Positions 1 through 64,000 of a DNA stretch of 64,000 nucleotides are shown here, piece by piece. The translations under genes and the position numbers were made by a program. The notes beneath the pieces were generated by a model. The model ran no database searches, was not told where the DNA came from, and was given only the letters and a program-made list of their open reading frames with translations. Positions within the stretch are counted from its first letter, which is position 1, and each line of letters opens with the position of its first letter. This DNA is from Escherichia phage vB_EcoM_CRJP21, in sequence record OQ708376.1; one strand, written 5' to 3'.

Positions 1-551
1 TGAATTATATGAAAGTAAAATGTGATGAGTTCAAAAAAGAAAGTAATATTGCTTTTAGTCTATATGGAACTCCAGCAGAGTCGCTTTGTTATAAATTTGC
101 ACGTTGCATTGAAGCAAAATATCCTTCAGTACTAAAACGTGATTACATCACAAATTCCTTCCATCAACCAGTATGGGTAGAAAGTTCTCCATTTGATAAA
201 TGGAGTTATGAAGAAGGGTTTGCTTACCTAAGTAACGGTGGAAATATCAGTTATGTTGAATCTCCAAACTTAGCAAACAACATTCAAGCACTTGAAACAT
301 TAGTTAACTATGCGTACACTAAGATACCATATTTTGGTATTAACCAACCAGTTGACCATTGTTATGAATGTGGCTTCCAGGGTGAGTTCAGTGTAGATAA
401 ACATGGTTTCCACTGTCCTGTATGTGATAATCGTAATGAGAAGACAATCTCAGTGATTCGTCGTGTTTCTGGGTACTTGGGTAATCCTTCTTCGCGTGGC
501 TTCAATAAAGGCAAGCAACAAGAGTGTTGTGAGCGTATTCAGCACAAATAA
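1..551 (+). CDS. nrdD: anaerobic ribonucleoside-triphosphate reductase NrdD, C-terminal fragment (5' end outside window)
   Basis: ORF open to window start; zinc ribbon HCYECGF...HCPVCDN followed by glycyl-radical motif RRVSGYLG. Confidence 0.8.
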   Translation, partial: NYMKVKCDEFKKESNIAFSLYGTPAESLCYKFARCIEAKYPSVLKRDYITNSFHQPVWVESSPFDKWSYEEGFAYLSNGGNISYVESPNLANNIQALETLVNYAYTKIPYFGINQPVDHCYECGFQGEFSVDKHGFHCPVCDNRNEKTISVIRRVSGYLGNPSSRGFNKGKQQECCERIQHK

Positions 552-559
552 GGTAAATT

Positions 560-892
560 ATGGATTTAAAGCCAATTGTGGTTAACAAATACAAAGAACC
601 GTATGATGTGTATATTGGACGTGGGTCTAAATGGGGAAACCCATTTACCCATATTAAAGATAAACAAACCAAAGCCGAGTTCATTGTTAGTACAAGAGAA
701 GAATCAATTGAAAAATTCAGAGAATACATTATTGAACGTATTTCTTGTGGAGAAGTTAAGATTGATGAATTACTTGAACTCGCAGGGAAACGCCTTGGTT
801 GTTTCTGTAAACCAAAATCATGTCACGGCGATGTTCTTGTCGAAATAGTGAGTGCAATATTAGATGAATTACCAGACGATAATCAAGGATGA
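560..892 (+). CDS. DUF4326-like small protein
   Basis: 110 aa with GNPF and CFCKPKSCHGD motifs as I recall for DUF4326; overlaps nrdG start by 29 nt. Confidence 0.5.
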   Translation: MDLKPIVVNKYKEPYDVYIGRGSKWGNPFTHIKDKQTKAEFIVSTREESIEKFREYIIERISCGEVKIDELLELAGKRLGCFCKPKSCHGDVLVEIVSAILDELPDDNQG

Positions 893-1334
893 TTTAGTAA
901 ATGGAGAGGGCGTTCGCTGCTCTTTATTTGTTAGTGGGTGTTCGCACGGATGTGATGGTTGCTTCAATGAAGAAGCATGGGACTACCGAAGTGGACAAGA
1001 GTTCAGTACTGAAACAGTTGAGATTATACTACAGGAACTAAAAAAACCATATGTTAGTGGTTTGTCACTTCTAGGCGGCGATCCATTAATGAAAAAGAAT
1101 ATAGATGAAGTTTTAAATCTATGCAAAGTAGTTAAAGAAACTTATCCTAGTAAAACTATTTGGTGCTGGAGTGGGTATACTTTAGATGAGATTATGAAAA
1201 ATCATGCTAAAGATATACTTCAGTACTTAGATGTATTAGTTGATGGTAAATTTATTGAGTCCGAAAAGAATTTAAAATTACCTTTCCGTGGTTCAAATAA
1301 TCAAAGAATACTATATAAAAATAAAGATTTTTAG
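864..1334 (+). CDS. nrdG: anaerobic ribonucleotide reductase activating protein NrdG (radical SAM)
   Basis: MNY...VNGEGVRCSLFVSGCSHGCDGC N-terminus with radical-SAM Cys cluster; length and layout match T4 NrdG. Confidence 0.85.
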   Translation: MNYQTIIKDDLVNGEGVRCSLFVSGCSHGCDGCFNEEAWDYRSGQEFSTETVEIILQELKKPYVSGLSLLGGDPLMKKNIDEVLNLCKVVKETYPSKTIWCWSGYTLDEIMKNHAKDILQYLDVLVDGKFIESEKNLKLPFRGSNNQRILYKNKDF

Positions 1335-1337
1335 CAT

Positions 1338-1360
1338 AAGCACCCGTTGGGTGCTTTTTT
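1338..1360 (+). terminator. intrinsic terminator after nrdG
   Basis: aagcaccc-gtt-gggtgctt hairpin followed by T-run. Confidence 0.7.
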
Positions 1361-1368
1361 ATTATGTA

Positions 1369-1376
1369 TATAAATA
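1369..1376 (+). promoter_or_regulatory. T4-type late promoter candidate
   Basis: exact TATAAATA 35 nt upstream of the 1411 start codon. Confidence 0.5.
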
Positions 1377-1410
1377 CATTAACTAATATCTAATTTATAA
1401 GGGATATATA

Positions 1411-4107
1411 ATGTCAAAGAAAATATATGGTGGCTTAGATGTCACACATAATGTGACAGTTAATGGTAAAAGAACAATTCAAGGAATAAATGAACAAGTT
1501 TTTGATTCCAACGGTAACTTGGAATTAGATACTTATTCCAGAGATGAAGTACTAGATATAGTAAGTATGATGCCAATCTCCCATTATGGTTCACAAAACT
1601 ATCTACCTGCGGGTGTATCTGGGGATTTCAATGGTGCATCAGAAAACCAGTCACAACGTAGAAATAAAATTTTATTAGAAAACGATGGTACACTAGTACT
1701 TTTACGTAGTGGGACAAACGGTAGTGTTGAGGGATTATTTTATTCATATTTGGCTAACGCATTATCAGTTGATGACATGAGCCGTACAATTAACACTAGT
1801 CGTCAATACAAGCCTGGGTTTTTTGGTTCAAATAGAGTTGCGATTGGTTTATACAATACTGATCCAAATATTTTACTCGGTAGATATATTGATACTTCTA
1901 ACAGTACTAATGGTTTGTTCATATCAATTACCAATGGTACATTAGATGATAAATTGCATACTGGTTTTTTCGTTAACCAAGCAGATATATCACCTGAAGG
2001 TGGTATTGAATATGCTATGATGGCAGAAGATGGTTCTATATATGTTTTTAACGTACTTAATGAAAATAACCAACTACAATTAGTTGTTGTTAAAGTTGTT
2101 TATAATATAAGCAATGGTACTTATACTGCAACTCGAATTACTGGATGGACTACAAAAACATTCTATAATACAACTTATTCTGCACAGAATAACATGGTTA
2201 TTACTAATCAAGTAACTTCAACTAATATAGCAGATAAGCCTTATGTGTATGTACCACAAAACCTACGTGGTATTGGGATTTATATGACATCCATTGATTT
2301 GTATGTTGCACAGCAACCAGGAACACAGAACTTTCGTTTTAGAATGAATGGTGATGCATGGTTTACAATGGCGACATATAATGTCCGACCACAACATAGC
2401 TACAGCTTTGCATTTAATATGAGTACTAAACAATGCACCCTAGACGCTGGGAATGACATAGGTTCATATCAAGCACCATTGGTTATAACCAATACTGGCT
2501 CTGCATTAGTGCCTACAGGTAACGTTTTAAATAATGATCCATTATATAATCATGCTGGTGCAAGAAACATTTATAGTTCATATTTTTATTTGAATTCTGG
2601 TGAAGCTTTTTGTACTGCATGTCCAAACTTAGCAGAACCATTACTTATGCAAAAAGCTAAGTTTCCTATTCAAATAGTTTATAGTATGCTGAATGTCCGT
2701 GCTGTACTTTCTACTGACTTCAAAGGTGGTATAGTTCGCCCGTCTTTTGGTTCAGCGGTTGGTTCATTTATTAATGGTGTAGAATTACTACCAGATAACA
2801 GTACTAAACAATATTCACGTGCATCAGGTAGTGGTGGATTTAGACCATCATATGCAGTTCATAAAAGTACTCCTAATTTTACATTTAAATCATTATCTTT
2901 AGGAACAATACAAGGTTATGAACCTACAGTTGAACGTGCTAATGTTGATGATAATGCAAATAATAGAATTTTTATTAGTAGTATTTCTGGGTCAACTGTC
3001 ACAACCAATGGTGGTATTTTTATGGTTGGGCAACGTTATTCACAATCATTATCCTATGATAAAAACTTAAATGGCACAGGAATTATAAGCGTTACACAAT
3101 CAGTACTGGACAATTTTAGAAATACTGAATATGCCAAAGTTCTAAGTGATTGGAATTTATCAGCACAAGCATACCGTGATATGACACTATTTGTTCCACA
3201 ACAAACAGACATTCCAGCTTTTGTTATGTTGAGTACAATTACTAATGATTATAGAAACTATATTAGAATTGCTGAAGTTAATGTCAATACTAGAGTTGGT
3301 AATATTACATCTATTACATTTAAGCGTTTAGTACTTGAGAATACGTATGGTGATAACTTTACACCAACTGGGAATGGTTCGATTGCATCTTCTTCTGTTG
3401 GTTTGACAATATATGATGGTGGTTCATTCTACTTCATTGGTGGTTCTGACCCATTATCACATCCAACAATAGGTAATACTGCAACTCATCAATTTAGAGC
3501 ATATGTAACTAAATCAACTGCACAATTTACAAGTTTTATAATTACTGGTTCTCATGCCAGTTATGAACAAGGAAGTCAACCAGCAGCGTTACCTGGTATT
3601 GGTTTTGGAATTTTTGAACCAATGGATTACTCAAATAAAATGACATTCAAAAAATATGGAACAACGATTGCAGACTATAATAACTGGACTGCACAAGGTA
3701 GCCCAATTAACGTAGTATCCCAGGACGTTGCTCAAGGGTTTATTGTATATTTTACAGAGGAAACACCAGTTATTCTTTCAGGTAAGTCATTTTCACTACC
3801 AGTTTCAAATATTGATTTGAGAACTATTAAGTCTAATCCAGCAAATACAACATTTTATGTATATGTTAAATTGGAACAAGGATTGGCAAACTATTACATA
3901 ACTACTGATGTTATTTCTGAAACAGGAACAACTGCATATAATATTTTTTGGATAGGTACAATTCAAACTAATGCAATTCAAATCGAAACAATTAATATAC
4001 AAAAACGTTCCCGTTTAGATATATTTGGTGCTTCACTTGAATCAGCAGGTTCATCGTTCCCAGTTAGCTACGGTCTACCATCACAAACAGGAACCATAAA
4101 CTGGTAA
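1411..4107 (+). CDS. large paralog A (898 aa), probable virion or fibre-like protein
   Basis: shares N-terminal module (LRSGTNGS) and C-terminal module ending GSSFPVSYGLPSQTGTINW with the next two ORFs; late-promoter-like element upstream. Confidence 0.6.
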   Translation: MSKKIYGGLDVTHNVTVNGKRTIQGINEQVFDSNGNLELDTYSRDEVLDIVSMMPISHYGSQNYLPAGVSGDFNGASENQSQRRNKILLENDGTLVLLRSGTNGSVEGLFYSYLANALSVDDMSRTINTSRQYKPGFFGSNRVAIGLYNTDPNILLGRYIDTSNSTNGLFISITNGTLDDKLHTGFFVNQADISPEGGIEYAMMAEDGSIYVFNVLNENNQLQLVVVKVVYNISNGTYTATRITGWTTKTFYNTTYSAQNNMVITNQVTSTNIADKPYVYVPQNLRGIGIYMTSIDLYVAQQPGTQNFRFRMNGDAWFTMATYNVRPQHSYSFAFNMSTKQCTLDAGNDIGSYQAPLVITNTGSALVPTGNVLNNDPLYNHAGARNIYSSYFYLNSGEAFCTACPNLAEPLLMQKAKFPIQIVYSMLNVRAVLSTDFKGGIVRPSFGSAVGSFINGVELLPDNSTKQYSRASGSGGFRPSYAVHKSTPNFTFKSLSLGTIQGYEPTVERANVDDNANNRIFISSISGSTVTTNGGIFMVGQRYSQSLSYDKNLNGTGIISVTQSVLDNFRNTEYAKVLSDWNLSAQAYRDMTLFVPQQTDIPAFVMLSTITNDYRNYIRIAEVNVNTRVGNITSITFKRLVLENTYGDNFTPTGNGSIASSSVGLTIYDGGSFYFIGGSDPLSHPTIGNTATHQFRAYVTKSTAQFTSFIITGSHASYEQGSQPAALPGIGFGIFEPMDYSNKMTFKKYGTTIADYNNWTAQGSPINVVSQDVAQGFIVYFTEETPVILSGKSFSLPVSNIDLRTIKSNPANTTFYVYVKLEQGLANYYITTDVISETGTTAYNIFWIGTIQTNAIQIETINIQKRSRLDIFGASLESAGSSFPVSYGLPSQTGTINW

Positions 4108-4118
4108 AGGATTACATA

Positions 4119-4706
4119 ATGGCATATAAAATAAGAGCAGACCTTAAGGCAATGCAACAAGTTACAGTTCAGGGTAAAAGTACTGGTCTTGGTGTATTAG
4201 GTAATAATATGACTTATTACCCAACAAATTCAAATGGGGAATGTACATTCCCCTCTATTACCAAAGATGAAGTTAACTTTATTGTCAATGGATTACCACT
4301 TACACAATACGGAGAATTGTATGATGACGCTAGTCTAAATATTACTTCATCAGGCTATAGTCTTACATTTAATAGACAGATACCATCATTTATTGGTGGT
4401 TATCTTTATAAATTTCCAGCAGTTTCTATTTTTGCTTCAACTGTTTCATCTGGAACACAAACACAATACGTATATGCAACGTTAGTTCTCGGTGAACCAA
4501 TTTATAAAATATCACCAACACAAATACAAGAATCTGAAATTATAATGTTTATTGGAACACTGACCGTTGGTACAAGTGGTATTACAAATATAAACATTAA
4601 TAAAGTATCCAGATTTAGTACATATAGACCTAGTGTTACACAAAAAGGTTCTTCATTCCCAGTCAGTACTGGAAAACCATCAGAAACTGGTACAATTGGT
4701 TGGTAA
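4119..4706 (+). CDS. short paralog B (195 aa) of the same family
   Basis: N-terminal and C-terminal modules of the family without the central region; ends GSSFPVSTGKPSETGTIGW. Confidence 0.55.
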   Translation: MAYKIRADLKAMQQVTVQGKSTGLGVLGNNMTYYPTNSNGECTFPSITKDEVNFIVNGLPLTQYGELYDDASLNITSSGYSLTFNRQIPSFIGGYLYKFPAVSIFASTVSSGTQTQYVYATLVLGEPIYKISPTQIQESEIIMFIGTLTVGTSGITNININKVSRFSTYRPSVTQKGSSFPVSTGKPSETGTIGW

Positions 4707-4722
4707 ATTAAGGAAAAGAAAG

Positions 4723-7452
4723 ATGTCATCAAAACGAATTATAGGAAGTGCCGAGATCCTTGGGAACTTGGCAATTGGACAAAGGTACGCTATGCGTACT
4801 TTTAATGGAACCTCACCGAATGCCAATACTGGAATTGTTCAATATCCAATATATAAGCGTTCAGAAGTTCAAAGTATTTTAGATATGTTGCCTATATCAC
4901 GTGTAGGAGAAATGGATTACTTGCCATTAAACGTAAGTGGGTCGTATGAAGGTGCTACACCTATGTCAAGTGACCAAGTAGTTCAGCCAACAATTATTGA
5001 AGATGATGGAACCGCCGTTGTTCTGCGTAGCGGAACCAATGGTAGTACTAAAGGTTTTTATTATTCATTTATACGAGAACTCCGAAATATAACTATGATT
5101 TCACAAGAAAGTGTTATTTCCACCAATTCAATGTATAAACCTTCAATTATGAGTAGTACTGAAAATATTAAGTATTTTATTGGCTCTAATGGTTATGAGA
5201 TGCTTGGATGTTTAAGTACAGAAGATAATTATATTTTCACTTTAACAAATGGTACATTCAACGAAATTTCACATATTCACGCTAAAGTTCCAAGTACATC
5301 ATTTGGAAATGATATGCCATTATACGTTCATATTGTAGGTTCTAAAGTATATATTTGGTGTAAAGATAAAAGTGTTTCTAATTTAGGATTAGCACTTTCA
5401 ATTTATACAGTAGAGCTAAGTGATGTGAAAGCAAGCTCAATGGCATCATTAACAAAAGTTACTGGATTATCAGGGCAAACTGTTCGAAATACAAGTTATT
5501 CTGCATCTAATAACATAAGAGTGTTTGATAGATTATATAGTGTTGGTACTAGCTCGGATTCATTATTCGAAGTTACATCACCAGTCTCACGTGTAGAATT
5601 TTCGGATTATACAGACTTTAATATACAAGCAAACGTTAGTACTGATTTATCCAAAATACGTGTAACTTTATACCCAACACATAGAATGGTTACACCTTTA
5701 TATATTTCAACAGTGTATGGTACTGGTATCAGTTTTGTTTATAATATAAACTCAAAATCTATGTCACTAGATGGTTCTGCTCGTGCTCCTGCGACAGTTT
5801 CATATAATAATGGCTTCCAAGTTACAAACCCATTTGAAATAGATATGGTAAACTTTACTGGAACAACAGCTACCGGAGTTTTAGGTAATGCTGGTGGGTT
5901 ATGTCAAACAAAAGATGGTCTTGTATTTGCATCTAAATTCAGATGGAGTTCTACTGAATTTTATGGTTTACAAAGATATAAAGTTAATGGTACACCATTT
6001 GATTCATGGGTAGCCAGTACTAGATCCGCAAGTAACGTTATAAATACAAACGTTTTACCAGTTTTTGGTAGTGCTGTTGGTGCAAACCTATTAGGTGTAC
6101 GTTTCATCGATAATAGAAAAATATTATTAGCATGTTCTGGTACGTATGATGATGTAACATATAATTATAATAATACTGTTTTTTCTGAAATAGGCCCACA
6201 ACCAACATATCAATATAACTCAGTTCAACATAATACTACATTAAATGGTTTTGCACCACAATCTAATCGTAAACAAATAGGTGATGATTTTACATACACT
6301 GCTATGATTTCTCTTGTTGATACCGATGGTAGTGTTAGATGTTATGGAACATCATTCATTGAAGGTGTATATAAAACAAGTGGTGGATTATTAAACCCAG
6401 ATACTTTAGAATTTGATGAAACATATACAATAGAACCAACGGTATTAGAATCATTAAAACAAGATATTTTTGCTAATCTAGGAAACTCTGGCATTGTTGG
6501 TACACTATCTGGACAAATTGTATTATATTATGTACCTGATAATACTTTTTCTAAATCCATTGCAGTAGTTTCAGCATATAATCTTAACAATAACCAAGGT
6601 TATGCAATTTATGCCGAAGTTGATGTTGTATTATCTGGATCTAACATAACTTCAGCTACATTGGTAAGTACTAGATATGAGACACTTAGTTCTGTTACAG
6701 GAATTATTACTGAAGCATATATGAAACGTTGTACTGGTCTAACAGTTGCTAAATATTCAGGATTTGGTTATATTGGTGTTGATGCAGTTCATCAATTTTC
6801 ACAACCAGGTAATGCACAATTTAAGATGATGATAGCTAAAACAGTAAATGGTGTCATAACATCAAATCGTTTTTTATCATCTAGTTACATCCAACTCGGT
6901 GCAGCATATCAACATGGTGTTATTCCTGGTGTTGGTTTTGGATATTACAATTTTCAAGATTCTGACTATCAAACCAAATCTGTATTCAGCGTTTTTGGTA
7001 CAACATCTGCTGAAATGGATGGTTTAATTAGCGGAAATGGTAGCGTTAAAGAAAAGATTGTGGTAGTATCACAAGACGTTGCACAAGGATTCTCAGTGTA
7101 CTTTACACGTGAAGTTCCGGTATTTTTAGGTGGAATTTTCGACAGACTACCTATACAAAGTGTAGATTTAAGTACTGTAAAAAATAATCCAGCTAATACT
7201 ACGTTCTATTTGTATATACAAATGAACAGGAATACTAAGAAAGCTTCATATGTTATTAGTACTGAAACTATTGATGAATCTTTAACTAGCACTTACATTG
7301 GTAAGATAGTTACTGGAACTTCAGGAATTACTTCGATTGATACTGAAAAAGTGACTCGTTTTTTGACATATCGCCCAAGTACAACGAAACGTGGTTCAGC
7401 GATACCTGCCAGTACTGGTGTACCGTCTGGGTCAGGCACACGTTGGAAATAA
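4723..7452 (+). CDS. large paralog C (909 aa) of the same family
   Basis: ATG at 4723 after aaggaaaag RBS (track ORF begins 4633); shared N- and C-terminal modules, ends GSAIPASTGVPSGSGTRWK. Confidence 0.6.
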   Translation: MSSKRIIGSAEILGNLAIGQRYAMRTFNGTSPNANTGIVQYPIYKRSEVQSILDMLPISRVGEMDYLPLNVSGSYEGATPMSSDQVVQPTIIEDDGTAVVLRSGTNGSTKGFYYSFIRELRNITMISQESVISTNSMYKPSIMSSTENIKYFIGSNGYEMLGCLSTEDNYIFTLTNGTFNEISHIHAKVPSTSFGNDMPLYVHIVGSKVYIWCKDKSVSNLGLALSIYTVELSDVKASSMASLTKVTGLSGQTVRNTSYSASNNIRVFDRLYSVGTSSDSLFEVTSPVSRVEFSDYTDFNIQANVSTDLSKIRVTLYPTHRMVTPLYISTVYGTGISFVYNINSKSMSLDGSARAPATVSYNNGFQVTNPFEIDMVNFTGTTATGVLGNAGGLCQTKDGLVFASKFRWSSTEFYGLQRYKVNGTPFDSWVASTRSASNVINTNVLPVFGSAVGANLLGVRFIDNRKILLACSGTYDDVTYNYNNTVFSEIGPQPTYQYNSVQHNTTLNGFAPQSNRKQIGDDFTYTAMISLVDTDGSVRCYGTSFIEGVYKTSGGLLNPDTLEFDETYTIEPTVLESLKQDIFANLGNSGIVGTLSGQIVLYYVPDNTFSKSIAVVSAYNLNNNQGYAIYAEVDVVLSGSNITSATLVSTRYETLSSVTGIITEAYMKRCTGLTVAKYSGFGYIGVDAVHQFSQPGNAQFKMMIAKTVNGVITSNRFLSSSYIQLGAAYQHGVIPGVGFGYYNFQDSDYQTKSVFSVFGTTSAEMDGLISGNGSVKEKIVVVSQDVAQGFSVYFTREVPVFLGGIFDRLPIQSVDLSTVKNNPANTTFYLYIQMNRNTKKASYVISTETIDESLTSTYIGKIVTGTSGITSIDTEKVTRFLTYRPSTTKRGSAIPASTGVPSGSGTRWK

Positions 7453-7459
7453 TTTTAAA

Positions 7460-7486
7460 GCTCGTCTATTGACGGGCTTTTCTTTT
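7460..7486 (+). terminator. intrinsic terminator
   Basis: gctcgtc-tatt-gacgggc hairpin (one G-U pair) plus ttttctttt. Confidence 0.6.
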
Positions 7487-7497
7487 ATGTGTATAAT
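7469..7497 (+). promoter_or_regulatory. sigma70-type early promoter
   Basis: TTGACG, 17-nt spacer, TATAAT; overlaps the terminator hairpin. Confidence 0.65.
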
Positions 7498-7519
7498 TGA
7501 ATAAAAATAGGAGGAAATT

Positions 7520-8086
7520 ATGGTTAAATCTTTGCTACCACCACCAAAACGTCATAAAATCAAAGAAATGAAAGAACAACGTACATTAAAGATGTACAAC
7601 AATTTAGTTCAGTTACTGTGTAAAAGTCCATCGCTCAAAGCAGAGTTTAAAACTGATGATGACCGCAAAGCACTAATTGAGATGAAGTATATGCTCAGTA
7701 AAATGTCCTTTTACAAATTTGTAAAAGAATACACAACTGACCCATTTAGTCCTCGTTGGAGATCCAAACCAAGAGAGTATTTTTACGGTGGTTCATATAC
7801 GGATCGCATTCAAGACACAGTGATGGGAGTTGAATTTGAAATCGATTATGAGCCGAATGGTGTGGAAAGCTGGCCGATTGAGAAACGTTTACCAAGTGAA
7901 GAAGAAATTTATGTTTATGCAAGAAAACTTTCAAATTTCAGTTCAAGAATTACTCTAGGCAATTTAGATTCATTTATTATTTTCTATACACGTGTTGGTG
8001 TAGATAAAATGGTAACTAAACTCAATGAACTTTCATTACAACAAAAACAGATTAATGCATACAAAGACATTACTGATTTATACTAA
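7520..8086 (+). CDS. hypothetical protein, tandem paralog 1 of 3
   Basis: AGGAGG RBS; shares D-D-R-K-x-L-I-E-x-K-Y-x-L-S-K block with the next two ORFs. Confidence 0.6.
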   Translation: MVKSLLPPPKRHKIKEMKEQRTLKMYNNLVQLLCKSPSLKAEFKTDDDRKALIEMKYMLSKMSFYKFVKEYTTDPFSPRWRSKPREYFYGGSYTDRIQDTVMGVEFEIDYEPNGVESWPIEKRLPSEEEIYVYARKLSNFSSRITLGNLDSFIIFYTRVGVDKMVTKLNELSLQQKQINAYKDITDLY

Positions 8087-8098
8087 TGAGGAATGGAT

Positions 8099-8614
8099 AT
8101 GTTTTTTGGATCAGTTGGAAAACAAAACAGTACTTTAATTTGGCATGAAATTATCTTTAAAATTATATCTAAAAGCTACTCACTAAAGGATATTATTACC
8201 ACAGATAATGATAGACGTATCCTGTTAGATGCAAAATATAAATTGAGCAAACACCCTTTACTTTCTTTAATCATTGATTACGTTTGTGATTATGAATCTA
8301 GTCGTTGGAAGTGGGAAGACGGCGGTTTATTTCGTGGAAAAACATTCTACGGTGCGGAACGATATGTTTTCAGTGATACATCAAATGGCGTTAAGTTTGT
8401 TATTAGAAACTTTAACTCCAAAGAAAATGATTATCTTGAAAGTGGAGTGAAAGTATATATCGATAATAATAGCAATGTACTAACATATGACGAATCACTA
8501 ATTATGTTACAAATAATGCGTGGTGTTGAAGGTGTAAGAAACAACCTTACTAAATTGAAAATCCAGCAAAATGATATACATAATAGACAGAAAATTAAGG
8601 GTTTATATAAATGA
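8099..8614 (+). CDS. hypothetical protein, tandem paralog 2 of 3
   Basis: ATG 6 nt after GAGGA; shared motif NDRRILLDAKYKLSK. Confidence 0.6.
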   Translation: MFFGSVGKQNSTLIWHEIIFKIISKSYSLKDIITTDNDRRILLDAKYKLSKHPLLSLIIDYVCDYESSRWKWEDGGLFRGKTFYGAERYVFSDTSNGVKFVIRNFNSKENDYLESGVKVYIDNNSNVLTYDESLIMLQIMRGVEGVRNNLTKLKIQQNDIHNRQKIKGLYK

Positions 8615-9120
8615 TTTCATTTTTCAAAAAGAAACAAAAAGTTGATGAAACCGGATTAGAATCGTTTCTATGGACTCTTATCATCAAAAAAAGTCCATTG
8701 ATAAAAGAATATGCTATCAATGATGCTAATAGAAAAACTATCATTGAATACAAATATGAATTATCTAAATGTGATCCAATTGTTTATCACTTTGCGAAGT
8801 ACTGTTCAAAAAATTTATCGGATATCACAATCTACCACGAGTCAGTCCCAATGAGTTTTCCTTATGGTGATTGGGTAGATACTTTTGATATTTTTGATGG
8901 GTCAAATGGTTTCAGTTTCTTTTACTCGTCAAATAAAGCAAGTGTTCGTATTAAAACAGACATAGGTTGGACAAAGCATAGCTCAAATAAAGAAGATTAT
9001 AATTTATTAGCTGACGTATACCGAAGTGTGAAGAATTCAAAGGATATTGATGAAAGAATTAAAAAGCAAAATCGTATATCTTTATCACTTGAAACATACA
9101 AGTCAAAGTATGGTGGTTAA
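8611..9120 (+). CDS. hypothetical protein, tandem paralog 3 of 3
   Basis: ATGA overlap with upstream stop; shared motif NRKTIIEYKYELSK. Confidence 0.6.
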   Translation: MISFFKKKQKVDETGLESFLWTLIIKKSPLIKEYAINDANRKTIIEYKYELSKCDPIVYHFAKYCSKNLSDITIYHESVPMSFPYGDWVDTFDIFDGSNGFSFFYSSNKASVRIKTDIGWTKHSSNKEDYNLLADVYRSVKNSKDIDERIKKQNRISLSLETYKSKYGG

Positions 9121-9122
9121 CT

Positions 9123-9524
9123 ATGACTACAGTTGATGATATCTATAGCACTATACGCAATATGAGTACAGATAGAAAAGTATTTGGCGATAAAGAAAAA
9201 TCTAAGTGTTATGGTATTGATTCTTTTGATATAATTTCTTATGAGTACAATACAAGTGGAAATAGTTCACTGAATATCGTCTGTCCTCGTGATCCAGAAA
9301 ATAATTTTATGTATGTTGAAATTAATAATGATGGAATGTTTTTTACAAAAGTTTTAAAAGGTGGAATTAATTACGAACCTATTGAATGTATGAATGAAGA
9401 AACTTTCTTTCAAGAAGATACAATTATCAATTTAGGTTTTAGTTTTGATGATTATAAAACATTAGAACATGACTTTAATCGTTATTATAATGGTTTCTTA
9501 AAGGAGTTAACAATTTATCTATGA
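9123..9524 (+). CDS. hypothetical protein
   Basis: 133-aa ORF tightly packed between neighbours. Confidence 0.5.
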   Translation: MTTVDDIYSTIRNMSTDRKVFGDKEKSKCYGIDSFDIISYEYNTSGNSSLNIVCPRDPENNFMYVEINNDGMFFTKVLKGGINYEPIECMNEETFFQEDTIINLGFSFDDYKTLEHDFNRYYNGFLKELTIYL

Positions 9525-10753
9525 ATAACCAATATATTGAACAAACAATAGTGAAACACTTGGCTGGGTCACAAGCCTACGGAACCAGTACACCTGAAAG
9601 TGATACTGATTATCGTGGTATTTTTCTTGCTAATAAAGAATTTATTCTTACACCCTTCTATAAGGTCAAAGAGGTAGCTGATAAAAGCGAAGAAGATACT
9701 AAATTCTATGAGTTGAATCAGTATTTAAAATTATACACTGAAGCTAACCCTAATATTCTTGAATCACTTTGGGTTGAACCTGAACACATTGTTGAAAGTA
9801 CTGAAATTTATGACTATCTTCGTTCATTTAACCAAAAACTTCTTAGTTCCAAGATTGCATTTTCATACACTGGATATGCATATAATCAGATTAAGCGTAT
9901 GACAAATCATCACGGTTGGATGGATAAAGAGCGTATTGCTGAAAAACGATTAAATGAGATTTTAGAAGAACACCCAGTCGATGAGGTTCTTGCGTGGATG
10001 TATGATTCATTTCCACAATATCTTGTTGAACGTTTAGATACATCGAACTTACATCCATTTAATGCTAAAAAGATTGATTTTGAAAAATATATGCGTGATA
10101 CGTCATTGCAGTTAGTTTCGAAAAATCCATTAAAGCAATATCATTTTGTAAGATTAGTGCATAACTACACTACTGATAAAATTCTAGATCGTGATTTCAA
10201 TTTATTGAATTTTAATAATGGCTATGAACTAATTCATTACGGAGAAAACATTTTTGCGATTATTAAAAATCCGAATGAAAGTACTATCAATGGTGATGGT
10301 TCATTGCGTTATTTTTCTAAAGAGCGTAGTACTGAAGAGTTGAAAACCAAACCAGAACTGATTGTCAAATTTAACGAAAAAGAATATCAGGAAAATAGTG
10401 AGAATAGGAAAAGTTATCATAAATGGAAAGAAAATCGTAATGCCAAACGTGCTATTTTAGAATCACAGCACGGATACGATTGTAAACATGCTATGCACAC
10501 AATCCGACTTTTGAATAGTGCAGAAGAAGCATTACAAAGTGGTATTATTCAAGTTAAACGTCCTGATGCACAAATGCTGATGGATATTCGCAATGGTAAG
10601 TGGAAATATGAAGAAGTATTAGAATACTTTGATGATAAAGTAAAATATATTCGTGATGTTCTATATAAGAAATCTGTACTTCCTAAAAAACCAAACATCA
10701 AATTAGCATCAAAAATTATCATTGATATTAGAGAAATGCAATGGTATAAGTAA
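9521..10753 (+). CDS. Pol-beta-superfamily nucleotidyltransferase (predicted)
   Basis: N-terminal hG[GS]-x(9-13)-[DE]h[DE]h signature LAGSQAYGTSTPESDTDYRGIF; ATGA start overlap. Confidence 0.5.
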   Translation: MNNQYIEQTIVKHLAGSQAYGTSTPESDTDYRGIFLANKEFILTPFYKVKEVADKSEEDTKFYELNQYLKLYTEANPNILESLWVEPEHIVESTEIYDYLRSFNQKLLSSKIAFSYTGYAYNQIKRMTNHHGWMDKERIAEKRLNEILEEHPVDEVLAWMYDSFPQYLVERLDTSNLHPFNAKKIDFEKYMRDTSLQLVSKNPLKQYHFVRLVHNYTTDKILDRDFNLLNFNNGYELIHYGENIFAIIKNPNESTINGDGSLRYFSKERSTEELKTKPELIVKFNEKEYQENSENRKSYHKWKENRNAKRAILESQHGYDCKHAMHTIRLLNSAEEALQSGIIQVKRPDAQMLMDIRNGKWKYEEVLEYFDDKVKYIRDVLYKKSVLPKKPNIKLASKIIIDIREMQWYK

Positions 10754-10921
10754 CATATACAAGTGTAATGGTACTAAAAATGCCATTACACTCAATAAAT
10801 ACTCAATATAAATTAACACAAGGATTAAGTATGGCACAACAAATTTTCACAGATATCCACACTACCGGAGTTATTAAATTTCAAAATAATTTTTCTGGTG
10901 CTACTGGTGTAGACATTAAAA

Positions 10922-11458
10922 ATGATGGTTTTAACATTGTCAGTACTCGGATCTATTGATGGTGAAGATAGTTCTCTTAGTGATTCTGTGATTGCATCAT
11001 TCGGAACTAATAAAAACAGTTCTTTTATTATATCTGGATGGACTGGAATGACTGATTCTGAAAATAATGTTAAGATAAAAGCTAAAGCTACTAACGAGAA
11101 TCATGAAACAGAATGGGTAACATTATATGATAGTGCAAGTAATAAGTTATATAATGTATTAAGTTCTAATAATATTTTAATTAATCCACTGTCGGGCAAT
11201 GCTGTTTTTAATATTAATTTATCTGATAGAAATACTACTATTTCGATTGGTGCGGCTCCTACTGAAGTTTATTCAATTACCATCCTATTAACACAACAAA
11301 CAGGTTCAAACCTAGTTAATTGGGGTTCTAATGTTAAATGGTCATATAACAGACCAGTTGTTCTTTCTTATGAAATTGGTGAAAAAGATATTATTTCATT
11401 AGAAACATATGATAAAGGAGTTACATGGTACGGTGCATTAATTAGAGCAGGAGTATGA
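10922..11458 (+). CDS. hypothetical protein, start uncertain (possible frameshifted continuation of 10831-10959)
   Basis: 178-aa ORF overlapping a 42-aa ORF in another frame. Confidence 0.35.
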   Translation: MMVLTLSVLGSIDGEDSSLSDSVIASFGTNKNSSFIISGWTGMTDSENNVKIKAKATNENHETEWVTLYDSASNKLYNVLSSNNILINPLSGNAVFNINLSDRNTTISIGAAPTEVYSITILLTQQTGSNLVNWGSNVKWSYNRPVVLSYEIGEKDIISLETYDKGVTWYGALIRAGV

Positions 11459-11459
11459 T

Positions 11460-14249
11460 ATGTTAAACAATAATATTGATAATATTGTACAACTTCTTTA
11501 TGGGCATCACAAATTTATTGAAAGAAATACTGGTGATACAATAGACCCAACAGTACAACATTATGTGGTGAATAATCAGGGTGTTTTGGCGAACAACCGT
11601 CATTTTATTAACTATTCTGCAATGGAAGGTCAACCAAACGGTGACGGGACAACAGAAGGTCAAAGTCTATTAATTTTGGGATACATTTATGCGTATCTGG
11701 CAACAAATGATCCAATGTTTTTAGATAAAGCCAAATGGTACTGGGATGCATATCATCAGTACTTTTATGCTGGACGTGAATTACCAGACCCACCAACTCC
11801 ACTTCAATGTAACTGGATAGTTAATGCCAAAGAACCGATTTTGGCTAACTGGCCTTTAGCTGATGATGGATGGCCTACACATGGTGGTTTCAAGGGTGTA
11901 GAATTTACATTTACAAATGGACAATGTAAAATACCACATGGTGCACCTTATTATGGTCAGTTCTTGGATAAAGTAACATTCGCATTCAAAGGTGCTTTAG
12001 CATGGAACCAAATAAATGCGTCAGTAAAAGCATTACTACCAGATGGTAGTGTTGATTGGGATACCCCTGGTGATCAATATGATGTTGACTGGATTATTGA
12101 TTTCATGGGTAGAAAAATCGACTGGGATGGTAATATTTTAGCAGAAGGTTTTGACGAATCTGAAAAAGGAACGGTTCAATTAAAAAATACAACAATTAAT
12201 GGTGTATATAAATTAAATTTTGCTAATCGTCAACCAGTAGAATATGGTGGTGTGATAATTCAACGAAATGAAATGCAACACAACCGACCACTTCATGTTC
12301 CAATTGATTTGGAATTTGCGGATAATGCATCAGATGCAGAATTGTGGTTTAGTGATGCTTCTTATTTGTTATATAAAATAACAAAAGAAAGAAAACATTA
12401 TTTGGGTTGGAAATGTTCATTACTCACATGCTATGCTTATGGTGATATCGACTCCAGAGATAAATTTTTCAGACAAAGTACAATTGTAACCACACCATTC
12501 ACTGATGGTATTTCCTATGAATATTTTTATCCAAGTGATGCTATCGCTAAGTTTGGTAGAAATTCTTTAGGATATATTACTATCAGGCAAGACCAAAGTG
12601 CACAAAGTACAATGGAACAACAAGCTATTTGGTTCAGGGTCAATGCTGATTCTAAATTACTTGTAGATTATGGTGGTGTATGTGATGATGGTAAGCCGTT
12701 ATCATTTAAACCAGTACTGGAATTGTCTAAAACAAAAAATGATCATGATGTAGTAAGATATCGTTGTGGATTACCAGAAAGTAAAGACCAAAATATCACA
12801 CATTCATTAACACCTTTAAGTGCATTTGTTAGAGAAAAGAAAGCAGATGGTTCCCCTTATATAATTGCTGATAGTAGAATAGTTGTTCCTTATGGTGCAG
12901 CTACGTCCGAAATGATATATAGTACTGATATATTAGTTACACGCCGAGATACCATTAATCAGTTAGTTTGTGGTGAAGATGATGGTGCTGTTATTGGATT
13001 TTGGCTATTAGCAACAAATAAGTCTGAAGTTAAATCTTTTACATATCGTTCATATGAAGATGATTACAATATAAGAATTGTAGATGATAATGGTTGGAGA
13101 TGGTGGTGGATGATTCCTGCAACACACGGGGAATGGACTACAATCACACTAAGTTCCGATACATTACGTTTATCTGGGTATCAGCCAAATCATCCAAGTT
13201 CTGACCCAAGACCAGATGCACCAGTATATAGTGAGCTAGAAGATATTACTATTTTACCTGATACAACCCCAGTAGATGGTGTTGCTGCAATAATTGATTG
13301 GTATTGTATTAATGACATTCCAGAATTATATACGGATGCTGACGGTGATGACTATACTATGACATTTTCAATAACAATTGCAGGTGAATCACCATATACT
13401 GCACAGTTAGGGGATTGTGTAATCAAAGATTATTTGTTAAACTCATTGCATTACACACCAGGAACAATACCATTTTCTAACATCACTGACCCGTATGCGA
13501 ACCAGTACTCAGGTTGGCGTGGTTTACCGTATCCAGGTTATCAATATCCAGTGATATATTGTTTTAAAGACCAGCCAGTAGATAACACACGCTTAGGAAA
13601 CATGTTAAGCTTTATGAAAGATTCCCAAACATGGTTTACTCAACAATTCGGTACTGTTGGTCCGTGTGCACAAGCATATGTTTGGAACCGCTGGGATAAC
13701 TTAAAATATGGTGAACCAGATACATTTACTATGCTACATTGGGGTGATCAAGCATGGAGTGGGTATGAACCACGTGCGTTCTTTGGGGCTGCCAGAGCAT
13801 GGCAAGAACTCGCAGAGAGAGGAATTGAACCACCAGCAGATCTTGTTGAATTTTGTGAGAATTGGATTCACTTTTTAATTCAATTTCAAAAAGATAATGA
13901 TGGTCGTTCACCAACAATCTTCAATAAAGATGGCACAGTTGAAGGTCCAGATTGGGACTTTACAGGTCATATGTGTGGGTTGTGGTTAGCTGGGGCTTGT
14001 GCTGCTGGATTGGCTGGATGTAAAATAGAAGGTCTAACAACACTCGCTGATAACTTAGTTCTCGAACTTCAAAAGAATTATGTTATTGTAAATCCAGGTT
14101 CCCCAATGAATGGTTCATGGAGTCCAGCAGTTAGAGAAGGTACTGATAATGGTATGTTTTTTGGTTTCTGGGCAGGTGAGATTATGCGTGGATTGGGGTT
14201 ATACTCAATGTACCGTTTAAACACACCAAATCGTTTCCGTGATTTATAA
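11460..14249 (+). CDS. large hypothetical protein (929 aa)
   Basis: long uninterrupted ORF, Trp/Tyr-rich (WYWDAY, WRWWWM); no motif I can assign. Confidence 0.6.
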   Translation: MLNNNIDNIVQLLYGHHKFIERNTGDTIDPTVQHYVVNNQGVLANNRHFINYSAMEGQPNGDGTTEGQSLLILGYIYAYLATNDPMFLDKAKWYWDAYHQYFYAGRELPDPPTPLQCNWIVNAKEPILANWPLADDGWPTHGGFKGVEFTFTNGQCKIPHGAPYYGQFLDKVTFAFKGALAWNQINASVKALLPDGSVDWDTPGDQYDVDWIIDFMGRKIDWDGNILAEGFDESEKGTVQLKNTTINGVYKLNFANRQPVEYGGVIIQRNEMQHNRPLHVPIDLEFADNASDAELWFSDASYLLYKITKERKHYLGWKCSLLTCYAYGDIDSRDKFFRQSTIVTTPFTDGISYEYFYPSDAIAKFGRNSLGYITIRQDQSAQSTMEQQAIWFRVNADSKLLVDYGGVCDDGKPLSFKPVLELSKTKNDHDVVRYRCGLPESKDQNITHSLTPLSAFVREKKADGSPYIIADSRIVVPYGAATSEMIYSTDILVTRRDTINQLVCGEDDGAVIGFWLLATNKSEVKSFTYRSYEDDYNIRIVDDNGWRWWWMIPATHGEWTTITLSSDTLRLSGYQPNHPSSDPRPDAPVYSELEDITILPDTTPVDGVAAIIDWYCINDIPELYTDADGDDYTMTFSITIAGESPYTAQLGDCVIKDYLLNSLHYTPGTIPFSNITDPYANQYSGWRGLPYPGYQYPVIYCFKDQPVDNTRLGNMLSFMKDSQTWFTQQFGTVGPCAQAYVWNRWDNLKYGEPDTFTMLHWGDQAWSGYEPRAFFGAARAWQELAERGIEPPADLVEFCENWIHFLIQFQKDNDGRSPTIFNKDGTVEGPDWDFTGHMCGLWLAGACAAGLAGCKIEGLTTLADNLVLELQKNYVIVNPGSPMNGSWSPAVREGTDNGMFFGFWAGEIMRGLGLYSMYRLNTPNRFRDL

Positions 14250-14250
14250 C

Positions 14251-14279
14251 TTGACATAGAAAAAGTAATTATGTATAAT
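14251..14279 (+). promoter_or_regulatory. sigma70-type early promoter
   Basis: TTGACA, 17-nt spacer, TATAAT. Confidence 0.7.
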
Positions 14280-14280
14280 T

Positions 14281-14311
14281 AGAGAACTTCATATGGAGTT
14301 CTCTTTTTTTA
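14281..14311 (+). terminator. intrinsic terminator hairpin immediately downstream of the promoter
   Basis: agagaact-8 nt loop-agttctct plus 7 T. Confidence 0.6.
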
Positions 14312-14323
14312 TAAGGTGATAAA

Positions 14324-14743
14324 ATGTTAAATGAACGTATTAAAAATGCACTACATGTATTGAATCAAGAAGTCAATTCTATTCATAAAAGTACTGACCG
14401 TTATAAAGTAATGCATGAAATCAAACAAGAATTGGAATCTATTAATAAGGGAGAGTGGTGGTATCTTCAGCCCGAATATCAAACTCGTGAATTAAACGAT
14501 GTTGAAAAAGAAATTGTCAAATTCATCACTACTCGTTATTGTGATACATCAGAGAATGATGTATCAGCGAACTTCAATCTTACTAAATTGGAAGTCGAAG
14601 AAAAATTCCATTTTGATTGGCTTGATTGGATTGAAATGGTAATGGAACTAGAAGAAAAATTCAATGTTGAAGTTGATGAAAAGTTCGAGAATAATGAAAC
14701 TAAGCTGTATGAACTAGTAGAACATATTCAAAAAATGTTGTAA
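14324..14743 (+). CDS. ACP-like protein lacking the phosphopantetheine-attachment serine
   Basis: C-terminal DWLDWIEMVMELEEKFNVEVDEKF resembles ACP helix II [16 protein letters not shown] with Trp in place of Ser. Confidence 0.4.
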   Translation: MLNERIKNALHVLNQEVNSIHKSTDRYKVMHEIKQELESINKGEWWYLQPEYQTRELNDVEKEIVKFITTRYCDTSENDVSANFNLTKLEVEEKFHFDWLDWIEMVMELEEKFNVEVDEKFENNETKLYELVEHIQKML

Positions 14744-14796
14744 AACTATACAATTGTATACTCTAAATAATATCATCAACTATAGGAGATATTATT

Positions 14797-15171
14797 ATGA
14801 GTATGTTAGAAATAATTGTTTCAAAAATTCTTATTCCATTTTGGAAACCAATTTCTTTTGTATTATTAATTGGCGGTTCAGCTTATGCTGGTTGGGAAGC
14901 TAATACTTATTACAGTGGATATCAACAAAGCATAGAGCAACAAATAGCTAAAAAAGTTGATACCGCCTTGGATAAAATGCAACAAGAAAATGCAAAAAAT
15001 TACCTTGAAACTAAAAAAATCATGGAAGATAATGCTAAAGTTATTGAAACAAAGGTTCCTTTTATTGTAGAACGTGAAGTTTATAAGAATGTATGTTTAG
15101 ATGAAGATGGTGTAAAAGTACTGAATGAACTAAAACAAAATTCTCAAGCTGCGAGGAATAAATTCAAATGA
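14797..15171 (+). CDS. i-spanin candidate (inner-membrane spanin)
   Basis: N-terminal TM segment then charged helical region; ATGA-coupled to a downstream lipoprotein ORF. Confidence 0.5.
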   Translation: MSMLEIIVSKILIPFWKPISFVLLIGGSAYAGWEANTYYSGYQQSIEQQIAKKVDTALDKMQQENAKNYLETKKIMEDNAKVIETKVPFIVEREVYKNVCLDEDGVKVLNELKQNSQAARNKFK

Positions 15172-15476
15172 AAAAATTATTAGTTCCGTTTATTTCTTTT
15201 TTAATTATAAGTGGATGTGCAGAACAAGTAAAACTACAATCCCCTACACCAATTAAACAAGAAATTCTGTTAGAAAGATGTGATGATGATACACCTCTAC
15301 CACAAAAAATTATGATTGACAAAAATGGTTTTAAAGGTTATGATGGTGCAGAAATTCTTAAAGTACTTACTCGTTGGGATGCAGTATACAACGAATGTGC
15401 TTTAAAACATGATGCATTAATTAAAACTATTCGTGATTTACAAGGTAAAGATATTAAAATCAATATCAAGGAATAA
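15168..15476 (+). CDS. o-spanin candidate (outer-membrane lipoprotein)
   Basis: signal peptide with lipobox LIISGC. Confidence 0.5.
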   Translation: MKKLLVPFISFLIISGCAEQVKLQSPTPIKQEILLERCDDDTPLPQKIMIDKNGFKGYDGAEILKVLTRWDAVYNECALKHDALIKTIRDLQGKDIKINIKE

Positions 15477-15477
15477 A

Positions 15478-16089
15478 ATGAACAAATATCATGTTTACTA
15501 TACGACCAAATTATCACTTCTTGACGAATTAAATCAACGAAGTACTAAGATGAAACGCTACACTTTAAATGGTATTACTTTTCGATATTTCCCACAAAAA
15601 GTTCTTACATTTATTAAGAATCCAAAATGCGTGGCATGTGGGATTGAAGCTACTGAAGTACGCATTGAACGTTCATTATGTTCTGATCCAGTATATGGTA
15701 AACCACATTTAAATGTATATGCTGTATGTGGTCTTTATGAAGTTTTAATGACAGTTGACCATAATCATCTGGCATCTAAGGGTGGACCTGATTTAGAGTC
15801 AAACTTTAATACTATGTGCTCCAGATGTAATCAACTACGTTCGAATAAAACTGAAACAGTTGATGAGTTTCTTGAGAAAGTTAAAGGTCGTAATCTTCTC
15901 CAAGAACATATGAATAATTTCTTTAATGTACAAAAAAAGAAAAATAACATTGACAAGTCGAAACTACTAGAAGAACGTAGGTTACGTCAAGAATTATGGG
16001 AAACTGATCATCTATGGCATGTTCGAGAGTTTGGTCGTCATATGAAAGCATTGAAAAAAGAACAGAAGAAATTGAATAAACATGATTGA
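15478..16089 (+). CDS. HNH endonuclease
   Basis: CVACG ... VDHNHLASKGG ... CSRCN motif set; ATG at 15478 right after o-spanin stop. Confidence 0.6.
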   Translation: MNKYHVYYTTKLSLLDELNQRSTKMKRYTLNGITFRYFPQKVLTFIKNPKCVACGIEATEVRIERSLCSDPVYGKPHLNVYAVCGLYEVLMTVDHNHLASKGGPDLESNFNTMCSRCNQLRSNKTETVDEFLEKVKGRNLLQEHMNNFFNVQKKKNNIDKSKLLEERRLRQELWETDHLWHVREFGRHMKALKKEQKKLNKHD

Positions 16090-16102
16090 TATGATATTAT
16101 AG

Positions 16103-16131
16103 GGACTTGAGTATTCAAGTCCTTTTTTTTT
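16103..16131 (+). terminator. intrinsic terminator
   Basis: ggacttga-gtat-tcaagtcc plus 9 T. Confidence 0.75.
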
Positions 16132-16142
16132 GGAGAAAATAT

Positions 16143-16415
16143 ATGAAAACAAAATTATTTCCACAACAAATAATGATTGAACTGTGCGAACATCAGTCTG
16201 GTGAAGTTGTTACAATCAGTGGTGATACGTATTCCATCATTTTAAATGAACAACAATTTGATCATACAAACCATACGAATGAACTGTATAATCTTATGTT
16301 TATGGACGATAAGAGTGAAAAATACTATCATTGTACATATGAACGATGTATAGATACAACACCATTTTGTAATGAAATGGTTGGTGTTAAATGTTATGAA
16401 TGTGAAGTGTTATGA
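16143..16415 (+). CDS. small Cys-rich protein, tandem paralog 1
   Basis: MKTK...ELCEH...YYHCTYER...C..C shared with next ORF. Confidence 0.55.
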   Translation: MKTKLFPQQIMIELCEHQSGEVVTISGDTYSIILNEQQFDHTNHTNELYNLMFMDDKSEKYYHCTYERCIDTTPFCNEMVGVKCYECEVL

Positions 16416-16435
16416 AGTTTTTTAGGTAAAAATAT

Positions 16436-16792
16436 ATGAAAACAAAAATCTTTCTACCACAAACCATGATGGAACTGTGTGAACATGATGCAGGGGATGT
16501 TGTCACTATTAGTGGTTCCTGGAATGAGAGTACTGAAGACTTTATGCCAGATGAGGTATATTCTGTTGTTTTAAATGAACAGTACAATACAAGCCGTTGG
16601 AATGCACAGTACAATCTAGTTTTTCTTGACAATAACAATGAAAAGTACTATCATTGTACGTATGAACGAGGTCTGACAGAACGTAACTACACAACTCCTT
16701 TCTGTGATGAAATGGATGGTGTAAAGTGCTATGAAGTTTATGTTCGTCAGGTTCCAGTTGTTACTTACAAAACCGAGTGGGATTATCTGTAA
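16436..16792 (+). CDS. small Cys-rich protein, tandem paralog 2
   Basis: same N-terminus and Cys pattern as 16143-16415. Confidence 0.55.
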   Translation: MKTKIFLPQTMMELCEHDAGDVVTISGSWNESTEDFMPDEVYSVVLNEQYNTSRWNAQYNLVFLDNNNEKYYHCTYERGLTERNYTTPFCDEMDGVKCYEVYVRQVPVVTYKTEWDYL

Positions 16793-17190
16793 TGCTTAAA
16801 GATTTAGATTTTTCAAATTTAGAGATCATCAGTGCAGTGAAGAATATTACTGATATGGATGATGAAAAAGGTGTAATGGTAACTATCACTTTCGTAAAGG
16901 AAGAGGATAGCTATAAGCATCTTACTGGAATTGAAGAACTAATTCATAAAACCAATCTTGAGAATGATGGTAAACTCATCAAGCTTCAGGCTTCATATAC
17001 GCAAAAAACGTCAAATTTTATAGACCTAAATAATGTAGTCAAGGTGGTATACAATCATCCTGATCACACATATAGGAACACGACAAGAAATGAAAATGTT
17101 GCTAACGATTCGAATATTATCGAAGATGTTGAATTCATAAACACAATTTTTGATCGTTGTTCTAAGGATTTAAAAAAAGTATACATGTAA
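16792..17190 (+). CDS. hypothetical protein
   Basis: TAATG stop-start overlap with upstream gene. Confidence 0.5.
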   Translation: MLKDLDFSNLEIISAVKNITDMDDEKGVMVTITFVKEEDSYKHLTGIEELIHKTNLENDGKLIKLQASYTQKTSNFIDLNNVVKVVYNHPDHTYRNTTRNENVANDSNIIEDVEFINTIFDRCSKDLKKVYM

Positions 17191-17210
17191 TGGGACATTA
17201 TATGTTCCAA

Positions 17211-17219
17211 TGATATAAT
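17211..17219 (+). promoter_or_regulatory. extended -10 promoter candidate
   Basis: TGaTATAAT at head of the ORF-poor region. Confidence 0.4.
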
Positions 17220-17227
17220 GTATATAG

Positions 17228-17716
17228 AAAATGACAACGGACATTGAAAAATGGACACTGAGAACCTACTTCTCTTGAAAATGTAAAGGATAGATGAGCT
17301 TTACCGTTGTAGCGAACAGCAGAAGAAACCTGTTAGAGTACTGGCATTTAAACAAACACGATGTAAGACCACGAATCACGGCGACACGGCTGTATAAAGA
17401 ACTCCGATAAGCATACAGAGAGTTCCTAGATAGATGTATAAGGTTCGCACCTTACCAGATTTGCTAAGGGAGTTTAAGAATAGCGGACGCAATTTTACAA
17501 GAAAGTTGCGTCCAAAATTTGAGAACAGGTACTACTTTGATCGAATAGAGTTAGTACTGAGTGCTGTTGATGAAAAGACCAGCGACCGTTGCATATGACT
17601 GCGATAGAGAGAAACCGAGCAACCCGCTTTCGCTCTCTAAATTTTGGTACAAGAAAGATCCGTCCAAAATTTGAGAAATTCGCAATTCGATAATATCCGA
17701 TGCCATCATCGTCAAG
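17228..17716 (+). ncRNA. candidate structured RNA and/or micro-ORF locus
   Basis: about 0.5 kb without any ORF of 60 codons or more, locally more G+C-rich, two 29-bp direct repeats each in a hairpin, ends at an intrinsic terminator. Confidence 0.3.
17497..17677 (+). repeat. two 29-bp direct repeats (27/29 identical) 152 bp apart
   Basis: acaagaaagttgcgtccaaaatttgagaa at 17497-17525 and acaagaaagatccgtccaaaatttgagaa at 17649-17677. Confidence 0.8.
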
Positions 17717-17740
17717 AGAGACTTAATTGTCTCTTTTTTA
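17717..17740 (+). terminator. intrinsic terminator
   Basis: agagac-ttaatt-gtctct plus 5 T. Confidence 0.6.
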
Positions 17741-17878
17741 TTATCTTCATTCCCCTGCGGGGGATGTAATAGTCCTCAACAAATCCCGTCAAGTTTTTAA
17801 AGTACATTATCATTTTCAGAAGGAACTAGTTTACGAAGTAAACGCAGTGACTTCTTGAGTTACGAGAGAACGAAGTGA

Positions 17879-18307
17879 ATGAGTAACACAACGAAAATAT
17901 CCGATAAATCTGAATTAACACAAATGTTATTCAAAGAATATTTTGAGTTCCAGATAAAAGACGAACATCAATTACCACAGCAATATTTGAAAAGAATTAA
18001 AGATCCGTCAGTAATTACTAAAGAAACTAATTTTTATAATAGTATTTTAGATTTCGTTAAATCAGTTCATACAACAAGACCTATTGTAGTTTTGTTTTTT
18101 GATAAATCTATTCCTTTAGTAGTTCCTGAAAATGTATTTTTTATCTCAGAAACTGATTTAAATAATCAAAGTACTGTAAGTAGATTAAGAAATTGCTTAC
18201 TTGTAGTATGTGATTCTTCTTTGTATATTAATAGAATACTATGGGATAGAAGTAAACGCAATACAGTTTCGGAAATGAATCCTGAAATTACCTTTATTAT
18301 TAACTAA
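17879..18307 (+). CDS. hypothetical protein
   Basis: 142-aa ORF. Confidence 0.5.
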   Translation: MSNTTKISDKSELTQMLFKEYFEFQIKDEHQLPQQYLKRIKDPSVITKETNFYNSILDFVKSVHTTRPIVVLFFDKSIPLVVPENVFFISETDLNNQSTVSRLRNCLLVVCDSSLYINRILWDRSKRNTVSEMNPEITFIIN

Positions 18308-18339
18308 ATAATAAGAGAATAACTCTAAGGAGAGATATT

Positions 18340-18780
18340 ATGGAAGATATTAATGATTTACGACACGTAATGGACTTTATCGGAAGTACTGAAGAAGATA
18401 ATTCATATGATGAAGTACTATTAACTTTTATTGAAAATAGTTTGTTTTTGAGTTCTGCTGCACATAACTGGCACTTACAATGTCATTTTTATACAAAGCA
18501 TTTACAATTAGATGAACTATATAAAGAATTACCAGAATATGTAGACGCATTTGTTGAAGGTATCATGAATAATCGTGGTGCTTTACAAGTTGGGACTGGT
18601 AATAGTTATCGTTTTACACCAATTGAAGATTGTGTACCAATTCTTGAAGAATATGTTGAGCAATGCAGAGCAATTCATGATATGCTTGAAGAATCGGGTG
18701 ATTACGGCAGTGTAAACACATTAGAAGATATTATGAGTTTTGTTGAAGGCGTACTTTACAAACTTAAAGTTTTACAATAA
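18340..18780 (+). CDS. Dps/ferritin-like protein (tentative)
   Basis: AHNWHLQCHFYTKHLQLDELYKEL ... FVEGIMNNRG resembles the Dps helix A/B signature. Confidence 0.35.
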   Translation: MEDINDLRHVMDFIGSTEEDNSYDEVLLTFIENSLFLSSAAHNWHLQCHFYTKHLQLDELYKELPEYVDAFVEGIMNNRGALQVGTGNSYRFTPIEDCVPILEEYVEQCRAIHDMLEESGDYGSVNTLEDIMSFVEGVLYKLKVLQ

Positions 18781-18787
18781 ACTATAT

Positions 18788-18817
18788 GGAGAGTCGTTAT
18801 GACTCTCCTTTTCTTTT
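18788..18817 (+). terminator. intrinsic terminator
   Basis: ggagagtc-gttat-gactctcc plus ttttctttt. Confidence 0.7.
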
Positions 18818-18827
18818 GGAGAAAATA

Positions 18828-19181
18828 ATGAGCGATTACCGAGTTACAACAGGTCTGATGGCACGATTAGTTGAAGCTGTACCTGAAGATGATTATGAAG
18901 CTATTTCAGATCGTCTATTTGACGCAGATACTAATCTCCATATTACATATGATGGTACACTTGTCTTCAGTACTGATCTTGATGTTCCTGCGTATGAATT
19001 TGAGATTTCTTTTGGTAACAACTTAACCCCTGAAGAATTCGCTAGAAAATGTGAGCGTGAAGGGCTGTGCATTGACGTTAGTTCAGTTCAGCCATATACA
19101 TCTCTGTGGTGTGATAATGCTGATAGCCCAATGTCAATGACATCTTTACAGGATTTTGTAAATGCAAATCAAAAAGATTAA
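18828..19181 (+). CDS. hypothetical protein
   Basis: ATG at 18828 after ggag; track ORF start at 18786 lies inside the terminator. Confidence 0.5.
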   Translation: MSDYRVTTGLMARLVEAVPEDDYEAISDRLFDADTNLHITYDGTLVFSTDLDVPAYEFEISFGNNLTPEEFARKCEREGLCIDVSSVQPYTSLWCDNADSPMSMTSLQDFVNANQKD

Positions 19182-19554
19182 ATTCCACCAGCATTGTTCT
19201 ATACATGAATGTGATGATTGTGGTATACAAATGAGTGACATTTATACTGTTTCATGTAAAGGTTTCAAATTCTCTCACGGTGAACCTGCTTATTGTTATG
19301 GTACAGAAGAAGGTGATATCGAAGTAGTACTGAAAGAATTGTTCCAGTACTTGCAAAGTGTAGGTCATGATGTTACAATACCCACATATTATGAAGATGA
19401 TTATGATGCACATGTAGAAGAAAATACATATTATAATCAATTCGTTTATGGTAATGGTTTTATCACATACCTACATGAGAATGGTATTGAGGTAAAAACT
19501 AAGTACACCAGTGATGATTATGATGATGATAATTCTATGGAGATTGAAGATTGA
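19162..19554 (+). CDS. hypothetical acidic protein (start uncertain)
   Basis: ORF with Cys pairs near N-terminus and acidic C-terminus. Confidence 0.4.
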   Translation: MQIKKIKFHQHCSIHECDDCGIQMSDIYTVSCKGFKFSHGEPAYCYGTEEGDIEVVLKELFQYLQSVGHDVTIPTYYEDDYDAHVEENTYYNQFVYGNGFITYLHENGIEVKTKYTSDDYDDDNSMEIED

Positions 19555-20135
19555 AAGCAAAAGACTTGGCAGCACTGTTGATGCAGAATCCTGAAATGGA
19601 AGTGTATCATGAGCACATGCACATTGATGACATGTGTGACGCTTACTATTCACCAGAAAATGTGTCTGGTATTGAAATCACCCCTAGTGGAGTATTCATC
19701 AGTAGTGAACGTATTGATTTCAATTCCCAGCAAGAAATCAAAACTCCACATAATAAACCTCGCATTGGTGCTATTGACCTAGTATTTCATCAGGACCGTT
19801 TGGTGGAATATGATGAAGACGATGGTACTACCCAAACTGATGTTGAGAATGTTGTTTTTCGTTTTTATAATGCATACGAAGACCCAACTACTGGAGAAGA
19901 TTTCTTCCGTGAGCTATTAGAGGATGGAGAAGTTTATGGTCAGGATGGTACGGTTTTTGTACTGGACCCTAACTATGAGCCTGATCACAATACATGGCAA
20001 TTCTATACACCAGAAGATGTAATGGAAGTTAAAGTACTTATGGATATTGACGATAAATGGAATCCTATGTATACTTCAATGACATATGAAGAAGCCAAAG
20101 AATATTTCGTTTCTAAACTAAACATTACAAAATAA
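19551..20135 (+). CDS. hypothetical acidic protein
   Basis: ATGA-type overlap; 194-aa ORF. Confidence 0.5.
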   Translation: MKAKDLAALLMQNPEMEVYHEHMHIDDMCDAYYSPENVSGIEITPSGVFISSERIDFNSQQEIKTPHNKPRIGAIDLVFHQDRLVEYDEDDGTTQTDVENVVFRFYNAYEDPTTGEDFFRELLEDGEVYGQDGTVFVLDPNYEPDHNTWQFYTPEDVMEVKVLMDIDDKWNPMYTSMTYEEAKEYFVSKLNITK

Positions 20136-20152
20136 TAAGGATTCACAAATTT

Positions 20153-20434
20153 ATGAAAATTGTTGCAAGTGCATGGATGAAACTACCAGATGGTACAACT
20201 GCTTTTGAAGAATATGGCTTTGTTGAAAGTGTAGATGAATTAAAGCGTTTCAAAAGTGAAAATGATGATGATGTGTTTGATATTGTATTTGTATATCATC
20301 ATATTCCTAATGATACTGATTATGAACATTATTATTATCATCCTGATTTGTTGGAAACACTTGTATGCGACAACTATCATGAAATTGATGAAAATACAGC
20401 TTTACTAATGTTGAGTACCGTATCTCCGGTATAA
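20153..20434 (+). CDS. hypothetical protein
   Basis: 93-aa ORF. Confidence 0.45.
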   Translation: MKIVASAWMKLPDGTTAFEEYGFVESVDELKRFKSENDDDVFDIVFVYHHIPNDTDYEHYYYHPDLLETLVCDNYHEIDENTALLMLSTVSPV

Positions 20435-20442
20435 GGAGTAAT

Positions 20443-20922
20443 ATGTATAATCTTATAATTATCCGCGAACCATATGAATCTGACAACAGTTCAACTGATG
20501 GTGAGGTTTTAGTATATCAAAGTTATGAACAAAGTGGCATTGAACATGAATTAAAAGATTATTTACGTCAACATATATATCTATATCGTTCAAAACCACA
20601 TGAACAGTATGGCGATATAATGTTTATCGTAACTCATAATGGTGCAGTAATTGAACATGTAAATATGACAAATAACATGTATTTTCATAATTACACTGAC
20701 ACGTCTAAAGAATTAGGAAACGATTTCAATGCTGTTTACAATGCATTGCGTATCAATTTTTTTAAAAATGACAAATTCTGTACTGATATTAGATTAGAAG
20801 AAGCAAATACAAAAAAGAAACTTTCTCGAAAATACGAGAGTGATAGAAAAAAAGAACAAGAGATTCAGCGTTTACACGAATTGATGAAAAAATACCCTAA
20901 TGAGGTACAACATGGCTCTTAG
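20443..20922 (+). CDS. hypothetical protein
   Basis: 159-aa ORF. Confidence 0.5.
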   Translation: MYNLIIIREPYESDNSSTDGEVLVYQSYEQSGIEHELKDYLRQHIYLYRSKPHEQYGDIMFIVTHNGAVIEHVNMTNNMYFHNYTDTSKELGNDFNAVYNALRINFFKNDKFCTDIRLEEANTKKKLSRKYESDRKKEQEIQRLHELMKKYPNEVQHGS

Positions 20923-21250
20923 AGGTTCAAATCAATATAAATGTATTGCAGAGATCAGGAAGAAAGATGGAACACTTGTAGACCGAACATTAAAGGAAGA
21001 ATATAAAGAACTACGTGATGTGGTGCATAATGATAGTTATGGCGGGATGCGTCGTCAAAAAATTTATGAATATCTAAAGAAAGGTTTAGAAATTCAGGTT
21101 AATGGTCTTCATTGTATTCAAACAAAAAATGATCCTGATATTCTACGTTTGTTGAAAGAAGATAAGATTGAAATGTTTAATGTTCCTATTTCATTCTATG
21201 GTAATAAACTAAAATGTAAGCATACTTTCTTGAGGATTAAAAATGGTTGA
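20912..21250 (+). CDS. hypothetical protein
   Basis: ATG at 20912 after gagg; basic 113-aa product. Confidence 0.45.
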   Translation: MALRGSNQYKCIAEIRKKDGTLVDRTLKEEYKELRDVVHNDSYGGMRRQKIYEYLKKGLEIQVNGLHCIQTKNDPDILRLLKEDKIEMFNVPISFYGNKLKCKHTFLRIKNG

Positions 21251-21467
21251 TTCATTTATGAAAAAAATCTTTAAAAATTTACTATCTGGATTTGAAAAAG
21301 CAGTCCGTCTTATTTTCAGTTCAGTTGTAATGGTTATTACAGTACTGGCATTTTCTCTAGTACTGCATTTTGTACCATTCTGGTTAGTCTTTATTGTACT
21401 TATTGCTCTGCTAGGTGCACATGTTTATTATGTTTACCGTGACGCATTGGATGATGATAACGATTAA
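21243..21467 (+). CDS. small membrane protein
   Basis: 74 aa with a long hydrophobic core (two predicted TM segments). Confidence 0.45.
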   Translation: MVDSFMKKIFKNLLSGFEKAVRLIFSSVVMVITVLAFSLVLHFVPFWLVFIVLIALLGAHVYYVYRDALDDDND

Positions 21468-21475
21468 ATGTATTT

Positions 21476-21500
21476 GACCTCACTATGTGGGGTCTTTTTT
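21476..21500 (+). terminator. intrinsic terminator
   Basis: gacctcac-tat-gtggggtc plus 6 T. Confidence 0.55.
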
Positions 21501-21512
21501 AAGGAAAATTAT

Positions 21513-21965
21513 ATGCTTATAGAAACAGAAACATTTAAGCGTTTTATAGACGTATGTCGTGATACGTGTTTTTGTTTTCTTTCATCACAAGAACAGTTCG
21601 ATGCAATGAGTGATGTGTTAGGATATCGCCGTTCGGTATTGATGAATTTTGATGGTCCTTTGATTGAAGTTCATGATGATGTGTATTCCCTCCAATATGT
21701 ATCAATTAACAATGCGTTCATCTTTATTGCTGACACGTACTCAATTGTAGTTGAGGAACGTGGTAAAGGTATACCAACAACACACTATATTGATTGTCAA
21801 AGAACTGATTGTGTTTATAGTTCTGGACTAATACAAACACCAATTCCATATCCTAGCATTTATATAAACACACTCCATCAAGAAATTATTGAGTACTGTA
21901 ATAGTATTTCTGATACAGATACACAGTATTTTCCTATTGTATTATTGAAAGGAGTTAGAACATGA
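21513..21965 (+). CDS. hypothetical protein
   Basis: ATG after aaggaaaa RBS; track start at 21468 lies in the terminator. Confidence 0.5.
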   Translation: MLIETETFKRFIDVCRDTCFCFLSSQEQFDAMSDVLGYRRSVLMNFDGPLIEVHDDVYSLQYVSINNAFIFIADTYSIVVEERGKGIPTTHYIDCQRTDCVYSSGLIQTPIPYPSIYINTLHQEIIEYCNSISDTDTQYFPIVLLKGVRT

Positions 21966-22351
21966 GATGGAAGAAACGTCACATTAAGCGTTTTGAGAAA
22001 ATAATTAAAAAATATTACTCACATAAGTTAGATCCGATGATTCTTCAGCTAAGGACCAGTATTTTTGATAGACGTTATCCGCAGTGTTTAGAATCGTACA
22101 GTCGTAAGCGTTCCAAGAATGAATACCAGGTGTATCGTTATGATTTATCTGAATTGTTTTTGAATACTCGTGTATCAGTACCAATCAAGCTGTACTCAAG
22201 GGTAAAACGAAGTAGGGTTCAAGATATTACATATGGATATCTTATGATTGAAATCGACGACCTCAATGAAAAAACTGGCAGAAATTACAGTACTTTATGT
22301 CTGGAAAATCATGATTCAATAAAAAGAATCATAGAAGAGTTGGGAAAGTGA
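21962..22351 (+). CDS. hypothetical basic protein
   Basis: ATGA overlap; 129 aa. Confidence 0.5.
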   Translation: MRWKKRHIKRFEKIIKKYYSHKLDPMILQLRTSIFDRRYPQCLESYSRKRSKNEYQVYRYDLSELFLNTRVSVPIKLYSRVKRSRVQDITYGYLMIEIDDLNEKTGRNYSTLCLENHDSIKRIIEELGK

Positions 22352-22360
22352 GATTTTTAG

Positions 22361-22369
22361 TGCTATAAT
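22361..22369 (+). promoter_or_regulatory. extended -10 promoter candidate
   Basis: TGcTATAAT. Confidence 0.4.
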
Positions 22370-22380
22370 TGGAGATGAGT

Positions 22381-22725
22381 ATGAAATACATCGATAAAGG
22401 TACAGTGGAGACACAGTACTGGAATATCCATATTGCTGGTGATATTCAAACAGCAAGAGAGTACACAAGAAAGTTTGCGTTTAAGCATGGCTTTTGTGTA
22501 CAATTAATTCCCTGTGAATATATCTACACTGGCGGTCTTGAAAGTGGGATGTGTGCTCGTATTATTCAGTACCCACGCTTTCCAAAAGAAGAAGTATATC
22601 TCAACCGAGATGTATTAAACTATGCAAAGGGTTTAGCTGAAGAGTTGTGTCAAAAGAGCTTTACTATAGAGCGAAATAATGATACAATTTATTATGAAAG
22701 TGATGAACCTTTACACAAGAAATAA
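22381..22725 (+). CDS. hypothetical protein
   Basis: ATG 6 nt after ggag; alternative starts at 22369 and 22375. Confidence 0.45.
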   Translation: MKYIDKGTVETQYWNIHIAGDIQTAREYTRKFAFKHGFCVQLIPCEYIYTGGLESGMCARIIQYPRFPKEEVYLNRDVLNYAKGLAEELCQKSFTIERNNDTIYYESDEPLHKK

Positions 22726-22736
22726 AAGGAAAATAT

Positions 22737-22868
22737 ATGAATGGACTAAAGAAATTTGGTAAAGATTTTCTAAAATGTATACGCTATACATATGATGCAA
22801 ACCCAGAAATGACTGCTATTGTGGGTGTGTTTATTACACTCGTTGTATTAAGCTTTATTGTGGTGTAA
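22737..22868 (+). CDS. 43-aa small membrane peptide (below track threshold)
   Basis: aaaggaaaa RBS then ATG; C-terminal hydrophobic stretch AIVGVFITLVVLSFIVV. Confidence 0.35.
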   Translation: MNGLKKFGKDFLKCIRYTYDANPEMTAIVGVFITLVVLSFIVV

Positions 22869-22871
22869 CAT

Positions 22872-23075
22872 ATGATTGAAATTAATGCTGATATCTATTG
22901 TAGTGCAGCACCAAATTACTTCATTTATGCACTAAGTACATTTGGTGAAACTGAAGGTGAAACTTTTGTTTTAGTAGAGAATACTACATGGTTCAAAACA
23001 AGTAATAAAATTCCGAAAGATGTTTTGGAAACATATGTTCGTATTGAAAATAAAAACATATATGTAATTTTATAG
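22872..23075 (+). CDS. hypothetical protein
   Basis: 67-aa ORF. Confidence 0.4.
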   Translation: MIEINADIYCSAAPNYFIYALSTFGETEGETFVLVENTTWFKTSNKIPKDVLETYVRIENKNIYVIL

Positions 23076-23082
23076 GTAAAAT

Positions 23083-23493
23083 ATGATTGAAATGGAAGGA
23101 ACTCTGGTGTATGATCCAGACCGTGGCACTATGAAAAAGAAGAAGGACTTCTGGTTAGTACTGCAACTTCCATTACAGTTGGTTAGATACTACCAGTATT
23201 TCATCAGAACTGATTTACATATTGACGTTAAAGATCCTCAATGGGGAGCACATGTTAGTATAGTGCGTGGTGAAGTACCACCACATGAAGAGTTCTGGAA
23301 AAAATACGATGGAATGAAAGTAAAGATAAAGTTCAATCCTTGTATTGAGATAGTAAAAGATAAAAAGAATCCAGGTTCATTCTTTATCATTGAATTTGAA
23401 GATGATTTCATCACACACATTAGAAACGAACTAGGACTACCAACCAAGTACTTTAAATATCACATAACTGTAGGTAGAACCTACTACGATTAA
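23083..23493 (+). CDS. 2H phosphoesterase-superfamily protein (LigT-like; possible Acb1-like cyclic-nucleotide phosphodiesterase)
   Basis: two H-x-[ST]-x motifs, AHVSIV and YHITVG, about 70 residues apart in a 136-aa protein. Confidence 0.4.
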   Translation: MIEMEGTLVYDPDRGTMKKKKDFWLVLQLPLQLVRYYQYFIRTDLHIDVKDPQWGAHVSIVRGEVPPHEEFWKKYDGMKVKIKFNPCIEIVKDKKNPGSFFIIEFEDDFITHIRNELGLPTKYFKYHITVGRTYYD

Positions 23494-23517
23494 TGTGGTT
23501 TTTACAGTAAATATGTC

Positions 23518-23545
23518 TTGTAATAAAATAAAAATATGCTATACT
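23518..23545 (+). promoter_or_regulatory. promoter candidate
   Basis: TTGTAA, 16-nt spacer, TG-c-TATACT. Confidence 0.4.
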
Positions 23546-23661
23546 ACTTAAACATTTGAAAAGAACGTTTTTGTACTGTAGAAAGTCCGATGAGGCTTTT
23601 GCAAATGGCCTCTTTGCCATCTTTGTGATTGCCCATCTTAACAATCAACAAAGGAGGCGTT

Positions 23662-24588
23662 TTGAAACAAGCGAAAAAAGCACTGAAAACTAAGACTACT
23701 TATGGTGTTCTAGTTTGCACAGTACTTGTCGCTGCGATTGGATTTTATGGTTTTTCTCAAAATGATCGTGTATCATCATCGGACGAAAGTCAGGTACACA
23801 ATTTAAAACCACAAGTTACGCAAATTCAAAAGCAGGAATTACCAAAGGTAGAAATATCAAAGGATGTTCCACGCGGCGAGAAGCATTATACGGTTCAACC
23901 TGGTGATAGTTATTATTCTATTGCTAAAAAGTTTAAACCTAAAAATGTACAACTTGAAGAGTATGTTATTTTGTTGAAAAATATCAATTTAAATGCTACT
24001 CTTCATACTTCTCAGGGTATCTTTATCCCAACAAAAGAGGATTTGAAGAACGTATTGTTACCAGATGTGACTGTACTGTTTGATTATAATGATCCAGAAA
24101 TTGTCAATCACATCAAAGAAGCTGAAGGTTCAATTGAATTTCAGTCCAAGAACAAACGCCGTTTACTTGGTGGGAAAGTCGGAGTTCCTTTCCACAATTC
24201 TAAATTTCATCCCTACAAGGACATGAAAGGTAATTATACAATAGGTTATGGGCATTATTTGGGTAGAAAAGAATCTGATGCGATTAAGTACAGAAACGGT
24301 ATTACCAAAGCTCAAGCCAATAAACTTTTAATGCAAGATATGAAAAGAACATATAATGACTTTTTATTATTGATGCAGAAAAAAGAAGCAGTAAATCTGA
24401 CCAAAGAACAACAACGTATTCTTTATGAAATGTCCTATACAATGGGTGTTGATAAATTAGCAACGTTTAATAAACTTTGGAAAAGTGTGAAAAATGATAA
24501 CCCTAAGAAATTTAAAAAAGAAATTATGAATTCCTTATGGTATCGTCAAGTTACAAACCGAGCAGATTTGTTGTTAAGTTCACTCTAA
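23662..24588 (+). CDS. membrane-anchored LysM + T4-lysozyme-like muramidase (endolysin candidate)
   Basis: TM segment, LysM block YTVQPGDSYYSIAKKF, lysozyme block GNYTIGYGHYLG; TTG at 23662 after AAGGAGG (alternative TTG 23629). Confidence 0.6.
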   Translation: MKQAKKALKTKTTYGVLVCTVLVAAIGFYGFSQNDRVSSSDESQVHNLKPQVTQIQKQELPKVEISKDVPRGEKHYTVQPGDSYYSIAKKFKPKNVQLEEYVILLKNINLNATLHTSQGIFIPTKEDLKNVLLPDVTVLFDYNDPEIVNHIKEAEGSIEFQSKNKRRLLGGKVGVPFHNSKFHPYKDMKGNYTIGYGHYLGRKESDAIKYRNGITKAQANKLLMQDMKRTYNDFLLLMQKKEAVNLTKEQQRILYEMSYTMGVDKLATFNKLWKSVKNDNPKKFKKEIMNSLWYRQVTNRADLLLSSL

Positions 24589-24604
24589 AAAAGGTAGGTA
24601 AATT

Positions 24605-24937
24605 ATGCTAAAATTAAATATTCAAGGTAATGTTGATTTTACTACAGCAATTCAAGATGCAATTTACGATGGTGCTAAATGTCTTGAAAAGTTCCGTACT
24701 TCAACTGTAATGGATATTGAAGTTCATGTGAAGAAAGAGCATAAGTCTCAATACTCTGTGACTATAACATCAGGTAGTAAATCAGTTACTGCCGATGCAG
24801 CAGATTTATACAAAGCAATTGGTGATTCATTTGAAAAAATGGAAACTGTATTCAGTAAAGACAAAAGCATTAAATTACACCGCCGAAACCATCCAGAACA
24901 CCCAGTTCTTAATGATTTGACAGAAAACGAAGAGTAA
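24605..24937 (+). CDS. hpf: ribosome hibernation promoting factor (HPF/RaiA family)
   Basis: MLKLNIQGNVDFTTAIQDAI ... ADLYKAIGDSFEKME ... KDKSIK aligns with E. coli HPF along its length. Confidence 0.65.
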   Translation: MLKLNIQGNVDFTTAIQDAIYDGAKCLEKFRTSTVMDIEVHVKKEHKSQYSVTITSGSKSVTADAADLYKAIGDSFEKMETVFSKDKSIKLHRRNHPEHPVLNDLTENEE

Positions 24938-24948
24938 TATATACTAAA

Positions 24949-24976
24949 GGGACAGATTAATTCTGTCCCTTTTCTT
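24949..24976 (+). terminator. intrinsic terminator
   Basis: gggacaga-ttaat-tctgtccc plus ttttctt. Confidence 0.7.
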
Positions 24977-24990
24977 ATGGAGTTTTAATT

Positions 24991-25386
24991 ATGAATTATT
25001 CCTGGATGGAAATTGTAAAATCTCTAATATCAACACATGATATGGACTTACCTGAACACCTAGTTATTAATAGATGGTACTATCCATATCCAGATAACCG
25101 TTGTGTTGGGATTGGATTTTTTATTAATGAAAAATCTCAATATATTGGATTAATTGAAGATTATACAAAAACCAACATTGCGTTCTCTATTGAGTTGAAT
25201 GTAGATCACATAAAATACTACACCAATAAAATGGACGAAGACGATGGTGATGTTATAATTCCAGCAGAAATAGACGAAGCTTCATTTTTTCAGTTATCAT
25301 TAATTCATGATGTATCTGATATTACTTATGATAATGTGAAAGACCTTTTTATATTGTACAATAAACTGTATAATTACTTTTTATAA
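24991..25386 (+). CDS. hypothetical protein
   Basis: 131-aa ORF. Confidence 0.5.
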   Translation: MNYSWMEIVKSLISTHDMDLPEHLVINRWYYPYPDNRCVGIGFFINEKSQYIGLIEDYTKTNIAFSIELNVDHIKYYTNKMDEDDGDVIIPAEIDEASFFQLSLIHDVSDITYDNVKDLFILYNKLYNYFL

Positions 25387-25399
25387 TGGAGATAAATTT

Positions 25400-25585
25400 A
25401 TGGAATATACAATATGTATAGTTATATGTATCATATCCTTACTAGTCGGGGTTGGTGTGATGATTTATTGTGATGCAGAACCCAGTACAGAAACAGGAAC
25501 AACTATTGAACTTAAGCCTGGTATTAAGGTAAATGATTCATATTGTTACGATCCACATAGTAATAAGTATGTGATTTGTATATGA
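25400..25585 (+). CDS. small membrane protein
   Basis: 61 aa with N-terminal hydrophobic segment. Confidence 0.4.
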   Translation: MEYTICIVICIISLLVGVGVMIYCDAEPSTETGTTIELKPGIKVNDSYCYDPHSNKYVICI

Positions 25586-25992
25586 AAAAGTTTGATATTA
25601 AACCTATGATTGATGCTATCGAAATTAAATTAAAAAATACTAAAAAGCCAGATAGTACAGGTTTGTTCTTTAGTTTAGATAAAATGTATTATGAAACACA
25701 CGTGTCAAGTTATGATAGAACAGGAAATCTCTTCATCCGTACATATAACTTATTTTATAGTGAAGATGTTTTTATGATAGATATAAATCTGGATGAAAGT
25801 ATAGTGTTGATGTATATTGAGGATGTTCAATCAACAGAACAACGAAACGGGACTCTTCCTATTGCTGCTACAGAGGAAGAGTTTATGCAATATCAGTTCA
25901 TTGAGGATACCTTTGGCATTGACTTTGATACATATCAGAGTATAATGAGGGTATACGAACTTTATGAGGATTATGTGATTGGACGTTACTAA
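25582..25992 (+). CDS. hypothetical protein, tandem paralog 1
   Basis: ATGA overlap; C-terminal FIEDTFGIDFDTYQ block shared with next ORF. Confidence 0.5.
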   Translation: MKKFDIKPMIDAIEIKLKNTKKPDSTGLFFSLDKMYYETHVSSYDRTGNLFIRTYNLFYSEDVFMIDINLDESIVLMYIEDVQSTEQRNGTLPIAATEEEFMQYQFIEDTFGIDFDTYQSIMRVYELYEDYVIGRY

Positions 25993-26401
25993 AATTCCAA
26001 AATTTAATGAAACGTTAAAGTACTTTGCTGAACATGAAATCAGTACTGAAAGACGTGGTTTAGTTACATATAATCAACATCGTGTAATGTACACTAATAA
26101 TTTTCAGGGTACTGTTCGTATTAAATTTCGTAATGCACTCGACGACAATGATGAATTGTTAATTTTACTAAGAAAAAGTAAGATTGAATTGACATACGCA
26201 ACTCACCATATTGAAAGTGAGTTGATGTGGCACACCCTATCAAAAAAAGAAGGGACATTACCAGTTGATGATAATGGACCAGAAACACTTGATCAGTACA
26301 TGTTCATTGATGATACATTTGGCATTGACTATTCTGCATATCAGTGTATACTAGCTATACACGAAAAATATTACGACCGTCTACGTGATAGATTAATTTA
26401 A
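25979..26401 (+). CDS. hypothetical protein, tandem paralog 2 (TTG start)
   Basis: TTG 9 nt after GAGGA; C-terminal FIDDTFGIDYSAYQ block. Confidence 0.45.
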   Translation: MDVTKIPKFNETLKYFAEHEISTERRGLVTYNQHRVMYTNNFQGTVRIKFRNALDDNDELLILLRKSKIELTYATHHIESELMWHTLSKKEGTLPVDDNGPETLDQYMFIDDTFGIDYSAYQCILAIHEKYYDRLRDRLI

Positions 26402-26412
26402 TTGGAGGCATT

Positions 26413-26535
26413 ATGATTGCTATGTTAGAAGAAGATTGGGGTGTTTCCGAGCAAGGCACTGATGAATATGAATACCCAGAATATAAGCCCAAAGGCTTCT
26501 GGGAACGTTTGCGTGATTGGTTGATGGGGGAATAA
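26413..26535 (+). CDS. 40-aa peptide (below track threshold)
   Basis: GGAGG RBS then ATG; fills the gap before the next gene. Confidence 0.3.
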   Translation: MIAMLEEDWGVSEQGTDEYEYPEYKPKGFWERLRDWLMGE

Positions 26536-26536
26536 T

Positions 26537-36162: not shown

Positions 36163-36939
36163 ATGGCAAATAACATGATTAATAAATATGGCGTTCCTTT
36201 ACCATCGGGGCGTAATCGTTCAATGCTACAACCGAAAGCAAAATACAAGTTTCGTGTTATTGTGTATAATTTCGGTACTGATATAGATGAACGTGATCAC
36301 ATCGCATTAGATGTTGATAAAATTGATAGACCTACTGTAACATTTAGTACTCATAAACTATATCAATTTACTACTAATACTTCCTATATAGGTAGTCATG
36401 ATTGGGAACCAATTACTATATCTATACGTGATTCAGTTGGAAATGCATCAGCAAAAGCATTATCACGCCAACTACAAAAACAACTGGACTTTCAACGCAG
36501 AATAACTTCAAGAAATGACCAAGATTATGGTTCTTATAAATTTGGTTTAGTTATACAGATGTTGAGTGGTCGTAACTCAGATGATACACTAGAAAATCTA
36601 GGAAGAGATACACTAGTAGATGCTGCAACTGCTGCAACAAATAATGCTGGCTTAGTAAATGCAGTAGATCAATTTATTGGTGGTTCTTCTTATAACAGTG
36701 CTGGTGTTATGGAATACTTTGTTTTAACCGGATGTGTTATTCAAAACATATCATACGATTCATTAGACTATAGTTCAAGTTCTCCAGTTGAAATGGTAGT
36801 GACTATCAAACCAGATAATTGTATACAATTTGATAACATTGAAGAAATGTATAGTACCAGAATTAATTCACTTTTACCTGAAAATGTCAATCAAGGTTTA
36901 GATATCATTGATCGTGTTTTTGGTAGTGTAGGATTTTAA
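36163..36939 (+). CDS. tail tube protein paralog 2
   Basis: same N-terminal and central blocks as 35382-36068. Confidence 0.5.
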   Translation: MANNMINKYGVPLPSGRNRSMLQPKAKYKFRVIVYNFGTDIDERDHIALDVDKIDRPTVTFSTHKLYQFTTNTSYIGSHDWEPITISIRDSVGNASAKALSRQLQKQLDFQRRITSRNDQDYGSYKFGLVIQMLSGRNSDDTLENLGRDTLVDAATAATNNAGLVNAVDQFIGGSSYNSAGVMEYFVLTGCVIQNISYDSLDYSSSSPVEMVVTIKPDNCIQFDNIEEMYSTRINSLLPENVNQGLDIIDRVFGSVGF

Positions 36940-36950
36940 GGAGATAATGA

Positions 36951-39058
<2,108 letters not shown>

Positions 39059-39085
39059 CTTAAACGACCTTATGGAGTTATTAAA

Positions 39086-39622
39086 ATGAATAGATTACAA
39101 CAAATCCTAACTGAAAAGAAACCAGTTTATGAATACCGAGTTAAGTTTGCAGTTGAACCAACACCTGAGCAACTTAGTAAAGTAACACAGCGACTAATGG
39201 ATCGCTATGATGCGTTTGAAATTGGAGCACTAAAGAAAACAATTTTTATGGAAAAACCATTAGATTTCTATGAATTAGATTGTGGTGAAATTTGGATGTT
39301 TGACTTTAAATGTCATCGTGGCGTTCAATCAAATGTACTAATGTATGAAATTGGCAATTTACTAAGCATGACAGAAGCATTGATTCGTGTTCGTAGTAAA
39401 GATGAACCTCGTCAAATTGAAATGACTGATTTGGAAGATGATATCGATTTTGATGATGTTGATGAACCAGTTATTGGAGTGGATTTTGGTAAACCAGAAG
39501 ACAGTTATGACTTAGCTGGACAACAACGTGCAAACACTGCCGTTGATGATGCAATTGAAGCATCGAAAAAAGACAATAAATACTCTCAATATATGAGTGC
39601 TGGTTTTGGTAAAAAGGATTAA
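39086..39622 (+). CDS. hypothetical protein
   Basis: 178-aa ORF. Confidence 0.5.
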   Translation: MNRLQQILTEKKPVYEYRVKFAVEPTPEQLSKVTQRLMDRYDAFEIGALKKTIFMEKPLDFYELDCGEIWMFDFKCHRGVQSNVLMYEIGNLLSMTEALIRVRSKDEPRQIEMTDLEDDIDFDDVDEPVIGVDFGKPEDSYDLAGQQRANTAVDDAIEASKKDNKYSQYMSAGFGKKD

Positions 39623-39625
39623 CAC

Positions 39626-40168
39626 ATGAGTATACTTAATGAAATGTTAGATTATGAAGACAATGAGTTAAATGAAGCTCGTCCTTATAGTCGTTCACAA
39701 AGTGCAGTTGATAGTGCAAAAGGAAAAGTAAAAGGCTTTTTTGGTAGTGGACAGATTGAACAAGGTGCACAAGAAGTTGGTGCTGAAGCCAACCGCTTAT
39801 GGGCAGAGTTTAAACGTTATGTTGGACGTAAATATGGTAAAGCTCAACCATCAGTACCTTACGCTGATGTGGCACAGTTTTTTAAAGGTAACAATCTTGA
39901 TATTAAACATTTAGGGAACAATCCTCGTCGTTCTTTTACACCAAAAGATGTAGGTACTGCTCTATTAAATGCTGCTCGTGATATAATGAATGACTACCGT
40001 GACCAACAAGGTGGCGAAGAAAGTTCAGAATCACAACCATCACAATCGACCTCAACTGAGCAACCAGCACAACAAGAACAACCAAAAGCACAAGGTTCCA
40101 GTATCCCTGATGCTCTACAAAAATTAAGTCCAGAGCAACGCGACCAACTGTTACGTATGCTTTCTTAA
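39626..40168 (+). CDS. hypothetical protein
   Basis: 180 aa; Ser/Gln/Glu-rich low-complexity tail. Confidence 0.5.
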   Translation: MSILNEMLDYEDNELNEARPYSRSQSAVDSAKGKVKGFFGSGQIEQGAQEVGAEANRLWAEFKRYVGRKYGKAQPSVPYADVAQFFKGNNLDIKHLGNNPRRSFTPKDVGTALLNAARDIMNDYRDQQGGEESSESQPSQSTSTEQPAQQEQPKAQGSSIPDALQKLSPEQRDQLLRMLS

Positions 40169-40181
40169 GGAGAATCAACAC

Positions 40182-41699
40182 ATGGATAATTTTTTCAGTA
40201 CTGAAACTACCACAGTTCCTAATGGATATGTATATACGTCACATACTGGTGCAAAATATGTATTTCTTGAAGGATTCTGGTTCAATGACAATAATATGTT
40301 AATGGTAGACCCTAGAAAATACCCATCCATGTACGCAAGTGCTCGACAACAGATTGTCGAGCACAATCTAGCTTCAAATGAATATAAGATTGGTAACAAA
40401 TATATTGTTGAAGGTAAAGAGTGTACATTTATTGGTGAAAACCGTTTCAATTCAAAAGATGGAATTCTATTAACTGAAAGTGAATTCATCACTGAATTAA
40501 TGGCAGATGATCATCGAGTATATAATGTTTCTAAAGAAACACTACAAAAAGAATGGAATGCATTAAAATTTTACATTCTTCCACCATATGCTGATGATAT
40601 ATCAATTCCAGCAGGTATGGAAGTAAGTGGTTTTAAATTTGTGCCAAAGAATCACCGTTTTGTTGATATGAAATCAGGACGAGCAGTTGATCCAGCAATG
40701 ACCCGTAAACTATCAGATGAAGGTATGCGTATTGCTCGTCAGTTAGCTTCTAAAAATAAACTAATTCCAATCAAATCAACCTTAGTTCAAGGCAATACAC
40801 GTTGTGAGTGGAATGGTAAAGAATTTTGTGATAATGATGGTAATGTAGTAATTCCAGAACAAAATGCACATGCAATTATTAATGCATATCAGCAATTTGT
40901 TAAGAATAACCCAAGTGATTTTCCTACATTAACGGGTGAACAAGAACATAGTGAGCAACGTTTTGGTTCAGGTGAAAAGCCACATAAAGCTTCACACCCT
41001 GCTAAACAGCCAGTATTTGCAACTAAAGAATCAATTAATGAAGCAGATGAAGAAATTGAAGAATTTGAAAGCATTACTGTTCCTGACGGTTATAGAATGA
41101 CTTCTTCTAAAGGAAAAACATACGCTAAGAAAAATAACTTGTGGTATGATATCGAAAGTAAAAAGCAACTTAACACAAGTGCTTCTAAAAGTGTTGAACG
41201 AGCAGCACAGCGTGATATTTTCCGTCATAACAATTCCGGTGCTATGAAAATCGGTACAAAAGTTAAATCCAAACAAGGCAAAGAATATTCGTATGTTGGT
41301 GGTGACAGATTCATTAGTGCTGATGGTAAGTTTATACCAAAAGCAACTGCTGCTAAATTACTTGCCAAATATGAACAAGATAAAGAAGTTAAAAGTGATG
41401 AAACACCTGAAGTAGACTCTGGTACTGAGCAAATTCAATCAAAAGAAGAACCTAAGAAAGAACCAGAATCTGAACAAAAACCAGACGAAGTTTCTGAACC
41501 AGAAACTAAATCTGAAACAATTGCTGGTGATGATGTACAATCATTAGCTTCTAAAATTAAAGAGTCACCTTATGCTAAAAAAATCACAGTACTACTAACT
41601 CGTGGTGATGAGGTTTCTCTACTTGCTGCTGACATTTTACTTTCAGGTAAAAAGGATGAAACAGTGCAAATTTTAAAATCATTAAATAATAATGATTGA
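40182..41699 (+). CDS. hypothetical protein with internal duplication
   Basis: TVPNGYVYTSHTGAKY...KIGNKYIVEGKE repeated as TVPDGYRMTSSKGKTY...KIGTKVKSKQGKE. Confidence 0.5.
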   Translation: MDNFFSTETTTVPNGYVYTSHTGAKYVFLEGFWFNDNNMLMVDPRKYPSMYASARQQIVEHNLASNEYKIGNKYIVEGKECTFIGENRFNSKDGILLTESEFITELMADDHRVYNVSKETLQKEWNALKFYILPPYADDISIPAGMEVSGFKFVPKNHRFVDMKSGRAVDPAMTRKLSDEGMRIARQLASKNKLIPIKSTLVQGNTRCEWNGKEFCDNDGNVVIPEQNAHAIINAYQQFVKNNPSDFPTLTGEQEHSEQRFGSGEKPHKASHPAKQPVFATKESINEADEEIEEFESITVPDGYRMTSSKGKTYAKKNNLWYDIESKKQLNTSASKSVERAAQRDIFRHNNSGAMKIGTKVKSKQGKEYSYVGGDRFISADGKFIPKATAAKLLAKYEQDKEVKSDETPEVDSGTEQIQSKEEPKKEPESEQKPDEVSEPETKSETIAGDDVQSLASKIKESPYAKKITVLLTRGDEVSLLAADILLSGKKDETVQILKSLNNND

Positions 41700-41721
41700 T
41701 AACTAAAAGGATTTATTTAAA

Positions 41722-42702
41722 ATGGCTAAAAAAATTAATGAAGCACAAGTTAAAATCGATATCGCAGGTTTAGAATCTGATGATTTGGAAACTCTATCAC
41801 GTATGTTAGCTCTTGCTGGTCAAGCTGAACGTCAAGACCCAGTAGTTGCCGCTCCAGTACCATCTATGGGGTCTATGACTCCATCTCTTCCACCTATTGC
41901 TCCACTAGATCTCGATTCTATTGGTGCTGAAGAAGAAATTGGTGGAATTGAAACTTCAGTTGAAGACCCACTAGCAGCGGCAGTTGATGATCTTTCCGCT
42001 GATGTTGGTGATTTTGGTGCTGACACAGATGAAGTTAGTATGGATGCTGAATTTTCAGAACCAGGTGTAGAAGGTGAAGAAGATTTTTCTCTTGACCTTA
42101 GTGGTCAACCTCAACTAGAATCAGTTGAAGAAGACGATGAGGAAGAAGAAGAAATTATTGAAGAAGAATTCGATTTTAGTCGTATGCTATCTCTTGCTGG
42201 TATTAACGAAGAAGAAGACGAAGATTTTTCAGTAGAGGGTAATCCTGCTACCGATAAAGAAATGAAAGATACCCAATTTCTACCAGATCTAAGTATCTCT
42301 GAAGATGAAGAACCATCTAACAGTACTGATTATGGTCCATATGAAACAGAAGCTGATGCCGTTCGTGATGGTCAACTAAAGACTAATGGTGTTGAAGGTG
42401 ACCATTTTGTTGTAATTGCAAAAGGCAATCAATTTTATTGGAGACGTGTTGTAGATGAAGATCTTGACAATCGTCCAGAACCTGAGTATTATGATAATGA
42501 AGGGAACGAAAATCGTGTTCATAAATTTGAACCAAAATTCCCAGGCACTGCATTAGGAGATAACCCACTAAATGTTAATGAAAGTGAAGAAGATGATTCA
42601 CCTGAAGGTAACATTGACTTGGAAGATGATTCTGATGAAGAAGTAGAAGATATTTTTGAAAGTCTCCAAGAAAAATACAAGAAATTTTTAGGAGACAAAT
42701 AA
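41722..42702 (+). CDS. highly acidic repeat protein
   Basis: Asp/Glu-rich; SRMLALAGQ and SRMLSLAGINEEED repeats. Confidence 0.5.
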   Translation: MAKKINEAQVKIDIAGLESDDLETLSRMLALAGQAERQDPVVAAPVPSMGSMTPSLPPIAPLDLDSIGAEEEIGGIETSVEDPLAAAVDDLSADVGDFGADTDEVSMDAEFSEPGVEGEEDFSLDLSGQPQLESVEEDDEEEEEIIEEEFDFSRMLSLAGINEEEDEDFSVEGNPATDKEMKDTQFLPDLSISEDEEPSNSTDYGPYETEADAVRDGQLKTNGVEGDHFVVIAKGNQFYWRRVVDEDLDNRPEPEYYDNEGNENRVHKFEPKFPGTALGDNPLNVNESEEDDSPEGNIDLEDDSDEEVEDIFESLQEKYKKFLGDK

Positions 42703-42703
42703 T

Positions 42704-43099
42704 ATGCAATATAATTATCGTGAACTAGTTGAAGCGTTAGACGAAATTACCGGAAGAGATGAAGACGAAAGTTTTTCAGTTGAAGTTGAATCCGATGTTG
42801 TAGCAGTTGATGTTCTTAAGGATATTACCAAATGTCTTATTGATATTGTTGATAAGATTAAATCTGGTGAAGACCAAAAAGAAATTGTAGATAAACTACA
42901 AAAAGCCTGTGACATTTTGTCTGACATTCGATATAATGATGAAAGTACTGAAGTTGCTGATGAAGAAGTGTTGGAAGCCATTGCAGGTTGTTTTGGAACT
43001 GAAGGTATGGGACCATCAATTGACAAAGAAGGCGTACAACACTATAATGAGCCTGGTGCACCATCTTATGCTGCACGTCAAGGTTTTGTTGGAGACTAA
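42704..43099 (+). CDS. hypothetical acidic protein
   Basis: 131-aa ORF immediately after previous stop. Confidence 0.45.
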   Translation: MQYNYRELVEALDEITGRDEDESFSVEVESDVVAVDVLKDITKCLIDIVDKIKSGEDQKEIVDKLQKACDILSDIRYNDESTEVADEEVLEAIAGCFGTEGMGPSIDKEGVQHYNEPGAPSYAARQGFVGD

Positions 43100-43102
43100 T
43101 AT

Positions 43103-43483
43103 ATGTTTCCAGAACCATCACATAACAGTACTGAATATCAAAATAATGTACTTTCCAAAGTTAGGGAAGTACATGAATCAGATTCAGAAATAACAGACCG
43201 TATGCTTCTGATGTCAATTTTTGAAAATTTCAGAACTGGCGGTGGTTTACGTCTTAGCAAGTTTGGGTATGGAATTTGTAAAGAAAATAATCTTTATGAA
43301 TTTACCAAAATCCCCTTGCAAAGAGAATTTAAAAGTTCTATAATGTTTACATCACTTGACAGAATATGTACTTCACCTTATTATGTTGAAGGTCAGTACA
43401 TATATCTGACAGATGCAATGATAATAACTGAATTAACATTGTGTTGTGATGATTTTAAACAGTTATTTTCTATTCATATGTAA
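43103..43483 (+). CDS. hypothetical protein
   Basis: 126-aa ORF. Confidence 0.45.
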   Translation: MFPEPSHNSTEYQNNVLSKVREVHESDSEITDRMLLMSIFENFRTGGGLRLSKFGYGICKENNLYEFTKIPLQREFKSSIMFTSLDRICTSPYYVEGQYIYLTDAMIITELTLCCDDFKQLFSIHM

Positions 43484-43506
43484 GAAAAATGAATTAAAAA
43501 TAAATG

Positions 43507-43534
43507 TTGACAAGATAGAATGATGTGATACAAT
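43507..43534 (+). promoter_or_regulatory. sigma70-type promoter, copy 1 of tandem pair
   Basis: TTGACA, 16 nt, TACAAT. Confidence 0.6.
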
Positions 43535-43599
43535 AAGCATCAGACATAAAGTTTTCAAGCGACACAAGATGTGAGTTTGAAAAAAAAGAAAAAAAGTGA

Positions 43600-43627
43600 T
43601 TGACAAGTTGAAACGATGTGATATAAT
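43600..43627 (+). promoter_or_regulatory. sigma70-type promoter, copy 2 of tandem pair
   Basis: TTGACA, 16 nt, TATAAT; near-identical to the copy 93 bp upstream. Confidence 0.65.
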
Positions 43628-43796
43628 GTTCACATCAAGACAGCAAAGAGATTTACCTTTTAAACACACGGATGATTCATGAAGTAACAAAGGAACTGAT
43701 AAGTTAAATTATTTTAACACAGTTCCTTTACTTTTGCCCACGGATTGGCTATAATAGAAACTTAAACGATTTTATCCAACAAAAGGAAATATATAC

Positions 43797-45122
43797 ATGA
43801 CTACTCAAAACGATATCCTGAACGTTAAACTGACTCCAAAGAAAGCTAAAGAAGCAATGGCACTAGCTGACATGATTCAAGATAGCCTGATGATTTGGGG
43901 TAGCCCAGGTATCGGTAAGTCTGCAATCGCTCGTCAATACGCTGATGAAAATTACCCACTGCGTAAAGATAACGTAGCTAAAATCGAGTTCATGAAACAA
44001 CAAATCGAAGCTGACCCTGAAAATGCTGATCAGCTACGCCGTGAACTGGCTGCATTTGAAGCAAAACTAATCGACCAAGATACTAACTTTATCGATTTCC
44101 GTTTGTCTCAAATCGAACCAAGTGACCTTCGCGGTATTCCAGTACCAGAGAAGCTTTTCCGTAAAACTGACGGTTCTCTTCTGAAAGAATCTGAGCTTGC
44201 CGAAGCAAAAGATTATGTAGCTGAAACTGCGGTAGTATGGGCTGCACCTAAAGTTCTGAAATTGTCCGAAGATTGGAAAGGTGTTATTCTGTTTGACGAA
44301 ATTAACTCTGCAATGCCTATTGTTCAGGCAGCGTCTTATCAGCTAATCCTCGACCGTTGTGTTGGTGAGATGAAGCTACCTAAGACTGCACTGATTCTTG
44401 CAGCAGGTAACCGTGAAACTGATGGCGGTGTAACTTTCTCTCTTGCTACACCACTGCGTGACCGTATGACTCACATTGAGATGATTCCTTATCATCAAGA
44501 TTGGATTAACGATTATGCGATTGCAAAACGTTTGAACCCAGCAACTGTTGCGTTCATCAACAACACTGGTTCTAAGTACTTTAACACACTTAGTCCACAA
44601 GATCCTTCTCACAGTGGTGGTACTTCTCCACGTTCATGGGAAGCAGTAGCACGCTACGAAGATCTCAAGAAAACTAAGACAATTGATAAAGAAGTGTTCC
44701 GTGCAATGATTGCTGGTCGTGTTGGTGAAGGTGTTGCAACTGAATACATTGAGTACGTTGAGAACGTTGCTAAATTACCAGATACTATGTCTATTCTGTC
44801 TGGTGAAATCAAAGAAATCGACGCAACGCTGGATATTTCTGCGAACTACTTTATCACTCTGAACTTGGTTTATAAAATTATCGACCTGTTCAATGAGAAG
44901 CAAGAACAACGTCTACCAGTGGAAGAATGGGGTAAACTGTGTAACAACTTCATCACCTTCCTAGACCATAACTTCTCTGCAACTCAAGCAGAACTGGCAG
45001 TACTGGCAATTCGTACCATCACGCTTCATAAGGTTGCGATTTCCATTAAAGATGTACCAGCGTTTAAAGATTTCATCGCTAAGTACTCTGATCTTGTACG
45101 TAAAGCACGCTCTCTTGGCTAA
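43797..45122 (+). CDS. MoxR-type AAA+ ATPase
   Basis: Walker A GSPGIGKS, Walker B ILFDEINSA; paired with downstream VWA protein. Confidence 0.7.
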   Translation: MTTQNDILNVKLTPKKAKEAMALADMIQDSLMIWGSPGIGKSAIARQYADENYPLRKDNVAKIEFMKQQIEADPENADQLRRELAAFEAKLIDQDTNFIDFRLSQIEPSDLRGIPVPEKLFRKTDGSLLKESELAEAKDYVAETAVVWAAPKVLKLSEDWKGVILFDEINSAMPIVQAASYQLILDRCVGEMKLPKTALILAAGNRETDGGVTFSLATPLRDRMTHIEMIPYHQDWINDYAIAKRLNPATVAFINNTGSKYFNTLSPQDPSHSGGTSPRSWEAVARYEDLKKTKTIDKEVFRAMIAGRVGEGVATEYIEYVENVAKLPDTMSILSGEIKEIDATLDISANYFITLNLVYKIIDLFNEKQEQRLPVEEWGKLCNNFITFLDHNFSATQAELAVLAIRTITLHKVAISIKDVPAFKDFIAKYSDLVRKARSLG

Positions 45123-45142
45123 TTAACAAAGAGTTGTTGACA

Positions 45143-45174
45143 AGAAGGATGCCTAATGGTATCCTTCTTTTATC
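45143..45174 (+). terminator. hairpin / weak terminator
   Basis: agaaggat-10 nt loop-atccttct plus interrupted T-run. Confidence 0.35.
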
Positions 45175-45196
45175 TTAACTAAACGAGGAAATATAC

Positions 45197-46621
45197 ATGT
45201 CAGATAACAAATCTACTTCAAGATTCAATGAAGTATCTCCGGCACTCCAGAAAGAATGTCAAGAACGTCTGGTTCTGGCTCGTACATCTTTGATGTTAAC
45301 TGCACCATTCTTTGGTGTACTCGCTTCACGTTTACGTCCAGTTCCTAATAATACATGGTGTCGTACTCTAGCAGTGGATGGTAAACATCTATTCTACAAC
45401 GTAGAATTTGTAATGGGCATTCAAGACCCATCTAAAAAGAAAGAATATGAAGAAGCTATTCGTGAAAAGCACCCTGAAGTTACAGACGAACAATTAAAAG
45501 AAATGACTGAAGGTTTGACTGATGAAAACCTTGTTGCTGTAATTTGTCATGAAATTCTACACTGTGCTTACGATCACTTCCTTCGTCGTGGTATGCGTGA
45601 TCCACAACGTTATAACCGTGCAGCGGATTATGCCATTAACCAAATCATCGTTCGTGAGAAAATTGGGAAAATCCAAAGTTCATGGTTGTATGATAAAAAA
45701 TATGAAGGCATGACCGCAGAAGAGATTTACATTCTTCTTGAAGAAGAAGAACAAAAAGAAGATGGTGAAGGTGAAGGTCAACCACAAAGTGGCGGCGGTG
45801 AAGGTGAAGGTAAAAATCGCGGTACTTTTGGCGATATTAAAGATGGTAAGGGTAAACCAAAAGGTACTACCATTGACCAGCATGACGTTCCACAAGAAGG
45901 TCAAGAGGGTGGTTCAAGTGAACAGCAAAAACGTGATTACATGGATGATTTCAAAACAGCAATGATGAATGCTGCTCGTGCAGGTGGTACACCAGCAGAA
46001 ATCGCTCGTATGATTAACAACTTTAAAGAACCAAAGATTGACTGGCGTTCAAAACTTCAACGTACACTTCGTAGTTGGTTGAAGTCTGATGCAACATATC
46101 AAAATCCGAATCGTCGTTCTTGGGGTGCAGGTTTTGGTTCTAATGGCTCATTCTATGGTAATCCAATTTACCCAGGGATGAAACCAGATGATGATATTGA
46201 TATTGCGATTGCACTAGATGCTTCTGGGTCTATTTCTGAAGATATGCTTCGTGATTTCATTAGTGAAGTTCTTGGCATCACTAAACAATTCAAACAGTTT
46301 AAGATTCGTATCATGACTTTTGATACTGAAGTTTATACTGTAAAGGATTACAAAACTGGCGAAGAACGTAAGATTCTGGAATATCCAGTAAAAGGTGGTG
46401 GTGGTACTGACTTTGAAGCAGTATGGGTTCATATGAAGAACGACAACTACAAGCCTAAACAGCTTGTAATGTTTACTGATGGTGAACCGTGGCAGTCATG
46501 GGGTGATCCAAACTACTGTAAAACACTGTTCGTGATTCACAGTAACCCAAATAAAGTTGCACCATTTGGTGAGACTGTACACTACGAATATGAAGCTGAT
46601 AAAAAGCGTCAACGTAGTTAA
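45197..46621 (+). CDS. VWA-domain protein with N-terminal HExxH metallopeptidase-like domain
   Basis: HEILHCAYDH; MIDAS DASGS with downstream FDTEV and FTDGEP; Gly/Glu low-complexity linker. Confidence 0.7.
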   Translation: MSDNKSTSRFNEVSPALQKECQERLVLARTSLMLTAPFFGVLASRLRPVPNNTWCRTLAVDGKHLFYNVEFVMGIQDPSKKKEYEEAIREKHPEVTDEQLKEMTEGLTDENLVAVICHEILHCAYDHFLRRGMRDPQRYNRAADYAINQIIVREKIGKIQSSWLYDKKYEGMTAEEIYILLEEEEQKEDGEGEGQPQSGGGEGEGKNRGTFGDIKDGKGKPKGTTIDQHDVPQEGQEGGSSEQQKRDYMDDFKTAMMNAARAGGTPAEIARMINNFKEPKIDWRSKLQRTLRSWLKSDATYQNPNRRSWGAGFGSNGSFYGNPIYPGMKPDDDIDIAIALDASGSISEDMLRDFISEVLGITKQFKQFKIRIMTFDTEVYTVKDYKTGEERKILEYPVKGGGGTDFEAVWVHMKNDNYKPKQLVMFTDGEPWQSWGDPNYCKTLFVIHSNPNKVAPFGETVHYEYEADKKRQRS

Positions 46622-46633
46622 GTACTAAATAAT

Positions 46634-46662
46634 GAGAACGGAAAATTCCGTTCTCTTCTTTT
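46634..46662 (+). terminator. intrinsic terminator
   Basis: gagaacgg-aaaatt-ccgttctc plus ttctttt. Confidence 0.7.
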
Positions 46663-46687
46663 ATAAGTGGGACAACTTATAAAAATA

Positions 46688-46696
46688 TGATATAAT
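46688..46696 (+). promoter_or_regulatory. extended -10 promoter candidate
   Basis: TGaTATAAT. Confidence 0.4.
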
Positions 46697-46730
46697 AGTT
46701 AATGTACCAATATACATGGAGAGTATTAAA

Positions 46731-46976
46731 ATGGAACAAGAAAATAATCAAATTCAACTAACCCTTCTAGACCTAATCAATGCTGCAAAAATCATGGAAG
46801 CTGCTGTTGCACGAAACACCTTTAAAGTTGAAGAACTTGTTGAGGTTGCTCCAGTTGTATCTAAATTTGTTTCTTTTGCAAATGTAGCTCTTGAAGATAT
46901 TAAAGCACAAGAAGATGCAGCTAAAGAAGAAGCTGAATCACAAGATAGTGAAACTCAAGAAGATAAAGGAGAATAA
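46731..46976 (+). CDS. hypothetical acidic protein
   Basis: ATG after ggagag. Confidence 0.45.
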   Translation: MEQENNQIQLTLLDLINAAKIMEAAVARNTFKVEELVEVAPVVSKFVSFANVALEDIKAQEDAAKEEAESQDSETQEDKGE

Positions 46977-46978
46977 TT

Positions 46979-47635
46979 ATGGCAGCTATTCGTCATGTTG
47001 GTGTAATGCGTAATACAGGTTCTCGTGTTTTTGTTGTTTGGCGTTCACTACCAGATGATCCTGAACACTGCCTTATCGTTTATCGTGATTCACTACCAGA
47101 AGCATATGTACACGCAGTAACTGATATTGTTATGGGTCATGGTCAATCTAATATTGATTTGTGGGAAGTAATGCATAAAATTGGTTATCTCGATGGACGC
47201 AAAATGCTAGATGTTCTACACAACATGCAGCATCTACGTCGCGTTCGTACTTGTGATATTGATATGCACACTGGTGGTAATAATAAAATTTCTCTTGATG
47301 TTCTAAACAAAGCATTAGATGAAAATCAAGCGAAAGTACAAGAAGATGGTAAAGTAAAAGACTTTAACCCATTCAATCCACAAGAAGCAGACACTAAAGT
47401 AGAAGAAGCTACTATTGTAGAACAACTTCTCACTGATGCACAAAAATATGAAAAACTGGCTAAAGAACATTATGAACGTGCATACAATTTAGAGCCAAGC
47501 TTGCGTCCGCAAACACAAGTTGTTGAACAACCGAAAGATAGTAAAACAATTTATCTAGAAATTCCAGAAGGTATTTCACAGACTAAAGCTATTGAGAAAG
47601 TAAAACAACTATTTGCAGAACGTAAAGCAAAATAA
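46979..47635 (+). CDS. hypothetical protein
   Basis: 218-aa ORF. Confidence 0.5.
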   Translation: MAAIRHVGVMRNTGSRVFVVWRSLPDDPEHCLIVYRDSLPEAYVHAVTDIVMGHGQSNIDLWEVMHKIGYLDGRKMLDVLHNMQHLRRVRTCDIDMHTGGNNKISLDVLNKALDENQAKVQEDGKVKDFNPFNPQEADTKVEEATIVEQLLTDAQKYEKLAKEHYERAYNLEPSLRPQTQVVEQPKDSKTIYLEIPEGISQTKAIEKVKQLFAERKAK

Positions 47636-47638
47636 AAT

Positions 47639-48232
47639 ATGAAAAAGAATGAATTAGATGAAGCAATTAAAGGTTTATCTAATGTATGTTTTAGTGGCGG
47701 GGCAGCAGGTGCTGACCGCCTTTTTTCTATCTATGCAAAAAATAATGGATTTGAAGTTATTAATTTTTCATTCAAAGGTCATGAGCATAGTGTAGATGAA
47801 AGTACTATATTAGAAATACCATCCAATATTCTATCTGATATTTCTATATTAAATCAACTAAACATTGCATGTTACTCGTTGCAGCGAAAAGTACCAAAAC
47901 CTGGTTCTTATGTTTACAACTTACTTGCAAGGAATAGTTATCAGATACTTAATACAGAAAGAATATATTGTATTGCAAATATCACATCACCAACTAAGGT
48001 AAGTGGTGGTACTGCATGGGCAGTACAGATGTATATGGATTCAGTTGAAAATCCTGAAATTTATTGTTATGATATGAATTCACGTTCAGTATTTTATTTC
48101 GATACAGTACTGAAAGAGTTCACACAAACATTCGTCGTTCCAGCACCACATGGTAACTGGACTGGTATTGGTTCACGCAATGCCACAGAAAAACATATGG
48201 AACATTTTATTACATTTTTCAAGGAAGAATAA
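47639..48232 (+). CDS. Rossmann-type DprA/SLOG-like protein (tentative)
   Basis: FSGGAAGADRLFSIYA glycine-rich loop. Confidence 0.3.
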   Translation: MKKNELDEAIKGLSNVCFSGGAAGADRLFSIYAKNNGFEVINFSFKGHEHSVDESTILEIPSNILSDISILNQLNIACYSLQRKVPKPGSYVYNLLARNSYQILNTERIYCIANITSPTKVSGGTAWAVQMYMDSVENPEIYCYDMNSRSVFYFDTVLKEFTQTFVVPAPHGNWTGIGSRNATEKHMEHFITFFKEE

Positions 48233-49161
48233 TGAAACAACTACAAGAACTATATCAAAAAATTCTAGATGAAGGCGTAGAAAGCGTTGACCGTACTGGT
48301 GTTGGAACAATCAAACTTATCGGTCAACAAATGCGTTTTGACCTTAAAGATGGTTTCCCAGCAGTGACGACAAAACGTCTAGCTTGGAAAGCAATGACTT
48401 CAGAATTACTATGGTTTATTGAAGGTTCCCATGATGAGCGTCGCCTTTGTGAAATTTTGCATGGAACTCGTGATACAGAAAAGAAAACTATTTGGACAGA
48501 TAATTACCTAAATCAAGGCGTTGCTCTTGGTTATACTGATGGTGAGTTAGGTCCAGTGTATGGTAAGCAATGGCGTGAATGGGAAGATTATAAATTTAGT
48601 TCCAGTACTGAAGAAATTCAAGAATTAAAAGATAAAGGATACAAAGTTATCGATTATACTGGTTCACATGGTGTTGTTATGAAACGTACAACTGACCAAT
48701 TACAGGAACTAATCAATGGTATAAATTCCGATCCATATGGTCGTCGCCATATTCTAAGTGCATGGAACGTTGGTGAGCTTGATGATATGACGTTGCCACC
48801 TTGTCATAGCTTTGTACAATTTTGTGTAGTACAAGGGAAACTAAGCTGCATTCTACATCAAAGATCCGCTGATCTATTTTTGGGAGTTCCATTTAATATC
48901 AGTAGTTATTCACTACTAACTCATATGATTGCACAAATTACGGGTTTAGATGTTGGTGAATTTATTTGGAATGGTGGTGATTGCCACATTTATAAAAACC
49001 ACGTTGAACAAGTAAAAGAACAACTACAGAGAAAACCTCGTGAATTACCTGAATTATGGCTTGATCCTACAATTACTAATATTGAAGATTTCACAATGGA
49101 TTCTTTCAAATTAGTGAATTACAATCCAATGCCAACAATTAAAGCACCGATGGCTGTATAA
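48232..49161 (+). CDS. td: thymidylate synthase
   Basis: RTGVGT, PPCH active-site Cys context, DLFLGVPFNISSYSLL. Confidence 0.9.
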   Translation: MKQLQELYQKILDEGVESVDRTGVGTIKLIGQQMRFDLKDGFPAVTTKRLAWKAMTSELLWFIEGSHDERRLCEILHGTRDTEKKTIWTDNYLNQGVALGYTDGELGPVYGKQWREWEDYKFSSSTEEIQELKDKGYKVIDYTGSHGVVMKRTTDQLQELINGINSDPYGRRHILSAWNVGELDDMTLPPCHSFVQFCVVQGKLSCILHQRSADLFLGVPFNISSYSLLTHMIAQITGLDVGEFIWNGGDCHIYKNHVEQVKEQLQRKPRELPELWLDPTITNIEDFTMDSFKLVNYNPMPTIKAPMAV

Positions 49162-49196
49162 AAGAAAAGGGAGAACTGACGTTCTCCCTTTTTTAT
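49160..49196. terminator. bidirectional intrinsic terminator between converging td and fibre genes
   Basis: aagggagaac-tgac-gttctccctt with T-runs on both strands. Confidence 0.75.
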
Positions 49197-51160
49197 TATC
49201 TAATTGTTACCAATGTTCTTCCGTCGAAACGTACATCAGGTGTTGAAGGTATACTGAACACTACGTTAGTGCCGTTAAACGTCACGCTATCGACCTCAAC
49301 ACGAGTATAGACACCAGAACTAACCTGTTCCTGTATCTCTGCTGTGACGATGTTTGAGGCTGTTACAGTAAGGGTGTAGTAGTTACCACTTAAGACCCAA
49401 GATGAAATGGTAAAAGCATCGGTTCTCACTGAACCTGAACCAATTGGAACCCATTGACCTTGAACTTTTTGCATTGAAGTACGCTCGGTATTGGAGTATG
49501 CAATCATACCATCAACGCCAACAGAGTTATCAATAGTAGCTAGTACAGGTAATTGGATACCATATCTATTAAAACGTGTTCTTATAGTTCCATTATCATA
49601 GATACTTACATCAGCATAATTACCCATTGATAGTTTTAAATCAGAACTAACTAATTGGATTGTACTTTGATTAGTAGCACTTTCTAATGTAATTATACCA
49701 TTAGCTAATAGATTTATATTTTTAAATTTATTAGTTGTTCCATTAAAATTAGTATTAGCTGTAAAAGTACTAACACCATTAACTGTAATGGTATCTGATG
49801 CAGCATCACCTAATGTGGTATTACCTTGAATGTTCAAATTACCACTAGCAGTTATATTACTAGCTGATGTATCCCCAGTTAATGTACTTGTACCATCAAC
49901 AACAATATTACCATGAAACGCACTTTCGCCATTTTTAAATTCAACTTGAACTTTATTCATTGAACTAAATGAAATAATATTACTACTAGCACTTAATCCC
50001 ACATTAGTATTAGTTGCATTATCAAATCTTAGTACTGGCGTTGATGCAGGTGTTGATGTTGATTGATATAATGTTAGTGTTGAATTATTAATTCGAACAC
50101 GTTCTGTACCAGCAGTACTGAACCCAATTGCGTCATCGGCTGGATGAAATATACCAGTATTAGCATCTGACCACTTAGTTGGGTCATTACCTGGGTTATT
50201 CGTTGGGTCAAACGGATTATTGTTAAATGTCAATGCTGGTGCTGCTGCACTTCCATACACCACCCCAAAACGCCCAGAGCCGTCTGTTCCATCATTATAC
50301 ATGGAATCACCAGTTCTACGTAAACACTCAATCACAACGTTATCTATGGATGTTTGAACGGTCCCTGCGTTTGTCCTAAATTGACGATGATTTGCAATCA
50401 TTACAGTATTGTCATATAATACTGAAGCAGCGGAAATGCTTGTTCTTGACTGGCGTAGACGTATGTTTTTATCTTCAGTTATAATAATCCAATCACCATC
50501 TGATAGTGCGGTTTGGTTCATTGGAACACCTGAAGCAAATGGTTTGGTTAAGTCAGCATCTGTTGCTAAATTTTTAAGACCATCATGACCAGTACTCGGA
50601 ATAGATGCAGGAATAATTCTAGCGAAAGCGTATGTTACTAGTTTAGCACCAGATATATTTGGATTAGAGTCAACATAATATAAAATTTCAATCCAATTAC
50701 CTTGTCCAGTTGGATTTGTAGGAGTAAATGTAACAGGACTTGTTTGTGGATTATTTGCTTCATAATGGGCTTGTGCGGCATCCATAATACCACGAACAAC
50801 ATAATAATCACCATTTAGTGATGCTGCTGGTGCTGGTAGTGGAGTTTGTGCTAAAGGTGGATCAATATCATCTGGAATAGGATTATATGTACCAACAAAT
50901 TGTAAACCACTAGTTACTGAATCTGGTAATTGGGAAGTAAGAAGTTTACCATTTGCATCTAAGTTTGCAAAACGGCGATATGCCATAGTACCATCTTCAA
51001 AATCCAGAACACCTTCAAACGATTTCCATTCCTTATTGTATCTAATCATCCCTGATCTTATTACATCAGCGGTTTCTTTTGATGGTGCTTTCGGTAACTC
51101 TAAAAAAGATTTACTATCGATAATTACACCACCATCACCTCTAATTCGATTTATACTCAT
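49196..51160 (-). CDS. tail fibre protein
   Basis: 654 aa, Thr/Asn/Ser/Gly-rich beta-type composition, inside a fibre-gene cluster. Confidence 0.55.
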   Translation of the reverse strand: MSINRIRGDGGVIIDSKSFLELPKAPSKETADVIRSGMIRYNKEWKSFEGVLDFEDGTMAYRRFANLDANGKLLTSQLPDSVTSGLQFVGTYNPIPDDIDPPLAQTPLPAPAASLNGDYYVVRGIMDAAQAHYEANNPQTSPVTFTPTNPTGQGNWIEILYYVDSNPNISGAKLVTYAFARIIPASIPSTGHDGLKNLATDADLTKPFASGVPMNQTALSDGDWIIITEDKNIRLRQSRTSISAASVLYDNTVMIANHRQFRTNAGTVQTSIDNVVIECLRRTGDSMYNDGTDGSGRFGVVYGSAAAPALTFNNNPFDPTNNPGNDPTKWSDANTGIFHPADDAIGFSTAGTERVRINNSTLTLYQSTSTPASTPVLRFDNATNTNVGLSASSNIISFSSMNKVQVEFKNGESAFHGNIVVDGTSTLTGDTSASNITASGNLNIQGNTTLGDAASDTITVNGVSTFTANTNFNGTTNKFKNINLLANGIITLESATNQSTIQLVSSDLKLSMGNYADVSIYDNGTIRTRFNRYGIQLPVLATIDNSVGVDGMIAYSNTERTSMQKVQGQWVPIGSGSVRTDAFTISSWVLSGNYYTLTVTASNIVTAEIQEQVSSGVYTRVEVDSVTFNGTNVVFSIPSTPDVRFDGRTLVTIR

Positions 51161-51203
51161 TTAAATATTTCCTCAGAATAGATTTATATGATGTATTTAT
51201 TTT

Positions 51204-51238
51204 AGTTAAAAGAAAAGGCCAAGCATAGACTTGACCTT
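51204..51238 (-). terminator. intrinsic terminator (minus strand)
   Basis: aaggucaag-ucuaug-cuuggccuu then U-run on minus strand. Confidence 0.55.
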
Positions 51239-51247
51239 AATATGTTA

Positions 51248-52615
51248 TTAAACTACAGAAACTCCACTCATTGAAGGTGGAACGATTTGTTCAGCAATTA
51301 ATAATAAATTAGTTACTGTAAACTTACCACCATGTGACATTAACGTAATAGGTGTTCCATTAGTTACTAGGTTACCATTTTCATCAACACTTAAAAATGT
51401 ATTAAATGAAATAGTATCAACCGTGATAGTTGGTGTTCTAACTTGATTAATATTATTAAATTGAGTATTTGTAAAATTAATAGCAAAACTCATATTAGAC
51501 GAACTAGTAGTCCATGTGCCGTATATATTTAATTTGAAATTTAGAGAGGAATTGAAATTATAAACATTTAACTTATTACTTGTTGTATTGAAGAAACTAT
51601 CTAGTGTTCCACTAGTGGGTGTGAATGATTTAAGTATTTGAATTAAATTTTGTTCAATTCCATCAGTGAATTGTATATTTAAGTTTGAATAATATAATTC
51701 TCTTTTTCTACGAATTAGGTTAGTAGTATTATTACCATTAACAAATAATCCAGTACTATCTGATGTTAATATATTACCAGAGGTATTACTGATTTTAGAT
51801 GAAATTACATTAGCGTCAATAGATATACCATTTCCCGCAGTATATGAGGATGGTCCAGTTGGAACATACAACCCATTTACGTCAGTTGTTAACGTATTTC
51901 CTGGAGTTGTGCTTATTTTAGTTGAAATTGTTTCTGAACTAATAGATATACCAGTACCACCAACGTAATTTATTCTTGTATTAGGTACAAATAATCCAGT
52001 ACTGTCAGTAGATAGTATATTACCAGAAGTAGAACTAATTTTAGTACTGATTACTTCACCACTGATAGAAACACCGGAACCAGCACTATAAGATACTGAA
52101 TTATCAGGCACAAATAAACCATTACTTGTAGAAGATAGTATGTTTTCTGATGTCGGGTCAACCTTCACACTTATTACATCATCACTAATAGTAATGCCAG
52201 TACCAGCATTGTAAGTTATCGAATTATCCGGTACGAATAGACCAGTACTATCAGTTGTAAGGATATTTCCTAAAGATGTGCTTATTTTTGATGATATAAT
52301 ATTATTATCTATTTTAATACTGTCACTACCTGTATATGTTACTGTATTATCAGGTACATATAAACCATTAGAATCATTACTAAGAATATTTCCTTGTGTT
52401 GAACTTATTTTTGTGGATATTAAATTAGAGGATATTGATATACCAGTTCCACCTTGATAGATAATAGTGTTATCTGGAACATATAAACCATCACTTTCAT
52501 GAATTAAAATATTTTTATTTTTAGTACTAATATCAGGCACTGGTATCTTGCCTATTAGTTCTCCGTCATAACTAATATCACCATTTACAATAATATCTGT
52601 TCTTATATTATACAT
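51248..52615 (-). CDS. tail fibre protein with about eight tandem 32-aa repeats
   Basis: repeated GLYVPDNT..Y..GTGISIS...ISTKIS.T.GNIL unit; ATG 52615 after aaggaaaaa RBS (track start 52639 is TTG). Confidence 0.6.
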   Translation of the reverse strand: MYNIRTDIIVNGDISYDGELIGKIPVPDISTKNKNILIHESDGLYVPDNTIIYQGGTGISISSNLISTKISSTQGNILSNDSNGLYVPDNTVTYTGSDSIKIDNNIISSKISTSLGNILTTDSTGLFVPDNSITYNAGTGITISDDVISVKVDPTSENILSSTSNGLFVPDNSVSYSAGSGVSISGEVISTKISSTSGNILSTDSTGLFVPNTRINYVGGTGISISSETISTKISTTPGNTLTTDVNGLYVPTGPSSYTAGNGISIDANVISSKISNTSGNILTSDSTGLFVNGNNTTNLIRRKRELYYSNLNIQFTDGIEQNLIQILKSFTPTSGTLDSFFNTTSNKLNVYNFNSSLNFKLNIYGTWTTSSSNMSFAINFTNTQFNNINQVRTPTITVDTISFNTFLSVDENGNLVTNGTPITLMSHGGKFTVTNLLLIAEQIVPPSMSGVSVV

Positions 52616-52632
52616 ATATTTTTCCTTATAAT

Positions 52633-52664
52633 GAAACAAAAAAGGTCAACAATAGTTGACCTTT
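52633..52664 (-). terminator. intrinsic terminator (minus strand)
   Basis: 10-bp perfect stem aaaggtcaac/gttgaccttt then T-run on minus strand. Confidence 0.6.
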
Positions 52665-52669
52665 ATTAA

Positions 52670-53449
52670 TTAACGTATACGTTCAGGAATATCAATACCT
52701 TCATATACCCAAATTGCAGCTTGTTGTGCTTTATAAATTGCATCAGGATCTAAATCATCAACTGCATCAATTGCAGCACACTGTTTGTCACATTCCGAAA
52801 ACAATTGTTCAATCATTGCAAATGCTTCAGTATATAGTTGAGTCATTTCAGCAGCAGATAATTTTACAATTGCGTCATCAAGAAAAATAGAAACACTTTC
52901 AGAGCCTGAAGTAACTTGTGTATAATAATTAAGAAGCATTTGACGACCAGACATATCAGTACTGTAACGATGACCATTGAACATATAACCAGAATTCATA
53001 CGATTTGTACGTTCTGATATAGTTCTTGCTTTTAAATCAGCTTTAACATCTGCTATTGGCATATCAATATAATGATATGTTTTAAGAACAGTTAGTGCTT
53101 TATATTCTTCGGTAGCGTCTTCTAAAAATTCAACAATAGGTTGATTTTCATCTTTTAATTTAATAAACTCCAACGGTTGTTCAATAGCATTAACATTTCC
53201 AAGATTTTTATACACTAACCACCAAAAACCTTCTTCTTTTCTAACAGCATCATTAGGTTCTACTGGGGAACCATCTTTACTTGAAATACCATAAAGAGTT
53301 CTAATATCACTATAAAGATAACGATAGGTTTGTGGATCTTCTGGTGTTGCACCTGGACGTTCTTTAAGTCCTTTTACACCAATTGGATTGGAAATAATAC
53401 TTCCCAATTCATAATTTTCTTTTGAATTTCCTTTCACATATGTGAACAT
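52670..53449 (-). CDS. hypothetical protein (possible fibre assembly/chaperone by position)
   Basis: 259-aa ORF directly downstream of the giant fibre gene. Confidence 0.4.
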   Translation of the reverse strand: MFTYVKGNSKENYELGSIISNPIGVKGLKERPGATPEDPQTYRYLYSDIRTLYGISSKDGSPVEPNDAVRKEEGFWWLVYKNLGNVNAIEQPLEFIKLKDENQPIVEFLEDATEEYKALTVLKTYHYIDMPIADVKADLKARTISERTNRMNSGYMFNGHRYSTDMSGRQMLLNYYTQVTSGSESVSIFLDDAIVKLSAAEMTQLYTEAFAMIEQLFSECDKQCAAIDAVDDLDPDAIYKAQQAAIWVYEGIDIPERIR

Positions 53450-53513
53450 ATAACTACCTCACTTGTTATGATGGTGTCACCCAAAATGAGTGACACCTTT
53501 ATTATTATAATTA

Positions 53514-56500
53514 TTAAGCAGTACGTTGTGCAATAAACATATCTGTTACTGGACTCACCCCGTCATAAATGACTTGGTAGATAGTTACAGAGTTTGCAGT
53601 TTTGTTTAGAGTTCCATCAACAACCGCATAAGTACCATCAGTAGTAAAGTTTCTATTACCTGTTGCATCTTGTTTTACATAAATGTATACTGAAGATGCT
53701 TTACCACCACCGATTAGACCAGTGATTGGTGCTAGAGTTGTATCTTGATCTAGAGTGATAAAGTATACGTTGCTAGTACCGTCTGGGGTCCAAGTGCCAG
53801 TTGGTGCAATAACAGAAGAAGTTACTTGATTAGGAATAACATCATATTTTTTAGTAGTTACTGTTGTAGTAGTCAAGTCAGCATTAGTAGTTGTTAATTG
53901 ACCAGTTACAGTTACATCTTTATCAAATACTGCATTTTCTTTGAAAGAAGATGTTGCATTGACAGTTAATGTATCAGCAGCCGCGTCACCTAAAACAACA
54001 CTACCATTTGCAGTCATTAATCCAGTAACAGTTAAAGTACCACCGATTGTTGCTGCTCCAGTAACAGATGCACTAGCAAGTGTTGCTGCACCAGAAGTAG
54101 TAATAGTAGTTACTGAAGTTGCTGCTAGGGTTGCAGTACCTGTTGCAGAAATATCACCACCAACAGTTAGGTTACCAGAAGTAATCCCAACGGTTCCAGT
54201 AATGTTAGCACCACTTGACATTGTTACTGCACCACCAAATGAACCAGTAGTAGTTACTTCAAGGGTGTTCCCTTTTAGCAGACCAGTTGCAGTAATACTT
54301 GTACCTGCGGTAATGCTAGTACCAGCAGCAACACTGTTGGTTGCAGTTAATGATTTAACAGCTACATCAGAGTTTGCTTGGTTTAGTGTTGCGTTTAGAA
54401 CACCAGTTACTGTAAAGTTACCGTTGTTAACTACGTTACCATTGATTGTTAAGTTGTTGTTTTGTGAACCAACATCACCAATAGTTGCTGATTTAGAAAT
54501 CAACTCTGCACCAGAAGTAATATTACCCGCTGCACTAATAGTGTCAGCCGCAACAACTGCATAAGGTTCGATTGTTTGACCACTAACATCAATATCAGCG
54601 TTGATACCACCATCTACACGCAAGGAACCAGCAATGTAAGTGTTAGGGAAAATCTGAACTGTTTCTGGTTGTTCACCGATCTTAGTACCAATAATAACAT
54701 TAGAACCAGTTTTCACTGCACCAGAAGTTGTTAGTGAACCTAAAGTTGCTGCACCAGTTACACCTAGTGTACCACCAATTGTTGCATTGTTAGTAACTGC
54801 TAATGCAGTTCCTTCACCATTAAGAGTGATTGATGGAGCAGTTGCTGCACCAGTTACACCTAATGTACCACCAATTGTTGCATTACCATCTGAATGTAGT
54901 GTGGTTGCAACAGAAAGACTGTTTGCAACTACATCAGTACTAGCTAAATCCAATGCACCTGGCGTTAATGTACCAGTAATGTTAACATTATTACCAAAGG
55001 TTGCTGCACCAGTTACATCTATTGTAGTACTAAATGTACCAGAAGTTGCAGATACCGCACCTGAATCTAGTGAACCGACAGTTGCCTTTCCAGTTACACC
55101 TAGTGTACCACCAATTGTTGCATTGTTAGTAACTGCTAATGCAGTTCCTTCACCATTAAGAGCGATTGATGGAGCAGTTGCTGCACCAGTTACACCTAGT
55201 GTACCACCGATTGTTGCATTGCCGTTTGAATGTAGGGTTGTTGCAACAGAAAGACTGTTAGCATCTACATCAGTACTAGATAAATCCAATGCACCTGGGG
55301 TTAACGTGCCAGTAATATTAACATTGTTACCAAATGTTGCTGCACCTGTTACACCTAGTGTAGTACTAAATGTACCAGAAGTTGCAGATATTGCACCTGA
55401 ATCTAGTGAACCGACTGTTGCCTTTCCAGTTACATCTAAAGTACCACCAACTGTTCCATTTGTGGTTACTGCCAATGTACCAGTACTTAATTCTTGTGCA
55501 GTTACCTTACCGGATGCAGTAACAGTTGAAGTGGAAACACCACCAGTTAGAGTACTTGCACCAGTAACACTTAATGTGGTTGCAGCAGTTACGCTATTCA
55601 CGTTAAGATCAGCACCGGATAGGTCCAAACCACCTTCAGGAATAAATGCACCCTTAACAGTTAGTTTTTGTACAGTACTGTCACCAGTTACATCTAGAGT
55701 AGATGCTGTAAGGCCACCATTCATACTAGCTGCACCAGTAACACCAAGGGTAGTAGTTACAGTTGCACTATTAAGGGTAGAGTCACCAGAAATATTAGCA
55801 CTTGGTGCGGTAATAGTTCCTGCATCAACTTGAATACCACCATCAACTACTTGAATACCACCAGTATTAACTGTTAGTTTACCACCAGTTGACAATGTGT
55901 TTGAAACTGTAGTTGCACCAGTTAACGTTGTGGTTCCAGTAACACCCAAGTTACCAGAAATAGATGGACTACCTGTAATGTTACCTGTAGTTAGAATCAA
56001 ATCAGTACCTACAGTGGTAGAGCCAGTACTTTCTAGTGTTACACCGACGATGTTTGCAGAACTTAGGTCAATAGAACCATCAACAGTTAAGTTACCTTGA
56101 ACGGTTGCATCACCTAGAGAAGTTAATGTCTTCACAGACACATCAGTTGTGCTAAGATCAATAACACCCGCAGTTAGTGTTCCAGATACTGCTAAATTAC
56201 CAGTAATCGCGGTATTTTTAGTAATGGATACATTTTCTGCCGCTGAAGTAATAGAACCAACAGTAAGTACACCACCAACAGTTGCGTTATTAGTTACATT
56301 TAGAGCAGTTCCAACACCAGATAGTGTTGCTGACCCACCAGTAATTGCACCTGAGATTGAAGCTGTTGCTGCTGAAACATCACCAGAAACTACTGCATTT
56401 GTTGCATTTAGAGCAGACACTGTAACTTCAGTACTTTGAACTTTAGGTAGAACGTTGATACCTTCTGCACTACTAACTGTAATAATACCAGTACTTGTTA

Positions 56501-59500
56501 GAGATTTAACAGATACATCAGAACCACTTAAATCAACTGTACCAGAAACAACAAGATCTCCACCAATATTTGCTCCAGCGGTAGTAGTAATGGATTTTGC
56601 ACTTACATCAGTTGTGCTCAAATCAATTGCACCTGGTGTTACTGTACCAGAAACTGTTAGGTCACCAGTAATAGATGTATTATTGGAAATAGATACACCA
56701 TCAACGTTACTAATTGTTGGGGTTTCTACAGAAACTGCTTTAACTTTACCTGAAGAAGTTACGTCAGCTACGGTAGATGCACCAGTAACATTCAAATTAG
56801 TAATATTTGCAGTTGTTGAACCAAGGGTTGCAATAGTTGCATCAGTACTTTGAAGTTTAGGTAGAACACTACTAATTGTAGATTCATTACTAACAATTGC
56901 ACCAGTACTAGTTAAAGATTTGACAGTAACATCAGCAGTAGTAAGATCTACTGTACCATTAACAGTTAGGTTACCACCAATAGTTGCACCAGCAGTAGTA
57001 GTAATGGATTTAGCATTAACATCAGTTGTTGCTAGATCGATAGAGCCTGGAATAACTGCACCAGTAACGGTTAGGTCACCAGTTACATTTGTATTATTGG
57101 AAATAGTGACACCACTTGCATTTGAAATGGTTGGGGTAACCAACGATGCAGTTGTAGTTTCACCAGTTACAGTTAAAGTTGACCCAACTAGAACAGATGA
57201 GCTTGAGTAAATTGTACCCAAATTAGCAGATCCGGTAACAGTTATATCATCAGCATTAACAGTAGTTGCCGTTATGGTAGTACTATTAAGTACAGGAAGT
57301 ACGTTAGCATTAACAAGGTCATTACTTTTAACAATACCAGAAGAAGTTAGTGATTTAACGTTAATGTCTGCTGCTGATAAATCAAAAGAACCTTGAACCA
57401 CAAGATCTCCACCAATATTTGCACCAGCGGTAGTAGTGATTGATTTCGCACTAACATCAGTAGTACTCAAATCAATTGTACCTGGGGTTACTGTACCAGT
57501 AACTGTTAGATTTCCAGTAATATCAACATTTTCTGTGAAGTTAGTATTACCACTAATAGTTGGTGCAGTCAGAGTTGTTGCACTAATATTAGTACCGTTA
57601 ATTGTTTGTCCACTTACAGTTCCACTCGCAGTGATAGTAGGAGCCGTTACTTCAGTAGATGCACTAATTGTTGGTGCAGATACAGAAGTTGTACCAGTAA
57701 TAGAACCAGAACTTACTGAACCAGCGGATAATGCACCAGAAAGAGTTGCAGTTGTACCAGCAATATCACCAGTAACAGTTAGTTTAGCACCCACGGTAGT
57801 GTTACCAGTACTTTCAAGGGTTGCACCTTTAATATTTGTCGCAGCAACAACTGAGTTTGGTGTTAGATCCTGACCACTTACATCAACAGTTAACCCAGTT
57901 ACGGTGCCAGTAAAATCGACATCATTAAGAATTGCTTTACCACCAACTTGTAGGAATGGTGTACTAGGGTCTTGTGTTGCGTTACCTGTAATGGTTAGGT
58001 AATCTAATTTGTTTAGGCCATTACCAGTAATACCATACGTAGAAAGTGCAGCATTACCAAAAGTTGCCGTTTTTAGAACGTTCAGTGTTGAAGGAGAAAC
58101 TAATTCTGATTGAACTTCGTTAGGTAAAATCACGGTTGGACGTTGACTTGGTGCAGTATATCCAAATCCAAGTTTTACAGCAGAATCTTGACTACTTTGG
58201 CCTAAGCTGATAGCTTTAAATGATGCAGTACTATTATACCCAGTAATATTAGAACCAAGAGTAACACCACCAACTAATGAAGTTGCACCAGTAACGTTCA
58301 AAGATGCTGCATTAATATCGTCTAATTGGAATGTTCCACCAAGAACACCAGAAATATTAATATTATTAAAATTAGCAGTTCCAGTACTTTCAATATTTGG
58401 TATAGTTGCAGTTCCGGTGACTTCAAAGTCAGCAACTTTGGTTTTTCCTTTTTGAACTTCTAATAGTGGTGTATCTGGAGCTTGTGTTTCGTTACCAGAA
58501 ACTGTTAGATAATCTAATTTGTTTAGGCCATTACCAGTAATGCCATAAGACGATAATGACGCATTACCAAAAGTTGCAGTTTTAAGAACGTTCAATGTAG
58601 AAGGAGAAACTACTTCTGATTGAACTTCATTAGGTAGAATAACTGTTGGGCGTTGACCGGGTGCAGTATATCCAAAACCTAGTTTCACTGCTGCATCTTG
58701 ACTATTTTGACCTAAGCTAATAGCTTTAAAGGTAGCAGTACTATTATACCCAGTAATATTAGAACCAAGAGTAACACCACCAACTAACGAAGTGGCCCCA
58801 GTAACGTTCAATGTTACTGCATTAATATCATCTAGTTGGAATGTTCCACCAAGAACACCAGAAATATTAATATTATTAAAATTAGCAGTTCCAGTACTTT
58901 CAATATTTGGTATAGTTGCGGTTCCTGTAACTTCAAAATCGGCAACTTTGGTTTTTCCTTTTTGAACTTCTAATAGTGGGGTGTCTGGTGATTGTGTATT
59001 GTTACCAGAAACTGTTAGATAATCTAATTTGTTTAGACCATTACCAGTAATACCATAAGAAGATAATGACGCATTACCAAAAGAAGCAGATGTCAAAACT
59101 GTTAAGTTTGCAGGTGACATTAACTCGGACTGAATTTCGTTTTGTAGAATAACAGTTGGGCGTTTACCAGGAGCAGTGTAAGGGAAGCTTAATCTGAAGG
59201 TTTGTGATTCAGAGTTAGAACCAATACGAATGTCTTTAAAAGTAGCAGTACTGTTAATACCAGTTACGTTAGCACCGAAAGTTACTGCACCTTGTTGGTT
59301 AGATGCACCAGTAACGTTCAATGTTACTGCATTTAAGTCAGATAGATTAAACTCACCACCAAGTGTACCACTAATTGTCACATCTTTAAATGTAGCAGTA
59401 CCAGTACTACTAATATCTGTTGTACTTACATTAGTAATTTCTGCGGTATTAGCAGTAATTTTATCAAATGCAGCAGTAGTCCCAACATCAGCAGTAATAT

Positions 59501-64000: not shown

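What the first reader, a model, noticed from the sequence alone, without database searches (positions are those of the whole stretch)
1369..7452. Three paralogs with conserved termini and swapped central regions behind a late promoter
Seen: ORFs of 898, 195 and 909 aa share an N-terminal module and a C-terminal module of about 60 aa ending G-S-x-x-P-x-S-x-G-x-P-S-x-x-G-T-x-x-W; the central regions differ and the short member has essentially only the two termini. An exact TATAAATA lies 35 nt upstream of the first gene. Inference: a diversifying family of virion surface or fibre-like proteins with a common attachment end and a common C-terminal fold; I cannot match it to a named T4 protein.
Basis: partly seen in the sequence, partly recalled or inferred. 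Interest (0 to 1): 0.55.

Follow-up and report, generated by a model that had tools for sequence, protein, structure and literature searches.

The report
Jumbo-phage tail-fibre paralog triplet operon
Three neighbouring genes of a giant E. coli phage (121Q/PBECO4/phAPEC6 group, not T4) encode related virion proteins, two large and one stripped down to its two end pieces, that most likely sit together on the tail baseplate as host-binding fibres; the set is real and conserved but belongs to a known kind of phage protein.

Summary
The window is an Asteriusvirus jumbo coliphage (97% identical to PBECO4/phAPEC6), not T4. Genes A (1411-4107, 898 aa), B (4119-4706, 195 aa) and C (4723-7452, 909 aa) form one insulated unit: terminator, late-promoter motif ATAAATA, three genes 11 and 16 nt apart, terminator.

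A and C are homologous along their whole length (27% identity, E 2e-61; bodies alone E 6e-21). The centres have diverged; they were not swapped. B is the ortholog of a 912-916 aa middle gene in GAP32 and CBB that has lost about 720 internal residues. It is under purifying selection (dN/dS 0.19).

The ortholog of A is in phAPEC6 virions. In Goslar virions one family homolog, a second sharing only the C-module, and a third sharing only the other two's N-terminus each occur at about 13 copies. In EL-, Ea35-70-, Miami- and SPN3US-like phages the family is fused to the phiKZ gp131-type baseplate-attachment domain.

Best reading: late-expressed baseplate-periphery fibre proteins. A 1:1:1 co-assembly is an untested hypothesis. 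No sign of diversifying selection was found.

The parts
1338..1356 (+). Intrinsic terminator after nrdG; upstream boundary of the unit
   Evidence: 8-bp GC-rich stem followed by a T-run. The same hairpin precedes the orthologous gene in GAP32 and CBB.
1369..1376 (+). Late-promoter-like motif TATAAATA (conserved core ATAAATAC, 1370-1377)
   Evidence: Lies 34 nt before the ATG of A. ATAAATAC sits at the same distance before GAP32_143 and CBB_147. ATAAATA occurs 10 times in the window against 38 expected, and 7 of the 10 lie 28-50 nt upstream of gene starts. An ATAAATA late motif and a gp55-like sigma factor are reported for CBB and GAP32 (PMC5259590).
1411..4107 (+). Gene A, 898 aa: N-module (aa 1-65, 1411-1605), beta-propeller-rich body (aa 66-764, 1606-3702), shoulder-like C-module (aa 765-870, 3703-4020), conserved tail (aa 871-898, 4021-4104)
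4119..4706 (+). Gene B, 195 aa "mini" paralog: N-module (aa 1-67, 4119-4319), C-module (aa 77-171, 4347-4631), tail (aa 172-195, 4632-4703)
4723..7452 (+). Gene C, 909 aa: same architecture as A (N-module 4723-4923; C-module plus tail aa 787-909, 7081-7449)
   Evidence: PHROG 3573, E 1e-264. 27% identical to A over its full length. Ortholog of GAP32_145 and CBB_149, the latter annotated "structural protein". The ATG at 4723 is preceded by AAGGAAAAG and agrees with the ortholog N-termini.
7457..7480 (+). Intrinsic terminator; downstream boundary of the unit
   Evidence: 10-bp stem followed by a T-rich tail, starting 5 nt after the stop of C. It is followed by a sigma-70-like promoter at 7469-7497 (11 of 12 matches) for the next gene.

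Best explanation
The three genes are one late-transcribed operon of an Asteriusvirus jumbo coliphage. [quoted passage not shown]

- **Shared architecture.** Each chain has a short N-terminal segment. Each also has a C-terminal beta-sandwich whose predicted fold is the "shoulder" trimerisation and docking domain of phage receptor-binding proteins and of TssK. A conserved, paralog-specific 28-residue tail ending in Trp follows.
- **The bodies.** In A and C, about 700 residues of beta-propeller separate the two end modules. The propellers resemble lectins and glycosidases and are the likely host-glycan binding parts.
- **The short member.** B is the middle paralog after deletion of its body. It is kept because its end modules are still needed for assembly.

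**Shown here:** homology, operon structure, orthology of B to a long gene, purifying selection, predicted folds, virion presence of homologs, and fusion of the family to the phiKZ gp131-type attachment domain in other jumbo phages.

**Inferred:** the location on the baseplate periphery in this phage, glycan binding, and co-assembly of the three chains.
For: **Identity of the phage**
- 97% nucleotide identity to PBECO4, phAPEC6 and UB.

**Operon**
- Terminator at 1338-1356, ATAAATA motif, genes separated by 11 and 16 nt, terminator at 7457-7480.
- The motif is conserved before GAP32_143 and CBB_147. It is depleted in the window (10 found, 38 expected), and 7 of the 10 lie 28-50 nt before gene starts.

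**Paralogy**
-.

**Conserved triplet**
- GAP32_143/144/145, CBB_147/148/149 and a metagenomic contig (902, 914 and 912 aa) carry three long genes at the same place after nrdG.
- Erwinia phage Hallingskeid has long-short-long (900, 190 and 910 aa) at 48% identity to A.
- A, B and C each have their own ortholog in GAP32 and CBB.
- Desertfox and Xoo-sp14 also carry three tandem genes with the C-module, one of them short.

**Constraint**
- dN/dS is 0.09 (A), 0.19 (B) and 0.13 (C).
- Short forms are common. Among the top 148 representative clusters, 60 are 150-300 aa and 72 are 850-1250 aa.

**Fold**
- The A-1(L) shoulder domain docks the fibre onto the baseplate wedge (PMC10966104).

**Virion presence**
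- phAPEC6 gp323c: 4 peptides (PMC7247149).
- Goslar gp26, gp27 and gp28: 12.8, 13.8 and 14.3 copies per virion.

**Link to baseplate fibres**
- The gp131-like N-terminal domain is fused in front of this family's body and/or C-module in EL ORF114/115, Desertfox gp18/gp19, Miami gp56/57 and SPFM17_00167.
- In phiKZ that domain anchors heteromeric fibres made of paralogs to the outer baseplate (PMC13250141).
- An SPN3US member of the gp131 paralog family (gp168) is a tail protein; its correspondence to the SPFM17 protein that carries this family's modules was not established (PMC5105663).
Against: - No structure or localisation exists for these proteins in any Rak2-like phage.
- The window and all Rak2-like loci examined lack the gp131-like attachment domain (best HMM E 0.4). 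The anchoring mode here is therefore unknown.
- The shoulder-like domain is N-terminal in the known receptor-binding proteins but C-terminal here.
- The fold matches rest on AF2 monomer models at 9-13% sequence identity.
- The N-module (pLDDT 31-56) and the 28-aa tail (pLDDT 33-39) are poorly predicted.
- The propeller matches are generic, and no catalytic or sugar-binding site was identified.
- phAPEC6 coverage of gp323c is low (5.6%). B and C were not in that study's database because the record does not annotate them.
- The Goslar copy numbers carry about 50% error.
Confidence: 0.6

Rival explanations
1. The three chains form one heterotrimer (A:B:C = 1:1:1) through their shared end modules. 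This would give an asymmetric fibre tip with two propeller bodies and one bare chain. Related phages would carry three bodies (GAP32, CBB) or one (Goslar). This is a sharper version of the best explanation rather than a contradiction of it.
For: - Three tandem paralogs are conserved as separate ortholog groups in fixed gene order.
- Chains that have lost the body still keep the C-module; B, and Goslar gp28 relative to gp26, also keep the N-terminal segment.
- The tail sequences are paralog-specific and conserved across genera.
- Goslar gp26, gp27 and gp28 are equimolar at about 13 copies each, which fits 12 units.
- phiKZ has 12 peripheral fibres whose base is a hetero-oligomer of paralogs.
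Against: - No multimer model or biochemistry is available.
- All known shoulder-domain proteins are homotrimers.
- The Goslar numbers also fit 18 copies each, that is six homotrimers of each protein.
- EL and Goslar show only two clear C-module genes. Goslar gp27 shares only the N-terminus.
Confidence: 0.33
2. The three proteins assemble separately, as homotrimers or monomers, at three different sites on the tail. B would act as a body-less adaptor or plug, comparable to the stand-alone shoulder protein SPP1 gp22.
For: - Homotrimeric shoulders are the rule in p2, phage 1358, A-1(L) and TssK.
- phAPEC6 shows several distinct fibre rings on its tail.
Against: - Equimolarity in Goslar.
- The strict co-occurrence and co-transcription of the three genes are not required by this model.
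Confidence: 0.25
3. They are the unusual "hairy" whisker filaments seen along the sheath and on the capsid of phAPEC6 and CBB.
For: - The genes for the phAPEC6 and CBB hairs are unassigned.
- gp323c is a virion protein of unknown place.
Against: - The predicted structure is globular and propeller-rich, not a filament of about 119 nm.
- The triplet is equally present in GAP32, which is not reported as hairy. It is also present in chimalliviruses, EL and Xoo-sp14.
- About 13 copies per virion in Goslar is too few for three tail rings plus capsid fibres.
Confidence: 0.07
4. B is a decaying remnant (pseudogene) of a deleted paralog, and the family as a whole is a non-structural enzyme such as a glycosidase.
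For: - The propeller folds resemble sialidases, GH43, GH130 and PL24.
- B lacks the body.
Against: - B has dN/dS 0.19.
- Orthologs of 190-202 aa persist down to 46% identity and into an Erwinia phage.
- Goslar's short homolog gp28 is in virions with 61% peptide coverage.
- The family is found in virions of two phages.
- There are no Pfam or PDB sequence matches to enzymes.
Confidence: 0.03

Closest known systems
phiKZ gp131 paralog family (gp131-gp135), the baseplate-periphery fibres of chimalliviruses
   Same: - Tandem paralogs that share an end module and differ elsewhere.
- A beta-propeller domain.
- Tail location and heteromeric assembly of paralogs (PMC13250141).
- In EL, Ea35-70-like, Miami and SPN3US-like phages the gp131-type N-domain and this family occur in one polypeptide.
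   Different: - A, B and C have no detectable similarity to gp131-135 by BLAST, HMM or hhalign (probability 0.1-0.2%).
- They lack the ~250-aa gp131-like N-domain.
- phiKZ itself, at least in the 122-185 kb region examined, has no member of this family.
"Shoulder" domain of siphophage receptor-binding proteins (lactococcal p2 ORF18, phage 1358), SPP1 gp22, the A-1(L) long tail fibre, and T6SS TssK
   Same: - In those systems the domain trimerises and docks the protein on a baseplate.
- SPP1 gp22 is, like B, a stand-alone version.
   Different: - Only 9-13% sequence identity.
- The domain is at the C-terminal end here, not the N-terminal end.
- It is followed by a conserved 28-aa tail that those proteins lack.
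- There is no neck or head domain. Instead a ~700-aa propeller body lies between the N-segment and the sandwich.
PHROG 3573, 26864 and 7449 (unknown function); phAPEC6 gp323c; 121Q gp499-501; GAP32_143-145; CBB_147-149; Goslar gp26 and gp28
   Same: Direct sequence homologs or orthologs. Some are annotated as structural, minor tail or tail fibre protein.
   Different: None has a described structure, location or mechanism. B and C are not even annotated in the phAPEC6 record.
T4 late promoter TATAAATA recognised by gp55
   Same: The same AT-rich core, about 35 nt before the start codon of virion genes. A gp55-like sigma factor is reported in CBB.
   Different: - The conserved core here and in GAP32 and CBB is ATAAATA(C). 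The first T is not conserved.
- No gp33 or gp45 homologs are reported in CBB.
- Transcription was not measured.

Membership tests
PHROG 3573 (A, C) and PHROG 26864 (B) | Significant full-length match to the family profile | tested here: met
   A: E 5.4e-274 over aa 1-898. C: E 1e-264. B: E 4.4e-115 over aa 1-195.
phiKZ gp131 paralog family | gp131-like N-terminal baseplate-attachment domain (~250 aa) | tested here: not met
   An HMM built from 16 gp131-like N-domains finds none in the window (best E 0.4, in an unrelated ORF) or in the Rak2-like loci. It does find the domain in the EL, Desertfox, Miami, SPFM17, Goslar gp25/gp29 and phiKZ proteins. hhalign probability 0.1-0.2%.
phiKZ gp131 paralog family | Virion location at the baseplate periphery or fibres | not testable with these tools
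   Only indirect evidence: fusion proteins and virion mass spectrometry of homologs.
Receptor-binding-protein shoulder domain (p2 ORF18, TssK, SPP1 gp22 type) | Beta-sandwich shoulder fold | tested here: met
   [not shown]
Receptor-binding-protein shoulder domain (p2 ORF18, TssK, SPP1 gp22 type) | Trimeric assembly and docking on a baseplate component | not testable with these tools
   No multimer prediction was available and no experimental data exist.
T4-type late promoter | TATAAATA-like element a short distance upstream of late (virion) genes, conserved in relatives and non-random in the genome | tested here: met
   Seven of the 10 ATAAATA copies lie 28-50 nt before gene starts, and the count is 10 against 38 expected. 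The element is conserved before GAP32_143 and CBB_147.
T4-type late promoter | Late transcription that depends on a gp55-like sigma factor | not testable with these tools
   A gp55-like factor is reported for CBB (PMC5259590). It was not searched for in this phage, and no RNA data were used.
DUF7941 "fibre cloud" proteins of chimalliviruses | Pfam DUF7941 domain | tested here: inconclusive
   No Pfam family matches A or C at E up to 1, and B has only two chance-level hits to unrelated families. Goslar gp26 and gp28 have no hit at E up to 0.01. Whether this Pfam copy contains a DUF7941 model was not verified. The Goslar preprint's list of DUF7941 proteins does not include gp26-28.
Glycoside hydrolase or lyase beta-propellers (sialidase, GH43, GH130, PL24) | Family sequence signature and catalytic residues | tested here: inconclusive
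   [not shown]

The most novel reading that the evidence does not exclude
Jumbo phages of several lineages build an obligate hetero-oligomeric (1:1:1) fibre tip from three tandem paralogs. The shoulder-like end modules hold the three chains together. Individual chains can lose their ~700-aa propeller body without leaving the complex, which gives three-, two- or one-headed tips (GAP32/CBB, Asteriusvirus and Goslar respectively). This would be a heterotrimeric shoulder-domain assembly, which to my knowledge has not been described. It would also assign Goslar gp26-28 to the unresolved peripheral baseplate.
Probability: 0.3. Interest if true: 0.65.

Novelty: new variant of a known kind. Interest (0 to 1): 0.45.

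Why it matters
**Open problem addressed**
- The outer baseplate and fibres of jumbo phages are the least resolved part of their virions. The peripheral ring and fibres of Goslar are unassigned, and the hairs and fibres of phAPEC6 and CBB have no assigned genes.
- This family is currently listed only as "hypothetical" or "unknown function" (PHROG 3573, 26864, 7449).

**What this work adds**
- A fold for the family.
- An evolutionary account of the short member.
- A link, through domain fusion, to the gp131-type fibres.
- Copy numbers taken from published mass spectrometry.

**Why that is useful**
- It yields concrete, cheap tests: AF3 multimers, re-searching existing MS data, and fitting models into existing maps.
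- It points to candidate host-range determinants in therapeutic jumbo coliphages of the PBECO4, 121Q and phAPEC6 group.

Tried and rejected
1. **T4 frame.** Rejected. The window is 95-97% identical to Asteriusvirus genomes.
2. **Pfam and PDB sequence searches.** Nothing found for A, B or C, singly or as a 40-sequence profile.
3. **Homology to phiKZ gp131-135 or gp145/146.** tblastn of A, B and C on phiKZ 122-185 kb gave nothing. HMM and hhalign comparisons were negative. One weak N-module hit to gp131 aa 313-344 (E 0.001 in a 7-sequence search) was not reproduced by profile-profile comparison.
4. **DUF7941.** No Pfam hit.
5. **"Swapped centre" or mosaicism.** Rejected by the body-only alignment and the even conservation profile.
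6. **Diversifying selection.** Rejected at the level of one pairwise dN/dS comparison with Ecwhy_1. dS of 1.1-1.5 is near saturation, and site-level tests were not done.
7. **B as a pseudogene.** Rejected.
8. **Hairy whiskers.** Judged unlikely (see rival explanations).
9. **Second TATAAATAC inside gene C (6039-6047).** It encodes V-I-N-T-N and has no start codon or ribosome-binding site after it. Treated as chance.
10. **Foldseek of full-length A against the PDB.** Gave only generic propellers with TM 0.1-0.2.
11. **Limits of the tools.** The coordinates of the models could not be inspected, so the number of propellers and the packing of the N-segment against the C-sandwich are not established.
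Full report
**1. What the window is**

Region 1300-7500 is 97% identical over its full length to Escherichia phages PBECO4, UB, phAPEC6 and BF17. It is 95% identical to 121Q and G17. These are Rak2-like jumbo myophages of 350 kb (genus Asteriusvirus), not T4 relatives. Upstream lie nrdD, a DUF4326 gene and nrdG.

**2. Checking the observation**

- The three ORFs are at 1411-4107 (A, 898 aa), 4119-4706 (B, 195 aa) and 4723-7452 (C, 909 aa from the ATG).
- A and C align from end to end (27% identity, E 2e-61).
- With both end modules removed, the bodies still align (24% identity over 743 columns, E 5.8e-21). The centres have diverged; they were not swapped.
- B matches the last ~120 residues of A and C (E 1e-16 and 6e-24) and, more weakly, the first ~60 (E 5e-7 and 1e-3).
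- HMMs of the two modules find all three genes, and their orthologs, with E 1e-18 to 1e-51.
- Conservation along A is higher in the end modules than in the body. Among orthologs it is N 0.61, C 0.69, tail 0.74 and body 0.45. Between A and C it is N 0.31, C 0.48 and body 0.21.
- The terminal motif is exact in A and B. In C it is one residue shorter (…GTRWK).
- TATAAATA lies at 1369-1376, 34 nt before the ATG.

**3. Transcription unit**

- A terminator hairpin (1338-1356) follows nrdG. Next comes the motif, and then A, B and C with gaps of 11 and 16 nt.
- A 10-bp-stem terminator (7457-7480) starts 5 nt after the stop of C. A near-consensus sigma-70-type promoter (7469-7497) for the next genes follows it.
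- The hairpin and ATAAATAC are conserved at the same spacing before the orthologous first gene of GAP32 and CBB, although the flanking sequence differs.
- ATAAATA occurs 10 times in the 64 kb window against 38 expected (TATAAATA: 2 against 11). Seven of the 10 copies lie 28-50 nt upstream of start codons.
- Those genes include an 887-aa ORF of about tail-sheath size and a 42-aa ORF that corresponds to the phAPEC6 virion protein gp315c.
- The CBB paper independently reports an ATAAATA motif before structural genes, and a gp55-like sigma factor (PMC5259590).
- The late-promoter reading is therefore well supported by sequence, though transcription itself was not measured.

**4. The triplet is ancient, and B is an internally deleted paralog**

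- In GAP32 (genes 143, 144, 145), CBB (147, 148, 149) and a metagenomic contig (902, 914 and 912 aa), three long genes occupy the same position after nrdG.
- A is orthologous to the first gene (44-46% identity) and C to the third (35-38%).
- B matches the middle gene best at both ends. The N-terminus (aa 1-71) gives 39% identity, E 1.6e-11. The C-terminus (aa 79-195) gives 44-45% identity, E 1e-27 to 1e-29.
- B is therefore the middle paralog minus about 720 internal residues.
- The short form is not decaying. dN/dS against Ecwhy_1 is 0.19, compared with 0.09 for A and 0.13 for C.
- Orthologs of B, 190-202 aa long, persist down to 46% identity. Erwinia phage Hallingskeid also has the long-short-long arrangement (900, 190 and 910 aa).
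- A search of 1.84 billion representative proteins with the B profile found 426 clusters at E ≤ 1e-3. Lengths are bimodal: among the top 148, 60 are 150-300 aa and 72 are 850-1250 aa.
- Three tandem C-module genes, one of them short, also occur in Desertfox (gp18, gp19, gp20) and Xoo-sp14 (genes 146, 145, 144).
- Goslar has gp26 (long) and gp28 (169 aa, which shares gp26's N-terminus and the C-module; hhalign probability 87-96%). It also has gp27, which shares only the N-terminus with gp28.

**5. Folds**

- *Model of A.* The AF2 model is confident (pLDDT 86, pTM 0.79) apart from aa 1-55 and 871-898. It is all-beta.
- *Model of B.* The model has pLDDT about 90 for aa 70-165. Its hits are:
  - A-1(L) long tail fibre (7.7)
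  - phage 1358 RBP (7.1)
  - SPP1 gp22 (6.7)
  - HFTV1 tail fibre (6.2)
  - TssK (5.9, 5.2 and 4.8)
- What these share is the "shoulder" domain. In A-1(L) it docks the fibre trimer on the baseplate wedge (PMC10966104). Its role in p2 and TssK is from my own knowledge of that literature.
- The 28-residue tail after the sandwich is strongly conserved (invariant G880, G888, P890 and W898) but is unstructured in the monomer models. That pattern suggests a partner-binding peptide. This last point is inference.

**6. Virion evidence and location**

- phAPEC6 gp323c, the ortholog of A, is one of 62 proteins found in virions (4 peptides, 5.6% coverage; PMC7247149).
- B and C could not have been detected in that study. 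The phAPEC6 record leaves them unannotated although the ORFs are intact.
- In Goslar virions, label-free quantification gives gp26 12.8, gp27 13.8 and gp28 14.3 copies (range 8.5-22). The flanking fibre proteins gp25 and gp29 are at about 87 and 75 copies (Table S4 of 10.64898/2026.04.21.720040). [quoted passage not shown]
- The ~250-aa N-terminal domain shared by phiKZ gp131, gp133, gp134 and gp135 is fused in front of this family's body and/or C-module in several phages: EL ORF114/115, Desertfox gp19 and the "mini" gp18, Miami gp56/57, and SPFM17_00167.
- In phiKZ that domain forms hetero-hexameric fibre bases on the outer baseplate, at 12 fibre positions (PMC13250141).
- In SPN3US, gp168, a member of the gp131 paralog family, is a tail protein (PMC5105663). 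Whether it corresponds to the SPFM17 protein carrying this family's modules was not established.
- This domain-fusion evidence places the family in baseplate-periphery fibres.
- The Rak2-like proteins themselves lack the gp131-type domain and show no homology to gp131-135. How they are anchored remains unknown.

**7. Interpretation**

- The best-supported reading is a late operon for three paralogous, low-copy tail or baseplate-periphery fibre proteins.
- Their conserved ends are assembly and docking modules, and their propeller bodies are probable host-surface binders.
- Four observations make a 1:1:1 hetero-oligomer attractive:
  - the fixed triplet;
  - the paralog-specific conserved tails;
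  - retention of the end modules in chains that have lost the body;
  - equimolar amounts in Goslar.
- That assembly is untested. Six homotrimers of each protein would fit the mass spectrometry equally well.
Its [quoted passage not shown] is supported.

**8. Novelty**

- The genes are already catalogued (PHROG 3573, 26864 and 7449, all of unknown function). One of them is a published virion protein.
- New here are the fold assignment of the shared module, the origin of the short member, the recurrent long/short triplet across jumbo-phage lineages, and the fusion link to gp131-type fibres.
- This is a new variant within a known kind (phage receptor-binding or fibre proteins), not a new kind of system.

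Noticed in passing
window 7520-9120: Three more tandem small paralogs (188, 173 and 169 aa) lie directly after the operon's terminator, behind a near-consensus sigma-70-type promoter at 7469-7497. They belong to PHROG 18641 and 7868, both of unknown function.
   Followed up: partly
window 6039-6047: A second exact TATAAATAC lies inside gene C (around codon 439, encoding V-I-N-T-N). No start codon or ribosome-binding site follows it. It is probably chance, though the motif is otherwise strongly depleted in the window.
   Followed up: partly
L001 (phAPEC6 MK817115) 6808-9615: The GenBank record of phAPEC6 leaves the orthologs of B and C unannotated, although both ORFs are intact. The published virion proteome therefore could not have detected them.
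   Followed up: yes
window 10795-10959: A 42-aa ORF (10831-10959, MAQQIFTDIH...) sits 29 nt after an ATAAATA motif and a hairpin. It corresponds to phAPEC6 gp315c, a 4.7-kDa protein detected in virions with 69% coverage. It precedes tail-fibre genes at 10922-11458 (PHROG 32568) and 11460-14249 (PHROG 2871, the counterpart of phAPEC6 gp314c).
   Followed up: partly
whole window: ATAAATA is about four-fold under-represented (10 found, 38 expected). Seven of the 10 copies lie 28-50 nt upstream of start codons: 1411, 10831, 32323, 35382, 39086, 39626 and 51160 (minus strand). This could serve as a simple map of late transcription units.
   Followed up: partly
L004 (Goslar) gp25 and gp29; L010 (Xoo-sp14) genes 147 and 148: The last ~55 residues of the gp131-like N-domain form a repeat unit that recurs 4-8 times in tandem in these tail-fibre proteins. 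phiKZ gp132 (110 aa) is essentially one such unit.
   Followed up: no
L004 5386-5871 (Goslar gp27): There is a weak, sub-threshold Pfam match to the polysaccharide lyase family 8 super-sandwich domain (E 9e-4, 19 bits against a cutoff of 27).
   Followed up: no
window 560-892 and 9521-10753: A DUF4326 gene lies between nrdD and nrdG (E 6e-24). An RlaP-type nucleotidyltransferase (E 6e-16) lies downstream. Both are conserved in the same neighbourhood in CBB and in a metagenomic relative.
   Followed up: no

Follow-up and report, generated by a model that had tools for sequence, protein, structure and literature searches.

The DNA analysed here, referred to below as the window, is a 64,000-nt stretch of the genome of Escherichia phage vB_EcoM_CRJP21 (OQ708376.1). 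Downstream of a near-consensus sigma-70 promoter it carries five ORFs on the same (+) strand, of 188, 173, 169, 133, and 410 aa, over which no rival ORF of >62 aa was found when both strands were checked. The features of the locus, the last two of them read from the sequence, are:

7457..7480, + strand: terminator-like hairpin (10-bp stem with 5 G-C pairs, T-rich tail), ending the upstream 939-aa gene
7469..7497, + strand: sigma-70-type promoter TTGACG-17 nt-TATAAT (11/12 matches), heading the operon
7520..8086, + strand: paralog 1 (ORF1), 188 aa, pI 9.2, PHROG 18641/7868, equivalent to phAPEC6 gp321c
8093..8614, + strand: paralog 2 (ORF2), 173 aa, pI 9.2, PHROG 18641/7868
8611..9120, + strand: paralog 3 (ORF3), 169 aa, pI 9.0, PHROG 7868, its start overlapping the stop of paralog 2
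9123..9524, + strand: ORF4, 133 aa, acidic (pI 4.4), PHROG 22376
9521..10753, + strand: nucleotidyltransferase (NTase), 410 aa, RlaP family (PF10127), PHROG 388, Pol-beta type, homolog of T4/T2 NrdC.11
10763–10791, + strand: AT-rich hairpin, the downstream boundary
10807–10814, + strand: T4-late-promoter-like TATAAATT, followed by a tail-fibre cassette

The region gives a 98.1% match over 3401 nt to positions 237940–241340 of Escherichia phage 121Q (Asteriusvirus), in which the five ORFs are genes 502–506 and gene 506 carries the GenBank label nucleotidyltransferase. The architecture, which a preliminary description of this DNA did not recognise, is therefore on record: this is an ordinary locus, already catalogued, with the enzyme annotated in GenBank and the paralogs binned in PHROGs. 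Purifying selection acts on all five genes, as judged from dN/dS. The region is best explained as the 5' portion of a unit transcribed by the host RNA polymerase (sigma-70) in an Asteriusvirus (121Q-like) jumbo coliphage, and the unit is probably read early. Nothing notable emerged from an Rfam scan of positions 6500–15000 or from a repeat search of 7300–11000. Two products of the tail-fibre cassette downstream, gp315c and gp314c, belong to the phAPEC6 virion, and the entire cassette is missing from vB_Ec-M-J.

The -35 hexamer of the operon promoter sits in the loop of the hairpin at 7457–7480, which the annotation of phage G17 lists as a terminator. This terminator/promoter composite is kept in vB_Ec-M-J, JNE01, and CBB, and TTGAC[AG] plus a -10 element is found before the first paralog in five lineages, out to CBB. 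Promoter-like sites overall show no excess (55 found versus 63.5 expected from shuffles); the site at 7469–7497 is intergenic, and with its 11 of 12 matches and its conservation upstream of the first paralog the consensus promoter originally proposed at 7469 holds up. ORF1 is preceded by AGGAGG, a strong ribosome-binding site. The suggestion that all genes are translationally coupled applies to ORF2/ORF3 and ORF4/NTase, which share ATGA overlaps, but not to the other two junctions, where gaps of 6 and 2 nt are each accompanied by a separate Shine-Dalgarno-like sequence.

By sequence comparison, ORF1–ORF3 are true paralogs, beyond chance. ORF1 and ORF2 align over 183 residues in BLASTP (E = 4e-13), while ORF3 resembles the other two weakly by BLAST (E = 0.003–0.02). 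PHROG profiles match across the set (ORF1 to phrog_7868 at 1e-6, ORF2 to phrog_7868 at 3e-11, ORF3 to phrog_18641 at 6e-5), in addition to home-family matches with E values of 3e-56 to 5e-85, and phrog_7868 was matched by all 91 of the 91 family members tested. The core block described earlier for the three ORFs is present from its second position, [DN]-R-[KR]-x-[IL]-[IL]-[ED]-x-K-Y-x-L-S-K, with the leading D confined to ORF1; likewise, the lengths of 188 and 169 aa stand, but ORF2 is 173 aa long instead of 172 (171 aa with the ATG at 8099 as start codon, as in its GenBank relatives). Compared with vB_Ec-M-J, dN/dS of the paralogs is 0.15–0.28.

The family occurs only in the 121Q/RaK2/GAP32/CBB clade of jumbo phages, at 2–4 copies per genome. 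An exhaustive HMMER search returned only 89 representatives, 88 of them stand-alone proteins of 108–237 aa (most 150–230 aa); the weakest, P0229, was judged a false positive. Membership of PHROG 7868 or 18641 adds no functional information. Pfam, NCBIfam, and PADLOC assigned the paralogs to no family (the best PADLOC match, of ORF1 to DUF2290 at E = 0.014, is not significant), and a Pfam scan of the 91 family members at E ≤ 1 produced scattered single matches only. Nor are they T4-type proteins of known function, a possibility raised at the outset; the paralog HMM found no match in the T2 nrdC region. A PDB search with the paralog profile gave nothing significant, the best match being the P-Rex1 PH domain (E = 0.02). 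The AF2 model of ORF2 (pLDDT 74.6, pTM 0.67) starts with four helices, continues with a five-strand beta meander, and ends in a long helix (132–171); a Foldseek search of BFVD with this model retrieved solely uncharacterised proteins from related jumbo phages, and an enzyme-like fold is not predicted for the paralogs. In phAPEC6, gp316c and gp318c–321c are not in the virion mass spectrometry (MS) list, while the flanking gp314c, gp315c, and gp323c are; in CBB, gene products 150, 153, 155, 156, and 159 are not MS-positive. From this negative evidence we infer that the paralogs are non-enzymatic binding proteins, which would work independently of the NTase. Their target may be a nucleic acid or a host protein, with a role in early host takeover or anti-defence.

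The 410-aa protein, the only recognisable enzyme of the region, is by its profile matches a phage-type RlaP nucleotidyltransferase. It matches Pfam PF10127 at E = 6.4e-16 (59.2 bits, cut-off 23), over residues 13–131 only, and phrog_388 "nucleotidyltransferase" at E = 2e-76 over residues 4–409; among the matches listed, 119 of 120 homologs have PF10127 precomputed, and the family counts 638 phage records. Both the Pol-beta signature and the RlaP/PF10127 affiliation, which the preliminary description had listed as one of several options, are thus confirmed, the latter above the Pfam cut-off. The acidic triad is intact: the motif reads G16-S17 ... D28-T29-D30 plus D59, and across 51 homologs G16, S17, D30, and D59 are invariant, with D28 at least 90% conserved. 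dN/dS versus vB_Ec-M-J is 0.04.

The gathering score and the GS...DxD...D catalytic centre place the NTase with RlaP, and the AF2 model (pLDDT 91.9) predicts, from N- to C-terminus, the NTase domain, a helical insertion, a small beta domain, and a helical domain (286–409). As modelled, this layout appears to agree with that published for PfRlaP, whose crystal structure has an N-terminal NTase and a C-terminal helical domain with a cleft. The phage NTase differs from RlaP in size (~410 aa versus a Pfam model of 249 positions), in carrying an extra beta domain (~205–285) and a helical insertion of ~50 aa specific to the jumbo clade (~137–190), and in not standing next to an RNA ligase. The protein is also homologous along its length to T4/T2 NrdC.11 (tblastn, BLASTP); with T2 NrdC.11, which has 336 aa and is devoid of the jumbo-clade insertion, BLASTP gave E = 1.7e-11 plus two more collinear segments at ~28% identity. 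A block with nrdD/nrdG and a homolog of rI.-1 (DUF5856) is common to both settings, but T-even phages have neither PHROG 7868 paralogs nor ORF4 near NrdC.11.

Two other types of Pol-beta enzyme had been considered for this protein. A CD-NTase making a nucleotide signal finds no support in the PADLOC search, which gave no hit at E ≤ 1, in the Foldseek matches to CdnC/CdnE at E 1.1–1.9 with a probability of ~0.04, or in the neighbours of the NTase, among which there is no effector domain or Cap gene of the kind expected of CBASS partners. An MNT-type function is likewise unsupported: MNT-HEPN systems pair a minimal NTase of ~100–150 aa with HEPN, whereas here a 410-aa protein has extra domains, no HEPN neighbour, and similarity in the core fold only (E = 0.075). 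CD-NTases, MNT, HalB, and kanamycin NTase have the Pol-beta core fold in common with our protein and are unlike it in size and C-terminal domains. The closest solved folds found by Foldseek are generic minimal NTases, the best PDB matches being kanamycin NTase 1kny (E = 0.02), HalB, and MNT with TM-scores of 0.15–0.3, and a PDB sequence search, with the single sequence or a 15-sequence profile, found no match. The enzyme is, as far as its family membership indicates, better regarded as an enzyme of RNA 3'-end repair or counter-defence than as a signalling NTase.

Bacterial RlaP adds one or two NMPs to the 3'-OH of RNA, not of DNA or protein, and so extends RNA 3' ends ahead of ligation, an addition activity known for PfRlaP and PaRlaP (PMC12776372). 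The enzyme favours cleaved-tRNA mimics and Mn2+ and rescues aminoacylation of tRNA missing one anticodon-loop nucleotide; T4 NrdC.11 was assigned to PF10127 in the same study (PMC12776372). The RlaP proteins so characterised are bacterial cluster-1a proteins, which the phage NTase resembles via the Pfam profile over residues 13–131. Because the NTase belongs to RlaP/PF10127, RNA modification is the supported branch among the activities suggested for it in the preliminary description, and would be its probable function. We infer the RNA substrate, as we do the timing of expression and the functions of the paralogs and ORF4. The likeliest substrates would be tRNA anticodon loops robbed of a nucleotide by a host ribotoxin, e.g. 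RloC, and resealing by the phage RNA ligase could then yield a functional tRNA. The NTase may then be a counter-defence or RNA-maintenance enzyme acting beside the phage CCA-adding enzyme and tRNAs. A CCA-adding-type NTase (26537–27649) and a NUDIX protein are both encoded in the 64-kb window, in which no tRNA genes were found. Annotation of the region corresponding to the window lists neither an RNA ligase nor a polynucleotide kinase. Related genomes carry RNA ligase genes at other sites; CBB encodes two, and its RlaP shares an operon with Thg1. An RNA ligase and eight tRNAs were reported for an Asteriusvirus relative (PMC12805682), and jumbo-phage RlaP was reported to track RNA ligases (PMC7824862). 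Adjacency to an RNA ligase is typical of the RlaP family, not obligatory. As a discovery the enzyme carries little weight, the RlaP family being already covered in reviews and a 2025 biochemical preprint, but the phage-type variant, distinguished by an added beta domain and the insertion, is a candidate for countering anticodon nucleases that excise the wobble nucleotide, RloC among them.

The NTase could instead have DNA ends as its substrate or serve DNA replication and recombination. Its genomic company lends this some plausibility: a UvsX/RecA-like gene is the upstream neighbour in 51 of 80 loci, with gp32-like and UvsW-like genes nearby in 46 and 44, respectively, a large group of T4-like metagenomic phages has the NTase amid UvsX, gp32, and UvsW, a setting that fits a DNA-related role just as well, and the nrdD/nrdG linkage recurs. 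We nevertheless consider a DNA substrate very unlikely, since DNA 3' ends are not a substrate of bacterial RlaP (PMC12776372) and, in CBB-type and Ro1 genomes, Thg1 and a CCA-adding enzyme are among the neighbours of the NTase; the genome paper that files the NTase under DNA repair does so by annotation only (PMC11895373).

Whether the paralogs and the NTase belong together was examined starting from the NTase, in 80 IMG/VR loci. Paralogs were absent from 67 of these and present in 13, all of the jumbo clade; borderline matches to the paralog HMM in two non-jumbo loci (L061 and L069, E = 0.001–0.005) were judged not significant. No paralogs occur near the NTase in T2, Ro1, Vibrio phage 2.275.O, or a second jumbo lineage (L093). 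In CBB/GAP32-type genomes Thg1, DUF4326, and methyltransferase genes stand between the paralog copies and the NTase, and in CBB-type genomes the copies are interleaved with them. Within Asteriusvirus, dS is 0.15–0.35 in the paralog block, >1.5 in the 939-aa gene, ~3 in the NTase, and saturated in ORF4; the recombination history of the paralog block differs from that of ORF4 and the NTase. The adjacency is best explained by gene order inherited within one jumbo-phage clade and not by a recurring functional module. Taken together, we lean towards an RlaP-type RNA-repair NTase with independent paralogs that stand beside it through such inherited gene order.

A single functional module of all five genes, in which the paralogs would serve the NTase as alternative subunits (specificity, adaptor, or inhibitor), appears distinctly improbable. 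Compact spacing on one strand with two ATGA overlaps would suit such a module, as would a paralog pI of ~9, compatible with RNA binding, and the ~50-aa insertion of the jumbo-clade NTase, which could serve as a docking site. Two to four paralogs lie ≤5 kb upstream of RlaP in 13/13 jumbo-clade IMG/VR loci and two metagenomic contigs, but these genomes form one clade related by vertical descent, with synteny across the entire block, so that the co-occurrence is not independent evidence. The specificity or inhibitor subunits envisaged in the preliminary description are further disfavoured by an NTase family that does without paralogs in most loci, in T4/T2, and in Vequintavirinae, by a copy number varying from 2 to 4, and by the second jumbo lineage, whose RlaP has the insertion yet no paralogs. 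Unrelated genes part the paralogs from the NTase in CBB-type genomes, synonymous divergence is discordant between the two, and the NTase is abutted by ORF4 or a different small gene but in no case by a paralog. In every paralog-bearing genome the paralogs do share the strand of the NTase and precede it by ≤5 kb, and a clade-specific partnership may therefore exist. A variant to which we give hardly any credence would have the paralogs act as XRCC4/PAXX-like dimeric scaffolds or tRNA-species-specific adaptors, bringing RlaP, Thg1, the CCA-adding enzyme, and RNA ligase to damaged tRNAs, one substrate per paralog, with the RlaP insertion as docking site. The "head plus coiled-coil stalk" scaffolds of XRCC4/XLF/PAXX/SAS-6 were set beside the paralogs in this connection; the hallmark of the XRCC4/PAXX superfamily is a seven-stranded beta-sandwich head with an inserted helix-turn-helix and a dimeric coiled-coil stalk. 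If true, the result would be a phage "RNA end-joining" complex.

It is also conceivable, if rather unlikely, that the paralogs are diversifying early inhibitors for anti-defence or host takeover, each directed at a different host protein (e.g. anticodon nuclease variants or immune sensors), with ORF4 as an acidic decoy (pI 4.4). The sigma-70 promoter predicts transcription by the unmodified host polymerase, the proteins are not found in the virion and have no predicted enzyme-like fold, and tandem copies in variable number diverge fast, with 30–38% aa identity to JNE01 compared to 75% for the NTase. However, no known anti-defence family was matched (PADLOC gave nothing significant, Pfam and BFVD uncharacterised proteins only), and an average dN/dS of 0.15–0.5 indicates purifying selection and no arms-race signature. 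Such a set of inhibitors overlaps with the paralog half of our preferred explanation. With either reading, the PHROG 7868 family is a clade-specific protein set, probably expressed early, that may repay experiments.

ORF4 is unrelated to the paralogs (hhalign probability versus the paralog family 0.4%). Pfam, NCBIfam, and PADLOC assigned it to no family, its profile found nothing in PDB, and comparison with the genes that immediately precede the NTase in T2, Ro1, the Vibrio phage, and CBB gave nothing significant (best CBB gp158, E = 0.07). Its relatives form only 9 sequence clusters in 5.8 billion proteins, and it immediately precedes the NTase in 121Q/RaK2-type loci only. Versus JNE01 its dN/dS is 0.19, while the pair with vB_Ec-M-J is saturated at synonymous sites.

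The interval 7520-10753 holds five ORFs on one strand, and no competing ORF longer than 62 aa was found on either of its strands. The arrangement is as follows:

7457-7480, terminator-like hairpin, upstream of ORF1 and overlapping the promoter
7469-7497, promoter TTGACG-17 nt-TATAAT, 11/12 matches
7520-8086 (+), ORF1, 188 aa, first paralog
8093-8614 (+), ORF2, 173 aa, second paralog
8611-9120 (+), ORF3, 169 aa, third paralog
9123-9524 (+), ORF4, 133 aa
9521-10753 (+), Pol-beta nucleotidyltransferase (NTase), 410 aa
10807-10814, late-promoter-like TATAAATT, preceding the tail-fibre cassette
10831-14249, tail-fibre cassette: 42-aa ORF (phAPEC6 gp315c), 178-aa gene and 929-aa gene (gp314c)

The ORF2/ORF3 and ORF4/NTase junctions are ATGA overlaps; at the remaining two the genes stand 6 and 2 nt apart, with Shine-Dalgarno-like sequences. 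The preliminary description of this locus as five same-strand ORFs, with true paralogs and a Pol-beta NTase signature, was confirmed. The locus is already catalogued: it is 98.1% identical to 237940-241340 of Escherichia phage 121Q (genes 502-506) and 92.9-98% identical to the region in ~20 further Asteriusvirus jumbo phages (310-385 kb), in several of which the last gene is annotated as 'nucleotidyltransferase'.

The NTase matches PF10127 (RlaP; E = 6.4e-16, 59 bits against a Pfam cut-off of 23) in an alignment confined to residues 13-131, and PHROG 388 'nucleotidyltransferase' over its full length (E = 2e-76). It has at least 844 homologs, with PF10127 present in 119 of the 120 listed, and tblastn recovers members from 638 phage records, T4 and T2 among them (gene nrdC.11; the alignment to T2 NrdC.11 consists of three collinear segments, best E = 1.7e-11). 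Across 51 sequences G16, S17, D30 and D59 never vary, and conservation of D28 is at least 90%. The preliminary description was right on the NTase fold. The AF2 model (pLDDT 91.9) runs from an N-terminal NTase domain through a helical insertion and a small beta domain (residues about 205-285) to a C-terminal helical domain; the insertion (~50 aa, residues about 137-190) occurs in jumbo-phage RlaP and is missing from the 340-360-aa phage variants.

The enzyme had been proposed either to make a nucleotide signal or to modify an RNA or protein. A signalling role is unsupported, as CD-NTases were matched by Foldseek only at E > 1 and PADLOC returned no match for the NTase. The best Foldseek matches in the PDB were kanamycin NTase (E = 0.02), HalB and MNT, a generic minimal-NTase resemblance, and no RlaP structure was among the PDB copies searched. 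RNA modification, by contrast, agrees with the PF10127 match and with the family's only biochemistry, a 2025 preprint describing two RlaP enzymes of Pseudomonas that act on RNA (PMC12776372). These add 1 or 2 NMPs to RNA 3'-OH ends, do not use DNA or protein as substrates, prefer a cleaved-tRNA mimic and Mn2+, and partly restore aminoacylation of a tRNA lacking one anticodon-loop nucleotide; the authors assign T4 NrdC.11 to the same Pfam family (PMC12776372). A review of jumbo phages names RlaP as their most prevalent repair NTase, with a distribution that tracks RNA ligases (PMC7824862). By homology, the NTase is probably an RNA 3'-end repair or counter-defence enzyme, a reading favoured because a CCA-adding-type NTase and a NUDIX hydrolase are encoded in the window, an Asteriusvirus relative is reported to encode an RNA ligase and 8 tRNAs (PMC12805682), and CBB has two RNA ligases and carries RlaP and Thg1 within one operon. 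The CCA-adding-type NTase and the NUDIX hydrolase, together with a third ORF, make up RNA- and translation-related cargo 14-17 kb 3' of RlaP:

24605-24937, ribosome hibernation factor-like protein (S30AE)
26537-27649, CCA-adding/poly(A)-polymerase-type class II NTase
27758-28159, NUDIX hydrolase

The three paralogs are real: ORF1 matches ORF2 at E = 4e-13, and ORF3 is tied in by PHROG cross-hits and the family HMM. They are basic (pI 9.0-9.2; family median 8.9) and have no match in Pfam, NCBIfam or PADLOC. HMMER, run exhaustively over 1.84 billion representatives, gave 89 matches. Of these, 88 are stand-alone proteins 108-237 aa long (150-230 aa in most cases); the weakest match, a 488-aa protein with Ig-like repeats (P0229), was rejected as a false positive. 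PHROG 7868, a group without an assigned function, takes in all 91 family members tested. In the ORF2 model (AF2, pLDDT 74.6, pTM 0.67) four helices at the N-terminus are followed by a beta meander of five strands and, at the C-terminus, a helix of 40 residues; its matches in BFVD are all uncharacterised and come from RaK2-like or other large phages. Mass spectrometry of phAPEC6 detected gp314c, gp315c and gp323c around the block, gp315c being found in virions, and did not detect gp316c and gp318c-321c; the CBB orthologs were likewise not MS-positive. On these data the paralogs and NTase are not virion components.

The paralogs had also been suggested to serve the NTase as alternative specificity or inhibitor subunits. 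When 80 NTase loci from IMG/VR were scanned with the paralog-family HMM, paralogs appeared in 13, solely those with an NTase sharing at least 55% identity with that of the window. All 13 belong to the 121Q/RaK2/GAP32/CBB clade (phages of 345-380 kb) and have 2-4 copies, always <5 kb upstream of the NTase. The other 67 gave no paralogs, two borderline matches among them being judged not significant. The NTase is likewise present and the paralogs absent in T2, Raoultella phage Ro1 and Vibrio phage 2.275.O, and in a second jumbo lineage (L093) an insertion-bearing RlaP adjoins nrdD/nrdG with no paralogs. In CBB-type genomes Thg1, DUF4326 and an N4-methyltransferase lie in between the paralog copies, and the gene abutting the NTase is another small gene. 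Within Asteriusvirus, divergence from vB_Ec-M-J is mosaic: the paralog block (7490-9100) retains 87-97% nucleotide identity (dS 0.15-0.35), against 60-86%, mostly 65-82%, in the flanks (3100-7480 and 9290-10690). The 939-aa gene, ORF4 and the NTase all fall at 65-82%; dS reaches about 1.5 in the first and about 3 in the NTase, and synonymous sites in ORF4 are saturated. The paralog block and NTase therefore differ in recombination history, and the mosaic implies that the block was recently exchanged or that the flanks were replaced. Purifying selection acts on all genes (dN/dS 0.04-0.5). Given the clade restriction, interleaving and differing divergence, we conclude that the paralog-NTase association is clade-restricted synteny; it is compatible with a clade-specific partnership and lends no independent support to one. 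The subunit model is unsupported.

ORF4 is acidic (pI 4.4; PHROG 22376), unrelated to the paralogs and represented by only 9 sequence clusters in the search; it lies directly 5' of the NTase solely in 121Q/RaK2-type genomes. In JNE01 (L004 7342-7791) and RCIP0023 (L002 5541-6005) ORF4 is parted from the NTase by a further gene of 149-154 aa, which has 45% identity between these phages and is missing from the window; local BLAST found nothing relating it to neighbouring genes.

On the 5' side the locus is bordered by nrdD, a DUF4326 gene, nrdG and three large genes (898, 195 and 939 aa), and on the 3' side by the tail-fibre cassette, an acyl-carrier-protein gene, spanins and an rI.-1/DUF5856 homolog. 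The cassette is carried by the window, 121Q, G17 and JNE01; in the vB_Ec-M-J clade, which lacks it, the acyl-carrier-protein gene directly follows the NTase. It resembles a variable receptor-binding insertion placed behind the late-promoter-like TATAAATT. One metagenomic relative reads nrdD-nrdG-[paralogs, Thg1, DUF4326]-RlaP without intervening structural genes, L093 reads nrdD-nrdG-x-RlaP, and in T-even phages nrdC.11 is followed by rI.-1. Jointly, these three arrangements suggest that non-structural genes for nucleotide and RNA metabolism form a block of old standing, which in 121Q-like phages appears to have received insertions of late structural and tail-fibre modules. Such insertion would account for both the terminator/promoter composite at 7457-7497 and TATAAATT at 10807-10814. 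Linkage of RlaP genes to the anaerobic ribonucleotide reductase genes nrdD/nrdG and to DUF4326 recurs in three jumbo-phage lineages (1-1334 in the window, and loci L091-L093) and recalls the T4 nrdC.11 region; in L092 a 421-aa HD + AAA_33 gene, whose product could be an RNA end-healing kinase/phosphatase, lies between nrdD and nrdG.

Counted together, promoter-like sites show no excess over shuffled sequence (55 observed, 63.5 expected). The 7469-7497 promoter is intergenic and is kept 5' of the first paralog in G17, phAPEC6, vB_Ec-M-J, JNE01, RCIP0023 and CBB, the -35 hexamer of CBB also falling within the hairpin loop. The composite element, a terminator hairpin with -35 TTGAC[AG] in its loop followed by a T-run and the -10 hexamer, stands 5' of the first paralog in CBB and JNE01 as well, recurring across distantly related jumbo phages. 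A second consensus promoter (14251-14279, 12/12 matches) adjoins a terminator at 14281-14304.

What the first reader, a model, noticed from the sequence alone, without database searches (positions are those of the whole stretch)
10768..14249. 929-aa Trp/Tyr-rich protein preceded by a split small gene
Seen: a 42-aa ORF from ATG 10831 and a 178-aa ORF from 10922 overlap in different frames, so a frameshift or two tiny genes; the 178-aa product has a beta-rich Ser/Thr/Asn composition. It is followed, with a 1-nt gap, by a 929-aa ORF rich in aromatic residues. Inference: possibly a carbohydrate-active or binding protein, perhaps virion-associated; function open.
Basis: inference. Interest (0 to 1): 0.4.

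Follow-up and report, generated by a model that had tools for sequence, protein, structure and literature searches.

The report
Tail glycosidase with frameshift-split adaptor gene
This stretch of a jumbo E. coli phage encodes a sugar-cutting enzyme carried on the phage tail and the small adaptor thought to hold it there; the adaptor gene has been broken by one extra base for a long evolutionary time yet still appears to work, probably because ribosomes skip that base.

Summary
The window is an Asteriusvirus (121Q/PBECO4-like) jumbo coliphage, and the three ORFs are 121Q gp507, gp508 and gp509.

**The two small ORFs.** They are one roughly 208-aa adaptor gene split by a single inserted C (10948). 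Four related lineages keep it intact. The split arose once, persists in two clades (dS about 1 or more), and both halves stay under purifying selection. The downstream half has no ribosome-binding site of its own. The 0-frame codon at the break, CGG, is essentially unused by this phage. Peptides of the 42-aa half occur in virions.

**Best reading.** A +1 frameshift at ACU-CGG-A makes the full adaptor (about 0.5). The main rival is termination followed by reinitiation, giving two pieces.

**Cassette.** Adaptor plus enzyme form a conserved unit (65 of 74 loci; the other 9 are gpI fusions). It is dispensable: slurp01 has deleted it.

The parts
10763..10791 (+). Hairpin upstream of the cassette. 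Arms are GTGTAATGG and CCATTACAC, with an 11-nt A-rich loop. It lies between the stop of the nucleotidyltransferase gene and the cassette.
   Evidence: Read from the sequence. In the alignment of 11 related loci both arms change together in every lineage while the loop TAAAAAT is kept. Its function was not tested.
10793..10809 (+). Conserved motif CAATAAATACTCAATAT just after the hairpin. It is a candidate late-promoter-like element (T4 late promoters are TATAAATA).
   Evidence: Conserved in all 11 aligned loci. It is not repeated elsewhere in the window beyond chance, so the promoter role is inference only.
10831..10947 (+). N-terminal 39 codons of the adaptor. These are 121Q gp507 / phAPEC6 gp315c, read in frame 0 as far as Thr39 (ACT 10945-10947). 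The Shine-Dalgarno AAGGA is at 10820-10824.
   Evidence: 67% identical to the N-terminus of the intact 208-aa homologue P0123/L006. dN/dS between the two split clades is 0.29 in frame 0 and above 1.5 in the other two frames. SD energy is -5.2 kcal/mol, in the top 5% of internal ATGs. Two tryptic peptides covering 69% of the ORF were found in phAPEC6 virions.
10945..10959 (+). Recoding or break site: ACT CGG ATC TAT TGA. C10948 is the inserted base. CGG (10948-10950) is the 0-frame hungry codon, GGA (10949-10951) is the first +1-frame codon, and TGA (10957-10959) ends frame 0.
   Evidence: A one-base gap sits exactly here in the alignment against intact relatives. ACTCGGATC-AT-TGA is conserved in both split clades. 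In-frame CGG occurs once in 16,038 codons of the window's long ORFs, whereas the CGG trinucleotide occurs 50 and 99 times in the other two frames.
10949..11458 (+). C-terminal 169 codons of the adaptor, the conserved part of 121Q gp508, in the +1 frame. The last roughly 100 residues (about 11144-11455) form the widespread conserved C-terminal module.
   Evidence: Colinear with intact homologues from column 40 onwards. dN/dS is 0.22 between the split clades. PHROG 32568 'tail fiber protein' matches at E 8.5e-120. The C-terminal module is found in 1,294 representative proteins. It sits at the C-end of the gene directly upstream of the enzyme in 65 of 74 loci. The candidate internal starts (ATG 10922, ATG 10925, TTG 10937) have no better Shine-Dalgarno than random internal ATGs.
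11460..14249 (+). 929-aa virion-associated GH8-like glycosidase (121Q gp509, phAPEC6 gp314c, JP4_243). The (alpha/alpha)6 barrel is built from residues about 1-119, 286-344 and 691-929. It is interrupted by two beta-rich insertions, about 120-285 and 345-690. The putative catalytic acid is E66 (11655-11657) and the GH8-signature Asp is D292 (12333-12335).
14281..14314 (+). Intrinsic terminator that ends the cassette: a 10-bp stem followed by a T run. It is overlapped upstream by a 12-of-12 sigma-70 consensus promoter (14251-14279) serving the next gene.
   Evidence: Promoter and terminator scan. The same terminator is annotated in phage G17.

Best explanation
The region 10763-14314 is a self-contained, dispensable transcription unit. 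It equips the phage tail with a glycan-cutting enzyme.

**The enzyme.** gp509 (929 aa) is an (alpha/alpha)6-barrel glycoside hydrolase of the GH8 type, carrying two large beta-sandwich insertions. It most likely cleaves a beta-linked envelope or matrix polysaccharide that is shared by many Proteobacteria, so that the virion can reach the cell surface.

**The adaptor.** The enzyme is probably held on the virion by a small adaptor protein. Its variable N-terminus anchors to the tail or baseplate. Its conserved C-terminal module of about 100 aa docks the enzyme.

**The split.** In this phage lineage the adaptor gene carries one extra C (10948), which divides it into a 42-aa ORF and a +1-frame 178-aa ORF. 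I propose that ribosomes starting at ATG 10831 reach ACU (Thr39) in the P site and then stall on CGG, a codon this phage otherwise never uses. A fraction of them accept Gly-tRNA(UCC), which the phage itself encodes, on the overlapping +1 codon GGA. This would be a Ty3-like +1 frameshift without P-site slippage. It would give a 208-aa adaptor reading ...FNIVST-GSIDGED..., colinear with the unbroken protein of related phages.

**What is shown and what is inferred.**
- Shown: gene anatomy, ancestry of the split, purifying selection, the fold, presence in virions, conservation of the cassette, and its dispensability.
- Inferred: enzymatic activity and substrate, docking of the enzyme on the C-terminal module, and the frameshift itself.

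**Sub-confidences.** Tail-associated adaptor-plus-enzyme cassette: 0.85. Active glycosidase: 0.7. +1 frameshift as the means of expression: about 0.5.
For: **Identity and context**
- The region is 98.6% identical to Asteriusvirus genomes, where the genes are annotated as tail fibre or tail protein.

**Enzyme**
- GH8 acid and Asp motifs are conserved.
- Detected in virions of phAPEC6 (8 peptides) and JP4.
- dN/dS 0.065.

**Cassette**
- In 65 of 74 viral loci a gene ending in the gp508-type module stops 0-56 nt before the enzyme homologue.
- The other 9 loci are direct fusions of baseplate protein Tail_P2_I to the enzyme, E 5.5e-53.
- The rV5-like adaptor carries the Tail_spike_N anchoring domain.
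- In the phi92-like phage PaulScherrer the pair follows the baseplate genes.

**Split gene**
- One ORF in A4, L006, L007/P0121, L009 and P0122.
- A single-base gap in the alignment and perfect colinearity with intact proteins.
- The split clades are monophyletic and nested among intact lineages.
- dN/dS is 0.29 for the N half, 0.22 for the C half and 0.065 for the enzyme, with dS about 1.0-1.5.
- Within the 121Q clade, both substitutions in the N half are synonymous in frame 0.

**Dependence on upstream ribosomes**
- Candidate internal starts have Shine-Dalgarno energies from -2.8 to +0.5 kcal/mol, typical of random internal ATGs. The 42-aa start scores -5.2 and the enzyme start -6.9.
- The +1 frame upstream of the junction is not conserved as protein.

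**Hungry codon**
- In-frame CGG occurs once in 16,038 codons, against 50 and 99 occurrences in the other frames.
- The related phage Sharanji encodes tRNA-Gly(UCC), Thr(UGU), Ser(UGA) and Ser(ACU) but no CGG reader.
- +1 shifting competes with A-site decoding (principle restated in PMC10454642).

**Proteomics**
- phAPEC6 gp315c, the 42-aa ORF, was found in virions with 2 peptides and 69% coverage. My arithmetic shows this equals exactly AQQIFTDIHTTGVIK plus FQNNFSGATGVDIK.
- The good tryptic peptide NDGFNIVSTR, which exists only if CGG is decoded, was not reported.
- The sample came from a 12% gel, on which a free 4.7-kDa peptide is poorly retained. The 178-aa ORF was not annotated in that genome, so it could not be matched.
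Against: - No trans-frame peptide has been observed, so the fused protein is unproven.
- The site has no classical slippery P-site. tRNA-Thr cannot re-pair on CUC.
- I found no SD-like stimulator upstream.
- No downstream structure is conserved. The hairpins around the site differ between the clades; z is +0.2 in the window and -2.6 in JNE01.
- From my own knowledge, such non-slippery sites usually shift at only a few percent in E. coli.
- Both split clades keep an ATG in the +1 frame upstream of the junction, at different positions, so reinitiation is possible. In JNE01 that frame is open for at least 55 codons, which chance gives at 0.8% of positions.
- CGG at the junction follows automatically from inserting C before GGA. 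It cannot mutate synonymously without changing the +1 Gly, so its conservation is not independent evidence.
- The non-detection of NDGFNIVSTR is weak negative evidence.
- Neither the Pfam GH8 model nor hhalign against BcsZ recognises the enzyme, and the catalytic base is not identified.
- Docking of the enzyme on the adaptor rests on gene adjacency only. The AF2 model of the adaptor failed (pLDDT 49).
Confidence: 0.5

Rival explanations
1. Two-piece adaptor made by termination and reinitiation. Ribosomes translate the 42-aa ORF, terminate at UGA 10957-10959, and restart at the upstream +1-frame AUG (10922 or 10925; 4963 or 4903 in JNE01). This gives a free 42-aa peptide and a protein of about 178 aa. 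The two would assemble non-covalently into a working adaptor.
For: An in-frame ATG lies upstream of the junction in both split clades, and the frame between it and the junction is open. Two of the three intact lineages have +1 stops right before the junction. In JNE01 the +1 frame is open for at least 55 codons, a 0.8% chance event. The lack of a separate Shine-Dalgarno fits coupling as well as it fits frameshifting. Peptides of the 42-aa ORF are in virions. Both halves are under purifying selection, which this model also predicts.
Against: A +1-frame ATG before a stop is expected by chance at 41% of positions in this phage's genes, and the two clades' ATGs are at different places. The restart would need backward scanning of 32-50 nt. 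The leader it adds (MMVLTLSVL versus MLISRQIPSILPKL) is unconserved, hydrophobic sequence. NDGFNIVSTR, which this model predicts, was not among the reported peptides although its two neighbours were. A free 4.7-kDa peptide is unlikely to be retained on a 12% gel.
Confidence: 0.3
2. The adaptor is a decaying pseudogene. The inserted C inactivated it, only fragments are made, and the enzyme reaches the virion by another route or is on its way to being lost.
For: It is formally a frameshifted gene. The whole cassette is dispensable and has been deleted in slurp01, EC22.5-2 and ECO103 4-12-1.
Against: The split has survived a divergence with dS of about 1.0-1.5 with no further lesions. dN/dS is 0.29 and 0.22 in the correct frames of the two halves, and the 42-aa ORF has an unchanged length. 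The N half is 67% identical to an intact homologue, more than the C half. The enzyme is under strong constraint (0.065) and is still found in virions of split-clade phages, together with peptides of the N half.
Confidence: 0.08
3. The 929-aa protein is a non-catalytic glycan-binding or purely structural tail protein that merely retains a glycosidase-like fold. This question is independent of how the small gene is expressed.
For: Pfam and hhalign do not detect GH8. No conserved catalytic base could be assigned: the BcsZ D243 equivalent is not conserved, and the SGY-E/Q-PR position is Q in most homologues. About 50% identity across phages of very different hosts is unusual for depolymerases that recognise variable glycans. 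(alpha/alpha)6 barrels also occur in epimerases and cyclases.
Confidence: 0.2
4. The split is a sequencing or assembly artefact in this window.
For: None beyond the general possibility.
Against: The same extra base is present in 20 phage records from many laboratories and in independent metagenome assemblies. It is not in a homopolymer.
Confidence: 0.01

Closest known systems
phi92 gp140-gp141 and their BASEL homologues (PaulScherrer bas60_0024 'sialidase domain protein' and bas60_0025 'lateral tail fiber protein with several glycosidase domains'); PHROG 2871 and PHROG 32568
   Same: Same two-gene cassette. A small protein ending in the same C-terminal module is followed at once by a protein of about 940-960 aa that is 57% identical over the full length. 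phi92 gp141 is listed as a 'glycosidase' tail protein (Schwarzer et al. 2012, as tabulated in PMC5380687).
   Different: In phi92-like phages the pair sits inside the baseplate and fibre module, and the adaptor (157 aa) has a tailspike-type N-terminus. Here the pair is an isolated unit between a nucleotidyltransferase gene and ACP-like and spanin genes. The adaptor has a different N-terminus, and it is split by a frameshift. Neither protein has been placed in the phi92 cryo-EM maps: fibre II is unassigned (PMC13450770).
Glycoside hydrolase family 8 (clan GH-M), for example E. coli BcsZ, C. thermocellum CelA, C. perfringens CPF_2247 (3ren)
   Different: Sequence similarity is below HMM detection. 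The barrel is interrupted by about 165 and about 345 residues of beta-rich insertions. The catalytic base is unassigned and the substrate unknown. The protein is virion-borne rather than secreted or periplasmic.
Programmed +1 frameshifts: yeast Ty3 (GCG-AGU-U), E. coli prfB (CUU-UGA-C), and the +1 shifts in structural genes of Listeria phage PSA (my own knowledge of Farabaugh 1993, Craigen and Caskey 1986, Zimmer 2003)
   Same: A slow 0-frame A-site codon, an overlapping +1 codon read by a well-supplied tRNA, and a product needed for function. As in Ty3, no P-site re-pairing is possible. As in PSA, a phage virion protein is involved.
   Different: There is no SD-like or downstream stimulator as in prfB and Ty3. 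The shift would be obligatory for function rather than producing two useful C-terminal variants. The frameshift is recent: intact alleles exist in sister lineages. It has not been demonstrated experimentally.
Branched tailspike and adaptor systems of CBA120, G7C and K1-5-like phages
   Same: Enzymatic receptor-binding proteins are hung on the tail through small adaptor modules. Some members of the gp508-module family carry the TSP1/Gp66 N-terminal domain PF18668.
   Different: The enzyme here is a globular (alpha/alpha)6 barrel, not a trimeric beta-helix tailspike. The docking module is a different, structurally uncharacterised domain with no Pfam family and no PDB relative by sequence.
P2-type baseplate protein gpI (PF09684) fused to the same enzyme in prophages
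   Same: The same GH8-like domain (about 50% identity) is attached to a baseplate wedge protein. This supports a tail-periphery location.
   Different: The attachment is covalent, in one polypeptide of about 1,100 aa, instead of through a separate adaptor.

Membership tests
Glycoside hydrolase family 8 (clan GH-M) | (alpha/alpha)6 barrel catalytic fold | tested here: met
Glycoside hydrolase family 8 (clan GH-M) | Catalytic proton donor Glu in the T-[ST]-E-G-Q motif at the start of an inner helix (BcsZ E55) | tested here: met
   The sequence is GTTEGQS. T64, T65, E66, G67 and Q68 are at least 90% conserved in 64 homologues. Smith-Waterman alignment to BcsZ pairs E55 with E66.
Glycoside hydrolase family 8 (clan GH-M) | GH8 signature A-[ST]-D-[AG]-D-x(2)-[IM]-A, with the Asp that distorts the -1 sugar (BcsZ D116) | tested here: met
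   The sequence is N-A-S-D-A-E-L-W-F-S. D292, E294 and W296 are invariant. BcsZ D116 aligns to D292 and D118 to E294. The second acid is Glu rather than Asp, and the tail of the motif deviates.
Glycoside hydrolase family 8 (clan GH-M) | Catalytic base (Asp or Glu; position depends on the subfamily) | tested here: inconclusive
   BcsZ D243 aligns to D794, which is Lys in the family consensus. The SGY-E770-PR position is Gln in most homologues. Invariant D746 and D334 are candidates, but no residue-level superposition was available.
Glycoside hydrolase family 8 (clan GH-M) | Recognition by the family's sequence model (Pfam PF01270) or by profile comparison with a member | tested here: not met
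   No Pfam hit at E up to 10 for the whole protein or for five fragments. hhalign of the 64-sequence profile against BcsZ gives probability 0.1. The profile against PDB sequences finds only a marginal GH76 hit, E 0.038.
Glycoside hydrolase family 8 (clan GH-M) | Inverting hydrolysis of beta-1,4-linked glycans | not testable with these tools
   This needs recombinant protein and substrate assays.
phi92 gp141-type tail glycosidase (PHROG 2871) | Full-length sequence homology | tested here: met
   PHROG 2871 matches at E 0 over residues 2-926. 57% identity over 927 residues to PaulScherrer bas60_0025. 292 homologues were found, most covering 98-100% of the query.
phi92 gp141-type tail glycosidase (PHROG 2871) | Presence in the virion | tested here: met
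   From published proteomes of close relatives: phAPEC6 gp314c, 8 peptides and 13% coverage; JP4_243, 1 peptide. Not measured for the phage of this window itself.
phi92 gp141-type tail glycosidase (PHROG 2871) | Partner gene with the gp508-type C-terminal module directly upstream, or fusion to a baseplate protein | tested here: met
   65 of 74 IMG/VR loci have the partner ending 0-56 nt upstream. The other 9 are Tail_P2_I fusions.
Programmed +1 ribosomal frameshift | Two overlapping ORFs, the second in the +1 frame, which together are colinear with a single ORF in relatives | tested here: met
Programmed +1 ribosomal frameshift | Evolutionary maintenance: both parts under purifying selection after the split, and the site conserved | tested here: met
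   dN/dS is 0.29 and 0.22 at dS of about 1.0-1.5. The split has a single origin and the site is identical in two clades. Conservation of the site is partly forced by the +1-frame coding.
Programmed +1 ribosomal frameshift | Slow-to-decode 0-frame A-site codon | tested here: met
   CGG occurs once in 16,038 in-frame codons in the window. No phage tRNA reads CGG, whereas the phage does encode tRNA-Gly(UCC) for the +1 codon GGA.
Programmed +1 ribosomal frameshift | P-site tRNA able to re-pair in the +1 frame (prfB or Ty1 type) | tested here: not met
   A shift from ACU to CUC gives at most one Watson-Crick pair and one wobble pair (from the sequence). Only a Ty3-type mechanism without slippage would fit.
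Programmed +1 ribosomal frameshift | Cis stimulator (upstream SD-like element or conserved downstream structure) | tested here: not met
   No SD-like element lies within 20 nt upstream. Hairpins enclose the site in both clades but use different 5' arms, and the one in the window is not significant (z +0.2; JNE01 -2.6).
Programmed +1 ribosomal frameshift | Trans-frame protein product observed | not testable with these tools
   Published MS covers only the N-half peptides upstream of the junction. The 178-aa ORF was absent from that search database.

The most novel reading that the evidence does not exclude
The adaptor of a tail glycosidase in 121Q- and JNE01-type jumbo coliphages is made only through an obligatory, Ty3-like +1 ribosomal frameshift at the sole CGG codon in the region. 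The shift would need no slippery site or known stimulator. Its efficiency would depend on the balance between the host's scarce tRNA-Arg(CCG) and the phage-encoded tRNA-Gly(UCC). An accidental one-base insertion would thereby have been captured as a translational valve that sets how many enzyme appendages each virion carries.
Probability: 0.4. Interest if true: 0.65.

Novelty: new variant of a known kind. Interest (0 to 1): 0.45.

Why it matters
**The enzyme family.** This GH8-like family is one of the most conserved tail-appendage enzymes I found. It is about 50% identical across phages and prophages of Escherichia, Enterobacter, Pseudomonas, Stenotrophomonas, Shewanella and Gluconobacter. 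Its substrate is unknown, and neither it nor its adaptor has been placed in a virion structure. Such conservation across hosts points to a shared envelope or matrix glycan rather than a strain-specific O-antigen or capsule. Cellulose-type beta-glucans are one candidate. That would be relevant to phage penetration of biofilms and to engineering host range.

**The split adaptor.** A frameshifted structural gene has been kept functional through long divergence, and intact alleles survive in sister lineages as built-in controls. If expression is by +1 frameshifting at a hungry CGG, it would add a bacterial-virus example of slippage-independent recoding. It would also link a jumbo phage's own tRNA set to the control of virion composition. 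If expression is by reinitiation, it is an example of a virion protein that tolerates being cut in two.

**Annotation.** Current genome records call the 42-aa piece 'hypothetical', give the second piece varying starts, or omit it altogether, as in phAPEC6. This hid the second piece from proteomic searches.

Tried and rejected
- **Pfam on the 929-aa protein**, whole and in five fragments: nothing at E up to 10.
- **hhalign of the 64-sequence profile against BcsZ**: probability 0.1.
- **Profile against PDB sequences**: only a marginal GH76 helix match.
- **Foldseek against PDB**: no global match (TM about 0.1). It gave only hints that the insertions resemble CBM22-type beta-sandwiches. I do not rely on these.
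- **AF2 of the intact adaptor P0123** with a 7-sequence alignment: pLDDT 49, unusable. I therefore could not ask whether the break lies inside a domain, and ran no fold search on that model.
- **Profile of the adaptor C-module against PDB and Pfam**: no match.
- **A special frameshift-suppressor tRNA**: the window has no tRNA genes. The seven tRNAs of the related phage Sharanji all have ordinary anticodon calls in ARAGORN. Rejected for lack of evidence.
- **Transcriptional slippage**: rejected. There is no A or T run at the site, and the A5 run at 10917-10921 is absent from JNE01.
- **Shift at the stop codon (UAU-UGA-U) or an AUC-to-AUU hop**: considered. Re-pairing is poor, the preceding A-site codon UAU is common, and the hop product would be one residue shorter than the intact homologues. 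I rank these below the CGG model.
- **The hairpin around the site as a stimulator**: not conserved in position and not significant in the window.
- **CAATAAATA motif as a repeated promoter**: not enriched in the window.
- **JP4 proteome**: too shallow (49 proteins, many with one peptide) to say anything about the small ORFs.
- **Literature**: no paper links Asteriusvirus to a frameshift at this locus, and none describes a GH8 tail enzyme. Schwarzer et al. 2012 could not be read.

Full report
**1.

The region is 96-99% identical at the DNA level to about twenty Asteriusvirus jumbo coliphages, including JP4, 121Q, PBECO4, phAPEC6, G17 and Sharanji. In 121Q the three ORFs are gp507 (42 aa, hypothetical), gp508 ('tail fiber protein') and gp509 ('tail protein').

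- The 42-aa ORF runs from ATG 10831 to TGA 10957-10959.
- The 178-aa ORF runs from ATG 10922 to TGA 11456-11458, in the +1 frame.
- The 929-aa ORF is 11460-14249, one base after that stop.

The 929-aa protein has 3.34% Trp, second of 42 long ORFs in the window. The 178-aa product is 32.6% Ser/Thr/Asn.

**2. The 929-aa protein**

*Homologues.* Pfam finds nothing. PHROG 2871 'tail protein' matches end to end. A database search returned 292 homologues. Most are full-length at about 50% identity and come from prophages of Escherichia, Enterobacter, Pseudomonas, Shewanella, Gluconobacter and others. Stenotrophomonas phage Philippe also has one. A few are fused to the P2 baseplate protein gpI, PF09684.

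Foldseek found no full-length structural relative. It confirmed GH48, in the same clan GH-M, at probability 1.0. It also hinted, with poor TM scores, that the insertions are CBM-like beta-sandwiches.

*Motifs.* Two GH8 hallmarks are visible against E. coli BcsZ:
- BcsZ TTSEGQSYG, containing the proton donor E55, corresponds to GTTEGQSLL (E66).
- BcsZ SASDGDVWMAW, the GH8 signature, corresponds to NASDAELWFSD (D292, E294, W296).

These residues are invariant or nearly so in the 64 homologues. A Smith-Waterman alignment of the barrel-only sequence to BcsZ pairs exactly these residues. Its z is 3.35, and 3 of 300 shuffles score as high.

*Limits.* The catalytic base could not be assigned. HMM and profile methods do not reach GH8. 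I therefore call the protein GH8-like rather than a GH8 member.

*Virion presence.* The protein is in virions. phAPEC6 gp314c was found with 8 peptides (PMC7247149) and JP4_243 with 1 peptide (PMC12648861 supplement). It is under strong constraint, with dN/dS 0.065 between the 121Q and JNE01 clades.

**3. The small ORFs are one gene split by one base**

*One gene in relatives.* Phage A4 has a single 209-aa ORF at this position. So do three metagenomic Asteriusvirus-like lineages: L006/P0123, L007/P0121 and L009. P0122 is a further intact form. JNE01, Turkey5 and contig L010, at about 79% nucleotide identity to the window, have the same split at the same place.

*Position of the extra base.* A DNA alignment shows one extra base. 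The split genomes read ACT-C-GGA-TCT/A-ATT, whereas L009 reads ACT-GGC-ACC-ATT. Residues 1-39 of frame 0, followed by the +1 frame starting at GGA 10949, align to the intact proteins without any gap...FNIVST|GSIDGED... against ...FNILTTGEIEGSE....

*Single origin.* A neighbour-joining tree of the adjacent enzyme, rooted on a phi92-like phage, places the two split clades as sisters nested among intact lineages. This implies one insertion event.

*Selection since the split.* Synonymous sites have nearly saturated (dS 1.0-1.5). The N half nevertheless has dN/dS 0.29 in frame 0, and above 1.5 in the other frames. The C half has 0.22. The N half is 67% identical to intact P0123. This rules out both an artefact and a decaying pseudogene.

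**4. How the C half is expressed**

*No ribosome-binding site of its own.* The candidate starts are ATG 10922, ATG 10925 and TTG 10937 in the window, and ATG 4903 and 4963 in JNE01. Their anti-SD pairing energies run from -2.8 to +0.5 kcal/mol, which is typical of random internal ATGs. The 42-aa ORF scores -5.2 and the enzyme gene -6.9. Upstream of the junction the +1 frame is not conserved as protein. The C half must therefore be translated by ribosomes that began at ATG 10831.

*The codon at the break.* The 0-frame codon at the break is CGG. Among 16,038 codons of the window's long ORFs, CGG is used once, and that is in a doubtful minus-strand ORF. The same trinucleotide occurs 50 and 99 times in the other two frames.

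*tRNA supply.* The 121Q-clade phage Sharanji encodes tRNAs Thr(UGU), Gly(UCC), Ser(UGA), Ser(ACU), Arg(UCU), Asn and Met. It therefore supplies a reader for the +1 codon GGA but none for CGG.

*Principle.* +1 shifting competes with A-site decoding. This is the Curran-Yarus RF2 system, as restated in PMC10454642. Hence the proposal of a Ty3-like +1 shift, with ACU in the P site, a stall on CGG, and Gly-tRNA entering on GGA.

*Proteomic support.* phAPEC6 gp315c, the 42-aa ORF, was detected in virions with 2 peptides and 69% coverage. By my arithmetic that is exactly AQQIFTDIHTTGVIK plus FQNNFSGATGVDIK, 29 of 42 residues. NDGFNIVSTR exists only if CGG is read as Arg, and it is missing. The sample was cut from a 12% gel. 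The 178-aa ORF is not annotated in phAPEC6, so its peptides could not be matched.

*Weaknesses.*
- There is no slippery P-site and no recognisable stimulator.
- The hairpins around the site are not conserved.
- Both clades have a +1-frame ATG upstream. Chance gives this at 41% of positions, but the long open frame in JNE01 is a 0.8% event.

Termination followed by reinitiation, giving two polypeptides, therefore remains a serious rival. I put the frameshift at about 0.5, reinitiation at about 0.3, and the remainder on pseudogene or other explanations.

**5. Why 'adaptor'**

*The C-terminal module.* The last roughly 100 residues of the small protein form a widespread module. It is found in 1,294 representative proteins, mostly at the C-end of small proteins and sometimes repeated in giant ones. 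It has no Pfam family and no solved relative by sequence.

*Adjacency to the enzyme.* I examined 74 IMG/VR loci that encode a homologue of the enzyme and have enough upstream sequence.
- In 65 of them a gene ending in this module stops 0-56 nt before the enzyme homologue. The partner is 157-568 aa long and only its C-end is conserved.
- The remaining 9 are proteins of about 1,100 aa in which Tail_P2_I (E 5.5e-53) is fused directly to the enzyme.

*Other contexts.*
- In rV5-like phages the partner starts with the tailspike-anchoring domain PF18668.
- In the phi92-like phage PaulScherrer the pair follows the baseplate genes. These correspond to phi92 gp140 and gp141; gp141 is listed as a 'glycosidase'. 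In the 2026 phi92 cryo-EM study, gp140 is predicted to be fibre-like and fibre II is still unassigned.
- In E. coli sipho-type prophages the partner is a 560-aa protein located between the head and tail genes.

*Inference.* I infer a variable N-terminal anchor and a conserved C-terminal dock for the enzyme. Docking itself is inferred from gene adjacency only.

*Shared N-terminal motif.* The N-terminal motif of gp507, TDIHTTG, recurs in the window only at the N-terminus of the 2,129-aa tail fibre on the minus strand. This fits a common anchoring motif.

**6. Unit structure and dispensability**

*Boundaries.* The cassette is bounded upstream by a hairpin whose arms covary across lineages, followed by a conserved CAATAAATA motif. 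It is bounded downstream by an intrinsic terminator at 14281-14304, which abuts a perfect sigma-70 promoter for the next gene.

*Natural deletion.* Phages slurp01, EC22.5-2 and ECO103 4-12-1 lack the whole cassette. In slurp01 the junction lies between the short direct repeats GGCACAACAAAT (10834-10845) and CACACCAAAT (14222-14231). The cassette is therefore accessory and is lost as a unit.

**7. Comparison and verdict**

The enzyme is a new member of an already annotated but uncharacterised family of tail glycosidases. Assigning it to the GH8 clan, with named catalytic candidates, is a refinement. The conserved adaptor-plus-enzyme cassette and its gpI-fusion variant do not appear to have been described as such in the papers I could search. 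The maintained frameshift in the adaptor is not mentioned in any paper found.

Overall this is a new variant of a known kind. It is of moderate interest and can be resolved cheaply by re-searching existing proteomic data.

Noticed in passing
window 10763-10809: A hairpin (GTGTAATGG / CCATTACAC, with loop TACTAAAAATG) is followed by CAATAAATACTCAATAT. In 11 related loci the two arms differ between lineages but always stay complementary, while the loop and the AATAAATA motif are conserved. It may be a terminator, a processing site or a late-promoter element. The motif is not repeated in the window above chance.
   Followed up: partly
window 14251-14314: A 12-of-12 sigma-70 consensus promoter (TTGACA-17-TATAAT, 14251-14279) starts two bases after the enzyme's stop codon. 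It runs straight into a strong terminator hairpin (14281-14304 plus a T run), so a transcript from it would start inside the terminator stem.
   Followed up: no
window 10834-10845 and 14222-14231; L099 5030-5245: Phage slurp01 (and, judging by coverage, EC22.5-2 and ECO103 4-12-1) has lost the whole 3.4-kb cassette through a deletion between the 9-10-nt direct repeats CACA(A/C)CAAAT. These lie at codon 2-5 of the 42-aa ORF and in the last 9 codons of the 929-aa ORF. The start codon is also mutated to CTG.
   Followed up: yes
whole window (ORFs of at least 150 aa): CGG is almost never used as a sense codon: 1 of 16,038 codons and 1 of 537 Arg codons. The CGG trinucleotide is nonetheless common in the other two frames (50 and 99 occurrences). 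The single in-frame case is in a 150-aa minus-strand ORF (37577-38029) that may not be a gene.
   Followed up: partly
L003 4903-5514 (JNE01); also L010 and L013: In the JNE01 clade the +1 frame stays open for at least 55 codons upstream of the junction. This gives a 203-aa ORF that overlaps almost all of the 42-aa ORF. Only 0.8% of positions in this phage's genes have so long an open +1 frame. Unexplained.
   Followed up: partly
window 10935-10970; L003 4984-5023: In both split clades a hairpin places the break site in its loop and the 0-frame stop codon in its 3' arm. The 5' arms are at different positions. Only the JNE01 fold is unusual (z -2.6, against +0.2 in the window).
   Followed up: partly
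window 53514-59903 (minus strand) and 10831-10947: The 2,129-aa tail-fibre ORF begins MYSIKTDLDITGAGTV.... This resembles the start of the split adaptor, MAQQIFTDIHTTGVIKF.... These are the only two ORFs in the window with [TS]D[ILVM]xx[TS]G in their first 40 residues. It may be a shared virion-anchoring motif.
   Followed up: partly
window 14324-14743: The gene after the cassette (139 aa) has weak acyl-carrier-protein similarity: Pfam PP-binding_2 at E 0.0016, below the cut-off, and PHROG ACP families at E 1e-7. It is annotated as an acyl carrier protein in phAPEC6.
   Followed up: no
window 14797-16089: A lysis-type pair follows. A 124-aa Rz-like i-spanin (14797-15171) overlaps by 4 nt a 102-aa lipoprotein with a lipobox LIISGC (15168-15476), a likely o-spanin. 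Next comes an HNH endonuclease (about 15478-16089 by homology to 121Q gp513). No endolysin or holin gene is adjacent.
   Followed up: no
L018 (Sharanji 93600-100500): The tRNA cluster of a 121Q-clade phage includes an unusual tRNA-Ser with anticodon ACU (92 nt) and a 90-nt tRNA called Met(CAU), which is long for a Met tRNA. The phage is also reported to encode a tRNA adenosine deaminase, a CCA enzyme and IF-3.
   Followed up: no
L004/L005 6319-10823 (E. coli prophage): In lambda-like sipho-type prophages the enzyme homologue (940 aa) and a 560-aa partner lie between the head genes and the major tail, tape-measure and tail-tip genes. The partner carries the same C-terminal module and has a faint tail-tube-protein hit. 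This is an unusual position for a tail-fibre-like enzyme.
   Followed up: partly
window 9521-10753: The gene upstream of the cassette is a 410-aa RlaP-family (PF10127) nucleotidyltransferase, E 6.4e-16, conserved in all relatives examined.
   Followed up: no

What the first reader, a model, noticed from the sequence alone, without database searches (positions are those of the whole stretch)
14251..14311. Consensus promoter whose transcription start falls inside a terminator hairpin
Seen: TTGACA-17 nt-TATAAT at 14251-14279 is followed directly by an 8-bp stem hairpin and a 7-T run (14281-14311). Transcripts from this promoter would start within the 5' arm and so could not form the terminator, while read-through from the 929-aa gene would be stopped. 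Inference: a compact insulator that resets transcription for the downstream operon.
Basis: partly seen in the sequence, partly recalled or inferred. Interest (0 to 1): 0.4.

Follow-up and report, generated by a model that had tools for sequence, protein, structure and literature searches.

The report
Phage promoter flush against a terminator
In this giant E. coli phage a perfect host-type promoter sits directly against a transcription terminator hairpin, so incoming transcripts probably stop while the promoter's own transcripts, which should start inside the hairpin, escape; this layout has already been described in T4-like phages.

Summary
TTGACA-17-TATAAT lies at 14251-14279. One base later comes a 10-bp hairpin (not 8-bp) at 14281-14304, followed by seven T's.

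The window is an Asteriusvirus, a jumbo coliphage of the 121Q/PBECO4 group.

The promoter is not a chance match:
- 121Q has 32 perfect sigma-70 sites on the coding strand and none on the other.
- In relatives at about 76% identity the hexamers persist while the spacer is rewritten.

The hairpin is conserved, and other annotators call it a terminator.

The same flush layout recurs at 16072-16131 and 24917-24975, and more weakly at 18755. It is conserved there too; in phage EJP2 an unrelated stem occupies the same position.

A start about 7 nt after the -10 would remove 4-5 nt of the 5' arm. Stability falls from -12.5 to about -3 kcal/mol, and the remaining stem is no longer next to the U-run.

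This matches PeSLs (promoter-early stem-loops, Arbiol 2010), including their subclass with the stem-loop just downstream of the -10. It is a new member of a known kind, and interest is modest.

The parts
11460..14249 (+). Upstream 929-aa gene, annotated as tail fibre or tail protein in relatives. Its transcripts run into the hairpin.
   Evidence: ORF list. 121Q gene 509 is annotated 'tail protein'. No Pfam hit.
14251..14256 (+). -35 hexamer TTGACA. It starts 1 nt after the stop codon.
   Evidence: Invariant in 7 aligned relatives. In Turkey5 it overlaps the TGA stop codon.
14257..14273 (+). 17-nt promoter spacer, not conserved.
   Evidence: Almost entirely different in A4, and 16 nt long and different in Turkey5, while both hexamers persist.
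14274..14279 (+). -10 hexamer TATAAT.
   Evidence: The pattern TAnAnT is invariant across relatives: TAAACT in A4, TATAGT in ph0011.
14285..14287 (+). Predicted transcription start (A14286 is 7 nt after the -10), inside the 5' arm. Inferred, not mapped.
   Evidence: Position follows from the general rule for sigma-70 start-site choice (own knowledge).
14281..14290 (+). 5' arm of the terminator hairpin, AGAGAACTTC.
   Evidence: Arms are nearly invariant across relatives and variation sits in the loop.
14291..14294 (+). Loop ATAT.
   Evidence: The loop is ATGA in A4 and AATAT in Turkey5.
14295..14304 (+). 3' arm GGAGTTCTCT.
   Evidence: In A4 the arm reads GAGGTTCTCT, which swaps the U-A and U-G pairs but keeps all pairing.
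14304..14310 (+). T7 tract. It is the terminator's U-run, and it becomes a U-rich 5' leader in the promoter's own transcripts.
   Evidence: G17 annotates this site as an ARNOLD terminator at -11.1.
14313..14326 (+). Shine-Dalgarno AAGGTGA and the ATG of the first downstream gene.
14324..16089 (+). Downstream four-gene unit: a 139-aa ACP-like protein, a 124-aa Rz-like spanin, a 102-aa Rz1/LysC-like protein and a 218-aa HNH endonuclease.
   Evidence: with annotations.
16072..16131 (+). Sister module closing that unit: TTGAAT-17-TGaTATTAT, flush with the hairpin AGGGACTTGA..TCAAGTCCTT and a T9 run.
   Evidence: Conserved in all 8 relatives examined. Folds at -12.6 kcal/mol in full and -0.6 from 16107.
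24917..24976 (+). Sister module: TTGACA-17-TATACT, flush with the hairpin AAAGGGACAGA..TCTGTCCCTTT and a T-run, located after the HPF/RaiA gene.
   Evidence: Conserved in relatives; EJP2 has an unrelated stem at the same position.
18755..18815 (+). Weaker candidate with the same layout: TTTACA-17-TAAACT, then 4 nt, then the hairpin GGAGAGTCG..TGACTCTCC and a T-run.
   Evidence: The promoter match is only 9/12. Not followed up in relatives.
7457..7497 (+). Composite module in another register. The terminator hairpin carries the -35 (TTGACG at 7469), and TATAAT lies at 7492-7497.
45137..45175 (+). Composite module in another register. The hairpin 45144-45167 lies between and over the -35 (TTGACA) and the -10 (TATCCT).

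Best explanation
This is a composite early-promoter and terminator cassette of the PeSL type.

The host sigma-70 RNA polymerase should recognise TTGACA-17-TATAAT. It would then start about 7 nt after the -10, at A14286 or A14285, which is inside the 5' arm of the hairpin.

Transcripts arriving from the upstream fibre gene contain both arms. They fold the 10-bp hairpin next to the U7 tract and terminate at about 14308-14311.

The promoter's own transcripts lack the first 4-5 nt of the 5' arm. They keep at most a 5-6-bp, -2.6 to -3.5 kcal/mol stem that sits 4-5 nt away from the U-run. They therefore read on into the four downstream genes (ACP-like, two spanin-like, HNH) until the next module of the same design at 16101.

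What is shown here:
- the sequence anatomy;
- selection on the hexamers and on the hairpin;
- a recurrent and conserved flush geometry.

What is inferred:
- the start position;
- termination efficiency;
- timing, with the promoter used early and the upstream fibre gene transcribed late.
For: - Anatomy.
- Identity: the window is an Asteriusvirus infecting E. coli, so the E. coli sigma-70 consensus is the relevant one. Relatives are reported to use RpoD-like early promoters (PMC5259590).
- Strand bias: 32 perfect sites on the gene strand against 0 on the other in 121Q.
- Footprint: the hexamers are kept and the spacer is replaced in A4 and Turkey5.
- Hairpin: z = -5 against shuffles, and much weaker when the 5' end is truncated. 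Annotated as a terminator by ARNOLD in G17 and in UE-S1.
- Geometry: a gap of 0-1 nt at four 121Q sites, p about 3e-4. It is conserved at three window sites across lineages, and EJP2 has a replaced stem at the same place.
- Joint loss: the promoter and hairpin are lost together in fEgEco12 and WPEC3.
[quoted passage not shown] A PeSL stem-loop terminated about as well as the rrnB T1 terminator, and PeSL promoters were very strong in lacZ fusions (PMC2839356).
Against: - No 5' or 3' end data exist for any Asteriusvirus in the literature searched.
- If transcription started at G14284, a 7-bp stem of -7.5 kcal/mol would remain, so some self-attenuation cannot be excluded.
- fEgEco12 and WPEC3 do without the module altogether, so it is dispensable.
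- The spanin-like genes downstream would usually be thought of as late functions, which fits awkwardly with an early promoter.
- The counts behind the gap statistic are small: 4 of 9 pairs.
Confidence: 0.7

Rival explanations
1. Promoter-proximal attenuator or short RNA. Transcription starts far enough upstream (at or before G14284) that a usable hairpin still forms. Much of the promoter's own output would then stop at about +20-27, giving a tiny RNA or a regulated read-through switch.
For: - RNA starting at 14284 keeps a 7-bp stem of -7.5 kcal/mol.
- Terminators immediately downstream of promoters, producing prematurely terminated units, were mapped in Pseudomonas phages (PMC10914365).
Against: - Only 1 nt separates the -10 from the stem, and starts 2-5 nt after a -10 are unusual.
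- Even the 7-bp stem ends 3 nt before the U-run.
- A perfect-consensus promoter conserved only to make a roughly 25-nt RNA, with three different stem sequences at three sites, is unparsimonious.
- No antiterminator alternative structure is evident.
Confidence: 0.1
2. Only the terminator matters. The promoter match is silent during infection or conserved for another reason, and the downstream genes are expressed by read-through or from other promoters.
For: - fEgEco12 and WPEC3 express the same downstream genes with a 10-nt gap and no promoter.
- At the sister site, A4 has lost its -35 but keeps the hairpin.
Against: - The hexamers are conserved while the spacer is rewritten.
- The 32:0 strand asymmetry of perfect sites.
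- If the terminator were efficient and there were no promoter, the four downstream genes would be poorly expressed.
- The hexamers lie outside the coding sequence here.
Confidence: 0.1
3. Chance juxtaposition forced by genome compaction. A real promoter and a real terminator happen to be squeezed into a 74-nt gap, with no selection on their relative register.
For: - The intergenic gap is completely filled.
- Composite modules occur in several other registers in the same genome.
Against: - When the promoter comes first, the gap is 0-1 nt in 4 cases and never 2-15 nt.
- The register is kept across lineages at three sites, even when the stem sequence is replaced in EJP2.
- A promoter placed 8-40 nt upstream would terminate its own transcripts, so the register is functionally constrained.
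Confidence: 0.07
4. The inverted repeat is a DNA operator for a dimeric phage repressor that shuts off the early promoter by binding over +1.
For: An inverted repeat covering the start site is the classic position for an operator.
Against: - The three modules have unrelated stem sequences.
- EJP2 has yet another stem.
- All of them are followed by T-runs on the transcribed strand only.
- Variation falls in the loop and the arms keep their pairing.
Confidence: 0.03

Closest known systems
PeSLs (promoter-early stem-loops) of T4-like phages RB49/phi1, T4/PST and KVP40/nt-1 (Arbiol et al. 2010, PMC2839356; Comeau et al. 2014, PMC4122927)
   Same: - A near-consensus sigma-70 early promoter fused to a stem-loop terminator, in a short gap between a stop codon and the next Shine-Dalgarno/ATG.
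- Five registers are described, including the stem-loop just downstream of the -10. Those authors propose the same function: stop upstream transcription and restart it.
[quoted passage not shown]
- Gains and losses lie nearby among close relatives.
   Different: - The host phage is a Rak2-like jumbo Asteriusvirus, not a member of the T4 subfamily.
- This copy is single-copy, with no roughly 100-bp similarity to other cassettes, so it cannot serve as a recombination repeat.
- The region upstream of the -35 is not especially AT-rich (65%, the genome mean).
- The adjacent fibre-cassette indel used a microhomology inside the fibre gene, not the cassette itself.
- The PeSL papers, in the sections read here, do not spell out that the start falls inside the 5' arm, or that the flush register is stereotyped.
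T4 gene e (lysozyme) and I-TevI leaders: a late promoter inside the 5' strand of an inhibitory RNA hairpin (review PMC3014915)
   Same: The logic is the same. Long transcripts from upstream contain both strands and fold. Transcripts from the embedded promoter lack the 5' strand and escape.
   Different: - In T4 the hairpin hides the ribosome-binding site, so the control is translational. Here the hairpin is an intrinsic terminator, so the control is transcriptional.
- The T4 promoters are late (TATAAATA). This one is sigma-70 type.
IS10/IS50 protection from outside read-through transcription (own knowledge: Davis, Simons and Kleckner 1985; Krebs and Reznikoff 1986)
   Same: The element's own transcript starts inside an inverted repeat, so only externally initiated RNA forms the structure.
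   Different: The structure blocks translation of transposase rather than terminating transcription, and the setting is a transposon rather than a phage operon boundary.
5'-UTR premature terminators and attenuators found by Term-seq or ONT-cappable-seq (PMC10914365)
   Same: A terminator lies within a few tens of nucleotides of a promoter.
   Different: There the whole hairpin is downstream of the start, so the promoter's own RNA is terminated. Here the start is predicted to lie inside the hairpin.

Membership tests
PeSL (promoter-early stem-loop) cassette | Near-consensus sigma-70 promoter (TTGACA-N17-TATAAT) | tested here: met
   12/12 match at 14251-14279. The hexamers are conserved in relatives.
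PeSL (promoter-early stem-loop) cassette | Stable stem-loop overlapping or adjoining the promoter in one of the five described registers | tested here: met
   A -12.5 kcal/mol hairpin starts 1 nt after the -10. [quoted passage not shown]
PeSL (promoter-early stem-loop) cassette | Bounded by the upstream stop codon and by the Shine-Dalgarno sequence plus start codon of the next gene | tested here: met
   TAA at 14247-14249, AAGGTGA at 14313-14319 and ATG at 14324.
PeSL (promoter-early stem-loop) cassette | AT-rich (UP-like) region upstream of the -35 | tested here: not met
   The 40 nt upstream are coding sequence and 65% A+T, which equals the genome mean.
PeSL (promoter-early stem-loop) cassette | Repeated motif with sequence conservation over about 100 bp among copies, allowing homologous recombination and mini-circles | tested here: not met
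   - blastn-short of 14240-14325 against 121Q and the window finds only the orthologous copy and short chance matches.
- A different cassette in 121Q (GGTTGACTTCGGTCAGCC-T-run-TATAAT, at least 7 copies) does meet this feature.
PeSL (promoter-early stem-loop) cassette | Association with insertions, deletions or replacements between close relatives | tested here: inconclusive
   - The fibre cassette just upstream is absent in slurp01, UE-S1 and ph0011, and the whole module is absent in fEgEco12 and WPEC3.
- However, the fibre deletion junction is a CACAnCAAAT microhomology 30 nt upstream, not the cassette itself.
PeSL (promoter-early stem-loop) cassette | Demonstrated promoter and terminator activity | not testable with these tools
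   This needs reporter fusions or end mapping. Only ARNOLD-type predictions exist in related records.
Intrinsic (Rho-independent) terminator | Stem with G-C pairs (4 of 10 here), short loop, and a U-tract immediately following | tested here: met
   - 10 bp with 4 G-C pairs, a 4-nt loop and a T7 run directly after the stem.
- The arms are conserved and the loop varies across relatives.
Sigma-70 promoter | Transcription start 6-9 nt downstream of the -10 | not testable with these tools
   A14286 is predicted from spacing only. No dRNA-seq data were found.

The most novel reading that the evidence does not exclude
The flush register, with the -10 hexamer 0-2 nt from the stem base, may be a selected and stereotyped design. 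It would make an intrinsic terminator 'blind' to one specific promoter while it stops all upstream transcription.

The same nucleotides would be reused three times:
- as the promoter's discriminator and start region;
- as the terminator's 5' arm;
- after truncation, as a short 5'-terminal stem plus a U-rich leader for the downstream mRNA.

Together with the repeated cassette that carries the -35 inside the hairpin, this would extend PeSL-type regulatory cassettes to Rak2-like jumbo phages. It would also give a simple positional rule for where a promoter may lie upstream of a terminator.
Probability: 0.4. Interest if true: 0.4.

Novelty: new member of a known kind. Interest (0 to 1): 0.3.

Why it matters
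- It defines transcription-unit boundaries in a poorly annotated 350-kb phage. The stretch 14286 to about 16130 looks like a four-gene unit bounded at both ends by modules of the same design.
- It extends the PeSL concept beyond T4-like phages.
- It gives a clear, testable positional rule: a terminator tolerates a promoter flush against it, but not one 8-40 nt upstream. That rule is useful for annotation and for compact synthetic designs.
- It does not reveal a new mechanism.

Tried and rejected
- Rfam scans of 13.5-17 kb (E-value mode) and of the whole window (gathering thresholds) found nothing relevant, so no known RNA family explains the hairpin.
- The module is not a repeated element: it has no paralogous copies.
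- The stem shares a GAGAAC..GTTCTC core with two other 121Q terminators and with a family of 5'-UTR hairpins. The excess is small (12 against 5.3 expected) and is dominated by that unrelated family, so this lead was dropped.
- The operator hypothesis was rejected because the stems at the three sites, and in EJP2, are unrelated.
- PeSL-mediated recombination does not explain the fibre-cassette indel, because the junction is a microhomology inside the coding sequence.
- Literature searches for Asteriusvirus transcript maps, and for explicit reports of starts inside terminator stems, found nothing specific.
- A T4-type late promoter (TATAAATA) was sought to define what reads into the terminator. 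There are only two exact copies in the window. An ATATAAATT at about 10804-10812, upstream of the fibre genes, is a candidate only.

Full report
**What is there**

Reading 14000-14600 confirms the anatomy:
- The 929-aa ORF stops at 14247-14249.
- TTGACA is at 14251-14256, followed by a 17-nt spacer and TATAAT at 14274-14279.
- After one base (T14280) comes AGAGAACTTC-ATAT-GGAGTTCTCT at 14281-14304.
- T's run from 14304 to 14310.
- AAGGTGA is at 14313-14319 and the ATG at 14324.

The consensus scan ranks this as the only 12/12 promoter match between 8 and 22 kb and lists the hairpin as terminator-like. The 74-nt intergenic gap is completely occupied by promoter, terminator and ribosome-binding site.

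**Where the window comes from**

The region is 96-98% identical to Escherichia phages 121Q, PBECO4, G17, phAPEC6 and others of the genus Asteriusvirus, which are roughly 350-kb jumbo myoviruses. The host is E. coli, so the E. coli sigma-70 consensus is the relevant one. A paper on the related phage CBB reports RpoD-like early promoters, a T4-like late motif and a gp55-like late sigma factor in this group (PMC5259590). 121Q is annotated with T4-like core genes and a late sigma factor.

**Is it more than chance?**

I assembled the complete 121Q genome.
- It has 32 perfect 12/12 sigma-70 sites on the strand that carries most of the genes, and none on the other strand. Base composition predicts about 0.5 per strand.
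- The hairpin folds at -12.5 kcal/mol against -3.7 ± 1.8 for shuffled sequences, z = -5.0.

Orthologous intergenic regions give a clean phylogenetic footprint:
- In A4 (about 76% identity) the -35 is unchanged, the 17-nt spacer is almost entirely different, the -10 is TAAACT, and the hairpin is retained with a different loop.
- In Turkey5 the -35 overlaps the TGA stop codon, the spacer is 16 nt and different, the -10 is TATAAT, and the hairpin follows with no gap.
- The records for G17 and UE-S1 annotate the hairpin as a terminator.
- In fEgEco12 and WPEC3 the promoter and hairpin are absent together, leaving a 10-nt gap.

**The layout recurs**

Two more modules in the window have the -10 flush against a hairpin that carries a T-run:
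- 16072-16131: TTGAAT-17-TGaTATTAT.
- 24917-24976: TTGACA-17-TATACT.

A weaker candidate lies at 18755.

Both are conserved in relatives. At the 24917 site, phage EJP2 (about 71% identity) carries an unrelated stem (AAGGAAGCC/GGCTTCCTT) starting 2 nt after its -10. The position is therefore kept while the sequence is not.

Of the 13 intergenic plus-strand terminators in the window:
- 4 have a promoter flush upstream;
- 3 overlap a promoter in another register (7457, 31247, 45144);
- 6 have no promoter.

Genome-wide in 121Q, promoters (at least 10/12) that lie upstream of a terminator leave gaps of 0, 1, 1 and 1 nt, then 16, 28, 34, 70 and 77 nt. The binomial p is 2.6e-4 and the Poisson p against a genome-uniform expectation is 1.9e-4. 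The counts are small, but the clustering and the cross-lineage conservation agree with each other.

**How it most likely works**

Sigma-70 polymerase normally starts about 7 nt after the -10 (own knowledge). Here that is A14286, the sixth base of the 5' arm.

| RNA starts at | Fold (kcal/mol) |
|---|---|
| 14281 (full hairpin) | -12.5 |
| 14284 | -7.5 |
| 14285 | -3.5 |
| 14286 | -2.6 |
| 14287 | -1.4 |

(All values.)

After truncation the surviving stem ends 4-5 nt before the U-run, whereas an intrinsic terminator needs the stem to abut it. The sister sites behave the same way: -16.8 falls to -3.9, and -12.6 falls to -0.6.

So transcripts coming from the fibre gene should terminate, while the promoter's own transcripts should continue into the ACP-like, spanin-like and HNH genes (annotations). 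They would run until the next module at 16101. That makes roughly 14286-16130 a four-gene unit bounded by two modules of the same design.

The start position, the termination efficiency and the timing are inferences.

One nuance on the word 'insulator': incoming polymerase crosses the promoter before it terminates. The design therefore sets RNA ends but does not protect the promoter from occlusion.

**Comparison with what is known**

This is the PeSL architecture (promoter-early stem-loop) of T4-like phages. PeSLs combine strong sigma-70-like promoters with stem-loops that act as terminators.
- The proposed role is to terminate or attenuate transcription from upstream.
- Reporter assays showed that one stem-loop terminates about as well as the rrnB T1 terminator and that the promoters are very strong (PMC2839356; PMC4122927).

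Membership is good on anatomy but incomplete:
- This copy is single-copy, not a repeated recombinogenic cassette of about 100 bp.
- It lacks a distinct AT-rich upstream region.
- The neighbouring fibre-cassette indel used a microhomology inside the fibre gene rather than the cassette.

Mechanistically, the closest experimentally mapped analogue is the T4 gene e and I-TevI arrangement. There a late promoter lies in the 5' strand of an RNA hairpin, and only upstream-initiated RNA folds (PMC3014915). The output there is translational rather than transcriptional.

In the searched library, PeSL appears in only three phage papers. None of those read concerns Asteriusvirus, and the third is a cyanophage study.

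**Rivals**

- *Self-attenuation or a short RNA.* Terminators just downstream of promoters are known in Pseudomonas phages. This would need an atypically early start site.
- *A silent promoter.* This conflicts with the footprint and the strand asymmetry.
- *Mere compaction.* This conflicts with the gap distribution and its conservation.
- *An operator.* This conflicts with the unrelated stems.

**Verdict**

It is a new member of a known kind and of modest interest. The added value here is showing that the flush register is stereotyped and conserved, and that PeSL-like cassettes occur in a jumbo phage lineage.

Noticed in passing
L010/L011 (121Q 98693-98727, 102120-102150, 104782-104813, 109271-109308, 110555-110590, 112720-112758, 144922-144953): A repeated composite cassette, GG(G)TTGACTTCGGTCAGCC(C)-T-run-TATAAT. 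It is a UUCG-loop terminator hairpin whose 5' arm carries the -35, with the T-run serving as the promoter spacer. There are at least 7 near-identical copies in the small-ORF region. This is the best candidate for a true recombinogenic PeSL family in Asteriusvirus.
   Followed up: partly
L011/L012 (121Q 145492, 147886, 149132, 149491, 152348, 153537; also 107510): Perfect TTGACA-16-TATAAT promoters followed 12-15 nt later by a G+C-rich hairpin (for example GGGGAGAATAGTTCTCCCC) with no T-run. This is a repeated early-promoter module with a 5'-UTR stem-loop, possibly an mRNA stabiliser or a protein-binding site.
   Followed up: no
window 10839-14219 (compare L008, L004, L005): The small ORF plus the 178-aa and 929-aa fibre genes are absent from slurp01, UE-S1 and ph0011. 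The junction falls at an imperfect 10-nt microhomology (CACAaCAAAT / CACAcCAAAT), leaving the last 30 nt or so of the fibre gene in front of the promoter.
   Followed up: partly
window 43484-43796 (and 42464-43384): A dense cluster of strong sigma-70-like sites lies upstream of the 441-aa ATPase gene. It includes two tandem, similar promoters with A-rich upstream tracts (43507 TTGACA-16-TACAAT; 43600 TTGACA-16-TATAAT) in a non-coding gap of about 310 nt, and a 12/12 site at 43020 inside a coding region.
   Followed up: no
window, whole: The T4 late-promoter octamer TATAAATA occurs only twice (1369, 6039), against 11.2 ± 3.3 in shuffles. This suggests avoidance, or a different late consensus. 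The copy at 1369 lies just downstream of the terminator at 1340-1354.
   Followed up: no
L010 (121Q 52055-52101): A 12/12 promoter whose -10 lies in the loop-proximal part of a 16-bp hairpin of -20.9 kcal/mol, followed by a T-run. This is yet another promoter/terminator register.
   Followed up: no
window 17191-17878: A stretch of about 690 nt with no long plus-strand ORF. It contains promoter-like sites on both strands and a terminator-like hairpin at 17714-17737. G17 and 121Q annotate only a 51-aa minus-strand ORF in the corresponding stretch.
   Followed up: no
window 16123-16145 and 18806-18827: Two modules share a 22-nt stretch, 21 of 22 bases identical, spanning the T-run and the Shine-Dalgarno sequence (CCTTTT..TTTGGAGAAAATA). 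GGAG Shine-Dalgarno sequences follow several of these terminators, which recalls the RegB target sites of T4 early mRNAs.
   Followed up: no

Follow-up and report, generated by a model that had tools for sequence, protein, structure and literature searches.

Acyl carrier proteins (ACPs) are defined by their phosphopantetheine arm, which raises the question of what an ACP-like protein does when the serine that should carry this arm has been replaced by tryptophan. Such a protein is encoded by Escherichia phage vB_EcoM_CRJP21 (OQ708376.1), of which a stretch of 64,000 nucleotides, here called the window, was analysed. The window derives from a jumbo coliphage of the 121Q/PBECO4/phAPEC6 type (genus Asteriusvirus), and the 1.6 kb around the ACP-like gene are 98-99% identical to about 20 such Asteriusvirus genomes. 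The protein, in whose translation the peptide FHFDWLDWIEMVMELEEKFNVEVDEKF is found, is 100% identical in 121Q (gp510), phAPEC6 (gp313c) and BF17, and has neither a transmembrane segment nor a signal peptide. That the gene carries the label 'acyl carrier protein' in some databases is already known: a few entries call it that, 'acpP' or 'D-alanyl carrier protein 1', and most list it as hypothetical. The original prediction saw in it an ACP mimic that cannot be loaded and might act as a decoy for ACP-binding enzymes of the host. The features of the locus are collected in Table 1.

Table 1. Features of the ACP-like gene and its surroundings, in window coordinates.
Feature	Position	Strand	Basis or remark
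Putative sigma-70-type promoter-like site, TTGACA-17 nt-TATAAT	14251..14279	+	12/12 consensus match only
Terminator-like hairpin and T-run, 10-bp stem, 4-nt loop	14281..14310 (hairpin 14281-14304)	+	Predicted
Shine-Dalgarno sequence AAGGTGA	14313..14319	+	4 nt 5' of the ATG; direct sequence reading
CDS of the two-domain ACP-like protein, 139 aa	14324..14743	+	ATG start
N-terminal helical hairpin, residues 1-45 (helices 2-19 and 25-41)	14324..14458	+	AlphaFold2
ACP-fold domain, residues 55-139	14486..14740	+	AlphaFold2, hhalign, PDB profile and fold matches
Trp99 codon TGG, at the Ser36 position of E. coli AcpP	14618..14620	+	Alignments
Trp102 codon TGG, +3 from the attachment site	14627..14629	+	Alignments
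i-spanin, Rz-like, N-terminal transmembrane segment	14797..15171	+	phrog_1152, E 6.6e-29
o-spanin candidate, lipobox ...LIISGC	15168..15476	+	phrog_2425; weak LysC/Rz1-like Pfam match
HNH endonuclease	15478..16089	+	3' of the o-spanin candidate
Next terminator-like hairpin and T-run	16101..16124	+	Probable 3' end of the ACP-like/spanin/HNH unit

The similarity to ACPs had been predicted for the C-terminal part of the protein, and it turns out to span all ACP helices from about residue 55 onwards. With the single sequence as query against the PDB, phmmer returned nearly exclusively ACPs (best E-value 9e-4) and aligned the canonical DSLD with DWLD, while ACP families of PHROG matched at 1e-7 and 5e-6. 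A profile built from 15 family members was aligned by hhalign to canonical single-domain ACPs over 79 columns covering residues 55-139 (98.7%, E-value 1.5e-16), and in the PDB the family profile matched the ACP of B. subtilis at 7e-10 and AcpP of E. coli at about 5e-9. The AlphaFold2 model (pLDDT 82.9) has the helices of an ACP domain (I, 59-71; II, 99-113; III, 119-122; IV, 128-138), and W99 opens helix II at the position of AcpP Ser36. The similarity greatly exceeds chance and is thus neither restricted to one acidic helix nor devoid of an ACP fold, and the protein is a genuine ACP-fold homolog across the whole ACP domain.

Compared with AcpP (PF00550, TIGR00517), the protein shares the helical ACP fold, a similar domain size and charge (net charge of the ACP domain -14 against -15) and the acidic helix II of the form D-x-L-D...E...M.LEE.F, in which the acidic character is kept and 10 of 16 residues are identical to E. 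coli AcpP. It differs in the tryptophan that stands for the serine, in the added N-terminal hairpin of 55 residues, in an overall identity of only ~24%, in the absence of associated acyl-chemistry genes and in scores that miss the curated cut-offs, with 19.1 bits against 32 for PF14573, 24 against 70.45 bits for TIGR00517 and no report for PF00550 at E<=10. The closest solved relatives are ACPs of type II fatty acid synthesis (FAS), and the best profile match is the B. subtilis ACP, not that of the host. An N-terminal extension had likewise been anticipated and is present, but it consists of a hairpin plus linker of ~55 residues rather than the 80 residues proposed. For this hairpin no sequence or fold match was found in the PDB and no relative was detected outside the RaK2-like family; phrog_18343, the protein's own family, matches with an E-value of 1.3e-61 over residues 2-139, hairpin included.

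PPTases transfer the cofactor onto a serine hydroxyl. Because they need this hydroxyl and residue 99 is tryptophan, established chemistry excludes phosphopantetheinylation at the canonical site, as the original prediction maintained, and the impossibility of canonical-site carriage makes the Asteriusvirus labels quoted above misleading. A tblastn search with E. coli AcpS (a query validated by its match to an annotated phage acpS) found no AcpS-type PPTase in any RaK2-like phage, no second, canonical ACP was found in the window or in RaK2-like phages, and enzymes of acyl chemistry (acyl or aminoacyl ligases, transferases) were found neither near the gene nor in these phages.

Several observations concern other ACP loci. 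The ACP genes of unrelated phages do not lie beside lysis genes or spanins. In Xanthomonas phage phiXF1 (L019, 3486-4167), Erythrobacter phage R6L (L020, 3465-4429) and Olleya phage Harreka_1 (L021, 3468-4099) a canonical ACP gene runs into the start of the next ORF, a hypothetical one of 129-228 aa whose product, perhaps of PPTase size, may be a conserved partner of ACP. Within the family, Salmonella phage SD-15_S21 (P0004) has a 192-aa version that was probably called from an upstream start. A candidate Rosetta-stone fusion was discarded: the 432-aa BFVD match A0A2Z5HFQ2 is probably the 432-aa CDS of phage CMSTMSU (L017, 1631-2929), which fuses part of a nucleotidyltransferase with the ACP-like ORF and is an artefact, since that record is marked UNVERIFIED and its genes are heavily fragmented.

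The significance of the tryptophan can be judged from the orthologs. Among 1.84 billion cluster representatives the family search gave 22 matches at E<=1e-3, of which ~10 are full-length clusters, and a search of IMG/VR with alignment A1 returned 121Q itself only; the family is restricted to RaK2-like jumbo phages that infect enterobacteria or Xanthomonas. A neighbour-joining (NJ) tree of 21 orthologs from cultured phages and metagenomic contigs, built from this short protein, divides them cleanly into two branches. Branch A has eight members, namely Mimasvirus CBB and XbC2, Eneladusvirus pEa_SNUABM_50 and fHe-Yen9-03, Kaldavass, Salmonella phage 7t3 and two metagenomic clusters. Branch B has 13 and consists of Asteriusvirus, Alcyoneusvirus (RaK2, Muenster) and six metagenomic clusters. 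The 'acyl carrier protein' of Mimasvirus and Eneladusvirus (CBB gp163, GAP32, Serratia BF, pEa_SNUABM_12/47/50, fHe-Yen9) is one of the closest known systems: it is orthologous, has the same two domains and lies directly upstream of the spanin pair. It differs in having kept the LDSLD serine with a variable +3 residue, where the CRJP21 protein has tryptophan at +3 and a free 'Ser' site.

This difference sets the two branches apart as a whole. Branch A has the canonical L-D-S-L-D in 8/8 members and a +3 residue that varies (M, E, Y, T, I, V). Branch B has the motif D-x-[LCW]-D-W, with tryptophan at +3 in 13/13 members against 0/8 in branch A, and its 'Ser' column reads W, W, S, S, S, N, R, E, T, S, D, D, K, so that the attachment-site residue alternates between opposite charges (K/R versus D/E) among relatives. 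In a 15-member alignment composed of all 13 branch B and two branch A sequences, the entropy of this column is 2.61 bits, higher than in 83% of ACP-domain columns, although Asp98 and Asp101 on either side of it never vary. W102 and E110 are conserved. Parsimony on the NJ tree places serine at the root and requires at least seven changes, all of them inside branch B. The original prediction took tryptophan for serine as the key feature; W is one of at least eight residues tolerated at this position (W, S, N, T, R, E, D, K). The attachment site has been released from constraint in branch B, and W99 is one recent state of it.

How recent can be seen within Asteriusvirus, where 121Q and Ecwhy_1 share a single serine-to-tryptophan event nested among serine-bearing sisters (A4, UE-S1, P0009). 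The serine codon of these sisters is TCA, and the change to TGG therefore took two steps, presumably via TCG. Scores against the curated ACP models drop stepwise from ~47-49 bits in branch A to ~31 in A4, which has the serine, and 24 in 121Q, with none in RaK2. A Fisher test for the association between the serine and the +3 tryptophan gives p 0.005 and ignores phylogeny. Since aromatic residues (F, Y, H) occur at +3 in serine-bearing ACPs too, including that of CBB, the link between Trp102 and serine loss is a correlation on one deep branch, and the association reads as effectively one evolutionary event.

The remainder of the protein is far from free to change. Between two W-bearing lineages dN/dS is 0.21 at a dS of 0.78, and the ORF is intact in every sampled genome with the exception of error-laden records. 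In close Asteriusvirus pairs dN/dS is 0.07-0.20 for the hairpin and 0.15-0.35 for the ACP domain. The gene is under purifying selection (dN/dS ~0.2), and its most constrained part is the hairpin, which is not ACP. Within the latter S23 and Y27 are nearly invariant, as part of a conserved K-S-T-D-R-Y motif whose form across the family is S-x-[DE]-R-Y.

The genomic setting is equally stable. In every lineage examined (Asterius-, Alcyoneus-, Mimas- and Eneladusvirus as well as metagenomic relatives with as little as ~16-25% identity) the ACP-like gene occurs in single copy and keeps the same place, immediately upstream of the i-spanin/o-spanin pair. The start of the o-spanin candidate overlaps the i-spanin stop, and the gene is annotated as an o-spanin in Muenster, XbC2 and pEa_SNUABM_50. 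The adjacency holds despite upstream rearrangement, a tail-gene indel and a variable HNH insertion downstream. The RlaP-type nucleotidyltransferase and several ~170-aa paralogs occur in a different order in RaK2 and Asteriusvirus, and a pair of tail genes (10922-14249) is inserted in 121Q, A4 and Turkey5 and absent from this place in Ecwhy_1, UE-S1 and RaK2. The HNH gene is present at this spot in Asteriusvirus, Alcyoneusvirus and 7t3 and absent in Mimasvirus, Eneladusvirus and Kaldavass, which suggests a mobile insertion into the lysis operon. The genomes are broadly collinear, however, and spanin adjacency may for this reason reflect inheritance rather than function.

In the window, the terminator-like hairpin upstream of the gene would end the transcript of the preceding tail gene, and as the putative promoter ends 1 nt before this hairpin, the predicted start site falls inside its 5' arm. 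Between 14304 and 16101 there is no further terminator-like site, and the ACP-like, i-spanin, o-spanin and HNH genes consequently look like one transcription unit (14251-16124). Ecwhy_1 and RaK2 lack the promoter, and in them the ACP-like gene adjoins the ORF before it or overlaps with it.

Four features of the surroundings deserve a separate mention. First, the tail-gene pair at 10922-14249, which follows the nucleotidyltransferase, consists of a tail-fibre gene (178 aa) and a tail-protein gene (929 aa) and represents a receptor-binding-module indel whose right boundary is the promoter/hairpin cassette. Second, such cassettes, in which a strong sigma-70-like promoter abuts a terminator-like hairpin and T-run with the predicted start in the 5' arm, recur on the + strand at 14251-14304, ~24917-24970 and 16072-16124, with consensus matches of 12/12, 11/12 and 9/12, respectively; they recall the mobile regulatory cassettes of T4-type phages known as promoter-early-stem-loop ('PeSL') elements. 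Third, 7520-9120 is occupied by three paralogous ORFs in tandem (169-188 aa; phrog_18641 twice, phrog_7868). They have counterparts in all RaK2-like phages, and in RaK2 and branch A the last of these extends into the beginning of the ACP-like gene. They were considered as PPTase, hotdog-fold protein or acyltransferase, and yielded no Pfam or PDB profile match, only two close homologs and an AlphaFold2 model too poor to use (pLDDT 58). Fourth, two small Cys-rich tandem paralogs (16143-16415 and 16436-16792; 53% identity, E-value 2e-35) lie past the second terminator and share the motifs MKTK.F..Q.M.ELCEH..G.VVTISG and EKYYHCTYER...TTPFC.EM.GVKCYE.

Published data bear on expression rather than on function. 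For three phages, LC-MS/MS of purified preparations revealed the Eneladusvirus ortholog, a 15.6-kDa protein, and the same paper remarks that the ACP gene adjoins the spanin genes (PMC7760394). Detection in three phages makes it an expressed and fairly abundant protein. In phAPEC6 the identical gp313c is absent from the 62 virion proteins detected by mass spectrometry, which include its neighbours gp314c and gp315c (PMC7247149), and no mention of the ACP-like protein was found for RaK2 or CBB. Since spanin homologs also carry a 'structural' annotation in CBB and XbC2, abundant late proteins may co-purify with virions. A role as virion component was rejected on these grounds. The literature search returned no functional or transcriptomic report on the protein and none on the loss of its serine; this loss and its branch pattern appear to be undescribed.

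How can these observations be reconciled? The serine site is free in branch B and the residues next to it are constrained, and we therefore propose a cofactor-free ACP-fold protein that acts by protein-protein binding and preferably serves the programme of the phage itself, as an adaptor or accessory subunit. We consider the chances of this explanation evenly balanced, and prefer it to a toxin-like decoy. A role in the phage's own programme is favoured by the fixed position of the gene in every lineage examined, by ancestors that needed the serine, by a hairpin that is the best-conserved part and by a site residue that alternates between opposite charges. Cofactor independence as a functional property, and the mode of binding, we infer from sequence. 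The family descends from a serine-bearing, presumably phosphopantetheinylated phage ACP. On the branch leading to Asteriusvirus and Alcyoneusvirus, tryptophan was fixed at +3 and the serine was no longer needed, and in the 121Q/Ecwhy_1 clade the serine was then swapped for a second tryptophan. The acidic helix II (D98, D101, E104 and E110 are conserved) may dock on a basic surface as it does in ACPs, with the hairpin supplying a second contact or a means of oligomerisation, and this subunit would be expressed together with the spanin lysis genes and the structural block.

This proposal is modelled on cellular ACPs that serve as structural subunits of larger complexes, such as NDUFAB1/ACPM in complex I, AcpP in MukBEF, and those associated with Ycf2-FtsHi and with mitoribosome assembly factors. 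There too the ACP fold is a docking subunit and not a metabolic shuttle, and such chains are among the fold matches of the phage protein. Many of these subunits, including that of complex I, retain an acyl-phosphopantetheine that is often part of the interface, whereas the attachment site is gone in the CRJP21 protein, and the analogy serves as a working model. In a further reading the +3 tryptophan, and in 121Q also the second tryptophan at the attachment site, would stand in for the acyl-phosphopantetheine arm as the hydrophobic element. The family would then be in transition from a cofactor-dependent carrier to a cofactor-free mimic, and could engage an ACP-binding partner (a host enzyme such as PlsB, Lpx or MukB, or a phage complex) independently of the host's supply of AcpS and coenzyme A. 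We regard this reading as doubtful; a role of Trp102 in compensating for the lost cofactor is attractive but weakly supported.

The strongest competitor is the host-directed decoy, according to which the unloadable ACP domain mimics apo-ACP, occupies ACP clients of the host and thereby blocks or redirects lipid metabolism. It has a precedent in E. coli, where apo-ACP strongly inhibits glycerol-3-phosphate acyltransferase and halts growth (PMC3896788), and the phage protein could by analogy be another arm-less ACP that acts by binding; apo-ACP, on the other hand, is a protein of the host itself, unmodified and given in high dose, while the phage protein is only distantly similar to AcpP. A domain as acidic as AcpP, the 10 of 16 identities in helix II, the unmodifiable W99 and the kinship with type II FAS ACPs all fit a decoy, and the perfect sigma-70 promoter immediately upstream would suit early, host-directed expression. 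This promoter is lineage-specific, however, and the gene sits beside lysis and structural genes, outside the variable early and host-takeover genes. The ~24% identity to AcpP and the better match to B. subtilis ACP give no sign of selection for close mimicry. Moreover, the serine retained throughout branch A would be needless for a decoy, the residue that would face the entrance of a client's active site switches between K/R and D/E, and the strongest constraint falls on the hairpin that is not ACP. The decoy thus receives no direct support here, the conserved position, the hairpin constraint and the branch A serine leaning the other way, and we consider it unlikely; its candidate clients would be PlsB, AcpS, LpxA/D, Fab enzymes, MukB and SpoT.

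A more specific version of a phage-internal role, which we judge less probable still, is that of a lysis accessory factor, a cytoplasmic protein that times or regulates lysis together with the co-transcribed spanins or a holin. The triad of ACP-like protein, i-spanin and o-spanin persists at identities as low as ~16-25% despite flanking rearrangement and forms one apparent transcription unit, its adjacency has been remarked on in Eneladusvirus, and a homolog of rI.-1 lies nearby in RaK2. Set against this, the protein lacks any transmembrane segment or signal peptide while spanins act in the periplasm. Lipoprotein acylation offers no connection either, as it draws on phospholipid donors and needs no acyl-ACP. 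Unrelated phages do not keep their ACP genes near lysis genes, and collinearity alone could account for the synteny. A likeness of the hairpin to the cytoplasmic lysis-inhibition factor RIII of T4 was looked for and rejected (hhalign, 0.2%).

That the protein is still a carrier, with a prosthetic group at another residue such as Ser23 or attached by another enzyme, is very improbable. The near-invariance of S23 and the conservation of the canonical serine in branch A speak for it, but S23 belongs to the loop of the hairpin and has no ACP context around it; PPTases recognise the N-terminus of helix II, and the phages have no AcpS-type PPTase and no acyl or aminoacyl ligase or transferase nearby. 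The last possibility, a decaying relic that lost its function along with the serine and persists by chance, has in its favour only that the protein scores under the threshold of all curated ACP models, and is effectively refuted by the dN/dS between W-bearing lineages, in line with the intact ORFs and the conserved residues around the attachment site, which leaves it the least credible of all.

What is new here is, as far as the searched literature reveals, a phage-specific two-domain ACP-fold family that dispensed with its defining serine in one branch. With the serine conserved in one branch and replaceable in its sister, the family amounts to an evolutionary experiment on a cofactor-free ACP fold. 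If the partner is an ACP client of the host, the protein would represent a new form of phage interference with lipid metabolism and a scaffold for probes or inhibitors; if it is a phage complex, the theme of the ACP as a structural subunit would extend to viruses.

What the first reader, a model, noticed from the sequence alone, without database searches (positions are those of the whole stretch)
14797..16089. Spanin pair with an HNH endonuclease immediately downstream
Seen: a TM-anchored protein and an ATGA-coupled lipoprotein (lipobox LIISGC) form a two-component spanin-like pair; the next gene, starting 2 nt after the lipoprotein stop, is an HNH nuclease. Inference: the HNH gene may be a free-standing homing endonuclease inserted next to the lysis genes, or a packaging-associated nuclease.
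Basis: partly seen in the sequence, partly recalled or inferred. Interest (0 to 1): 0.35.

Follow-up and report, generated by a model that had tools for sequence, protein, structure and literature searches.

The report
Spanin pair plus long-resident HNH nuclease
A giant E. coli phage carries an ordinary two-gene outer-membrane lysis pair followed by a small DNA-cutting (HNH) gene that has sat at that spot across several phage genera and is missing from others, so it is an old optional passenger, not a recent insertion or a packaging enzyme.

Summary
In this 121Q/PBECO4-type (Asteriusvirus) jumbo coliphage there is an i-spanin (14797-15171), an ATGA-overlapped lipoprotein o-spanin (15168-15476, lipobox IISGC) and a 203-aa HNH nuclease (15478-16089). 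The three genes, with an upstream ACP-like gene, form one unit bounded by two promoter-plus-terminator composites.

The same i-spanin/o-spanin/HNH order occurs in every Asteriusvirus record. It also occurs in Klebsiella RaK2/K64-1, Salmonella Munch, Erwinia Hallingskeid, Yersinia fHe-Yen9-04 and Xanthomonas XaC1, where the HNH is only 31-53% identical.

- HNH divergence tracks spanin divergence (Mantel r 0.93).
- dN/dS is 0.06-0.16 and the catalytic residues are invariant.
- The gene is cleanly absent at the same junction in Serratia BF, Erwinia pEa_SNUABM_47 and Kaldavass, GAP32, CBB, XbC2 and EJP2.

So this is an old, vertically inherited, dispensable free-standing HNH gene. I found no sign of recent mobility. 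It is not packaging-associated: no terminase lies nearby, it has extra domains, and relatives lack it. What it cuts is unknown. This is ordinary phage genome content of modest interest.

The parts
14251..14279 (+). Sigma-70-type promoter-like site (TTGACA-17-TATAAT, 12/12), immediately upstream of the hairpin; left boundary of the unit
   Evidence: consensus scan; own scan. Sequence match only; activity not shown.
14281..14304 (+). Intrinsic-terminator-like hairpin plus T-run. Together with the promoter it forms a PeSL-like promoter/stem-loop composite
   Evidence: Composite type described for T4-type phages in PMC2839356 and PMC4122927.
14324..14743 (+). ACP-like gene, first gene of the unit. 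The phosphopantetheine-attachment Ser is replaced by Trp (FDWLD)
   Evidence: weak ACP matches, all below cut-offs; alignment. Syntenic in relatives.
14797..15171 (+). i-spanin (Rz-like): N-terminal membrane anchor, periplasmic remainder
   Evidence: PHROG 1152 at E 6.6e-29; hydrophobic segment in all 18 orthologues; annotated i-spanin / Rz-like spanin in relatives.
15168..15476 (+). o-spanin (Rz1-like outer-membrane lipoprotein); start overlaps the i-spanin stop (ATGA)
   Evidence: Lipobox IISGC, Cys17, +2 Ala. Three Cys and four Pro in the mature part here; three Cys in 12 of the 13 orthologues with a reliable lipobox call. phrog_2425 at 3.2e-24. Pfam LysC 16.4 bits, below cut-off.
15478..16089 (+). 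HNH (beta-beta-alpha-Me) nuclease, 203 aa: basic N-terminal beta/alpha domain, CxxC...DH...N...CxxCN core, basic three-helix C-terminal domain
16072..16100 (+). Promoter-like site (TTGAAT-17-TATTAT, TG-extended) whose -35 box lies inside the last codons of the HNH gene
   Evidence: The same arrangement occurs in Munch and Hallingskeid (TTGACA inside the HNH 3' end). In HNH-minus genomes the -35 box either directly follows the o-spanin stop or, in EJP2, lies inside the o-spanin 3' end.
16101..16131 (+). Terminator-like hairpin (AGGGACTTGAgtatTCAAGTCCTT) plus T-run. It is the right boundary of the unit and a recombination breakpoint relative to 121Q
   Evidence: single copy in the window; 98.6% identity to 121Q ends at about 16160.
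16143..16415 (+). Context: extra 90-aa paralogue of the next gene, absent from all database relatives
   Evidence: phrog_6343 at 2e-5.
16436..16792 (+). Context: phrog_6343 gene (121Q gp514 position). Here it is the Turkey5-type allele: 97.5% aa identity to Turkey5, 54% to 121Q
16792..17190 (+). Context: DUF7325 gene (121Q gp515 'structural protein'), the conserved right-hand neighbour of the junction in HNH-plus and HNH-minus genomes
   Evidence: Pfam DUF7325 at 1.9e-55; synteny.

Best explanation
The region is one transcription unit, ACP-like / i-spanin / o-spanin / HNH, set between two promoter-plus-hairpin composites. The spanin pair is a conventional Rz/Rz1-type two-component spanin. A type-II inner-membrane protein and an outer-membrane lipoprotein bridge the periplasm and disrupt the outer membrane as the last step of lysis. 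That function is inferred from family membership.

The HNH gene is an old, free-standing, catalytically intact beta-beta-alpha-Me nuclease gene. It sits exactly between the o-spanin stop codon and the downstream promoter/terminator element. It has been inherited vertically with the spanin module since before the RaK2-like genera split, and it was lost, or never gained, in some lineages. It is therefore dispensable for lysis, replication and packaging.

Its tight coupling (1-nt spacer, Shine-Dalgarno sequence inside the o-spanin gene, no promoter of its own) makes it a co-expressed passenger of the spanin operon, not a lysis component. The most likely activity, by inference only, is Mg2+-dependent nicking or cutting of DNA by the DH...N site, directed by the basic N- and C-terminal domains. 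The likely targets are genomes of co-infecting relatives, the homing or marker-exclusion behaviour known for T4 Seg/Mob enzymes. Such an activity would keep the gene and its linked module in the population.
For: Shown:
- Gene identities and the boundaries of the unit.
- The same gene order in 121Q, K64-1/RaK2, Munch, Hallingskeid, fHe-Yen9-04, XaC1 and the IMG/VR contigs L024-L027.
- HNH identity tracks spanin identity: Pearson 0.94, Mantel r 0.93 with p 1e-4.
- dN/dS is 0.06-0.16, below all three upstream neighbours (ACP-like, i-spanin, o-spanin) in 8 of 10 pairs and similar to DUF7325.
- The Zn-finger cysteines, D94-H95, N109 and N118 are invariant in 36 sequences.
- The model is confident and has an HNH fold close to Cas9 HNH domains and McrA.
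- BF, pEa_SNUABM_47, GAP32, CBB, Kaldavass, XbC2, EJP2, L032 and L033 have a clean empty site: o-spanin stop, then the promoter-hairpin composite, then the next gene.
- HNH-plus lineages include the most divergent ones (XaC1, the L018 contig). Ancestral presence with about 3 losses is therefore more parsimonious than at least 5 gains at one site.

Inferred: the spanin function, co-transcription, and what the nuclease cuts.
Against: - No cleavage site, target or phenotype is known, so the homing or marker-exclusion activity is an analogy.
- Strong purifying selection over this depth is unusual for a purely selfish gene and fits a phage-beneficial function equally well.
- No HNH-minus genome is close enough to an HNH-plus one to show a recent homing or loss event. 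The closest pair, fHe-Yen9-04 and BF, is 74-87% identical in the flanks.
- At the deepest level the co-divergence signal is weak: one taxon per lineage gives r 0.55, p 0.04, n = 6.
- Promoters and terminators are consensus matches only.
Confidence: 0.6

Rival explanations
1. Domesticated nuclease with a phage-beneficial role, for example early degradation or nicking of host DNA for nucleotide supply or host shut-off, or attack on competing phages or plasmids. On this reading it is kept by selection on the phage, not by selfish drive.
For: dN/dS is 0.06-0.16, and within the genus the HNH is more conserved than the spanins or the ACP-like protein. It is fixed in every Asteriusvirus and Alcyoneusvirus record. 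It sits behind a perfect sigma-70 promoter, which suggests early expression by host RNA polymerase. Its 3' end has co-evolved to carry the next promoter's -35 box.
Against: It is absent from BF, GAP32, CBB, Kaldavass, XbC2 and EJP2, which share the lifestyle and host types. No match to defence or anti-defence models beyond the bare HNH core. No functional data.
Confidence: 0.3
2. Recently inserted, currently mobile homing endonuclease gene.
For: Intergenic position between conserved genes and a presence/absence polymorphism at exactly one site. Other HNH genes in Asteriusvirus genomes do differ between close relatives: fEgEco12 Gp520 and Gp570 are absent from Ecwhy_1 (PMC13070987). Recombination breakpoints abut the gene.
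Against: Present in 35 of 35 close records with conserved synteny. Co-diverges with its flanks. Strong purifying selection. Scans for an empty site of the Asteriusvirus type returned only chance hits. The breakpoints sit at the promoter/hairpin element, a known kind of recombination site (PMC2839356), so they need no nuclease.
Confidence: 0.05
3. Packaging-associated HNH that assists terminase (the kind cited from Kala et al. 2014), placed after the lysis genes as in small cos phages.
Against: No terminase or portal gene lies within about -15/+35 kb. In XaC1 the HNH is ORF228 and the terminases are ORF353/354 (PMC11273794). The protein is 203 aa with two extra domains. Sister phages of the same group lack the gene. 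CBB appears to have long terminal repeats, not cos ends (PMC5259590).
Confidence: 0.04
4. T4 endonuclease VII-like junction resolvase that debranches DNA before packaging.
For: Weak PHROG hit to an 'endonuclease VII' family (E 9e-4). A CxxC...DH...CxxCN layout and a helical C-terminal domain resemble the T4 gp49 layout as I recall it.
Confidence: 0.02

Closest known systems
Two-component spanins of the Rz/Rz1 type (lambda Rz/Rz1; T4 PseT.3/PseT.2)
   Same: An N-terminally anchored inner-membrane protein followed by a small outer-membrane lipoprotein with a lipobox and periplasmic cysteines. The two genes are adjacent and translationally coupled. The i-spanin falls in the Rz-like PHROG. As I recall for T4, the spanins lie apart from the endolysin; here the endolysin homologue is 121Q gp532, about 8.5 kb downstream.
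   Different: The genes overlap by only 4 nt (ATGA) instead of being embedded. The mature o-spanin is long (86 aa). The o-spanin matches Pfam LysC only below threshold. No lysis experiment exists for this group.
Free-standing HNH homing endonucleases of T4-type phages (Mob family; RB49 ORF040, named in PMC2839356)
   Same: A small HNH gene in an intergenic slot between conserved genes, without its own promoter, optional among related genomes, next to promoter/stem-loop cassettes.
   Different: It is fixed and co-diverging across whole genera, under strong purifying selection, with no evidence of horizontal movement. No sequence relationship beyond the HNH core. Cleavage of an HNH-less allele is untested.
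HNH domains of Cas9/IscB and EcoKMcrA
   Different: The similarity covers only the ~70-90-residue catalytic core. The N-terminal beta/alpha domain, the insertion carrying invariant H77/N79/Y81, and the three-helix C-terminal domain have no counterpart. There is no guide RNA or modification-reading domain.
PeSL promoter/stem-loop cassettes of T4-type phages (Arbiol et al. 2010; Comeau et al. 2014)
   Same: A strong sigma-70-like promoter joined to a terminator-like stem-loop between ORFs, located at module boundaries where related genomes switch similarity.
   Different: Only two such composites were found in 64 kb and they are not sequence repeats of each other. The HNH indel has such an element on its right side only.

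Membership tests
Two-component spanin (Rz/Rz1 type) | i-spanin with a single N-terminal transmembrane segment | tested here: met
   Hydrophobic 17-mer (maximum Kyte-Doolittle score 1.3-2.8) within the first ~35 residues in all 18 orthologues.
Two-component spanin (Rz/Rz1 type) | o-spanin with a lipoprotein signal, a lipobox Cys and no inner-membrane retention residue | tested here: met
   MKKLLVPFISFLIISGC, +2 Ala. A lipobox Cys is present in all orthologues by inspection.
Two-component spanin (Rz/Rz1 type) | Adjacent or overlapping gene pair, i-spanin first | tested here: met
   ATGA overlap at 15168-15171; the same order in all relatives.
Two-component spanin (Rz/Rz1 type) | Sequence membership in a curated spanin family | tested here: inconclusive
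   The i-spanin matches PHROG 1152 'Rz-like spanin' at 6.6e-29. The o-spanin matches only an unnamed PHROG (2425), and Pfam LysC at 16.4 bits, below the 27-bit cut-off.
Two-component spanin (Rz/Rz1 type) | Helical or coiled-coil periplasmic domain of the i-spanin, and C-terminal contact with the o-spanin | not tested
   No structure prediction was run for the spanins.
Two-component spanin (Rz/Rz1 type) | Required for outer-membrane disruption at lysis | not testable with these tools
   Needs genetics.
HNH / beta-beta-alpha-Me nuclease superfamily | Match to the Pfam HNH model above the gathering score | tested here: met
   PF01844, 26.0 bits against 21.4.
HNH / beta-beta-alpha-Me nuclease superfamily | Catalytic His, structural Asn and metal-ligand His/Asn conserved, with four zinc cysteines | tested here: met
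   D94 H95 N109 N118 and C51 C54 C114 C117 are invariant in 36 sequences.
HNH / beta-beta-alpha-Me nuclease superfamily | beta-beta-alpha fold | tested here: met
Free-standing homing endonuclease gene | Intergenic location between genes conserved in relatives | tested here: met
   It lies between the o-spanin stop and the promoter/hairpin preceding the next gene.
Free-standing homing endonuclease gene | Sporadic presence or absence among closely related genomes | tested here: not met
   Present in all 35 close records. Absences occur only between lineages whose spanins are at most 64% identical. Empty-site scans were negative.
Free-standing homing endonuclease gene | Phylogeny incongruent with the carrier genome (horizontal transfer) | tested here: not met
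   Mantel r 0.93, p 1e-4 against the flanking spanins. Only local markers were used, not a core-genome tree.
Free-standing homing endonuclease gene | Cleaves the endonuclease-lacking allele near the insertion site and is copied into it | not testable with these tools
   Needs cleavage assays and mixed infections.
Packaging-associated phage HNH (the kind cited from Kala et al. 2014) | Gene adjacent to terminase or portal genes | tested here: not met
   None within about -15/+35 kb in the E9.1 annotation. In XaC1, ORF228 versus ORF353/354.
Packaging-associated phage HNH (the kind cited from Kala et al. 2014) | Retained by all relatives that use the same packaging machinery | tested here: not met
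   Absent in BF, GAP32, CBB, XbC2, Kaldavass and EJP2.
T4 endonuclease VII family | Match to Pfam Endonuclease_7, or a fold match to gp49 | tested here: not met
PeSL regulatory cassette | Sigma-70 promoter joined to a stem-loop terminator in an intergenic region | tested here: met
   14251-14304 and 16072-16131. Homologous composites occur in 17 relatives.
PeSL regulatory cassette | Many similar copies per genome that recombine with each other | tested here: inconclusive
   Only two were found in 64 kb and they are not alike in sequence. Similarity breakpoints do coincide with the right-hand one.

The most novel reading that the evidence does not exclude
The HNH is not a mere passenger but a domesticated partner of the ACP/spanin module. 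On this reading it is a nuclease that biases inheritance of the linked module in mixed infections (marker exclusion), or that acts on DNA in step with lysis. That would explain why it has stayed translationally coupled to the o-spanin, under strong constraint, across at least five genera.
Probability: 0.12. Interest if true: 0.5.

Novelty: new member of a known kind. Interest (0 to 1): 0.2.

Why it matters
The practical value is mostly in annotation.

- It settles that these jumbo coliphages have a complete two-component spanin. Several GenBank records and one paper name only one half.
- It shows that the adjacent 'HNH endonuclease' should not be read as a packaging factor or a recent mobile insertion.
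- The clean filled-site/empty-site series across RaK2-like phages gives a ready experimental system: an HNH-plus protein tested against HNH-minus junction DNA. This would ask whether a long-resident free-standing HNH gene still homes or has been domesticated.

Nothing here challenges current understanding.

Tried and rejected
- Profile search against PDB sequences. Only marginal hits were found: 4H9D at E 0.076 and an unrelated ACP synthase.
- Search for an Asteriusvirus-type empty site. I used the pattern AAGGAATAA-N(0-30)-GGGACTTGAG in viral and metagenome contigs. It gave 122 loci, none of which encodes a spanin, HNH, phrog_6343 or DUF7325 relative, so all are chance hits.
- Defence-system and NCBIfam libraries. 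Only core-HNH similarities appeared: IscB, and a type IV restriction enzyme at E 0.0076.
- The other 'HNH endonuclease' annotated in a relative. I tested the window gene at that position (45197-46621) as a possible paralogue. It has no HNH domain and no similarity.
- The 14-bp palindrome TATACAATTGTATA (14747-14760) between the ACP-like gene and the i-spanin. It is found only in the closest relatives, and matches to it at up to 2 mismatches are no more frequent in the window than in shuffled sequence.
- Whether the conserved clade-II hairpin is a dispersed repeat. It is single-copy per locus.
- Not done: a core-genome phylogeny, structure prediction of the spanins, and the large representative-protein search.

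Full report
**What the window is.** The region 14300-16175 is 98% identical in nucleotides to Escherichia phages 121Q, PBECO4, phAPEC6 and about 20 other Asteriusvirus jumbo phages (~350 kb). It is 66-78% identical to more distant members and to Klebsiella phages RaK2 and K64-1.

**The observation.** The three ORFs are exactly as described.
- The i-spanin (14797-15171, 124 aa) has an N-terminal hydrophobic segment and matches PHROG 1152 'Rz-like spanin' at E 6.6e-29.
- The o-spanin (15168-15476, 102 aa) starts at the ATG of an ATGA that overlaps the i-spanin stop. It begins MKKLLVPFISFLIISGC, a standard lipobox with Ala at +2.
- In 12 of the 13 orthologues where the lipobox was called reliably, the mature part carries three Cys (four in Turkey5), with four or five Pro.
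- The HNH gene starts at ATG 15478, one base after the o-spanin stop, with an AAGGA ribosome-binding site inside the o-spanin's last codons. The longer ORF from GTG 15433 is rejected because all orthologues start at the ATG.
- Pfam HNH is above its cut-off (26.0 against 21.4 bits).

**The unit.**
- A perfect sigma-70 consensus (TTGACA-17-TATAAT, 14251-14279) abuts a terminator-like hairpin (14281-14304) just upstream of an ACP-like gene (14324-14743).
- A second promoter-plus-hairpin composite (16072-16131) follows the HNH stop, with its -35 box inside the last HNH codons.
- My own scan found nine hairpin-plus-T-run sites in the 64 kb. Only these two have a promoter directly attached.
- They resemble the PeSL promoter/stem-loop cassettes described for T4-type phages (PMC2839356, PMC4122927).
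- I therefore read ACP-like / i-spanin / o-spanin / HNH as one operon. This is inferred from sequence, not shown.

**The nuclease.**
- An alignment of 36 family members keeps C51, C54, C114 and C117 (a four-cysteine zinc site), D94-H95, N109 and N118, plus H77 and G103.
- This is the D-H...N...N arrangement that I recall from the Cas9 HNH active site (D839/H840/N863).
- AlphaFold2 on that alignment gives pLDDT 92.5. The model has an N-terminal beta/alpha domain (1-48, pI 10.1), a beta-beta-alpha core, and three long helices (128-203, pI 9.8).
- A profile search of PDB sequences and the NCBIfam and PADLOC libraries add only core-HNH similarity.

**Is it a recent insertion?** No. The order i-spanin / o-spanin / HNH is annotated or detectable in:
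- 121Q;
- K64-1 and RaK2 (HNH 53% identical to the window's in my global alignments, 50-51% by tblastn);
- Salmonella phage Munch (40%);
- Erwinia phage Hallingskeid (41%);
- Yersinia phage fHe-Yen9-04 (34%);
- Xanthomonas phage XaC1 (31%);
- four IMG/VR contigs.

All 35 records whose i-spanin is at least 60% identical also carry the HNH. Two copies look damaged: SD-1_S14 is truncated and CMSTMSU is fragmented, possibly through assembly errors.

Pairwise HNH identity tracks mean spanin identity:
- Pearson 0.94 over 55 pairs;
- Mantel r 0.93, p 1e-4 over 10 taxa;
- one taxon per deep lineage gives r 0.55, p 0.04, which is weak.

Within the genus, dN/dS of the HNH is 0.06-0.16. That is below the ACP-like, i-spanin and o-spanin values in 8 of 10 pairs and similar to DUF7325; many dS values are saturated, and the cleanest pair, window against ph0011, gives dS 0.45 and omega 0.12.

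**Is it universal?** No.
- At the same junction the gene is absent in Serratia BF, Erwinia pEa_SNUABM_47, Cronobacter GAP32, Pectobacterium CBB, Erwinia Kaldavass, Xanthomonas XbC2, E. coli EJP2 and two IMG/VR contigs.
- The empty site is clean. The o-spanin stop is followed directly by the promoter-hairpin composite, a ribosome-binding site and the next gene (DUF7325 in the Clade II phages; a phrog_6343 gene in EJP2), 55-77 nt in all. In the filled site the HNH ORF occupies exactly the gap between the o-spanin stop and that element.
- fHe-Yen9-04 (HNH-plus) and BF (HNH-minus) are in the same genus, and Hallingskeid and EJP2 are a second such contrast.
- The most divergent lineages are HNH-plus: XaC1, and the metagenomic contig L018, where an intact HNH and a degenerate tandem paralogue precede DUF7325. 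HNH-minus genomes form one tight clade plus EJP2.
- Ancestral presence with about three losses is therefore more parsimonious than five or more gains at one site. This rests on local markers only.

**Recombination at the junction.**
- The window is 98.6% identical to 121Q up to about 16160, just past the HNH terminator.
- It then carries a Turkey5-type allele of the next gene (97.5% aa identity to Turkey5, 54% to 121Q). It also carries an extra 90-aa paralogue found in no database phage.
- fHe-Yen9-04 against BF shows 74.5% identity on the left and 86.7% on the right of the same junction.
- Promoter/stem-loop cassettes are documented recombination sites. These breakpoints therefore need no nuclease, and they suggest that the ACP-spanin(-HNH) block is exchanged as a module.

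**Packaging role.**
- No terminase or portal gene is annotated within about 15 kb upstream or 35 kb downstream in the well-annotated relative E9.1.
- In XaC1 the HNH is ORF228 and the terminases are ORF353/354.
- CBB has its own endonuclease VII homologue and apparently long terminal repeats.
- HNH-minus relatives belong to the same phage group.
- I give this reading about 4%.

**Verdict.** The spanin pair is ordinary and correctly recognised. The HNH is a catalytically intact nuclease of the Cas9/McrA-like HNH type, in an uncharacterised jumbo-phage subfamily (phrog_23285). It is a long-resident, vertically inherited, dispensable free-standing gene tucked into the 3' end of the spanin operon. 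Whether it still acts selfishly (homing or marker exclusion, my preferred guess) or has been domesticated cannot be decided from sequence. The literature held here does not mention the spanin-HNH linkage or its presence/absence pattern. The finding is a modest refinement of annotation, not a surprise.

Noticed in passing
window 16143-16792: Directly after the HNH terminator the window has two tandem phrog_6343 genes where every database relative has one. The first is a 90-aa copy found in no other phage record. The second is a 118-aa copy that is 97.5% identical to phage Turkey5 but 54% identical to 121Q, although the genes upstream are 98-100% 121Q-like. This is a local mosaic or duplication with its breakpoint at about 16160-16418.
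   Followed up: partly
window 14324-14743: The ACP-like protein has Trp in place of the phosphopantetheine-attachment Ser (FDWLD instead of DSLD). 121Q and Turkey3 also have Trp, Turkey5 has Asn and K64-1 has Thr. ph0011, A4, Munch, fHe-Yen9-04 and all HNH-minus relatives in the alignment keep Ser. In this phage it is probably not a functional carrier protein.
   Followed up: partly
window ~10900-14304 (tail-fibre genes; the 929-aa ORF is 11460-14249): The tail-fibre cassette between the nucleotidyltransferase and the ACP-like gene is an indel within the genus. It is present here and in 121Q, A4, Turkey5 and E9.1, and absent in Turkey3 and ph0011. ph0011 keeps a vestige of the fibre gene's last codons (CAGTGATTTATAT) just before the promoter/hairpin, which suggests deletion there.
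   Followed up: partly
window 43797-46621: An AAA-type ATPase (43797-45122) is followed by a 474-aa protein with DUF2201 metallopeptidase-like and VWA-like domains. The latter is annotated 'HNH endonuclease' in relative E9.1, but it has no HNH domain and no similarity to the spanin-adjacent HNH, so that label is probably a mis-annotation.
   Followed up: partly
L006:3160-3181, L007:3166-3187, L008:3170-3191, L012:3169-3190, L013:3148-3169 (BF, GAP32, CBB, Kaldavass, XbC2): The terminator hairpin after the o-spanin (AAGGAAATC-GTGA-GRTTTCCTT) is nearly invariant in nucleotide sequence across these genera, although the flanking proteins are only 50-80% identical. It is single-copy per locus. This is more conservation than a terminator needs. 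It could be a regulatory site or a nuclease target.
   Followed up: partly
L018:996-2536 (ENA metagenome contig k99_828): A distant relative has two tandem HNH-family genes upstream of DUF7325. The first has lost the D-H and Asn catalytic residues and the second is intact. No spanin lies directly upstream. The HNH-DUF7325 adjacency therefore survives where the spanin adjacency does not.
   Followed up: partly
L010 (Erwinia phage pEa_SNUABM_47) 2456-3129: The paper on these Eneladusvirus phages states that no i-spanin could be found (PMC7760394). The gene annotated 'putative membrane protein' directly upstream of their o-spanin is 43% identical to this window's i-spanin (global alignment; 41.6% over 81% of the query by tblastn). 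The pair is therefore complete.
   Followed up: yes
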